A stretch of DNA of 35,332 bases from the IMG/VR virus record IMGVR_UViG_3300036982_000137, positions 1 through 35,332 of that record, one strand, 5' to 3'. The position numbers were made by a program, and so were the translations under genes. The stretch comes from a virus. Taxonomy: Duplodnaviria > Caudoviricetes. The notes under the pieces are model-generated. The model was not told where the DNA came from. It searched no databases and saw nothing but the letters and a program-made list of their open reading frames with translations. Numbering within the stretch: the first letter of the stretch is position 1; every line of letters begins with the position of its first letter. Below are positions 1 to 35,332 of this stretch, in pieces.

Positions 1-194
1 GGGTCATAGACGTTCTTTGACTTTTCTTCTTCTTCCCTTATGTGCGCTTCTAATTGCTCTTGAATCTTGAAGAACTCAGTGAGTTGTTTGACAATATCGA
101 CTTTGACTTGGGTTTCGTCAACGGCAACGAACTTTTCCTTCTTTTTCGCCACAGACTTTGGCGTAGAGGCAACTGTTGCTGGTTTACCCTTAGA
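1..194. repeat. Terminal direct repeat, left copy (circular permutation or assembly overlap)
   Basis: Identical to 35139-35332 except positions 128 (C/T), 135 (T/G) and 138 (C/T). Lies inside a CDS. Confidence 0.97.
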
Positions 195-374
195 CTTAAA
201 GAAGTTACTAAAGTTACTCCAAAAACCAGTAACTTCCTTATATATGCCAACAGCTTCGTCAACAGTGGACTTGACCTCCATAAAGGAAGTCTTGACCTGT
301 TTGTAAAGGTCACAGCCTTCTCTGATTGCTGCAACACAAGCATTGGCGGCAAAGAGTAGGCTGATCGGATCAAT
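1..374 (-). CDS. N-terminal part of a junction-spanning protein (~235 aa, C-terminal TM helix); first gene of the lysis region
   Basis: Open frame IDPISLLFAANACVAAIREGCDLYKQVKTSFMEVK... continues through the repeat into 34805..35290. Not in the ORF track. Probable ATT start at 374-372 after GGGG. Confidence 0.8.
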   Translation of the reverse strand, partial: MDPISLLFAANACVAAIREGCDLYKQVKTSFMEVKSTVDEAVGIYKEVTGFWSNFSNFFKSKGKPATVASTPKSVAKKKEKFVAVDETQVKVDIVKQLTEFFKIQEQLEAHIREEEEKSKNVYD

Positions 375-383
375 TTTTAACCC

Positions 384-3164
384 CTATTCTTCTTCAACAA
401 CAGCTTCTTGTGGTCTAACCACTTCGCTTGGGCTTGCAGCAGCGGAAACACCAAAATAATTTTGTCTCAATGCTCCCATGCCAATAGCAGTAACCATTTT
501 TTTCACATCATCTGGACTAATTAATCGATTTAATTGAATCTCATCGCCTTTTTTAGTAAAGAATTTGGTAGATGCGTTGACAATTACACCCACTCCATTG
601 TCATCCAAAAATAATTTTCGTTGTGCTTCTTTCGTAGCGTTATCTATGTTGGTTTGACCAATCAATGAAAGAATGCGAAACCCTTTATTAAAAACGCTGG
701 CAATTTGATTTACCAAAATTCCAGAAATTCTTTGAGGGGCTATGCCACCCATTGCTCTTTGCAATGCAGACTCTTGTTCTGTTGCAACTTTGCTGAAATT
801 TAATTTACTAATATCAAGAGTTTTAGACAGTCTTGAAACATCAGCAAGTGCACTCAAATTTTTGTACTCGTTTACTCCAAATACCCTAATAAAAGCATCA
901 GAGTTTTTAGACAAATAATCAAAAGGATTCGGACTATTTAACATACTACCAACTAAACCATTTTTCACAGCAAACAAACTATTTTTTTGTTCATTAGAAG
1001 GTAGCTTTTTTAGATCAGTAAAAAACTTGTTAAGGTATCCTTTTCTAGTTTCACCAGTCATCTTTGATACTATGCCATCTACTCCACTAATGTCATAGTC
1101 TTTCAAAAAACTTTGCCCTGCTTTGCTCATCGAATCTCTTGCGGCATCATCAATAGCAATTTTTTCAGAAGATAAATATTGCGCCTTAAGCCCAGTGTCA
1201 GACAATCTTTGTTTTAACGCAGGAAGTTGGTCAAGAATGTCGATATAACCACCATTTGTACTGGTTTTAGATAACAAATTATCCAGTTTCAATGGGTCAA
1301 TGACACCATTCTTGTCAAGTGCTTTGTTGTATAGCTTTGACATAACAGATTTTTCTGCTAATGAAACACCTTCATCTCCTGCAACACGCAAAAACTGATT
1401 TAATGCAGTTGGGCTAGAGGCAATCAACGGAGAGATTTTTTCAGCGTAATCAGAAGAACTAATTTTTTCAATAGCGGCGGCATCTTTAAATGGAATACCA
1501 ACTTTATTGTAATAATCAGTATCAAGTGTTGTCATTGCTTGACCAAAAGGTAATTTTTCACCTCTAAAGTCAATCACTATGTTTCCGTTAGAATTTTGTA
1601 CTTTGTCTAATGCTTCATCAATTTTTGTTTGAAATGAACGCAATTTATCTTGTCTATTGGCATCACGAACTTCTCTAATATCTTGAGCAACACGCCTTTT
1701 CAAAGAATCAAGGCTTGTTATATCCATGCCCATTGTTAGGTCTGGTGCAGTGGTAGCTGGCAAAGTAGTTCCTTCACCAGTTGGCACTGCTTGTCTACGC
1801 ATTGCTTTAAACTTTGAAGATTGTTCTCTAACAAGTTTCAATAATGGCGCTTCTTTTGCCCAAGGGTCACTTTGAAACAAATTTTCTGCTGTCCGCAATA
1901 AATTCTGAGTATCTTGCGCTGGCAACAATGCACCCTGACTAGATGCTTGCGTCAACACTGAATCGTATTCAGGTCGCAAAGCATTCCTAGCCGCTTTTTC
2001 TTTAGAAATAACTAAGTTTTGAATTGCAGTGCCAATCTCTACTGGTTTTGTGCCTCCAGCAATGTCGAATTGTCCTGTTAGTTTGTTTAATTGATTATCA
2101 ATAAAGGTGATTCGTTGGTTGTAGTCAGTTTCTGTTTGAGAAACCTTTGCCTGTCCTGATGGAATTTCACCGCTAGGTCTTGGATACAACTCTTGTGATT
2201 TTTTACGAACAGCCGTTTTAAGCTCAGAATAAATATTATTTAATTCTGTTGCAAATTCCACATCATCAGTGGCTAATTTTTTCAAGGTACTGCTTAACAC
2301 AAGATTATCTAACCCTGCAATTGCCGCACCGCCTTTTTTACCAGTAACAAATTCAATTTTGCTTTGTATGTTTTCTAATTTTTGTTGAAGCAATGGGTCT
2401 GTCTTAATGGCTTTTTCAATAATATCTTTTGCTCTTGAAACGCCTTCAACATTTGCTAAATCTTCTACATCAATATCTCTCAATGATAGACGATCACCAA
2501 GCATTTGACCTGCTTTGATAGTTCCACCTCCAGACAAAAGAGAACCAACAACTGAGCCTATTACCTGACCGGGAGCCCCAAAATATTGTCCCCCTGCCTC
2601 GCCACCATATTCACCACCCAAAGCACTAACTCCAGTAATGGCTGTTTGTACGCCTACGCCTTTTTGAAAGAGTCCTAGTCCACGAGCCGCATTGGTCAAT
2701 CCTTGTCTGGCAATACCTGCACCACCAAAAAGATTTAATGGGTCTGCTACCGCACCAGAAACTGTCCCAACGGCTCTTTGCAGTTGCGATGCAGGACGCA
2801 TCTCAGGCTTTAAACCCAATTCTCTTTGGAATTGAGTATAGGCTTGTCCTGCCGTACCTTGAGGCGGCAATTGAGATGGGAATTCGCCATCACTTAAGCC
2901 ATAAAGAGCACTACTTTCAGCCATAAGTGCAGGAATGTTAGATAAACTTCTTCCAACACTTTCCCTTACATACTCACCCATTGTTGGAGGAGCAGGTTCA
3001 TCTCCCATTGTTTGTAATATAAAAGGAACATCGCCTCTTGCATTTTCTGGAGATTCCATAATACGCATAGAAGCGGCAATCTCAGCCAACCTGCGAGCAT
3101 CTTCTGCATTCCCTGCGGCATCAGCATTACGCAATGCTTGAATCACTTCATCATAAGTTGCCAT
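384..3164 (-). CDS. Large internal virion (ejection) protein, 926 aa
   Basis: Last and largest of three helical, A/G/Q-rich genes after the tail genes. N-terminal ALRNADAAGNAEDARRLA and a Gly-rich hydrophobic segment are typical of podovirus ejectosome proteins. Assignment is largely positional. Confidence 0.7.
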   Translation of the reverse strand: MATYDEVIQALRNADAAGNAEDARRLAEIAASMRIMESPENARGDVPFILQTMGDEPAPPTMGEYVRESVGRSLSNIPALMAESSALYGLSDGEFPSQLPPQGTAGQAYTQFQRELGLKPEMRPASQLQRAVGTVSGAVADPLNLFGGAGIARQGLTNAARGLGLFQKGVGVQTAITGVSALGGEYGGEAGGQYFGAPGQVIGSVVGSLLSGGGTIKAGQMLGDRLSLRDIDVEDLANVEGVSRAKDIIEKAIKTDPLLQQKLENIQSKIEFVTGKKGGAAIAGLDNLVLSSTLKKLATDDVEFATELNNIYSELKTAVRKKSQELYPRPSGEIPSGQAKVSQTETDYNQRITFIDNQLNKLTGQFDIAGGTKPVEIGTAIQNLVISKEKAARNALRPEYDSVLTQASSQGALLPAQDTQNLLRTAENLFQSDPWAKEAPLLKLVREQSSKFKAMRRQAVPTGEGTTLPATTAPDLTMGMDITSLDSLKRRVAQDIREVRDANRQDKLRSFQTKIDEALDKVQNSNGNIVIDFRGEKLPFGQAMTTLDTDYYNKVGIPFKDAAAIEKISSSDYAEKISPLIASSPTALNQFLRVAGDEGVSLAEKSVMSKLYNKALDKNGVIDPLKLDNLLSKTSTNGGYIDILDQLPALKQRLSDTGLKAQYLSSEKIAIDDAARDSMSKAGQSFLKDYDISGVDGIVSKMTGETRKGYLNKFFTDLKKLPSNEQKNSLFAVKNGLVGSMLNSPNPFDYLSKNSDAFIRVFGVNEYKNLSALADVSRLSKTLDISKLNFSKVATEQESALQRAMGGIAPQRISGILVNQIASVFNKGFRILSLIGQTNIDNATKEAQRKLFLDDNGVGVIVNASTKFFTKKGDEIQLNRLISPDDVKKMVTAIGMGALRQNYFGVSAAASPSEVVRPQEAVVEEE

Positions 3165-3171
3165 AATTACC

Positions 3172-4815
3172 TCAAGGTTTTTTTGTTAGATATTTGTTTA
3201 CTAACGCATCATCAGATTCTGTGGTTTTTAAAGAAGGTTTTTTTCTAAACTCAGGAATATCTGATGCTAAATCAAAATCTTCATCTGTAAAATTAGACCG
3301 TTTGGCAAGAGTTCTTTGGGCTTCTATTTCTGCTCGACCTTTTTGTAAAGCAACTTTGCGAATAGCTTTAATCGTATTTTTGATTTTTTGTTGAGTATCA
3401 ATTGATGGAGTTGCTGATATTGCTGTAGATGCAAGATCAAAAACACCACCTAAAATAGATGGGTCGCCACCAGATGCTTGAATTTCTTTTTGACTCAAGT
3501 CTCCACCAGCTAATGCTTTTGCTAATTGCACACGAGCCGCATTAAACGCAATAAAATTATTCTCGTTCATCGACAGCCCAATATTTATCAATGCGTTGTC
3601 TGCCGCATTAACAGTATCTCTGAATGGTTTAACTGTAGCAATTATGTCTGATCGTAGTTTAGGAATATCCTTGTATTCTTTTATTCCTGAACTTGGTACT
3701 GTGGCTTTAGCCTCTTTTAATCGAGTTTCTTCTATTCGTTTGTTTACTTCTCCTTTTTGACTAGGAGTAAGGTTTGCAAAAGACTTGTTTTCAAACATTT
3801 CCCCTGCATATGCTTCTCTTTGATCTCCAAAAGATAGTTGCTTATCTGGTCTTTCATAAGTTGCAAGTTCAGCTTCAAGTGCTGCCCTTTCACTAGGTCG
3901 CAATAACAATCCACCAGTTTCAGGGCTTAAGATACGAGTAATTTCAGCAACTCTTGCACCAGTAGCTTGTTTATCTGGCAACTTATCAGTACCTTTTAAT
4001 AATTCAGCAACTCTTGTTTCAAAAGCATCGCCCTCAAGACCTTCTGCTGTAGCAATTCTTTCAGCTTGTTGCACGCTGGCAGTTATTCCTTGTCTTGCTG
4101 TAGTAGTTGCTTGTTTAATTTGAATTGCTGATTTCCTTGCATTGTCAGCAATACTCATCGCAAACTCAGGATCGTACTGAGCAATTTCTTGTGCAATTTT
4201 CATTTGTTGAGCAGGATTACTAGGGTCAAGCCTTTTCATGATTGCGTTACGCATTGAGATTTGCTGTAACTGTGGGTCTTTACCACCCAAAGCACTGCCA
4301 ATAGCACCACCCAACTGTTGACCACCCATAGCTAGGCCGTATGAAGCCTTTTCAAAAGGAGTAAGTCTTGCAAATTGCATTGCTCTAGCTTGCATTGCTT
4401 CATTTTGCTTTTGTTGGTACAAAGCACGTTGCATGGCTTCTACTTCAGGAAACATTCCTAAGACACTTGTTGGTGCTGATGATGCTGGCGCACTAAATTG
4501 TGAATCAATTTTTAAATTAGGAAAAAGATCACTCTGTCCAGATAATAGTGATGCTGATGCTAGTGCTGGCGCTGGCGCTGTCGCTGGTGCTGATTCTGGT
4601 TCTGGTGCTGTACCGCTATTTGTTGATGTTGACAAATCATCAAACAAACGAGGCTGAAGTCGGTCTGGTGTGAAAACAAGTTCTTTTTTAGGTTGAATAG
4701 TCCAAGAACCTTGTCCCTCATCAGTTACTATACGGGGATTCCATACATATGTAAATTCCATTCCATTTTGAATAAAATCTTCTGGTTTTGATTGAATATT
4801 GTTTGTTTCAGCCAT
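3172..4815 (-). CDS. Internal virion (ejection) protein
   Basis: Start refined to MAETNN (AAGGA upstream). GGQQLGGAIGSALGGKDP motif, Q-rich helices, middle position of the ejection triad. Confidence 0.7.
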   Translation of the reverse strand: MAETNNIQSKPEDFIQNGMEFTYVWNPRIVTDEGQGSWTIQPKKELVFTPDRLQPRLFDDLSTSTNSGTAPEPESAPATAPAPALASASLLSGQSDLFPNLKIDSQFSAPASSAPTSVLGMFPEVEAMQRALYQQKQNEAMQARAMQFARLTPFEKASYGLAMGGQQLGGAIGSALGGKDPQLQQISMRNAIMKRLDPSNPAQQMKIAQEIAQYDPEFAMSIADNARKSAIQIKQATTTARQGITASVQQAERIATAEGLEGDAFETRVAELLKGTDKLPDKQATGARVAEITRILSPETGGLLLRPSERAALEAELATYERPDKQLSFGDQREAYAGEMFENKSFANLTPSQKGEVNKRIEETRLKEAKATVPSSGIKEYKDIPKLRSDIIATVKPFRDTVNAADNALINIGLSMNENNFIAFNAARVQLAKALAGGDLSQKEIQASGGDPSILGGVFDLASTAISATPSIDTQQKIKNTIKAIRKVALQKGRAEIEAQRTLAKRSNFTDEDFDLASDIPEFRKKPSLKTTESDDALVNKYLTKKP

Positions 4816-4825
4816 GATTTTTTCC

Positions 4826-5899
4826 TTATTGACCCCAAGAACCACCATAAGCACTTTCTGGAGTGCTATACAGACTATTCCAATCACTTGCTTGTGATGG
4901 GTTGTAATTTATTGTTTGAGGTCTGTTCTCCCACCAGTTTGCAACACCTTGACCAAATTGCGAGCTACCTCCAAGATTTTGGAGAGTCTCAGAAAATGGG
5001 TTGTATGAATTAGCTTGTTGTTGAGTCAATGCCGCACCCATACCACCAGCAAGCAATGATCTACCAGCATTAGCACCATAAGCAGCCGCTTGACCACCCA
5101 ATCCAGCACCCAAGGTTAACGCTTGTTGTCCCATTGATTCAATTTCCTGTCCACCGCCCAAATACGTTGTAAACGGATTTAATGCACCGACTTGACCAGC
5201 TTGATACTGACTCATCAACTGAGAACCACTACCAAGCAATCCAGTACCAAACGCAACATTCTGTTGACCAGCCTGTTGAGCATTAGCAGCCAACTGAGCA
5301 TCTTGTTGAGCCATAGCGTTGTAGTACGCTTCCATTTCAGGAGAGGCAGCACCAAATCCAGCCGCACCGCTAGGACGCATACCTGTAGCACCAACAGATA
5401 AACCACCACGACCCTGTTGATACAACTGGTTCTGCAATTGAGCCATTGATCTCTCACGGCTAGGAGCAAGCAAGTCCTGCTGTTGTTGCATATATTGCGC
5501 CGCAACCTGTTGAGGAGTCTGTTGCAGATACTGTTGACCCAAACCAAACAGTCCACCAGCCGCTTGCTGAAGTGGAGCGTATTGTTGCTGCGCCATCTCA
5601 GCCTGAGTCAATGCACCGCCTGTAAGAGCTTGTAGACGGTCTTGGTAAGCCCTTAACTCAGGACTGACATCGTAACCAGCCCCAGTTACATACCCTTCAG
5701 GACTCATCTGAAAGTTAGATGTACCGTATCTGGTAGTTATGCCAACAGGCCGAAACTTTGCCGCATCCGCTGCAATTTGTGCCGCCCGTAATTGAGCATC
5801 GGCTGAAGTCTTTGCTGCACTTTTTGCGGACTCCCCTTGCATGTAGCCACCTAATAGCGATGCTCCTCCCATTACTAATTGCGCTGTTGTAAATGGCAT
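4826..5899 (-). CDS. Internal virion / pilot (ejection) protein
   Basis: N-terminal GGASLLGG, Q/A/G-rich low complexity typical of P22 gp7/gp20-like DNA transfer proteins. Confidence 0.7.
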   Translation of the reverse strand: MPFTTAQLVMGGASLLGGYMQGESAKSAAKTSADAQLRAAQIAADAAKFRPVGITTRYGTSNFQMSPEGYVTGAGYDVSPELRAYQDRLQALTGGALTQAEMAQQQYAPLQQAAGGLFGLGQQYLQQTPQQVAAQYMQQQQDLLAPSRERSMAQLQNQLYQQGRGGLSVGATGMRPSGAAGFGAASPEMEAYYNAMAQQDAQLAANAQQAGQQNVAFGTGLLGSGSQLMSQYQAGQVGALNPFTTYLGGGQEIESMGQQALTLGAGLGGQAAAYGANAGRSLLAGGMGAALTQQQANSYNPFSETLQNLGGSSQFGQGVANWWENRPQTINYNPSQASDWNSLYSTPESAYGGSWGQ

Positions 5900-5900
5900 A

Positions 5901-6221
5901 TTATTCCCCTTTAATCAAAATTTCATCCACCTTAGACGGGTCTGTCTCGTCAGTGGCATGAATACAAAACCAAACACAATCTGTTATTGCCTTAACGCCA
6001 TGCGTCAAGCCAGCCTTAATTTCAATACAAGCAGGAGCTTCAACAATCTCAAGTTCCTCCCCCTTTAACACCACCACCTTGCCCATAGCCAATATCGACA
6101 AATGGCTGAAGTTATGGGTATGTTTTAGAACAGACATTCCTGCCTTAAAGAACGATTCTTTGGCATAAAGTCCATCACTAAAATGATGGGTAATCCCGAA
6201 TTGAAGATCATTGGGCTTCAT
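5901..6221 (-). CDS. Cupin-fold protein
   Basis: HHFSDGLYAKE...KHTHNFSHLS...GLTHGV...CIH cupin metal-binding pattern. Start at the ATGA overlap with the upstream stop. Confidence 0.75.
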   Translation of the reverse strand: MKPNDLQFGITHHFSDGLYAKESFFKAGMSVLKHTHNFSHLSILAMGKVVVLKGEELEIVEAPACIEIKAGLTHGVKAITDCVWFCIHATDETDPSKVDEILIKGE

Positions 6222-6943
6222 GCTGTACGTTTCCACATGAACACAGTTATGTACGGCTGGTAGTTTGCATTTGTGCCACTTGTACCATCTGTAGCTGTTG
6301 ACCCTGATAGTGTGTGGTTGTGGTTGGCATCCATACTGAAAGTTGATACTCCATAAAATCCGCCACCATCGTATAAAACTCCTGCACCAGTTGCTGTAAA
6401 TACACCTGATGCGCCAGCATTAACTGCCTTAGCACCAACATTACCCGTCAAAGTTGTAGTGGTTGAAACGGCTAATGTACCTGTAGTGTGGCTGTGAGTT
6501 GGAAGTGTTGCATCAGCAGCACCGCCTGTTTCTTCAGCAGTATCAAATAGCGCATTCCCTGAATCAAAGCCAACCATGACACGACCAGCACCAAACGCTG
6601 TCCATGTACCAAATCCTAATGATGTTGCAGGATTAGTTGAACTTGTTGCATTGATGTAAATAGCACCTACTGGATACAAAGCAGACAATGCCGCTTGAAC
6701 AAATGCAGTAGTGGCAAGAGCAGTTGTACTATTACCTAAAGATTGAGTAGTTCCTATTGTTCCTGTAGGAAGTGTAGGAGTACCTGTAAATGTGGGAGAG
6801 GCCAAATCTGCTTTAGTTGCAACAGCAGTAGCAATGTTATTGAACTCAGTGTCAATCTCAGTGCCTTTGACAATCTTTAAGGCATTGCCAGAAGCCAAAG
6901 CATCTTTGGTTGCAAAGTTGGTACTCTTTGTGTAATTACTCAA
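6218..6943 (-). CDS. Tail fibre / tail-tip protein with T4 gp10 C-terminal-like domain
   Basis: EIDTEFNNIATA N-terminal anchor, ATTAFV repeat, YPVGAIY...GFGTW..FGAGRV and C-terminal QPYITVFMWKRTA. TTG start. Confidence 0.75.
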   Translation of the reverse strand: MSNYTKSTNFATKDALASGNALKIVKGTEIDTEFNNIATAVATKADLASPTFTGTPTLPTGTIGTTQSLGNSTTALATTAFVQAALSALYPVGAIYINATSSTNPATSLGFGTWTAFGAGRVMVGFDSGNALFDTAEETGGAADATLPTHSHTTGTLAVSTTTTLTGNVGAKAVNAGASGVFTATGAGVLYDGGGFYGVSTFSMDANHNHTLSGSTATDGTSGTNANYQPYITVFMWKRTA

Positions 6944-6954
6944 AATATTCCCCT

Positions 6955-8514
6955 TTAACTTATCTTGCCATTTTTGGCTTGAATTTCAATTTTTTGAATT
7001 GACAATGGAGTTCCATCAATGTCAGATTCATAACCTGTTTGCACAACCTTGCCTGATCCAGACGCTGCAACTTTCAATGTCTGCAATGCAACGCCATCAG
7101 AATAATAGGAAATAACTGTTGCATTAGCACCATATTCAGCAATGCCATAGTAGTAAACATCTTGCTCTGGAATTACTGTGTTTTCAGACAAATAATTTGT
7201 TTTAAAATCAAATCCCCACTTAAATGTAACGTCTTGATTTGTTCCACCAATAACGACATTAGACAATTTCTTCAAAATAGAAGTTACATTCTGATCACCA
7301 AGATCAGCATGGTTGGTGTAGTAAAGCATCCTGTAAGCAGTTGCATGATCTTGGAAAGTTCCATACAAGCCTATATACCCGTTCTGACCTATGTAAAGCG
7401 TGCCATCCCTGCGAAATAAAAACGACTTAGGCGTGATTGTGTCCCATACGGTAACCCTTGCAGAGCCATCAGGCAGATATGCCTTGGTATCAAAACACCA
7501 AGTAGTATCAATGGTTGGAGTCACCAACAGGTAAAACGCTTCTCTTTCAGAATAAATAGACTTGATGTTTGCCAGTGTCTCACCAGCTACAGTACTCATC
7601 AAGTCATTGCGAATATTCTTAGACAAGTCTCGTTCTGGTGCAGACTTCTCCTGAATCGTTCTCATCAAAGACCGAACACCAGAATTAGACAAGAACAGAA
7701 CATCAGTGCTGGTTGTCTGAATGCTATCCCTTGCAATACAACCAATGCCCTCAACAGTATCACTCAACTGCATTGAAGCTGGCGTAGTTGCACCTTGATA
7801 AATCAGAATCTGACGCTTACCAAAGATAAACAGAAATCCATTATGTGCAGCAAGTCCTGTAATTTCATCAGCACCATTGACCCAAACACGGTCTACATTC
7901 AAAGAACCTGACGTACCTGTTGACCAAACATGACCAGCAATCAAGTCAGAGAAGAAGACAGTAGAGTTATTTGTTGTTGTAGTTGCGACCCACAATCTAC
8001 CAAAAGCAGAAATTGCAATGTTGGCATCAGGCACAGTACCTACATAACCCGTCTTCTCCGACACCCTACGAAATGTTGTAGTACTGATAGCAGGGTCATA
8101 GATCAGTGGGTTGAAGCCTGACTGAAAGAAGTATGTGATGTTGTTTAAAGACGCTGCTTGCCAATTGCTTGCCGTGATTGTTGGTGCAGTACCACCGCCA
8201 CCATAAGTCAACTCAACAACAGCATTAGACCCGTCAAGTTTGAATAATTTGTTGTTGCCAGCAAATAGAACAGTCAAAGTCCCATCAGCTTGCACTAATT
8301 CATGGATGACTTTTACATCATTTGCACCAAGAGTTCCAGAAGAAGAATTGACTCTTGAGTAACCTTTGCGTGAACCAATACGACCGTACTGGTCAATGAT
8401 GCAGTTTGTCGCAACCAAAGCAAAGCCAGCATTCAAATCAAGAGGCGAGTCTTGAGTATTCAACCCGTAAAATCCTGGGGCTGAAATGCTATATGTTTGA
8501 ATTGCTTGGCTCAT
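6955..8514 (-). CDS. Tail nozzle (tail tubular protein B / P22 gp10-like)
   Basis: GFYGLNT N-terminus, beta-propeller-like repeats, GIGCIARDSI motif, directly after the adaptor gene. Confidence 0.75.
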   Translation of the reverse strand: MSQAIQTYSISAPGFYGLNTQDSPLDLNAGFALVATNCIIDQYGRIGSRKGYSRVNSSSGTLGANDVKVIHELVQADGTLTVLFAGNNKLFKLDGSNAVVELTYGGGGTAPTITASNWQAASLNNITYFFQSGFNPLIYDPAISTTTFRRVSEKTGYVGTVPDANIAISAFGRLWVATTTTNNSTVFFSDLIAGHVWSTGTSGSLNVDRVWVNGADEITGLAAHNGFLFIFGKRQILIYQGATTPASMQLSDTVEGIGCIARDSIQTTSTDVLFLSNSGVRSLMRTIQEKSAPERDLSKNIRNDLMSTVAGETLANIKSIYSEREAFYLLVTPTIDTTWCFDTKAYLPDGSARVTVWDTITPKSFLFRRDGTLYIGQNGYIGLYGTFQDHATAYRMLYYTNHADLGDQNVTSILKKLSNVVIGGTNQDVTFKWGFDFKTNYLSENTVIPEQDVYYYGIAEYGANATVISYYSDGVALQTLKVAASGSGKVVQTGYESDIDGTPLSIQKIEIQAKNGKIS

Positions 8515-9158
8515 GTTGGTACAAACTCCTGATTTTCAGGGTAGCGAGTACCTTCCAAAGCAATCTGGTCAGACAACATAGATTTGTACAACAAATACGC
8601 CTCAGATGAAGACAGACCACCATCTTCACCACGCTCAACCAGTGCCCTAGCATAAGCATTTTGAGCCACTAAAACATCACTCACCAGTACAACTGTTGAA
8701 CCAGATGAGAGTGTTGCTTGCGGAACTGTTAAAGCAAACTTGATTGTGTATACACCATCAGGGATTGGGTATAGATTGACTTTAGTGTCGTATGAGGCAT
8801 CAACCCCATCAAAAGCAAATTCAGTGGGGATTGAGTTGACCAGTGGCGTAAAGTTTAGCTTGCGGTTCATGTCCACAAAGCTGATGTTAATCAAGCCAAC
8901 ATTGCTTGTGGTGTTGATTACATCCATTACTTGAAACTTCTGACCAGCACCCGTTAAAGAATAAGCTGGTGTAGATGCAGCAGTAGTGACTGTGATTGTT
9001 TGACCCAATGCGTTCCACGAAAAGGCATCTTCAATCTGACGCTTTGCATCATTGACAAACTTGCCAATCAGGGTTGAATAAGATGTTTCAGTTGTCGTAG
9101 AAACAGTTGTCTCACGCAACCTTACGAGTACATCATTGATTAATTCAAGGTAGGTCAT
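8511..9158 (-). CDS. Head-tail adaptor (tail tubular protein A / T7 gp11-like)
   Basis: MTYLELINDVLVRLRE...FVNDAKRQIE..FSW and LYPIPD motifs. Confidence 0.75.
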   Translation of the reverse strand: MTYLELINDVLVRLRETTVSTTTETSYSTLIGKFVNDAKRQIEDAFSWNALGQTITVTTAASTPAYSLTGAGQKFQVMDVINTTSNVGLINISFVDMNRKLNFTPLVNSIPTEFAFDGVDASYDTKVNLYPIPDGVYTIKFALTVPQATLSSGSTVVLVSDVLVAQNAYARALVERGEDGGLSSSEAYLLYKSMLSDQIALEGTRYPENQEFVPT

Positions 9159-9490
9159 GTTCTTGTCAACCCTTCTTCTTCAAATGTGGCTATAAAACTA
9201 AATGAGCTTGCAGATTGAGTAGTTATTTTTAACTTATCGCCTTCTTCAAAAACAATGTAGGCATTGCCATCAAACTGCAAATAGGTCTTTGATGTGAAAT
9301 CGTATTGAGTCAATATATCAAGAGTTGTATTAGCACTTGCGTCAAACCATTGAACAGTAATGTGCTTGGTAGAACCGCCTGTATTGTGGATATACATTAC
9401 AGTAAATTTAGAGTAATAGCCAGTAGGACAGGTATAGACTGTAGTGTCTACTGCCGCTGTAGGACTAATACCAACTGATAATGCTCTCAT
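9155..9490 (-). CDS. Hypothetical beta-rich virion protein
   Basis: TTVYTCP...FEEGDKLKIT pattern; ATGA-coupled within the late operon. Confidence 0.6.
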   Translation of the reverse strand: MRALSVGISPTAAVDTTVYTCPTGYYSKFTVMYIHNTGGSTKHITVQWFDASANTTLDILTQYDFTSKTYLQFDGNAYIVFEEGDKLKITTQSASSFSFIATFEEEGLTRT

Positions 9491-9789
9491 TTTGCTTTTG
9501 CCTTGTTCCTTGCGGATATAGCTTGAGCTTTTGCCTTTGCGTCAGCCTTTGAGGATGCACCCCATGCCTTAAGCGAAAGAAGCAGTCTTGTTGGTTCACC
9601 ATCCTTGTACTCTGCACCGCTGTTACCAGCCATACGAGCCAAGAAACTTGCTCTGCGAGGGTTATCCCCCGACTTTACTGGTGCTTTCAGATTGCCACCA
9701 GTTTCCGCATTATAAGATGCTCTGCCCTTGGCATTCAACCCCCCTTTGGGATTTTGACCAGCTTTTGTTTGCCAAGTAGGTGATTTCAT
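9487..9789 (-). CDS. Small basic protein (DUF6321-like)
   Basis: WQTKAGQNPKGGLNAKGRASY...RRASFLARM...SLKAWG motif, recognised from memory. Confidence 0.65.
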   Translation of the reverse strand: MKSPTWQTKAGQNPKGGLNAKGRASYNAETGGNLKAPVKSGDNPRRASFLARMAGNSGAEYKDGEPTRLLLSLKAWGASSKADAKAKAQAISARNKAKAK

Positions 9790-9797
9790 CTTTTACC

Positions 9798-10031
9798 TCA
9801 TCTGTAACTAGCCGTTTTCTTTGCAATCTTCTTTGGTTGCTTTACAAACTGTTTACCAGCCGCAGTACCCTTGCGCTTGGCTTTAGTGGTTGCCGCATAC
9901 TCAGCAGCACTCAAAGACTTGATTGCAGCCTCTGGCAAATACCTCTCACCTGTCTCAGACGATGGTTTACCACTCTTGGTACGCCACTTCTGCTTACCCC
10001 AATCTTTGAGAGATTGCTGTGGGTCTTTCAT
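9798..10031 (-). CDS. Small basic protein (DUF5872-like, C-terminal half)
   Basis: QQSLKDWGKQKWRTK...ERYLPEAAIKSLS..EYAATTKAKRKG...KQFV. Confidence 0.65.
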   Translation of the reverse strand: MKDPQQSLKDWGKQKWRTKSGKPSSETGERYLPEAAIKSLSAAEYAATTKAKRKGTAAGKQFVKQPKKIAKKTASYR

Positions 10032-10135
10032 TTCATCTTCTTAGCGCATTTCCCCATTGCCTTGCACTTGCTTGGGGTTGGGCATCCAGCACAAGGCTTG
10101 AATGATTTAGCTGATTTAATTTCAATAATACGCAT
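10028..10135 (-). CDS. 35-aa basic Cys4 microprotein
   Basis: MRIIEIKSAKSFKPCAGCPTPSKCKAMGKCAKKMK. AAGGAG RBS, stop overlaps next start (ATGA). Below the ORF-track cutoff. Confidence 0.65.
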   Translation of the reverse strand: MRIIEIKSAKSFKPCAGCPTPSKCKAMGKCAKKMK

Positions 10136-10148
10136 GAGTTGCTCCTTG

Positions 10149-10328
10149 TTAAGTTTTGTACCCACCACCTTTAGCCTTGTATTCCTTGGCTAAAAGTTGT
10201 GCTTTTCTTGCTGACCACTCACCAGAGTCTCCACCTGATGACCCTGCCTTAATCTTCTCAAACAATGCTTTTCGCATGGTGGGTTTGGTGTAAACCCCTG
10301 CTTGATTGACCTTAGATTTGGTCTTCAT
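10149..10328 (-). CDS. 59-aa basic protein (DUF5872-like, N-terminal half)
   Basis: YTKPTMRKALFEKIKAGSSGGDSGEWSARKAQLLAKEYKAKGGGY. ATGA-coupled. Not in the ORF track. Confidence 0.7.
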   Translation of the reverse strand: MKTKSKVNQAGVYTKPTMRKALFEKIKAGSSGGDSGEWSARKAQLLAKEYKAKGGGYKT

Positions 10329-10474
10329 TTCTTCTTAGCCTTACCAGCCTCAGATAAGGCAATAGCCATTGCTTGCTTTGGGTCTTTGACAACCTTTTTA
10401 TTGGAAGTCAATTTACCCGCACCAAACTCTTTCATGACCTTGCTGATCTTGGCTTGTGCTTTAGTCTTTTTCAT
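10325..10474 (-). CDS. 49-aa basic protein (DUF6496-like)
   Basis: KISKVMKEFGAGKL...VKDPKQAMAIALSEAGK. Not in the ORF track. Confidence 0.7.
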   Translation of the reverse strand: MKKTKAQAKISKVMKEFGAGKLTSNKKVVKDPKQAMAIALSEAGKAKKK

Positions 10475-10475
10475 G

Positions 10476-10760
10476 TCAATACAACACTTTTGCTGTGATA
10501 GTTCCAGAGGTGTAAGCAGTGCAGTTTGCTCTCAAATAATTGGGAGCATTGGCTATGGTGACAATGCCATCAGCAGTCAAAGCAGTACCAATTGTGGCAA
10601 AGGTTGTTCCATCCAAGCTACCTTGAAATGCAACAGTTGCAGTAGTAATACCACTAACTTGCAAGAATGCGGGTTGACCAGCGTCAGCCTGAACAGCTTT
10701 AGATGCGCCTGTTGCTGTAACAGCACTCAATAGAGTGGCGGGAGTAGTTAAGGATGACAT
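10476..10760 (-). CDS. Small beta-sandwich virion protein (hypothetical)
   Basis: ATVAFQGSLDGTTF...YLRAN motif; T/A-rich; GAGG RBS. Confidence 0.6.
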   Translation of the reverse strand: MSSLTTPATLLSAVTATGASKAVQADAGQPAFLQVSGITTATVAFQGSLDGTTFATIGTALTADGIVTIANAPNYLRANCTAYTSGTITAKVLY

Positions 10761-10927
10761 TATTTACCTCGTGAAGATTTCTTCATCATGTTAGTAGCAG
10801 TTCTGCCACCACGCATAGGCATACCCTTTGGCTTGCCAACTGCAATCATCACAGTTATAGGCACTGCTTTTTTCTTGGCAGCACTCTTAGTTTCTTTGGC
10901 CTTACCGCCCATCATTTTTCCGTACAT
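10760..10927 (-). CDS. Small Lys/Met-rich protein
   Basis: MYGKMMGGKAKETK...; AAGGAG RBS before ATG at 10927. Confidence 0.6.
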   Translation of the reverse strand: MYGKMMGGKAKETKSAAKKKAVPITVMIAVGKPKGMPMRGGRTATNMMKKSSRGK

Positions 10928-10937
10928 AGTGTTCTCC

Positions 10938-11141
10938 TTATTTCCAGACACGATCAGCAATAAAGGTAATCACACCGCCCATGAATGAAGCGATAGTCAT
11001 ACCCACCCAAAAACCACCTTTGCCTTTGTTGGCAAGTTCAAGTAAGGCTTTTACATCGGTACTCAATTGAGTTACCTGACCTTGTAGAGTCTCTACTTGA
11101 GCCTCTAACCGACCAAAATCACGAGCATCTATTTCAGACAT
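10938..11141 (-). CDS. Small coiled-coil protein with C-terminal TM helix
   Basis: FGRLEAQVETLQ coiled coil followed by KGGFWVGMTIASFMGGVITFIA. Confidence 0.65.
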   Translation of the reverse strand: MSEIDARDFGRLEAQVETLQGQVTQLSTDVKALLELANKGKGGFWVGMTIASFMGGVITFIADRVWK

Positions 11142-11352
11142 TTGCTACCTTTCGGGGTCTTCCCATACGCTTAAATGTTGGAATTACAGGCGCAAATGCG
11201 GTATCTGTTCTAGTTTCTGATTCTACAGATTCTGTGGTTACTTCTGCCTCGTCTATCCTCACATATCCTTGATGACCCTTCATTGAGTCAATGTCATGCT
11301 GATATGTAAAAGTTACAGTGTTACCTGATTGAAGACAGCGAAAAGTAGCCAT
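11134..11352 (-). CDS. Hypothetical protein with GRPRK (AT-hook-like) C-terminus
   Basis: Co-oriented in the late operon, KRMGRPRK tail. Confidence 0.6.
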   Translation of the reverse strand: MATFRCLQSGNTVTFTYQHDIDSMKGHQGYVRIDEAEVTTESVESETRTDTAFAPVIPTFKRMGRPRKVANV

Positions 11353-11368
11353 AAAACCCTTTAAATGA

Positions 11369-11390
11369 GAAAGGGGGGACTAGCCCCCCT
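11369..11390 (-). terminator. Probable weak intrinsic terminator or hairpin
   Basis: AGGGGGG-CTAGT-CCCCCCT followed by a short TTCT on the minus strand. Confidence 0.45.
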
Positions 11391-11394
11391 ATCT

Positions 11395-11718
11395 TTACAC
11401 CATACGGACAACAATAATATCCATAGTGGCTGATGCCAAGTCTGCTGTAGAACCTGACTCGTTTTGAATGCGGAACTTGACGGTATTGGCAGCACTGACA
11501 TAGCCAGTAACTGTCAAACCCACCAAATCTACAGCCAAAGATGCACAAAGAACCATGTCACCCAAAGCGACACCAGCTACTGTTACATCATCTGTTTCAC
11601 CAGCACCATCGACTAATGAACCAGCATTTAATGTACAAACAACTGACCAAGTATCGGAAAATAAACCCCGAAAACTGTCATTACCTCTGCGTGTTACAAC
11701 TGCACTTGCTGTTGCCAT
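11395..11718 (-). CDS. Minor capsid / decoration protein
   Basis: Follows the MCP. VTVAGVALGDMV...GYVSAANTVKFRIQN beta-rich pattern. Confidence 0.6.
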   Translation of the reverse strand: MATASAVVTRRGNDSFRGLFSDTWSVVCTLNAGSLVDGAGETDDVTVAGVALGDMVLCASLAVDLVGLTVTGYVSAANTVKFRIQNESGSTADLASATMDIIVVRMV

Positions 11719-11739
11719 TTTGATTTCTCCTAATTAGGT

Positions 11740-11781
11740 TAAAAAAGTCCCCCTACCCCTACTTCTAGAGATAGGAGGGAC
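11740..11781 (-). terminator. Intrinsic terminator after the major capsid gene
   Basis: GTCCCTCCTATCTCTAG-AAG-TAGGGGTAGGGGGAC then a U tract. Confidence 0.75.
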
Positions 11782-11789
11782 AACTGCAA

Positions 11790-12761
11790 TTAGGCTGGAA
11801 CTGCCAAAGCAAAGGCAGATGAGGACAATGCCGCACCAACAGTAGCCGCCGCACGAACTGCCTTCACCCCATACAACGTGTCGGAAGTGAATAGTGTGGC
11901 GAGGTACTCTTGCTTGTACTGGACTTGTGAACGAACAGCAATTTGCTCAACCAGAACCATTGCATCCTTGTGACCCATCAAGCAAATACGGTCTGTGGTG
12001 GAGTTACCAGCCGCAGTGTCAGCATTGCTTGTTGTGAATACAGGAATACCGTAGAGGTTGCCAATTTCACCATTGCGGATTGCGTTTCCATCACCCACAA
12101 ATGCTTGTTCGGTGTAGCGAGCCAAGCCCATCAAAGTGTTGCGACTTGATGGGGGAATGATGAAGAAACGACCGTCCATTGGGGTGTCGTTGTCATCCAA
12201 ACGCTGAATGGTTCTGCGAATGGCGGCATCTGTCAATGCGGCGGCATTGGATGTTGAACTGTTATAGACAGTTGTGCCATCACCACCAACAAAGGCTTTG
12301 GTGGTTGCGGTGGCAGTAGCGTAATCGTTTGTTCCAACGGTAGCACCGTTGAACGCACGACCCAACTGAATCAAGTCAGTATCAACTTGTTTTGCCAAGG
12401 AATAACCAGCGTCTGAGGTGTAGAAGTTACGCAAGCTGTTCAAGGCTTGGGCTTCAACGATGTCCTCAATCAAACGAGAATATTCGTAGTGTTTGTTGAT
12501 TGACACTTGAACTTCTGTCTCTGTAGCAGCAATCAAAGTGACTGCTGTCTCAGCGGCTTTTGCAGAAGCAGAACCACGGGTAGGTGCGGGAATGTGTACG
12601 ACATCGCCCTTCTTTCCCTTGAACGACATTTTCATAACAAGATTCGCAAGAACCAAGTTTTTCTTGTAGGCCGCTACGATTTCATCTGACCAAATTTCTG
12701 GGATGAATTTATCTGCGGTGGTTACCGTAACTGAATTACTGGGGGAAAATGATGTTGCCAT
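11790..12761 (-). CDS. Major capsid protein (HK97 fold)
   Basis: FIPEIWS, KGDVVHIP, AGYSLAKQVD, GRFFIIPP, GEIGNLYGIPV and DTLYGV motifs. Lies after the scaffold. Confidence 0.92.
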   Translation of the reverse strand: MATSFSPSNSVTVTTADKFIPEIWSDEIVAAYKKNLVLANLVMKMSFKGKKGDVVHIPAPTRGSASAKAAETAVTLIAATETEVQVSINKHYEYSRLIEDIVEAQALNSLRNFYTSDAGYSLAKQVDTDLIQLGRAFNGATVGTNDYATATATTKAFVGGDGTTVYNSSTSNAAALTDAAIRRTIQRLDDNDTPMDGRFFIIPPSSRNTLMGLARYTEQAFVGDGNAIRNGEIGNLYGIPVFTTSNADTAAGNSTTDRICLMGHKDAMVLVEQIAVRSQVQYKQEYLATLFTSDTLYGVKAVRAAATVGAALSSSAFALAVPA

Positions 12762-12790
12762 GTTAAATCTCCAAAAAACGATAAGTTAAA

Positions 12791-13546
12791 TTATCTAACC
12801 CGTCCGTCTTGATACGCTTGCATGATTTCTCCGCTTAACGCTTCATAACGGTCTGGGTCAGTCATCTTCAGCCGAATTAGATCAGCCCTTCGATAGACTC
12901 TTTTTCCAGACTCCCCACTTCCACCTACATCAACACCCGCTGCTTTAAGGCTAGACTTGCGCTGAGTTTCCCCTGCTTCATTAGTCTGTCTTGTCTTAAC
13001 GCCACGCAACTGTTTATAGGTACTCAACAATTCGTTTGCACTGTCGTAATCAAACTCACCATCAGCTTTTGCATACAAACCAAGGCGAATAGGTGAAGAT
13101 TTCACCCAATTCACAAAGTCTGCATCTTGAGCAATCTGACCGAAATCAGGATGCTCTTGCGCCAGCTTTTGTTGAATCTGCATCTTTTTGAAGTCTTGAC
13201 CCGCTTGTCTAGCGGCAAGTACATCGGGATGGTTGTCAACAGTCCTGCGAACTGCCTCTTGTGGATTCTCGAAAAAATCTACTTCAGGCTCTTTCTCAAT
13301 AGGTTGCTGTTTAGAGGAGAGGTTTTGCTTTATGAGTTCATCTGCCAGCTTTCGCACTTCCCCAACTTCCTGCGCTTGCTTTCCAATCAGCTTCTCAGCT
13401 TCTTGGTGCATTTTGACCACTTCTTCAAGAGATTTCTGCCTGTATTTTTCAGGCATCTCAGTCAGTGGTGCTACTTCAGGTAGTTGCTTCTTTTGCTCAA
13501 CTGCATCTAACTCACTTAGCGACTCATCTTCATTGTCAATCAACAT
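12791..13546 (-). CDS. Capsid scaffolding protein
   Basis: PEKYRQKSLEEVVKMHQEAEKLIG, DFFENP and C-terminal AYQDGRVR. Immediately before the MCP. Confidence 0.85.
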   Translation of the reverse strand: MLIDNEDESLSELDAVEQKKQLPEVAPLTEMPEKYRQKSLEEVVKMHQEAEKLIGKQAQEVGEVRKLADELIKQNLSSKQQPIEKEPEVDFFENPQEAVRRTVDNHPDVLAARQAGQDFKKMQIQQKLAQEHPDFGQIAQDADFVNWVKSSPIRLGLYAKADGEFDYDSANELLSTYKQLRGVKTRQTNEAGETQRKSSLKAAGVDVGGSGESGKRVYRRADLIRLKMTDPDRYEALSGEIMQAYQDGRVR

Positions 13547-13604
13547 ATTTTTACCTTTTTCCTGCCGTTCATCGGTTCTAGGACATTCAACTCGACATTT
13601 CTGT

Positions 13605-13832
13605 TTATGAGTTGTGCTTTTGCTCCCACTTCAACTGATCTAGGTGTTTTTTCTCGAACTTCCCATGCTCTGACGGGAAAGAACCAGACCACCCTTCTAG
13701 TTTGAAGTGAGGAGCAGATAGAGTACGGTTGGCTGTTTCTCCGCACTCACATCGAAAACTCGTTGTCTCATAATCAACAAGTCTTTCAGTTTTATGCCCG
13801 TTTTCACAGGCAAAATCAAACATTCTTTTCAT
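13605..13832 (-). CDS. FmdB-like zinc-ribbon protein
   Basis: FDFACENGH...CECG...RTLSAP motif. Confidence 0.7.
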   Translation of the reverse strand: MKRMFDFACENGHKTERLVDYETTSFRCECGETANRTLSAPHFKLEGWSGSFPSEHGKFEKKHLDQLKWEQKHNS

Positions 13833-14055
13833 TCAATTCCTCATACGCTTGTTCGCTGACCTCTTTCAAGGTTTTCAGCCAAGTCAAGATGGAAAGTTCA
13901 CCTTTTTTGAACATCAAGGTCTTTTCATCAGGAATAACGCTTATATTATTGAGTGACTCTATCATATTGTCAATATCAATAGTCAATTCTTTCCAGCCGT
14001 CCATAGACATCATGGAAAAACGGTCTTCATAGTACTTTTGTAGTTCTGGACTCAT
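13816..14055 (-). CDS. Conserved small head-module protein
   Basis: MSPELQKYYE...GWKEL...FKKGELSIL; GAGG RBS. This type of gene normally follows the portal gene. Confidence 0.7.
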   Translation of the reverse strand: MSPELQKYYEDRFSMMSMDGWKELTIDIDNMIESLNNISVIPDEKTLMFKKGELSILTWLKTLKEVSEQAYEELNEKNV

Positions 14056-14062
14056 ATATTCC

Positions 14063-16741
14063 TCAAAAGAACACCAAAAAATTGCCTGTTGATGGAGCAA
14101 CAGCACCAAATATCCATCCTGTATTGTTTCCACCATCTACGTTGCCATTGGCTGTAAGTGCTTCCCACGTTGCCCCGCCGGTGGCTGTAGACCTACTGAT
14201 AGACAAATAGCTTGAACTTACAGTACCGCTTGCTTTGGATAGCGTGTGGCTTGCGGCAGTCACCGAGCCAATGGTTATCAAGTTCCCTGCCGTACCTGAC
14301 AAACTGAAATTGCTGAATGTGCTGGTTGTCCCCGCCGTAAACAAGATAGATGCTGGTTGGGTTGTGTTTGTGATGTTGCTAAATGTGTTTGAGCCTGTGA
14401 TGGTCAAAGCACCAGCACCACCTTGATTGAGTGTGCAGTTAAACGTAGAACCAGCGCCAACAAACGTCTTGGCAGTTGCGGCGGTCATGGAGATTGTGCC
14501 AGTGCCTGTACCTGCTGTGGTAGTGAAGTTAATAGGTGCGCCGTTGTTAAATGCACTTACATTGGGGTCAGGACAAACTAATGTGCCACCATTAAAGGTC
14601 AAATTCTTTGTCCCTGTGTTGGTTACAAACCTTGTTCCAACAGTAAATGTTTTCCCAAACAGATCAATAGTGCCGTTTACTAACGTAGCAGTTCTTGTAG
14701 AACCCATTGTTAATGCGTCTTGTAATTGATATGTTCCACCAACTCCATTAAATGTAATTGGAAAATCTATTGTTTTTGCGTTTGTGGTAATCTGTTGAGT
14801 ACCGCTGGTTGCGGCAAACGTCATTGCGTTTGCAGAAGCAGTCAGTGTCATTCCTGTTGAAAGCGTTAGGTTGCCATAAATTACTCCGGTGTTTGTTGCC
14901 ACTAGTGTGCCAGCATAACCAGTGAAATCTACGTTTCTTGCAGAATTACTCGTATTCGCTAAAAAAGTCAGAGCATAAGTTCCACCAGTAAAATTAAAAC
15001 TTATGGAATTTGCTTCTGATAATGAGCCAGGGGTTACATTAATAGCAGTAGAGCCAACACTTGTTACGTTAACTACTTGAGTCCCTGTTGTAGTTAAATT
15101 AGTTGCAGTTACCGTATTCCAAACAACACCTGTACCAGTACAAGATATTTGACCTGTACCAAATGCAATTGTTCTTGTGTTTGTGTTTGAAGCAGTGAAT
15201 AAACCTGTGCTTAGTGTGTATGACTGAAGGTCTAATGTGCCATTGGTTAGTGTTGTTGTTCTTGTTGTCCCTGTTGTAAAAGCATCTTGTAATTGAACAG
15301 TTCCACTTATACTATTAATTGTTATCGGTTGAGTAAATGCTATTGCAGAACTTGTGATTGTTTGTGTAGTGCGTCCTGCAAAAGTAAGCGTGCTTGTTCC
15401 TGATAAAGTTATTCCTGTTCCATTTATCCAGCTACCATATATGAATGGGCTAGTCGTTCCTGTTGCCAACGTCATAGTGTTTGACGTTCTGAGCGACATA
15501 TCTATTGTGCCAATGTTGTAGTTAGCATTTATCGTTGTTGTTGAACCTGATGCGGGATATGTAGCCGCAGGAAATACAGCAGTATCTTGTGCTAATGGAA
15601 ACATGGTATTGTCTGATGCACCACCTGACGTAGCAGACCATGACCCTTGGTTGCCCCAATTGGAAGAACCTGTAAATGCATAAAACACAGTTTTAGCCGC
15701 CGGAAAAGTAATATTGGTATTGCCTTTGCAATCCCCAAGTCTTGTTCCTGACGCAGGGGAAGCCGCCCCTGCAATAGTTATATCTTGAAAATCAACATCA
15801 GTTAAAGATACTGCCGCACAGGTTAATGTACGAGTAGTGTTAAAAGTGTCAGAAGAAATCTGCATTCGGTATGCAGAAGCAGTACCAGCACTAACTGTTA
15901 ATGTTCCGTTGATTGTTTGGCCTGCGCTTAGACTTAATACGCCAATACCAATAGTAGTTCTACCAGTTATAGATAGATTATTAAATGTATTTGCGCCTGT
16001 TATTGATGGGGTTGCAAGAGCCGTAGATGTAAAAGATACGTTGTAATAAGTTAAACCGCCGCTATTAATAGTGGTAGAAGTACTTGAAAAAGATATTGTT
16101 GATGTGCCAGCATTAAATGTAAGCCCCGTTATCGTAGTAAAATTAAAAGCAGGAGAGCCGCCGGATAAAAGAACTGAAGAGGCATTTAAATTTATTGTTC
16201 TTGTATTTGAGTTATTTGAACTAATTCCTCTGGCTGTTAAACTATAATTTCCTGCCGAAGATGTATCAAAAGTTCCATTTGTTATTGTTAAATCAGTAGA
16301 ACTTGCAAGAGTTAAGGCGCTCCCAAGAGTCCAGCCTCCACCAACACCATTACAATTAACACTCCCAGCAAACGCAACGCCATTTGTTGTTATAGTTTTG
16401 CCTGTTGTCGTGGCGTTAAATGAGGTTGTGCCTGTGTAGGTAAGGGTAAAATTTGTGGCCTGAAATGTGAGACTTCCTGATACTGTTAATCCAGCAGAAC
16501 CAGCAAGCGTCATTACTCCATCTAAACCTGACGCTAAAAAGTCATTACAGACCCTTGGCGTATTTGCCATAGTGACTGTAAATGCACCTGTGCCTACGTT
16601 GCTGTTTGCGTCAAAGAATACGTTGTCTGCCGCAGTAGGAACAGTGAAACCACCAGTACCGCCGCTAGTATCTGACCAGTTAGCAGTGTTGGTGCTACTC
16701 CAAGAGCCTGTGCCAAGAATCCAATAGCGATTATTAGCCAT
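14063..16741 (-). CDS. Large T/G/S/N-rich beta-helical virion fibre or spike protein (892 aa)
   Basis: RYW.GTGSW...PTAADNVFFD N-terminus, internal repeats (LQDA.T.G.TRT.TL.NGT.DL), DGGNNTGWIF...GNFLVFF C-terminus. Confidence 0.7.
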   Translation of the reverse strand: MANNRYWILGTGSWSSTNTANWSDTSGGTGGFTVPTAADNVFFDANSNVGTGAFTVTMANTPRVCNDFLASGLDGVMTLAGSAGLTVSGSLTFQATNFTLTYTGTTSFNATTTGKTITTNGVAFAGSVNCNGVGGGWTLGSALTLASSTDLTITNGTFDTSSAGNYSLTARGISSNNSNTRTINLNASSVLLSGGSPAFNFTTITGLTFNAGTSTISFSSTSTTINSGGLTYYNVSFTSTALATPSITGANTFNNLSITGRTTIGIGVLSLSAGQTINGTLTVSAGTASAYRMQISSDTFNTTRTLTCAAVSLTDVDFQDITIAGAASPASGTRLGDCKGNTNITFPAAKTVFYAFTGSSNWGNQGSWSATSGGASDNTMFPLAQDTAVFPAATYPASGSTTTINANYNIGTIDMSLRTSNTMTLATGTTSPFIYGSWINGTGITLSGTSTLTFAGRTTQTITSSAIAFTQPITINSISGTVQLQDAFTTGTTRTTTLTNGTLDLQSYTLSTGLFTASNTNTRTIAFGTGQISCTGTGVVWNTVTATNLTTTGTQVVNVTSVGSTAINVTPGSLSEANSISFNFTGGTYALTFLANTSNSARNVDFTGYAGTLVATNTGVIYGNLTLSTGMTLTASANAMTFAATSGTQQITTNAKTIDFPITFNGVGGTYQLQDALTMGSTRTATLVNGTIDLFGKTFTVGTRFVTNTGTKNLTFNGGTLVCPDPNVSAFNNGAPINFTTTAGTGTGTISMTAATAKTFVGAGSTFNCTLNQGGAGALTITGSNTFSNITNTTQPASILFTAGTTSTFSNFSLSGTAGNLITIGSVTAASHTLSKASGTVSSSYLSISRSTATGGATWEALTANGNVDGGNNTGWIFGAVAPSTGNFLVFF

Positions 16742-16911
16742 TAAACCTCCTCAACAGGAGGCGCAGTAATTACAGCAATCCAGTTATCAAACCTCTGCTG
16801 TTTCATTGCTTCAATCTCAGCATCTGTAAACGCATGGTCATCTTCCAAATGCAAAGCATCTGAAAATGTGCCGTACTGCGATGAAAAAGAAAAGTCAATC
16901 TTCATGTTCAT
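16741..16911 (-). CDS. Small acidic protein, possible fibre chaperone
   Basis: MNMKIDFSFSSQYGTFSDAL...EIEAMKQQRFDNW. ATGA-coupled between two fibre genes. Confidence 0.6.
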   Translation of the reverse strand: MNMKIDFSFSSQYGTFSDALHLEDDHAFTDAEIEAMKQQRFDNWIAVITAPPVEEV

Positions 16912-18524
16912 GCCTGTGTAGTTACTGCGATCACATCCCAACGTGTGTTGTTAGCGTTGTAAATACAACCCACATACGTTGTCTTACTGATAGTCGTTGC
17001 TGTTGGCAGAGTTACGCCAATGACTGTGTAAGTTGCATTCCAAGTCAATGCTCTGCTTGTGCCGTTGTCTAATAATCTAAATATCAACTTGTCTCCATCA
17101 ACAGGTGTTCCAGTTGGTGCGTTAATGGTAAGTCCTGCCGCCAACGCTGTGTATGCGTAAACATCAGCGGTTGCAACGCTTGGCGTTAAAGATGATGCGG
17201 ATGCGGCTGAAGTAACTCTTGGGTCAATCCGCTTGTTTGTTAATGTCTCAGTACCTGTGTAGGTAGCAATAGATGCACCCGCCAACGTAGTAGCACCAGT
17301 ACCGCCATTAGCTATGGGCAAAGCAGTACCTGACAATGTAATTGCCAATGTGCCACTTGTTGTAATTGGTGAACCCGCAACAGACAAGAATGATGGGACT
17401 GTTGCCGCAACACTTGTTACTGTGCCAGTTGCAGAATCATTGGAAGTAATCGTGAAGTTGGGGTATGTTCCAGTAATGCTAGTCGTACCCGCACCCGTCA
17501 ATGCCACTGTCTGATCTGGAGCAGAGTTAGTAACTGTAAAGTTAGGATACGTACCACTTGTGCTAATTCCTGTGCCAGCAGTTAACACTACTGTTTGGTC
17601 AGGTGCGCTATTGGTAATTGTCAGAGTGCCAGAGGTTGTAATTGGGCTACCAGTAACGCTAATGCCAGTTCCAGCGGTAGCCGCAACACTTGTGACTGTG
17701 CCAGCACCGCCACTTGCATTGATTGTTTGATTAGGCCAAGTGCCTGTAATGCTAGTAATGTTTGTGCCAGCTACCAAACTAGGTGTTGCTGTACCCGTTC
17801 CTCCATTAGCAACCGCAAGAGTTCCACCCAAGGTAATTGTGCCAGTTGTAGTGATTGGACTTCCAGTTGTTGTCAGTCCAGTTGTTCCACCTGATACACC
17901 AACACTTGTAACTGTTCCAGTTCCTGCGCTTACGTTGACGGTTACATCATCCCCTGAGTTTGTAGCAGTTACTGTTGCACCAACAAAATTTATTGTTTTT
18001 ACGCCACTTGTGATGCTTGTGCCTTCATCTTTGATGCCAACAGCTCCATTGGTAGACATGGTGCTGATAACTTTTATCTTCTCTGCTAAGTCAGGCGCAA
18101 CCACCTCACCAACATTGATCTCTTGCCCTGTTGACAAAGTAATGACCAAAGAGCCATCAAAGTCAATCTTGGCATCAGTGACAGATACACCATCCTTGCC
18201 ATCAATTCCGTTTTTACCATCCCGACCATCTAACCCATTCTTACCATCTATTCCTTGACGACCATCTAAGCCACGTTCCCCCTTGTCACCCTTATCCCCC
18301 TTTTCAGGGACTATGGATTTGGCAACTTCTAGTTGTGCAGTGACTTTGTTTTCCATCACTTTGATGGCTTCAACAATCAAGTCAACATTGTCTTGAACGG
18401 CTTGTTCTTCTTGCTGGCGCATAGCCACCAAGGTTTCTTCCATCTTATTGATAGCGTCTAACTTCTCATCAAAAGATGAGTCATTCGCCTCAATACTTTG
18501 AATTAGTTCCCTGATGTTAGCCAT
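16908..18524 (-). CDS. Collagen-repeat fibre protein (538 aa)
   Basis: N-terminal coiled coil, Gly-X-Y run (GDKGDKGERGLDG...), GTVTSV x3, ANGGTG x2, SAPDQTV x2. Confidence 0.75.
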   Translation of the reverse strand: MANIRELIQSIEANDSSFDEKLDAINKMEETLVAMRQQEEQAVQDNVDLIVEAIKVMENKVTAQLEVAKSIVPEKGDKGDKGERGLDGRQGIDGKNGLDGRDGKNGIDGKDGVSVTDAKIDFDGSLVITLSTGQEINVGEVVAPDLAEKIKVISTMSTNGAVGIKDEGTSITSGVKTINFVGATVTATNSGDDVTVNVSAGTGTVTSVGVSGGTTGLTTTGSPITTTGTITLGGTLAVANGGTGTATPSLVAGTNITSITGTWPNQTINASGGAGTVTSVAATAGTGISVTGSPITTSGTLTITNSAPDQTVVLTAGTGISTSGTYPNFTVTNSAPDQTVALTGAGTTSITGTYPNFTITSNDSATGTVTSVAATVPSFLSVAGSPITTSGTLAITLSGTALPIANGGTGATTLAGASIATYTGTETLTNKRIDPRVTSAASASSLTPSVATADVYAYTALAAGLTINAPTGTPVDGDKLIFRLLDNGTSRALTWNATYTVIGVTLPTATTISKTTYVGCIYNANNTRWDVIAVTTQA

Positions 18525-20577
18525 TCTTTAACCCATTGGTCAGTTTTTCAAGAAAGTCTTGTTTTACCTGAGACTGAGCATTTATTTTGTCAGCCATCTG
18601 TAACTCGACAATCTTAGACTTGTTTTTAATGTCAGACTCTTTCAGCATCAATTCAGCAATCTTAACCCGCTTGTCAAACTCTTTAGAAGCCAAATCGTCT
18701 TGGTTTGGAAGATTCTTAGTCAGGCTTGCAGTCATCTTTGCTTGCACTTCTTGAGGCATTAACTGAGTCTCAACCGACAATTTCTGTGCTTCAGCCCTAT
18801 TTTGTTCTGCCTGAGTAGTCTGAACCGCAATATTTGCCTGTGCCGCTTGCATAGCCAACTGCTGTTGTGCTTGTTGCATCTGTTGTGCTTGTGGATCAGG
18901 TTGCATCATCTCATCTAACTTAGCCATCAACTCCATTCTGTTAGACAAACTGCTGTTTCCAACGATTCCTTTAAGCAAAATAGGCAAAACAGGAGTATTT
19001 GCACCCAAAGTCTGCAACAAACCAATAAATTGCTGCTGTTCATACTCTCTGGCAATGATGCCAAGGGTTGCAGTAGGGATGAAGTTCATGTCAACAGAGG
19101 GATAACGCTCTGGATCAAACTGCATAAACCTGAAAGCAGCCTTCTTGATGAATGGAATCAGGAAATCTTCTTGGAAATTGACCAATGTACGCTTGTATTT
19201 CTTGATGATAGAGGCAACCGCCATTGACATACCGCCACCATCACGACTAGCTTGGCTAATCATGCCGTTAGAGTCTAGAGTTCCTGTAGCTTGTAGCAAC
19301 ATTCGCTCAAAGTCTTTGGCAGTTGCAAGGTTGTTTGGGTCAGTCTGTCCAAACTTGAATGGAAAGAGAATCTCGCTAGGAGAACCATTAACCAGAATAG
19401 CTTTTCCGGGCTTTACCTCAAACTTCATACCACGGGGCAAGCGTGTTGCGTCCATCGCCATCATGGGAGAGGTACTCAATGCCAGTGAATCTAAGTGGCT
19501 GCGGGTCTGAGCATCAATGGCCTTCTGCATATTGAATGCTTTTTCCACCGTACCACGGCCTAACAACCTGTTTGGCACAGTATCGTCTTGATAAGACAGA
19601 ACTGGCCTGTCTTTCATCATGTATGGATTTTCTTCAGCCTTTAAGAGCATTCCATCATTGGCAATCACAACAATGGCCTCAACCATGTCGGTGTAGTCTT
19701 CTGCCGCTGAGTTTTCAGGGAACAACTCTACGATGTCTTTGTTCTCTTTCATATTGTTCAAATATTCGCGGGGAACTAACCCGTAATAAGTGAGCAAAAG
19801 AACCTTTTCATCCTGATACTGGCTTACTTCTTGGGTAGGCTCAAGGTCAGTATCTTCACTGGCAGTACCAATGTCCACCTTACGGTAGATTCCACGCTCA
19901 ATACCCTGCACAACCTTATGAATTGAAACGTATTTTTCAATAGCCACGCCCATACAGTCATCAATGCTTGTGCCGTTAGGGTCAAACAAGAAGTTCTTTG
20001 GGTTGACAGGCATGATCTTGACAGAAATCCTGTCCCGTTCCATCACGCCAATAGCTGCCTGACCCTGCTGATTAGGAATAGGTCGAGTCGAGGGAACATA
20101 CTCAGTTTCAGTCTTGACAACAATCTCGCCAATGCCTGTCCCATAGATTTCAGCCATCAATTCGATCTGGTCGATAGCTTTTCTGATTTTGTCCTTCTTG
20201 AAATCCTCAGTGAGTTGAGCCTTAATTATCTCAACATCAATAGGGTTGCCGTTTACATCTTGGATGTTGTCTTCAATGTCAAAGAAGTCACCTTGACCAA
20301 ATATAGCTTCCATGATCTCAGCATGACGAGTCTCGACTGCTTGTTGAGTGGCAGGGGTAACGATACGGCTGCGTTCAGACTCACGGGTCTTGTCTTCAGA
20401 TGCCCATTGACCACGGAAGATACGCTCGTATTCCAGCCAATCAGGGAGAAAGTTAGTGTCTCTGTAGTCACGCCACTTGTCGCAGTGGCTAGTAACAAAA
20501 TCGGTCAGTTCTTTATCAGCCTCAGTAGGCTCATAAAACTCGTTTTGTTCTAGCTTGACTTGTTTGTCTGTTGCCAT
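18517..20577 (-). CDS. Portal protein
   Basis: About 686 aa; IYGTGIG, GRGTVEK, Q-rich C-terminal barrel as in P22-like portals. Start refined to MATDKQ. Confidence 0.9.
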   Translation of the reverse strand: MATDKQVKLEQNEFYEPTEADKELTDFVTSHCDKWRDYRDTNFLPDWLEYERIFRGQWASEDKTRESERSRIVTPATQQAVETRHAEIMEAIFGQGDFFDIEDNIQDVNGNPIDVEIIKAQLTEDFKKDKIRKAIDQIELMAEIYGTGIGEIVVKTETEYVPSTRPIPNQQGQAAIGVMERDRISVKIMPVNPKNFLFDPNGTSIDDCMGVAIEKYVSIHKVVQGIERGIYRKVDIGTASEDTDLEPTQEVSQYQDEKVLLLTYYGLVPREYLNNMKENKDIVELFPENSAAEDYTDMVEAIVVIANDGMLLKAEENPYMMKDRPVLSYQDDTVPNRLLGRGTVEKAFNMQKAIDAQTRSHLDSLALSTSPMMAMDATRLPRGMKFEVKPGKAILVNGSPSEILFPFKFGQTDPNNLATAKDFERMLLQATGTLDSNGMISQASRDGGGMSMAVASIIKKYKRTLVNFQEDFLIPFIKKAAFRFMQFDPERYPSVDMNFIPTATLGIIAREYEQQQFIGLLQTLGANTPVLPILLKGIVGNSSLSNRMELMAKLDEMMQPDPQAQQMQQAQQQLAMQAAQANIAVQTTQAEQNRAEAQKLSVETQLMPQEVQAKMTASLTKNLPNQDDLASKEFDKRVKIAELMLKESDIKNKSKIVELQMADKINAQSQVKQDFLEKLTNGLKNG

Positions 20578-20581
20578 ATTC

Positions 20582-21817
20582 TTACCTTGTTGTGCTTCCA
20601 AAAGGGTCACGATATATCAGTGATTCTACTGGCACATCGTAACTTTCAGGATATGTTGTTAGCGGAACAGTCATTTTTCCAGTTTCATATTGCTTTTGAG
20701 TTGCTCTAGCTTGAGCCTCTCCAGCCAAAGATTTGTAATTAGAAAAAACTTGTTTTTCTCTTACCCTTACCTTATCACGCAATCCTTGGTATTTCATGTA
20801 TTTTTGAAAAATATCAACCATGTCTGGATTTGAAAAAACATCTATTTGTTTATCAGATAAGTAACGAGTTTTTCCTTTACTGAAATCAACTATATTTTTT
20901 AAATCATTCGATGTGACTTGAAGTTTAGTCAAATTTGACGCTTTGGTTGCAAATATATCATCGACTTTTCTTAATTCTTGTTCAACTCGTTCGGTTGATT
21001 TTTTCATAAATTCTTTAGTATTCCCACCTCTAGGAAATCCTTCAATAGTTTGCACAGCGTGTTGTAATTCATGCAATAAATAACTTGTTGAATCTACAAG
21101 TTGTTTATCAACTTTGTCCATCAAGTATGGGTTTAATGCTTTTAATCCAACAATATTGCTTTTTGGGTCGTAATATGCTTCTGTTCCAAACATCATGCCT
21201 GAAACTTTTTCTGCTGGAATATTTTTTAATTCAGGATAGGCATTAAATAATTCTGGATGGTCTAACAAATCCCCTACTGTTATGTTTTCTACTGGAGTTT
21301 GTCTGCCATAGTTTATATTTTTTCGTATAGGTGTTTCTAGTCTTTGTAAAGCATCTTGTTTGATTACAACACCCACATCAGAAATCTGCTTACCCCATTC
21401 AGGCATACGCCCTTGACCCATTGGAACTCTCTCAAGTCCTGTTATTTCTGTAATTTTGTAATCAGGAATTCCTTGTTTAGCAAGTAAATCAGCTTGATTA
21501 ATAAGTTCTTGCATACCTTTAGCAGATTTACCAACAAGCATTCCAACTGGATTATAAGCATCAGCATACATCCCTAAAGATTTTTGTTCTGCTGCAAGTT
21601 GTTCTGGAGAAGGTTGTAATCCTCTACTTCTAGCCATCATTGCTTGAGAACCTAAAGCATTTAATTGATTAAATGTTCTTGCTTGATCATTTGCATTTTC
21701 AACAACTTGTTCAGTGGATGCCAGAGGATTGGATACAACATCTCCTAGAGTGCGCTTTAACGCATCTGCTCTAGAGTAGATATAGGGTAAAACTCCACCT
21801 AATAACCCAGTTGCCAT
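20582..21817 (-). CDS. LPD23-like zincin (HExxH) protein inserted between terL and portal
   Basis: W..QISD, LLDHPELFNAYPELKNI, LLHELQHAVQTIEGFPRGG, Y..LAGEAQAR motifs of large polyvalent protein domain 23. Confidence 0.75.
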   Translation of the reverse strand: MATGLLGGVLPYIYSRADALKRTLGDVVSNPLASTEQVVENANDQARTFNQLNALGSQAMMARSRGLQPSPEQLAAEQKSLGMYADAYNPVGMLVGKSAKGMQELINQADLLAKQGIPDYKITEITGLERVPMGQGRMPEWGKQISDVGVVIKQDALQRLETPIRKNINYGRQTPVENITVGDLLDHPELFNAYPELKNIPAEKVSGMMFGTEAYYDPKSNIVGLKALNPYLMDKVDKQLVDSTSYLLHELQHAVQTIEGFPRGGNTKEFMKKSTERVEQELRKVDDIFATKASNLTKLQVTSNDLKNIVDFSKGKTRYLSDKQIDVFSNPDMVDIFQKYMKYQGLRDKVRVREKQVFSNYKSLAGEAQARATQKQYETGKMTVPLTTYPESYDVPVESLIYRDPFGSTTR

Positions 21818-23077
21818 TTATATCCCCGAAATAATATCTAGAGGCTCCCACTCATCTTCTTGATCGTCAACAAAGTATGAGGTTACAGCCAGTTGGTCAA
21901 TGTAGGAAAGGGCATCAGGCAAGTCATCATGAACACCTTGGGCGGGAAACATCAAGAGTTGATCTTTGAATTCATCCCAATCTTCCTCAGAGTTCAGCAC
22001 AATACGCCCATGCTCAAACCGTCCTTGGAGACTCCAGATAATCCTGTCAGTCTTTTTCCTGTTGCCGTGCGTCAAGTCAACTATGTGGGAATATACATTA
22101 TTTTTACGCATTAAGTCACTCAAATACGGCAAAACTGCGTTTTTTAATGCTCCACGCTCAATTCCAATGCTCAAAGGACGGTATTCCCGCATCTTCAGCA
22201 GTATCGTAGCCGCAGTTTCCCTGATGTCCCACCGACCGTAAACAATCTCTTTGACAAACCATTTGCCCTCATCAGTCACCTTGACTACAGCAATGGCAGT
22301 CTGGTCTAGCCTTTTCTTGGAATTGGCAGCTTGTCTAGCCACTTCTTCAAACCCTGCCAAATCGACAGCAATGTAGTACGAGCCATGTTCAGGTTCTTCT
22401 CCATATTTAATCCATTCTTCTTTAAAAACGTCAGAACCAGCATTGTCAAAACTGGCAAGGTATTCCTGCTTAAAAGCAAAGGAACTTAGGGTTTTCTTGG
22501 CAGACTCAATCTCATCAGGGTCTATCAGGGGGTTGTCTTTGGTAGTGAAGTGCCACGACTTCCAATCTGAGTCTTCTTCTGACATTCCAAGTTTAAAGAT
22601 GTCATAGAAGAAGTTACGACCTTTGGGAGTGCCGATGAACATTGCTCTGCCCTTTTTATCAGACAAAGACGCACGAATAACCTGTTCCCATGCTTCTGGT
22701 TTGATGTCGGCAACCTCGTCAAGCACAGCGTAGGTGAGAGACACTCCTCGCAAAGTATCTGGACGATCTGCGCCTCTGACATAGATTTTTGCTCCGTTTA
22801 TCAGGGTGATGTCCATGTTATTGATGTGGCTAGCCTGAATGACTTCACGCCCCAACTCCATCAACACATCCCAAATAATCTGTCGTGCCTGACCATTGGT
22901 AGGCGCAACATAGAGTACAGCAGAACCAGCAGTACACTGCAAGCCCTCTATCAACAGGGTGATGGCTGACAGGCGGGACTTACCGCAACGCCGTCCAGCA
23001 GCAATGACTTTGAACCTTGTTTTATCAGCAAAGACTTCTTGTTGCCAAGGGAGGAGACTGAAGTTAAGGTCAGACAT
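21818..23077 (-). CDS. terL: Terminase large subunit
   Basis: Walker A AGRRCGKS, YVAPT, Walker B VLDE, IGTPKG, nuclease AVDLA...HDDLPDA. Confidence 0.96.
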   Translation of the reverse strand: MSDLNFSLLPWQQEVFADKTRFKVIAAGRRCGKSRLSAITLLIEGLQCTAGSAVLYVAPTNGQARQIIWDVLMELGREVIQASHINNMDITLINGAKIYVRGADRPDTLRGVSLTYAVLDEVADIKPEAWEQVIRASLSDKKGRAMFIGTPKGRNFFYDIFKLGMSEEDSDWKSWHFTTKDNPLIDPDEIESAKKTLSSFAFKQEYLASFDNAGSDVFKEEWIKYGEEPEHGSYYIAVDLAGFEEVARQAANSKKRLDQTAIAVVKVTDEGKWFVKEIVYGRWDIRETAATILLKMREYRPLSIGIERGALKNAVLPYLSDLMRKNNVYSHIVDLTHGNRKKTDRIIWSLQGRFEHGRIVLNSEEDWDEFKDQLLMFPAQGVHDDLPDALSYIDQLAVTSYFVDDQEDEWEPLDIISGI

Positions 23078-23453
23078 CTTTACTTTCTATGTCTTCAGCA
23101 TCTATAGGGTTATCCCCTATGACTACACCACCAATACCAGAAATAGTTATGTTAACTGCTGACCTCTGTTTTCCTTCTTTCTCGAACAAGGAAACAGGAA
23201 GCATTCTGTCCATACAGAGTTTGATGGCAGCCATTTGAGCAGGGTGTTCGTCATTCATGGCAATCTCAACTGCCTTGTGGACAACATTAGCACCTGCACT
23301 CTTGATTAACAGGTCTTTGAGTTCTCTGACTTGTTGTTGTTCAGTCTTAGGGAGGGTAAGGGCTTGAGGGTTATCAGCATACTTCTTCAAGGTCATAGTG
23401 CCAGAACCCTTTGGCCTACCCCTTGTTTTCTTGAAGCTATCTATCACGTTCAT
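23070..23453 (-). CDS. terS: Terminase small subunit
   Basis: GRPKGS motif, AAIKLCMDR, overlaps the terL start. Confidence 0.8.
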   Translation of the reverse strand: MNVIDSFKKTRGRPKGSGTMTLKKYADNPQALTLPKTEQQQVRELKDLLIKSAGANVVHKAVEIAMNDEHPAQMAAIKLCMDRMLPVSLFEKEGKQRSAVNITISGIGGVVIGDNPIDAEDIESKDV

Positions 23454-23477
23454 CTTTTATCCAGTTGTGGGAAGAAG

Positions 23478-23562
23478 TTGTTGGTGGCTTCCATGAAGCA
23501 GGATTGGGTTCAATTCAACAACAAACCAAAGCCCCACGGAGCTAAACCGTTTCCACCAACAA
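23478..23562 (-). ncRNA. Candidate cloverleaf (C4-like) small RNA in the terS leader
   Basis: Perfect 10-bp closing stem TTGTTGGTGG/CCACCAACAA enclosing ACGG-TTTAGCT-CCGT, a central imperfect hairpin and GCTTC-ATG-GAAGC. Confidence 0.5.
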
Positions 23563-23629
23563 GAGTATGGACTGTTGCGCCCTCTGTAGTTTTAGAGGCA
23601 ATCCACACACTTCTTGGAAGTTAGTACAC

Positions 23630-23660
23630 ACTTTACACGAGAATCAGATTCTTGTATAGT
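23630..23660. promoter_or_regulatory. Quasi-palindromic, probably bidirectional sigma70 promoter
   Basis: Plus strand TTTACA-N17-TATAGT; minus strand TATACA-N17-TAAAGT. The spacer contains the inverted repeat AGAATC-A-GATTCT. Confidence 0.55.
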
Positions 23661-23885
23661 GGAGACAAACGGGGGCATCACCCACCCCTCTATGCGGTTG
23701 AGCCGACCAAGTAGGATAAACGTAGTGAACCATGTAGTTCTCAAGTAAAGCAACAGACTTGAACGGGGCTAGTAGCGTGGAGTGATTGATCTGACAGTCA
23801 TCACTAACTTAGCATAAACGAGAGGCTCTCCTTTAAAAAGGATTACACCCACTCACGGGTGAATACTCCTATTCGTCTTCTCCCC
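23661..23885 (+). ncRNA. Candidate multi-hairpin ncRNA (~220 nt)
   Basis: Follows the promoter, no ORF of 60 aa or more, with a series of stems (TCAAGT/ACTTGA, AGTGAT/ATCACT, TCCTT/AAGGA, CACCC/GGGTG, long-range TAGGA/TCCTA). Confidence 0.45.
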
Positions 23886-23992
23886 TAATCCAAATAGCTT
23901 TGTTGTTGTCAAACACTAAGATTGGCTTAACTTGTGGAGAGGAGGCTCCCACAAATATTACACACACACCACCACCCCTCCCCCCTATCGAA

Positions 23993-24108
23993 GTAAGCAC
24001 ACACTTACAAGTAAGCACTTGCTTCGCAAGTCTCGCTGTAAGCGAGCACTAACTAACAGGTAGATGCAAATGAGAATCATTCTTATTTAGAAGTTAGTAA
24101 GCACTAAC
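23993..24108. repeat. Array of GTWAGY-N4-RCTWAC palindromic operators
   Basis: GTAAGCACACACTTAC (23993), GTAAGCACTTGCTTCG (24011, partial), GTAAGCGAGCACTAAC (24038), GTTAGTAAGCACTAAC (24093). Confidence 0.7.
24066..24088. promoter_or_regulatory. Fur-box-like site 1
   Basis: AAATGAGAAT-C-ATTCTTATTT (9/10 palindromic). GCAAATGAGAATCATTCTT matches GATAATGATAATCATTATC at 14/19. Confidence 0.7.
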
Positions 24109-24121
24109 GTAGGACTAATCT

Positions 24122-24142
24122 AAATGAGAATCATTCGCATTC
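24122..24142. promoter_or_regulatory. Fur-box-like site 2
   Basis: AAATGAGAAT-C-ATTCGCATTC; shares 15 nt with site 1. Confidence 0.65.
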
Positions 24143-24377
24143 GCATGTAGTGGTGATGTACCATTTCCTAGGGACTAATCTTAATAACTTTTAAATCTAT
24201 CAATTAAATCATTAACATAGAATAGTTATATCATTATTAATACTTTGCAATTCATAGGGTTTTCCGTATACTATATAGATCAACGGGTTACATAGACTGG
24301 CATGATTCTCTCATGATATATAGTATGGAATACGAAAAATTCCATATTTTCATAAACTCTCAATAGGTGTAAATATC

Positions 24378-24674
24378 ATGAAAAATCTCAAATTAAATTA
24401 CTTTACCGATCCAGGGCATGGCTGGGTATCAGTTAAGCTTCAAACCCTTATAGCCCTAGGTATCCATAATAAAATCTCTCATTACTCTTATATCCGGGGG
24501 AATTCGGCATATTTAGAGGAAGATTGTGATTTAGGTCTACTTTTCAGTGCATGCGATTCTATCGGCCTTAAAATCGATTTAACCCCTAAACATACGAATA
24601 ACCGTAGCCCGATTCGATCATACGATACATATCGTGCATTACGCTGCTACTTGCAAGCCGGGAGCGTAGCATGA
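24378..24674 (+). CDS. Conserved phage early protein (DPGHGW...YLEEDCD family)
   Basis: AGGTG RBS; recognisable DPGHGW and YLEEDCD motifs; function unknown. Confidence 0.8.
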   Translation: MKNLKLNYFTDPGHGWVSVKLQTLIALGIHNKISHYSYIRGNSAYLEEDCDLGLLFSACDSIGLKIDLTPKHTNNRSPIRSYDTYRALRCYLQAGSVA

Positions 24675-25318
24675 TAAAAATCTCTGTAACGTCAAAGCTT
24701 GACGGTATCCGATCATGGTCTTTACAAGCATTGGACACATGTCCGGGGTCTATTGCTTCACCCGGTGTATTAGTTGACGCATGTAAAGGCTGCTATGCGA
24801 CAACCGGGAATTATCGTTATCCGAATGTAAAAGCCCCTAGAATCTCAAATCAAAGTGACTGGCAACGTATGGGCTGGGTTAGCGATATGGTCGAAGCTTT
24901 GCAAAATGATAGATATTTTAGGTGGTTTGATTCGGGAGATATGTATACCCTAGGTTTAGCAGAGAAAATGCTTGAAATAATGAGAATGACACCATGGTGC
25001 AAGCATTGGTTACCTACTCGCATGCATAAATTCCCGAAGTTTTCTATTGTGCTGCAAAATATGGCTGCTTTGCCGAATGTATCGGTACGGTTTAGCAGTG
25101 ATTCGGTTAATGGTCAATTTACTAAGGGTTTGCATGGATCGGTAATAGTTGCCGATTCTACTCAGCATACTAAGGGTATGACGTTATGCCGGGCATATGA
25201 GAATGCCGGGAAATGTTCCGGTTGCCGGGCATGCTGGGACAAAAAAGTTAAAGTTATCGCATACCCAGCCCATGGCCAAAAAATGCAAAAAGTTATTCAA
25301 ATTCTTAAAGCAGCATAA
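24671..25318 (+). CDS. GP88-like Cys-rich (radical-SAM-like) protein
   Basis: TSKL..SWSL...CP...CKGCYA, YFRWFDSGD, HWLPTR, PNVSVRFS, C......KCSGCRACW...IAYPAH. Confidence 0.8.
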   Translation: MIKISVTSKLDGIRSWSLQALDTCPGSIASPGVLVDACKGCYATTGNYRYPNVKAPRISNQSDWQRMGWVSDMVEALQNDRYFRWFDSGDMYTLGLAEKMLEIMRMTPWCKHWLPTRMHKFPKFSIVLQNMAALPNVSVRFSSDSVNGQFTKGLHGSVIVADSTQHTKGMTLCRAYENAGKCSGCRACWDKKVKVIAYPAHGQKMQKVIQILKAA

Positions 25319-25413
25319 AAGCATAGACTGTAAACCCTTAAATTTAGGGGTTTATGGCCTAGGTTTTCACAATCCTAGGGTTTTCCATTAATCAATTTTT
25401 TATAGGTGTTCAC

Positions 25414-25653
25414 ATGACAATTGAAAATCGTTCTATCCGATCCATTGCCCTAGATATTCGCAAAGAATGGGTTAAAGTTAATTACGCTGCTAAACCTTAT
25501 CTCGATGCAATGATGGAATTAAATTCCATTAATGATAAATATGGGTTTGACAATGCCAGATCAATCATTCTTTATTTTTTGTCTAATGCTTCAAGCTTTA
25601 GGGGTGAACGGGCTAAAGCATTAAAAGCCGAATTAAAAGCTTTGGGAGCGTAA
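25414..25653 (+). CDS. Conserved phage hypothetical protein
   Basis: AGGTG RBS; YAAKPYLDAM...YGFDNARSIILYFLSNA..FRG..AK.LKAEL motif seen in diverse phages. Confidence 0.75.
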   Translation: MTIENRSIRSIALDIRKEWVKVNYAAKPYLDAMMELNSINDKYGFDNARSIILYFLSNASSFRGERAKALKAELKALGA

Positions 25654-25655
25654 TT

Positions 25656-25745
25656 ATGAAAAATTACATTATTCCCATAATTCAAACCATACTTTGCATA
25701 TCGGTGTGGGCTTATATCGGCTTTTTACTTGCATTTAGGGGTTAA
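25656..25745 (+). CDS. 29-aa single-TM microprotein
   Basis: MKNYIIPIIQTILCISVWAYIGFLLAFRG; GGAG RBS; fills the gap exactly. Not in the ORF track. Confidence 0.6.
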   Translation: MKNYIIPIIQTILCISVWAYIGFLLAFRG

Positions 25746-25747
25746 CC

Positions 25748-26074
25748 ATGAAGTACTTTTTTATCCAGCACCAACACTATTCGGAAAATACGTCAATCTA
25801 CGGGTATGGAGATTTTCCGGAGCAGATACCCTATATGGCTGCAATTGTCGAAGCTGATAGCCTCAGAAAAGCCCAAAATAAAGTTAAAAAGCTTTTCCCT
25901 AGGGTACTTTTTCGGGGAAATAGCCCGGTTATCAGCCATTATCTGTTAGCAGAGAATGATCGTTTTGTAGACTATTACGTCAAATTACCCGTTGACCATG
26001 ATAAAAGATTGTCCCCAGCGAATCAAGCTTTGCATAATTCCTGCATTCGATCAATTGAAACGGTCTTAACATGA
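25748..26074 (+). CDS. Hypothetical early protein
   Basis: AGGGG RBS; co-oriented in the operon. Confidence 0.65.
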   Translation: MKYFFIQHQHYSENTSIYGYGDFPEQIPYMAAIVEADSLRKAQNKVKKLFPRVLFRGNSPVISHYLLAENDRFVDYYVKLPVDHDKRLSPANQALHNSCIRSIETVLT

Positions 26075-26121
26075 TATATGCAGCCATTGCCTTATTACTA
26101 AAAATTATATTAAAGAAGTAA
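26071..26121 (+). CDS. 16-aa hydrophobic/basic micropeptide
   Basis: MIYAAIALLLKIILKK; ATGA-coupled to the upstream stop and ending just before the terminator. Confidence 0.4.
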   Translation: MIYAAIALLLKIILKK

Positions 26122-26126
26122 CTTAT

Positions 26127-26148
26127 AACCGGCTTAGGCCGGTTTTTT
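26127..26148 (+). terminator. Intrinsic terminator closing the plus-strand early block
   Basis: AACCGGC-TTAG-GCCGGTT followed by a T run. Confidence 0.8.
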
Positions 26149-26268
26149 ATTGCCTATTAGGTTAGTGAGTACTTTTCAATTTTAGCCGTTTATAGGCATT
26201 TTTATTGTTCATGCTACCCTAATATAGACCATGCATAAAAAATCGATTCTAGGCACTTTTAAACCCGT

Positions 26269-26478
26269 TTAATCTAGGTCATTGTCAGCCAACAAGCATA
26301 GGCCTATGCAGTTGATATCAAAATCAGGTTTTAACCCTAAATTGTAAAAGTGACTAGCCCACTGTAGGGCAACCCTTGCACCGACTTGATCCCTACCATT
26401 ACCTAATGTTTTCAGAATCAACATTTCATCACTTGTCAAAGTTAGATAAATGTTATTTGGGTGCTTTTTGTATGCCAT
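26269..26478 (-). CDS. Small putative DNA-binding (RHH-like) protein
   Basis: IYLTLTSDEMLILKTLGNG...GARVAL strand-helix-Gly-helix pattern. Confidence 0.5.
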   Translation of the reverse strand: MAYKKHPNNIYLTLTSDEMLILKTLGNGRDQVGARVALQWASHFYNLGLKPDFDINCIGLCLLADNDLD

Positions 26479-26932
26479 GTAGCTCGTGCCTTAAATATTC
26501 TGCGATTAGTAGGGCTTCTGCCTTATTCCCGTCCTTCTTTAGCTTTAGCTTGGCTTCAGGCCAGTAATAACGTGCCATGTCCAGCGACTCGTTTTTATCG
26601 GCTGATAGGTGGAAATGCTTTTTCCAGCGTTGTGGAGTGACTAGGTGAACAGGGTATCGGGTTAACTCACAAACGGCTGAAATAACACCTACAGCCCTAC
26701 CGAATGCAAAAGTACTACTCACTCCTTGATTAGGCATACTATGCACCTGTTCCATACAGATTTCAGCCCCTACCTTTGGGTCAACAATGGATAGAATCCG
26801 ACTCTTGAAAACCAGTGCCAGAATGTGCTTGTCCTGATGTTCAATGTTAAATGCTTCTAGGTAATTCCCATCATGATCGACTGCACCTAATGCGCCTGAA
26901 ACAGAACCTGGGTCTACACCTATGAACACCAA
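26453..26932 (-). CDS. ruvC: RuvC-like Holliday junction resolvase
   Basis: IGVDPG, MEQVHSMP.QGVSSTFAFG, VTPQRWKK, DG.KAEALLIA. Confidence 0.88.
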   Translation of the reverse strand: MVFIGVDPGSVSGALGAVDHDGNYLEAFNIEHQDKHILALVFKSRILSIVDPKVGAEICMEQVHSMPNQGVSSTFAFGRAVGVISAVCELTRYPVHLVTPQRWKKHFHLSADKNESLDMARYYWPEAKLKLKKDGNKAEALLIAEYLRHELHGIQKAPK

Positions 26933-27447
26933 GATAATTCCCCTTTTTGTGCAGATGTAATTAACCTACTGCAATGTTCTTTTGAAATGTCAAATTGTTT
27001 AGCAATATCAACGACTTTTGTTTTTTCTTGTCTTAATTTAAGCATTGCTTGTATTTGTTCTCCCATAATTTTTGTTCTTGGATGTTTTTCTCTGGGTGCG
27101 TCTTTTATCCATCTGTTTGACCTGTTTTTGCTAACCCTGTCCATGATATTGTCCGTATTTGTTCCCAAAAACAAATGATTTGGATTGCAGCATGGCCTGT
27201 TATCGCATTTATGTAAAACGTGCATTCCATTAGGGATTTCACCTACATTGACCATCCAACTCAATCTATGAGCTTGTAATGCCTTACTGCCTCTGCCGCC
27301 TATTCTGGTTTGACCATAGCCATTTGGTGTAATGTAAGCACCCCATAACCAGCATTCATTGATTGCACCTTTAATGCAATGACGTTCAAATATTTCAGCG
27401 GGTGAGCTTATATATTGCCCATTTTTAGATTTTTGTTTGTAAATCAT
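26920..27447 (-). CDS. HNH (homing-type) endonuclease with C-terminal HTH
   Basis: CWLW...GYG...AHRLSW...VLHKCDNRPCCNPNHLFLGTNTDN; IAKQFDIS HTH. Start refined to MIYKQK. Confidence 0.88.
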   Translation of the reverse strand: MIYKQKSKNGQYISSPAEIFERHCIKGAINECWLWGAYITPNGYGQTRIGGRGSKALQAHRLSWMVNVGEIPNGMHVLHKCDNRPCCNPNHLFLGTNTDNIMDRVSKNRSNRWIKDAPREKHPRTKIMGEQIQAMLKLRQEKTKVVDIAKQFDISKEHCSRLITSAQKGELSWCS

Positions 27448-27451
27448 AGAC

Positions 27452-28300
27452 TTAGTCTCCGCAGAAACAAGGGATTGCTTCTTCGTTGGGGTCAATATTT
27501 CCAAACATATCTGTTTGTTGCAGTGCAAAATCATACATTTCCTTGTAACTTGGCCTATCTTTTCTGAATTTTGCTCCATCGCCATATGTTTTGTTTGACG
27601 AATTAGCGTGTGCCTCCATTTTCATCCACCATAATGCCCTTTCAGGCTTTTCAGCAATCAGTGACATGATCTGATGCGTTGGCTTTAGGAAACACAAATC
27701 ACAATTGCCGTGCATTGTGACTCCATTCATGTTTGGCAGACCCAAGTCAAAAGACTGGTTTCTCCAAAACTCTCCAACTGTCTGCTTGGTGACTCCTGCC
27801 GTTACTAGTGGTGTGCGGCTTCTGTCCATTTTGGCTGCTCTACGCATTTCATCAGCCCTTATACCAACCCAATCAGAGTTTTCGTCATGATGCCAACCGA
27901 TTGACTTCAAATAGTGGTTAATCACCCTGATCTTGAGCTTGGCAGTGCATATTCTGGCAACAGGATTAGGCAGGTATGGCGAACCGTTTTTGTCAATCAG
28001 TTCAAAAAAGGGCTCACCTTCACGAGAAGCCGTCTCAAAAGTCACCCTTCTCCACCTATTAGCAGGTACTTCCTCGTATTTGTACTCTAGCCAATGAATC
28101 TCAACACCCCAATTCTTCTCGCAATCATGGACAAACTGCAAAGTGGCTTCTTCTTCCTTGCCTGTATTGGCAAAACAAACAATTGCTTCAGACGGTAAAG
28201 TCATATTGTTGGCTTCCAATATACGATAAAGCATATAAGCGGAAGTCCTACCACCTGAAAAACTGATGCAAGTAGGTTCATTTATCAGAAACGGATTCAT
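27452..28300 (-). CDS. PAPS-reductase-like (PP-loop, Fe-S) protein
   Basis: ISFSGGRTS, FANTGKE, RICT.KLK, GIRADE..R, GNCDLCFLK, C-terminal CFC. Confidence 0.85.
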   Translation of the reverse strand: MNPFLINEPTCISFSGGRTSAYMLYRILEANNMTLPSEAIVCFANTGKEEEATLQFVHDCEKNWGVEIHWLEYKYEEVPANRWRRVTFETASREGEPFFELIDKNGSPYLPNPVARICTAKLKIRVINHYLKSIGWHHDENSDWVGIRADEMRRAAKMDRSRTPLVTAGVTKQTVGEFWRNQSFDLGLPNMNGVTMHGNCDLCFLKPTHQIMSLIAEKPERALWWMKMEAHANSSNKTYGDGAKFRKDRPSYKEMYDFALQQTDMFGNIDPNEEAIPCFCGD

Positions 28301-28463
28301 TGTTTGCTTTCATTTTGGCTATCAATTCCTGACTGATTCCCTGATAAATCCCTAGATAGTGATTCTCCAGTTCCTTTGCCCTGTGCCACGCATAGGCTTT
28401 CCAGCCACTCGTTGATGCCATCGTTATCAAATGGTCGAGCGTGGATTGGTAGTGGGCTTGCAA
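28278..28463 (-). CDS. Hypothetical protein overlapping the preceding gene
   Basis: GGAG-N3-TTG possible start; LDHLITMA...GWKAYAWHRAKELE looks protein-like. Confidence 0.45.
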   Translation of the reverse strand: MQAHYQSTLDHLITMASTSGWKAYAWHRAKELENHYLGIYQGISQELIAKMKANNESVSDK

Positions 28464-28566
28464 TGTCTCCGGTCTGCCAAAGGGCTTCTGTGACTTTGAT
28501 GAGGGATTGTCTGACGATTCCATCTTTTTGTTTGTCAAGTAGTTCGTTTGCTTGTTCTCTTGTCAT
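28297..28566 (-). CDS. Hypothetical protein
   Basis: MTREQANELLD...ALWQTGD; ATGA-coupled on both sides. Confidence 0.6.
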   Translation of the reverse strand: MTREQANELLDKQKDGIVRQSLIKVTEALWQTGDIASPLPIHARPFDNDGINEWLESLCVAQGKGTGESLSRDLSGNQSGIDSQNESKQ

Positions 28567-28931
28567 TGTCTACCCCTAAGTGCTGCTAATCTTTCCCTGA
28601 TATGGTCAGGCATAGAAACGGCTTTTTGGCGGTCTTGCTCCAGTTTGGCTAAGGCAGGGTCAATTTGTGGTTTTGACTGCATCTCAGGCACTTCTGCGCC
28701 GTCCCATCGCTGTTGGTTCAAGTAAACCAAAGGGGCAGGAATAAAAGCACCGTTTGCTTTCAGCCATTGCTCTGTTGTTTTCATCCATGCAAGGTGTTTA
28801 AGGATTTGATCTGCTTGAGTGTCGCAATAAGACTTTACCCACACTTGTTTACATTTAGCCTTTGCCCCTTTTCTTGGAGTGTTAGGCCACATTTTCCAGA
28901 AGTCATCAAACATCGGTTTACTTTCAGACAT
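28563..28931 (-). CDS. Replication initiator C-terminal (replisome-organiser-like) domain protein
   Basis: FDDFWKMWP..RKGAK...W...FIPAPLVYLNQQRWD; GGAG RBS before MSESKP; no N-terminal wHTH. Confidence 0.75.
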   Translation of the reverse strand: MSESKPMFDDFWKMWPNTPRKGAKAKCKQVWVKSYCDTQADQILKHLAWMKTTEQWLKANGAFIPAPLVYLNQQRWDGAEVPEMQSKPQIDPALAKLEQDRQKAVSMPDHIRERLAALRGRQ

Positions 28932-28939
28932 AGGTTCTC

Positions 28940-29374
28940 CAAGGGTGGATAGACTCGTTTCTATCCTACCTGCTCCAGACTTATCTGTATTCATTATCAA
29001 CTCCTATCAACTAGAAAAAACAAAGAAGCCCCAAGTGCGCTTGACGGATTTGTTCGCTTATACATTTGGCCTTGTTTACCACCGTGTACCAAATGCTTTA
29101 CCAGTCGCCAAATCAACGCTGGTCGCCTTTTGCTCTGGGGTGTATCAGAGTGCGGTGTTTTCTTCCAAGCAGTCCATGCAGACTCACTACTATCGTGTGG
29201 AGTACGGTCTGCAAAAGCAAAAACCCCGCAAAATGCTCTGTGGTCTTGGCTCTTGGTTTGAGCAGCAGCTAAACGATTGAATCGACAAAAGTCACGCTTG
29301 CCACCTTGCAAGACCACACAGTACTCTGCGGGGTTCTCTGTCGATTCATCGTCTAGATACCACTCCAGACGATG
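28940..29374 (-). ncRNA. Candidate structured leader RNA with antisense/attenuator module
   Basis: 11-bp 5' hairpin, 29-bp stem plus U tract, internal 29-nt complementarity, and at least five further hairpins. See findings. Confidence 0.6.
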
Positions 29375-29377
29375 CAA

Positions 29378-29405
29378 ATTATACATAGAAAACAATTTGC
29401 GTCAA
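29378..29405 (-). promoter_or_regulatory. Strong sigma70 promoter
   Basis: TTGACG-N16-TATAAT on the minus strand. Confidence 0.75.
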
Positions 29406-29406
29406 A

Positions 29407-29583
29407 CTATTTTTTTTTATCAAAATCAGATTCTCTTTTCTTGCGCTGCTCAATCGAAGCGGCAAGCAGTTTCCGCAACCATATTGCCCCTCCCATATTG
29501 TGAAATTCCTCTCTCAGGGACTTACTTACCCTGACTGCAATCTGCATATTGCTGCCCGTTAGTTCTGATGGCGGTCTTGGCAT
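29407..29583 (-). CDS. 58-aa ribbon-helix-helix (Arc-like) regulator
   Basis: MPRPPSELTGSNMQIAVRVSKSLREEFHNMGGAIWLRKLLAAS...; strand IAVRV plus GGAxWLR motif. Not in the ORF track. Confidence 0.7.
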   Translation of the reverse strand: MPRPPSELTGSNMQIAVRVSKSLREEFHNMGGAIWLRKLLAASIEQRKKRESDFDKKK

Positions 29584-29619
29584 TTTGTTGTCTGTTGGTT
29601 AAAAGTAACGAATTGTTGC

Positions 29620-29690
29620 TTGTGTCTAACATTACACAATAAGGGAATATCCTAGTGTCAGACATAACATATTATGTCATACACTACACA
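29620..29690. promoter_or_regulatory. Divergent control region with TGTC-N-GACA-like operators
   Basis: TGTCTAACA (29623), TGTCAGACA (29656), TGTCATACA (29675); a further TGTCTGACA at 30147. Confidence 0.55.
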
Positions 29691-29713
29691 CTCAACAACT
29701 TGAAAGGTGTCCC

Positions 29714-29884
29714 ATGACGTTACGTTACAAACCATTATTTGCAGATGAAAGCCGTGAAAAATGCCCGTTACTGGGCTGCGGCGGTACATTATTTGAAGAT
29801 GAGGGGTCTTACCACTGTCGTGGTTGCAACTCGTTCTTTTATCTTGAAGAAAAGACTCTTGAGGAAAGCTATGACGATGAGTGA
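29714..29884 (+). CDS. 56-aa zinc-ribbon protein
   Basis: AAGGTG RBS; CPLLGCGG...YHCRGC; acidic tail. Not in the ORF track. Confidence 0.65.
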   Translation: MTLRYKPLFADESREKCPLLGCGGTLFEDEGSYHCRGCNSFFYLEEKTLEESYDDE

Positions 29885-30119
29885 ATTCAACAGACCAACA
29901 TCAAATGACGAAACATATAACCATGTTGAGAGCATGAACAGGGTTAAGAAATCGTTTGATGAAGAAATGCAAAGGCGAGCCAAGACTCAACAGCAGTTCT
30001 ATGACCAGCTAAGAAACGGAGTAATTGATGAAGTCACTGTTGAAATTCAGAAGATGACAGGTTTTGGCAAAGATACGCTAGACAGTTTGTGTGTTTACGT
30101 TCAAGGAATGAAGAATTAG
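29877..30119 (+). CDS. Hypothetical protein
   Basis: GAGG RBS; LRNGVIDEV...GFGKDTLDSL motif. Start refined from 29739. Confidence 0.65.
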   Translation: MSEFNRPTSNDETYNHVESMNRVKKSFDEEMQRRAKTQQQFYDQLRNGVIDEVTVEIQKMTGFGKDTLDSLCVYVQGMKN

Positions 30120-30190
30120 GGAAATTCCCTATATCAATCATGATAGTGTCTGACAGAATACACGCATTGACAGGTTTTTAACAGGAGTAA

Positions 30191-30532
30191 ATGATGATTG
30201 ATTTGAAACGAGATACTTGGATGGCACTGCAAGACATGAGTTCAGAAGATGTTGCAGATGCGATATGCGATAGTCAGGCTATCGTAGAAGCAATACAGTC
30301 AAACGCTTGGTCTGATGTTGCCGACATGGTGAGAGCCAGAGTCGAATTAAAAGCACAGCGTCTTGCACAAGTCGCTAACGACTTACCTCTGACCCCTTGG
30401 GTAGACGAGGAAGAAGAATTAAACCTATGGCGTTGTTATCGTATTGAACGCCAGCAGGAAGCCTTGGAAGACTGCAAGGTAAAAGTTAAAATCAACCCCT
30501 ACTCCAAAGGCGAGGTCACTAATGAAGACTAA
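30191..30532 (+). CDS. Hypothetical acidic protein
   Basis: AGGAG RBS; D/E-rich helical sequence. Confidence 0.75.
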   Translation: MMIDLKRDTWMALQDMSSEDVADAICDSQAIVEAIQSNAWSDVADMVRARVELKAQRLAQVANDLPLTPWVDEEEELNLWRCYRIERQQEALEDCKVKVKINPYSKGEVTNED

Positions 30533-30710
30533 GCTCAACCTTGATCGTATTATTGAGGAACATTCAAATGAATACTACTGTGCATTCTGCGTTAAACCGC
30601 ATAGCCCGAAAAGCCCATGCTGCGATGATTCGTTTTTTATCTTATTTCGAGATTTGGATACCGACACTCAGCATCAACGAGCGTCAGAAATTGCGGCAAA
30701 AGGCGGCTAA
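30522..30710 (+). CDS. Small zinc-finger-like protein
   Basis: YCAFC.......CC...F; GAGG RBS. Confidence 0.6.
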   Translation: MKTKLNLDRIIEEHSNEYYCAFCVKPHSPKSPCCDDSFFILFRDLDTDTQHQRASEIAAKGG

Positions 30711-30897
30711 AAGAGTCAAGCAACAGCCAAAGGTACAACGGGTGGTTATGCCATCCAAACTAATCACTGACCCTGAATTTGGGTATGTGAACTCAGCCCT
30801 GACAGATGTGTCAGCAACATGGAAGAAGTTTGAAAAGAAAGGAGTTAAAGAGAGTAAGAAAGAAGAAGTGGTTAAACAAATTCGTAGAGTTCAATAA
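30625..30897 (+). CDS. Basic hypothetical protein
   Basis: LITDPEFGYVNSALTDVSATWKKF motif; start uncertain. Confidence 0.5.
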   Translation: MIRFLSYFEIWIPTLSINERQKLRQKAAKRVKQQPKVQRVVMPSKLITDPEFGYVNSALTDVSATWKKFEKKGVKESKKEEVVKQIRRVQ

Positions 30898-30911
30898 ATA
30901 ACAGGAGTTAA

Positions 30912-31475
30912 ATGATGAATCAAGAACAGGTGTTAAGTCTTCTCAGTAAGAATGTCAATGAACATATTGAGAAGAAAGGTAAATTGAGTTATTTGTCTTG
31001 GGCGTGGGCGTGGGCTGAAGCACTGAAAGCAGACCCTGATGCCTCTTACAAGACTGAAATGTTTGATGGCAAATGTTTTATGGAAATAAACGGCACTGCA
31101 ATGGTGTTCGTAACAGTCACAATGTTTGGCAAACCAATGACTTGCCAACTTCCAGTAATGAACCATCTTAATAAAGCAATTGAAAATCCTGATGCTTTTG
31201 CAGTCAACACTTCCATCATGCGCTGCATGACTAAGGCGTTGGCTTTACATGGACTCTCGTTGTACATCTATGCGGGTGAAGACTTGCCAGAGGGTGCGGG
31301 TTCAGACATTGATGTAAACGTGATGATCGACCACTTGGCAGCAATTGATACGGCATCCACACTTGAGGAATTAAAAGATGTATATGGCTATGCTTACGCT
31401 GCTTGCGATGGTGATAAAGGCTGGCTAAAGAAAGTAATTGATGCAAAAGAAAAGCGTAAAGGAGCATTGAAATGA
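30912..31475 (+). CDS. Sak3-like (DUF1071) single-strand annealing protein
   Basis: LSYLSWAWAW, QLPVMNH.NKAI, NTSIMRCMTKALALHGL.LYIYAGEDLP. Confidence 0.88.
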   Translation: MMNQEQVLSLLSKNVNEHIEKKGKLSYLSWAWAWAEALKADPDASYKTEMFDGKCFMEINGTAMVFVTVTMFGKPMTCQLPVMNHLNKAIENPDAFAVNTSIMRCMTKALALHGLSLYIYAGEDLPEGAGSDIDVNVMIDHLAAIDTASTLEELKDVYGYAYAACDGDKGWLKKVIDAKEKRKGALK

Positions 31476-31756
31476 AAGTCAAAACAATCGCACACATTCA
31501 CTATCTTAAATACGATTTTGAAGTAAATGGCAGGTATGAAGTTCTTAGTTTTAAGGCTAATGACGACTCTTTTCGTACCTATGTAGGCGAACAAGAAATT
31601 GAAATTGACGTACCTGATGACTATGACCCACGGTCGCAGAAAATTGCTGCTTTAGAAAAACAAAAGCAAAATGTCATGGCTGAGTATCAAAAGACCGTGA
31701 CTGAAATCAACGAGCGCATCAACAAACTGCAAGCATTGGAGTACACAAATGAGTGA
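31472..31756 (+). CDS. Hypothetical protein with C-terminal coiled coil
   Basis: DVPDDYDPR..KIAALE...INKLQALEY; coupled overlaps. Confidence 0.7.
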   Translation: MKVKTIAHIHYLKYDFEVNGRYEVLSFKANDDSFRTYVGEQEIEIDVPDDYDPRSQKIAALEKQKQNVMAEYQKTVTEINERINKLQALEYTNE

Positions 31757-32369
31757 TATTGAACAAGGTTCACCTGAATGGTTTGCACAGCGTTGTGGCA
31801 AAGCTACAGCATCTCGTATCTCAGACATTGTTGCCAAAACTAAGTCAGGCTACAGCACAAGCAGAGCAAACTACATGGCACAACTGGTAGTCGAGCGCAT
31901 GACTAACCAAGTGGCAGAGTCCTACAGCAATGCAGCTATGGAATGGGGTGTTGAGAACGAGGAATTTGCTCGTGCTGCATACGAGGCTAAAACAGGCAAT
32001 ATGGTCGATCAGGTAGGTGCTATTGACCATCCAAGGATTGCCATGTCTGCTGCCTCTCCTGATGGCCTTGTGGGTGATGATGGATGCTTGGAGATCAAGT
32101 GTCCGAACACGGCCACACACATTGAAACCCTTTTGGGTGACGAGCCAGCAAAGAAGTATTACGACCAAATGCAGTGGCAAATGGTTTGTGCAAACAGAAG
32201 TTGGTGCGACTTTGTGAGTTTCGACCCACGAATGCCATCGCACTTACAACTGTTTGTCAAAAGGATCGAGCGCAATGATATTTATATTGCAGAACTCGAA
32301 AGTGAGGTTATCTGCTTCTTGGCTGAAGTGGACGACAAGGTTAAAAAACTCAATGAAATCAAGGTGTAA
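31749..32369 (+). CDS. YqaJ / lambda-type exonuclease
   Basis: QGSPEWF..R.G..TAS, ASPDGL, LEIKCP, YYDQMQWQM, CDFVSFDPR. Confidence 0.93.
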   Translation: MSDIEQGSPEWFAQRCGKATASRISDIVAKTKSGYSTSRANYMAQLVVERMTNQVAESYSNAAMEWGVENEEFARAAYEAKTGNMVDQVGAIDHPRIAMSAASPDGLVGDDGCLEIKCPNTATHIETLLGDEPAKKYYDQMQWQMVCANRSWCDFVSFDPRMPSHLQLFVKRIERNDIYIAELESEVICFLAEVDDKVKKLNEIKV

Positions 32370-32371
32370 AT

Positions 32372-32518
32372 ATGGAACAAAATGTCAAAACAAATGAACT
32401 CAGTCATACAGATTGTCTGCAAGCCTTAAAAAAAGAAGTCAAAGGCGATATGAGGCAATCAGTCTTGTTGCAACTTATAGAAAAATTAGAACAACAAATT
32501 GAAGAAGGAGACTTCTAA
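32372..32518 (+). CDS. 48-aa hypothetical protein
   Basis: MEQNVKTNELSHTDCLQALKK...; AAGGTG RBS; TAATG overlap with the next gene. Not in the ORF track. Confidence 0.55.
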   Translation: MEQNVKTNELSHTDCLQALKKEVKGDMRQSVLLQLIEKLEQQIEEGDF

Positions 32519-32763
32519 TGGAACAACAGCGTGATAACTCAGGTGTATTGTTTAAGAACGACAAGAAAGAAAAATTTAATGATCCGGACTATAAAGGCAA
32601 CATTCGTGTGGATGGACAGGACTTCTGGCTATCAGCATGGATTAAAGAGGGAAAGAACAACAAGTTCATGGGATTAGCAGTCAACCCTAAAAAACCTAAA
32701 GAGGAACAAACAAGCCAGCCTAAAGGCAAGATTGAGGACATGGACGATCAAATCCCTTTTTGA
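32518..32763 (+). CDS. Single-stranded DNA-binding protein (small phage type)
   Basis: NSGVLFKN...PDYKG...WLSAW and acidic tail DDQIPF; follows annealase and exonuclease. Confidence 0.8.
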   Translation: MEQQRDNSGVLFKNDKKEKFNDPDYKGNIRVDGQDFWLSAWIKEGKNNKFMGLAVNPKKPKEEQTSQPKGKIEDMDDQIPF

Positions 32764-32819
32764 TGTAACTTAATGGGGAAAGCGTAAGTGAGTACCCACT
32801 AACTTTGATAGGAGTTGAT

Positions 32820-33116
32820 ATGACTTTAAGTTTTGTAGAACGTAAGCAGATATGGTGGAATTGGCATAAAGAGAATCCCCATGTTTGGGAATACTTTGAA
32901 ATGTTTGCCTTAGAAGCCGTAAGAATGGGGCGAACAAAAGTCAGTCATTGGCTGATAATCAACAGAATTAGGTGGGAAGTCACCATAGTCACTACTGGTT
33001 CAGACTTCAAGATTAGTAACGATTACATTGCTTTTTATGCAAGACTCTGGAAAGCAAAATACCCTGAATACAAGGACTTGTTTAACACTAAACACATGAT
33101 CGGAGAACCAAGATGA
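32820..33116 (+). CDS. Conserved phage hypothetical protein
   Basis: WHKENPHVW..F...IRWE...FKISND..AFYAR motif; AGGAG RBS. Confidence 0.75.
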   Translation: MTLSFVERKQIWWNWHKENPHVWEYFEMFALEAVRMGRTKVSHWLIINRIRWEVTIVTTGSDFKISNDYIAFYARLWKAKYPEYKDLFNTKHMIGEPR

Positions 33117-33211
33117 TTGCAAATATCCTGTCCCTGCTTTTCCTTTTGTCAATTGGTGGAGGAGTCTTCATACTTGGAATATGGGTCTTCCTCCACTTCT
33201 TTGACGATTAG
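33113..33211 (+). CDS. 32-aa single-TM microprotein
   Basis: MIANILSLLFLLSIGGGVFILGIWVFLHFFDD; GGAG RBS; ATGA-coupled; stop overlaps the convergent endolysin stop. Confidence 0.6.
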   Translation: MIANILSLLFLLSIGGGVFILGIWVFLHFFDD

Positions 33212-33672
33212 GCGTGTAGACCGTTCAAATACTGAGTCTTCCCCGCAACCTTGACAGCAGTCAACTCTTGATTCTTCAGGTTGTTGGGGTCATAGCTAAC
33301 ATGAACCCATCCACTATCGGGTATACCCTGAGTGTAGAACTCTAGAATAAGCTGTGTGTAGTCCAAGTTATCCATTACCCACTGAGCCAGATCAGCATTA
33401 GCAATACCAGCTATCTCAATGTCAGCAGCCTGACCCTTGCAATGGTCTGATGTTTTAGAGCCACCAACAGCCGCATTAGACTCTGGAGAGCGATAACCTG
33501 AGTTCACGGTAACAGACTTGCCGAAATGCTCTCTAACAGGCTGTAGGACGTTCTCACACAATGCTTTGAGGTTCTCAATGGTTGCTTCATCAGGCGTGTT
33601 GTCCAGACCCAAACGAGTGGCAGTGTCTGACTTGGTTAGTTCTTTCAGGGTGAAGTTGGCAGATAAGTTCAT
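33208..33672 (-). CDS. Endolysin, peptidase M15A family
   Basis: LSANFTLKEL, SGYRS...N.AVGG..SDH..GQAADI, WVHVS zinc ligands. Confidence 0.92.
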   Translation of the reverse strand: MNLSANFTLKELTKSDTATRLGLDNTPDEATIENLKALCENVLQPVREHFGKSVTVNSGYRSPESNAAVGGSKTSDHCKGQAADIEIAGIANADLAQWVMDNLDYTQLILEFYTQGIPDSGWVHVSYDPNNLKNQELTAVKVAGKTQYLNGLHA

Positions 33673-34154
33673 GGTTTGACTTTCAAGGTTTGGAGGGCTT
33701 CGTTGTAGAGGGAGACACAGGTTGCGAGTTTTCTGATGGCGGCATCTCCTTCGTCTGTGATGGCGATAAGAGCTTTAGAAGTCTCTCCGTCAAGTTCGGC
33801 TGATGCACTTCCTGAGTTATCTCCGCTGGTAACGGGGGCATCTGAGGAGGCTTGTACGGCGCACTCGGAGGCTTTGACAGCGACCCGCAACCGCAAAGCA
33901 CCACTGTCAATGTCACTATTGCGCTTTTGCTGTAAAAGTTTAGCATTTTGATTTGCCTTTTGGAGTTTTAAAGATTGGTTCTGAACAGCAGTAACAAGGA
34001 CTTGCTCCTTTTGCCTTGCGTCCTCATTAAGCGCAGCAATCTCAAGTTTTTGACGATCATTCTCGTCATTTGTTCCCTTGAGATAACCAGTGCCAAATGA
34101 ACTCGCTACCGCCAAAAAGATGCCTAAAAGTACCCAGGGGTTAAACAGGCTCAT
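33669..34154 (-). CDS. Inner-membrane spanin (Rz-like)
   Basis: N-terminal TM, coiled coil, GALRLRV, GDAAIRKL..C; contains a nested lipoprotein gene. Confidence 0.85.
   Translation of the reverse strand: MSLFNPWVLLGIFLAVASSFGTGYLKGTNDENDRQKLEIAALNEDARQKEQVLVTAVQNQSLKLQKANQNAKLLQQKRNSDIDSGALRLRVAVKASECAVQASSDAPVTSGDNSGSASAELDGETSKALIAITDEGDAAIRKLATCVSLYNEALQTLKVKP
33683..33946 (-). CDS. Outer-membrane spanin (Rz1-like), nested
   Basis: Signal peptide with lipobox VLCG|C and a Pro-rich mature chain, fully embedded in Rz in another frame. Confidence 0.8.
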   Translation of the reverse strand: MLNFYSKSAIVTLTVVLCGCGSLSKPPSAPYKPPQMPPLPAEITQEVHQPNLTERLLKLLSPSQTKEMPPSENSQPVSPSTTKPSKP

Positions 34155-34471
34155 GGCTTTGGGGGTTCATCATTGTCAACAGCCTCTGCCTTTGCTGTAG
34201 CAGTTGCTATTGCTTTAACACCAGACCTGCCAGCAACACCACCCAAAACACCCGTGATAAACACCATAATGGTGGAAATCTGTTGTGTATACACCTTGTC
34301 AATGGGAGCCATACCAGCCATAGGCTGAGTGACGTAGGTCAAAGCATAGAGAAACATGGCTACCGATCCAAGCAGAATCAGCATCAAGCAAACAATCACA
34401 AAAGCCCATACCCTAGCTTCAATATCGTCAGCAGTCATACGACTATTTTTGTTCATCACGATTGTTGGCAT
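34151..34471 (-). CDS. Putative holin (2 TM)
   Basis: Two hydrophobic segments, ITGVLGGVAG; directly upstream of spanins and endolysin. Confidence 0.6.
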   Translation of the reverse strand: MPTIVMNKNSRMTADDIEARVWAFVIVCLMLILLGSVAMFLYALTYVTQPMAGMAPIDKVYTQQISTIMVFITGVLGGVAGRSGVKAIATATAKAEAVDNDEPPKP

Positions 34472-34644
34472 TACTTTTTCTCCTGTTCGGGTTTAACTAA
34501 CATTTCAGGGCAAGTGCCTGTAGCTGTGCAAATAGGGGGCTTGCACTCAGCATTTTCCCAGTTCTTAGGGTCTTGGCAACTATAGCGAAAGCGGTCTTCA
34601 CAGCCCGTCAACAGTACCAACGCCATCAAGAATAATATTCTCAT
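34471..34644 (-). CDS. 57-aa Cys-rich lipoprotein
   Basis: MRILFLMALVLLTG|CEDRFRYSCQDPKNWENAECKPPICTATGTCPE; lipobox plus 4 further Cys; coupled overlaps on both sides. Not in the ORF track. Confidence 0.8.
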   Translation of the reverse strand: MRILFLMALVLLTGCEDRFRYSCQDPKNWENAECKPPICTATGTCPEMLVKPEQEKK

Positions 34645-34928
34645 TTGCTTTTCTCCCTTTCTTTTTGCTCAATCTTTTGCCGCATTTTCTCAACCTTCTC
34701 CACCTCAGACTTGACCTCATTCTTAGCCTCTAAGATGTCAAGATAAAGAAACCCCATGACAGGCAACAACAAGGCAATCAGCAAGCAAGCAGCAATCCAT
34801 CCCACTATGTCTTCCTCCACTGACTTACGAACAGTAACCACGCCCACAGGTAGAGGAGGAATATAGTAGTCGCTGCTAGGTACGCTAGTTTTAGCTGGAA
34901 GTTTCTTTCTTCCTCCTTGCGTTGCCAT
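34641..34928 (-). CDS. Single-TM plus coiled-coil membrane protein
   Basis: GWIAACLLIALLLPVMGFLYL followed by an E/K coiled coil; AGGA RBS. Confidence 0.65.
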   Translation of the reverse strand: MATQGGRKKLPAKTSVPSSDYYIPPLPVGVVTVRKSVEEDIVGWIAACLLIALLLPVMGFLYLDILEAKNEVKSEVEKVEKMRQKIEQKEREKSK

Positions 34929-35332
34929 AGTTCCTGCCTCTTTATTGCCTCTTGCTTTAACCTTGCCTGAGTTTGCTCCTCTTGAATTGTCTCTCTCATT
35001 GCAAATACCTCTGAGTACAGTGCGCCCATCTCAGGAGGACTCTGGTACACCATACATTCCCTGATCTGCACCACTAACTCAGCCATCTGCTGTTGTGCCA
35101 TCACCCTCTTGAGTGCAGCCTCCATGTGGTTCTGGTTAGGGTCATAGACGTTCTTTGACTTTTCTTCTTCTTCCCTTATGTGCGCTTCTAATTGCTCTTG
35201 AATCTTGAAGAACTCAGTGAGTTGTTTGACAATATCGACTTTGACTTGGGTTTCGTCAACGGCAATGAACTTGTCTTTCTTTTTCGCCACAGACTTTGGC
35301 GTAGAGGCAACTGTTGCTGGTTTACCCTTAGA
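34805..35332 (-). CDS. C-terminal part of the junction-spanning protein
   Basis: In frame with 1..374 via the terminal repeat; helical, with C-terminal TM LAYLAATTIFLLYLWAWLLFV. Confidence 0.8.
   Translation of the reverse strand, partial: SKGKPATVASTPKSVAKKKDKFIAVDETQVKVDIVKQLTEFFKIQEQLEAHIREEEEKSKNVYDPNQNHMEAALKRVMAQQQMAELVVQIRECMVYQSPPEMGALYSEVFAMRETIQEEQTQARLKQEAIKRQELWQRKEEERNFQLKLAYLAATTIFLLYLWAWLLFVSQWRKT
35139..35332. repeat. Terminal direct repeat, right copy
   Basis: 191/194 identical to 1-194. Confidence 0.97.

Follow-up and report, generated by a model that had tools for sequence, protein, structure and literature searches.

The window analysed here, a stretch of 35,332 bp taken as a whole, is the genome of a tailed phage from freshwater with a CheckV completeness of 100%. 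As can be seen from PHROGs matches, its minus strand carries terminase, portal, capsid and lysis genes, while a divergent early operon on the plus strand (30912..32763) encodes a Sak-like annealing protein, an exonuclease and an SSB. A 122-amino-acid protein matching initiator profiles, referred to here as the mini-initiator, is encoded on the minus strand at 28563..28931. On the same strand, a 58-aa ORF without a family match (29407..29583) takes the position occupied in relatives by a Cro-like regulator, and annotated cro genes sit at the corresponding place in loci L081 and L082. Downstream of the initiator, here and in many relatives, are two overlapping minus-strand ORFs of 89 and 86 aa (28278..28566), for which PHROGs, Pfam and NCBIfam gave no significant family match; they lie in different frames, are both conserved directly after the initiator and are candidates for a loader or accessory role. 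Further along are a PAPS-reductase-like gene (27452-28300) and an HNH endonuclease gene (26920-27585), in a slot that holds methyltransferases or other cargo in relatives. A near-palindromic 15-mer, possibly an operator, occurs twice in the divergent control region (29653-29667 and 30144-30158).

Neither a helicase nor a primase nor a polymerase was found in the window genome when 56 ORFs were compared with PHROGs, 18 with Pfam and 22 with NCBIfam. DnaB_C was not found in the window's complete record, and no P-like loader was identified in this phage. The original prediction had described a genome lacking helicase, primase and polymerase genes, and these searches agree with it.

An initiator reduced to its C-terminal domain

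The mini-initiator aligns only to the C-terminal part of initiator profiles (residues 177-269 of 288 in phrog_9474 and 174-264 of 383 in phrog_270) and comprises an initiator C-terminal domain (approximately 28692-28910) and a two-helix basic tail (28572-28667). Since at most 47 open codons stand ahead of residue 8 in all 80 of the closest loci (the best 80 of 509, one of which ends at a contig edge), the short form of the initiator is stable. Together, the profile matches and the 80 loci bear out the earlier claim of an initiator cut down to its C-terminal domain. The true start of the protein may be Met7 (28913), a conserved start in many relatives. Upstream, at 28932-28994, an ATG with a ribosome site is in frame through the 3′ hairpin described below in many relatives, giving a 21-aa extension that is not universal.

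Longer homologues (at least 252 aa) carry DUF1376, HTH_36 or HNH heads. The closest Pfam-bearing Atlas cluster to the mini-initiator is PF09524 (Phg_2220_C), at 0.92, and stand-alone versions of the C-terminal domain are common and already form Atlas clusters. The predicted structure consists of a helical core and two tail helices (pLDDT 80). Foldseek gave no match to this model at E 0.001, and a PDB sequence search with the protein gave nothing clear; in a fold comparison aimed at a likeness to the solved C-terminal domains of DnaD, DnaT or lambda O, the top Z was 4.9, and SPP1 G39P appeared at Z 4.0 (rmsd 2.8, 58 aligned) amid unrelated rows.

The basic tail is found on 157 distinct mini-initiators and is lacking in 21, which are those cut by a locus edge. 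Twelve full-length ORFs from the loci lack it, as do 120 long homologues of the domain, and it is common to the C-termini of many full-length phage initiators with other domain types and of P0273 (207 aa). No Pfam family matched the tail. That it is an RNA-specific module is weakened by the many proteins of 200–390 aa that end in it among 207 matches. Since other full-length initiators also end in this tail, we read it as general, a putative helicase-recruiting module. A second, more distant type of mini-initiator, 120 aa long and tail-less, was seen in L529 (688-1047), L496, L502 and L562, also beside a cassette of the A″ type described below.

A covarying RNA fold upstream of the initiator

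The region upstream of the mini-initiator in the window folds better than shuffled sequences (z −5.3). We aligned 158 copies of this region, reduced to 49 representatives at 92% identity and, after one badly cut row had been dropped, to 48 rows; this module (module A; 28942..29207, minus strand) is ∼270 nt long. Its 5′ domain (29158..29207, minus strand), recognised by covariation and by side-by-side comparison with A″ loci, is common to A″. Hairpin 29171-29184 (helix 1) has a conserved six-base loop, 99.5% of its cells are paired and three of its four pairs change on both sides. The original prediction listed five hairpins upstream of the gene. Four of these lie where they were placed and are kept in relatives, whereas the first (29177-29213) was rejected: relatives do not conserve its 5′ arm, and the bases of its 3′ arm are part of helix 1.

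The core of module A (29031..29154, minus strand), defined by covariation over the 48 rows, contains stems P2 (29124-29154), P3 (29100-29123), P4 (29062-29096) and P5 (29038-29046) and a word at 29031-29038 that is invariant in the alignment. All eight pairs of P4 change on both sides. The P3 loop (29109-29114) can pair with 29047-29052 in a pseudoknot of six pairs, of which 96.9% of cells are paired and four change on both sides. P2 reaches just 67.9% because it aligns poorly. For the whole structure, 92.8% of cells are paired, compared with 77.3% in shuffled and 28–38% in slid controls, and both bases vary in 25 of the 41 pairs, a count inflated by kinship among the sequences. Given the values for the slid controls and the variety of pair types, chance is an unlikely source of this fold, and the covariation of stems on which the earlier proposal depended is present. 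With the P2 inner helix left out, G-U combinations (164) far exceed A-C combinations (11), indicating that the sense strand is the one that folds. Many unpaired bases are invariant, and GNRA and UUCG loops occur in variable stems of relatives.

The 3′ end of the module (28942..28978, minus strand) is made up of a purine-rich arm and a hairpin (28942-28971). Every one of the 48 rows keeps the P4 loop (29079-29083) complementary to the arm word 28944-28948; loop and word change together, giving three versions with 42, 5 and 1 rows. In all 48 rows the same word also forms the local 3′ hairpin. Since one word pairs with either the P4 loop or the local hairpin, the 3′ end is a two-state element whose states would exclude one another. 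From these complementarities, module A is predicted to contain two pseudoknots.

At 9–11 nt past the 3′ hairpin is a boundary word followed by an A-rich stretch (28929..28935, minus strand), which in the window includes the ATG of the ORF. It is retained in 68 distinct tails; in 30 of them, no ORF of at least 45 aa begins there. Among 126 distinct copies with the word, 90 open a long ORF (5 others reach an edge) and 31 open only short ORFs, many of these without a ribosome site. No terminator follows module A.

A non-coding cassette with a promoter-like site

Ahead of module A lies a second folded region, domain B (29213..29374, minus strand), which together with A forms the cassette. The loop word (29359-29362) of its 5′ hairpin (29347-29374) and a bulge (29254-29257) in a long hairpin (29222-29335) are complementary, and this long hairpin terminates in a U run, as a terminator would. 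Multiple interchangeable B types exist, across which, judged by eye, the loop and bulge words co-change. On this complementarity, B is a predicted kissing-hairpin domain. A sigma-70-type promoter-like site (29378..29405, minus strand; 11 of 12 consensus positions, 16-nt spacer) would drive the cassette. The motif scan found one such site where shuffled sequences gave 2.2, so that it is not significant by itself; a promoter-like site is also seen by eye ahead of the cassette in relatives. A simple scan of 28400-29900 gave no promoter-like site on the plus strand that could yield an antisense RNA. The original prediction had missed the promoter-like site, domain B, both pseudoknots and the fact that the block as a whole is mobile (see below).

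The 28997-29395 frame (132 aa), which directly or through a frameshift might have supplied a DNA-binding head, stays open in just 17 of the 48 relatives, and cassette spacings in relatives are not multiples of three. These observations, together with intervening genes and downstream positions of the cassette, rule out a coding or frameshifted head domain upstream. The iterons whose absence had been claimed earlier are indeed lacking, with no clustered array in 28200-30300. Contigs over the module were present in eight of eight RNA libraries examined, and two spanned the B–A junction; since the libraries were chosen for sharing the module and may contain DNA, their support for transcription is weak, and being contigs only they are silent on strand, ends and level.

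Linkage of the module to mini-initiators

Linkage was assessed from the protein and from the DNA. The protein-picked set comprised 131 distinct genes. A module lay within 2.2 kb of 74 of the 79 mini-initiators with a 2-kb flank, compared with none of eight full-length initiators. The 74 linked modules were of type A (59), A′ (12) or A″ (3); three more mini-initiators have A at a distance of 4.2–4.5 kb on the other strand, and two have none. A pattern scan blind to the protein gave 119 loci, 80 of them with flanks, and in 69 of these 80 a short initiator lay within 1.6 kb on the same strand, in four cases upstream of the module. The remaining 11 consist of one chance match, four loci that end at a contig edge and six real copies without a short initiator. 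A third viral scan returned nearly the same loci as the first. No module lies within 3 kb of the initiator in L034, and in L475 most of module A is missing ahead of the initiator, between two similar short words, either by deletion or as an assembly artefact. A DnaB-like helicase was found in none of 24 mini-initiator records and Pol A in none of 28 records. A pattern scan of GTDB gave four real matches among 100 of 120 loci tested, the remainder being mostly chance; the four sit on short contigs binned with unrelated taxa, so the scan gives no host.

The expectation that homologues lacking the wHTH carry a covarying RNA and that full-length initiators do not is thus matched by the 74 of 79 and 0 of 8 counts, although the linkage largely reflects one phage lineage. 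Tight linkage of a structured, non-coding, sense-strand RNA to wHTH-less initiators is supported, but the stronger claim, that the RNA replaces the wHTH, is weakened by its presence in genomes with full-length initiators, in phages with primase-helicases and in two phages in which no initiator was detected. The module looks like a self-standing unit that allowed loss of the head, rather than a partner built for this protein.

Mobility of the cassette and sister modules

The cassette moves as a block and is found upstream, downstream or on the opposite strand of the initiator gene, or is swapped for sister modules. It is located after the initiator in L081, L083, L141, L144 and L158. In a clade of five loci (L421-L431) it stands behind cro, with only a 35-aa ORF and convergently oriented lysis genes downstream and the initiator on the other strand, and in L161 it lies beside a tRNA, other copies lying beside terL. 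The genes downstream of the cassette vary freely. When 48 long records were picked for a module, 26 had A, 18 A″ and 4 A′, and none had both A and A″; no record had two cassettes, barring a terminal repeat.

A″, which has B and the 5′ domain in common with the window's module, is represented by ∼150 stretches in IMG/VR (L490-L608, e.g. L496, L514, L547, L562 and L585). Among 79 newly fetched flanked A″ loci, 13 were near this initiator domain, and neighbours included a primase-helicase (16 loci), a TOPRIM primase (11) and terL (7). Two phages of 34–35 kb carry A″: G079:C1 (L613, L614; 99% complete), whose cassette leads into an oppositely oriented gene, and G076:C1 (L615, L616; 95% complete). 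Neither PHROGs nor 234 initiator, helicase and primase queries, which did find the G078 initiator as a positive control, detected an initiator, helicase or primase in either, nor was Pol A detected; both have recombination genes, an SSB, a resolvase and the A″ cassette only. A profile search for initiators in 18 A″ records (1 of 18) was set aside, having missed the G078 initiator. Genomes with a full-length initiator also carry the cassette: G002, G007 and G008 have in addition their own helicase, with the cassette ∼10 kb away, and G078, G004, G005 and L446 are further carriers with a full-length initiator.

The A′ module has a different fold behind the same B domains (L052:2750-2969, L061, L404, L440 and 13 more distinct copies), with two loops complementary to its own 3′ end and then an A run. 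In L467 a fourth structured module follows the window's B type, located between ∼560 and 200 nt upstream of the initiator. Eight A″ copies (L468, L491, L493, L500, L532, L539, L554 and L598) have a long hairpin inserted between 5′ domain and core, with a similar closing stem. Searches for plasmids carrying A or A″ found none, and those for phages with the module found two uncultured spring phages and no cultured one.

The literature searches turned up no description of this RNA. Rfam gave no match for the window at the gathering threshold or at E up to 5, and a tRNA only over 15 loci representing all module types; a group II intron, a ribozyme, a C4 RNA and other Rfam classes were rejected on these grounds. 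The motif words are absent from the searched text and supplements of Fremin 2023 (PMC10690425); since these did not cover two large structure and alignment files, module fragments may be among its 8,495 IMG/VR candidates. We conclude that the feature is genuine and conserved and that Rfam does not list it.

A direct repeat in A″ and the likeness to ColE1

In A″, an internal loop word equals the word that directly follows a G-rich 3′ hairpin, and the two co-change in 16 word classes. The loop matches its own 3′ word over 6.9 nt compared with 3.3 nt for crossed combinations, and one case in 76 showed a complement of the loop word at another site within the element. Two copies of one word that covary as a direct repeat cannot pair with each other inside the RNA, so the partner would be the template strand or an antisense RNA. 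In ColE1, the persistent hybrid of RNA II reportedly starts by loop-to-template pairing (Masukata and Tomizawa, 1990), so that an A″ loop copying its own 3′ word resembles what is said of ColE1. In module A, unlike A″, the corresponding loop carries the complement of sense-strand sequence, and a loop copy in P2 shows no reliable covariation.

A boundary-word profile ranked the word before the A run of ColE1 first or second of ∼13,250 sites in 6 of 12 settings, where it scored above all eight annotated starts, and 10th to 25th in the other six; this comparison is post hoc, made after the likeness had been noticed. The boundary word is absent from A′ and A″. Kinship with ColE1 RNA II by common words was rejected, 7–9-mers being within the null, and model R1 gave no match on ColE1 (NC_001371).

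DISCUSSION

The cassette described here is conserved in structure and specific to the sense strand, occurs in single copy, is independent of the genes downstream and is tightly linked to mini-initiators, and no helicase, primase or polymerase gene was found in the window. These observations support an RNA-dependent origin, already put forward in the original prediction and, we infer, the best reading. More specifically, the cassette could be an R-loop primer origin at which the mini-initiator likely loads the host helicase, a proposal to which we give about an even chance. It is further favoured by the covarying direct repeat of A″, which fits pairing with the template strand, by the two A″ phages in which no replication gene was detected, by the lack of DnaB-like helicases and Pol A in the records searched and by the boundary-word ranks. 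Telling against it are a covarying repeat seen in A″ but not in module A, the lack of sequence kinship with ColE1 RNA II, the absence of plasmid carriers, a linkage that largely reflects one lineage and the exceptional loci L034 and L475. Transcription by the host RNA polymerase would run through B, past its U run, and into A, although that U run resembles a terminator. A switch at the 3′ hairpin would then make the purine-rich arm available for hybridisation with the template; in module A, pairing of the P4 loop with 28944-28948 would release this arm. The folded RNA would keep the strands apart by forming an R-loop close to its own 3′ end, RNase H would cut and Pol I would extend the primer near 28930, with the boundary word as a candidate RNA-to-DNA switch zone. 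On the displaced strand, the mini-initiator would load host DnaB via its tail. Specificity supplied by RNA would have made iterons and a wHTH dispensable. Because some genomes with a full-length initiator, several of them with a helicase as well, carry the cassette too, often before late genes or after terL, the proposal must assume a second origin in these phages.

The closest known parallel is ColE1, in which the promoter lies 550 nt ahead of the start and the primer is made and extended by RNase H and Pol I (PMC5043065, PMC11012335). Like RNA II, the cassette would give a non-coding folded transcript from its own promoter, here a promoter-like site ∼440 nt upstream of the proposed start. 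Both would have alternative conformations, no need for an iteron-binding protein, a purine-rich sense strand near the end and a similar boundary word. However, ColE1 is a plasmid and the cassette belongs to tailed phages, with no match by sequence or model; unlike ColE1, the cassette has an extra kissing-hairpin domain and an accessory mini-initiator, and the simple scan gave it no antisense promoter on the plus strand. A phage precedent is provided by T4 oriF and oriG, origins of ∼100 bp with a MotA promoter and an A+T-rich unwinding element served by T4's own replisome, where the transcript from the promoter stays hybridised in a persistent R-loop from which synthesis is primed and at which the helicase can load (PMC3016281). 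T4 and the cassette would thus share a phage origin built from promoter and R-loop, but T4 needs no specific fold, whereas a 270-nt covarying fold and host enzymes are proposed here. The most plausible mode of action for the cassette is that of an R-loop origin of the ColE1 or T4 kind, yet it is not a member of the ColE1 family. Lambdoid Phg_2220_C-like initiators (phrog_270, phrog_9474) have the same C-terminal domain at the same place after cro; unlike O- or G38P-type proteins, the window protein has no N-terminal DNA-binding head, and no iterons, P-like loader or helicase were identified with it.

An alternative that we consider unlikely is a free-standing structured RNA that acts in trans as a scaffold, a decoy or an agent of host takeover, with replication proceeding by recombination through Sak, exonuclease and SSB and the mini-initiator loading helicase at D-loops. 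The promoter-like site, the single copy per genome and the free position, including copies by a tRNA (L161) and by terL, would suit such an RNA, as would its occurrence in genomes with complete replication modules and the annealing proteins and exonucleases in all carrier genomes examined; the many invariant unpaired bases fit a binding or catalytic RNA. Against this, module A is followed by no terminator, and the boundary word is held at a fixed spacing outside the fold. The covarying direct repeat of A″ has no RNA partner and points to its own DNA, and an RNA acting in trans need not remain within 2 kb of mini-initiators.

Structured RNAs that follow early promoters or precede rep genes offer a different comparison, and the ColIb-P9 repZ pseudoknot and the P1 C4 and P4 CI RNAs are of this sort. 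The cassette shares with them and with HK022 put this location and a loop-to-bulge or loop-to-3′ pairing, but is much larger, single-copy, kept without a downstream operon and without an Rfam match. It might still be a cis-acting leader, B being an attenuator and A either a put-like element for transcriptional read-through or a repZ-like translation switch, which we regard as about as unlikely as the free-standing RNA. In its favour, most copies occupy the first position of a sense-strand operon, either following cro or preceding late genes. Pairing of the P4 loop would compete with formation of the hairpin beside the ribosome site, and the boundary word opens a long ORF in most of the distinct copies. 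The placement also recalls HK022 putR, located ∼270 nt after PR (PMC9378689). However, the cassette is retained where nothing is left to regulate (the L421-L431 clade and G079), the genes downstream differ freely, and the 31 copies that open just short ORFs often have no ribosome site. HK022 moreover has two put sites of ∼70 nt, one after each early promoter, in contrast to one cassette of 270 nt per record in 44 A or A″ records (PMC9378689 for the two sites). Least likely, and very improbable in our view, is a fold in single-stranded DNA that signals the start of a primase or primosome on the displaced strand during rolling-circle replication: the G-T bias on one strand only, an SSB without a detected primase and a short triplet in the boundary word beside the hairpin are compatible with it, but a promoter-like site precedes every cassette examined, and two long-range pseudoknots, GNRA and UUCG loops in variable stems and the contigs in all eight RNA libraries (chosen for sharing the module, DNA possible) speak for RNA.

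Returning to the R-loop origin, a wider proposal can be made, tentatively and at somewhat short of an even chance: that these uncatalogued, interchangeable, pseudoknotted RNAs are the origins of many small freshwater tailed phages and find and open their DNA by loop-to-strand pairing, and that lineages were thereby able to shrink the initiator to a helicase-loading stub or to drop replication genes. Even without a role as an origin, the modules make up a new family of large pseudoknotted phage RNAs not in Rfam. If the proposal is true, the RNA-primer principle of ColE1 would extend to tailed phages, and hundreds of natural covarying variants would become available for the question of how a transcript forms a persistent hybrid, a matter that PMC5043065 calls speculative even for ColE1. 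Such compact, protein-light origins would be candidate replicons, and they would show how small phages without an initiator, helicase or polymerase of their own begin replication.
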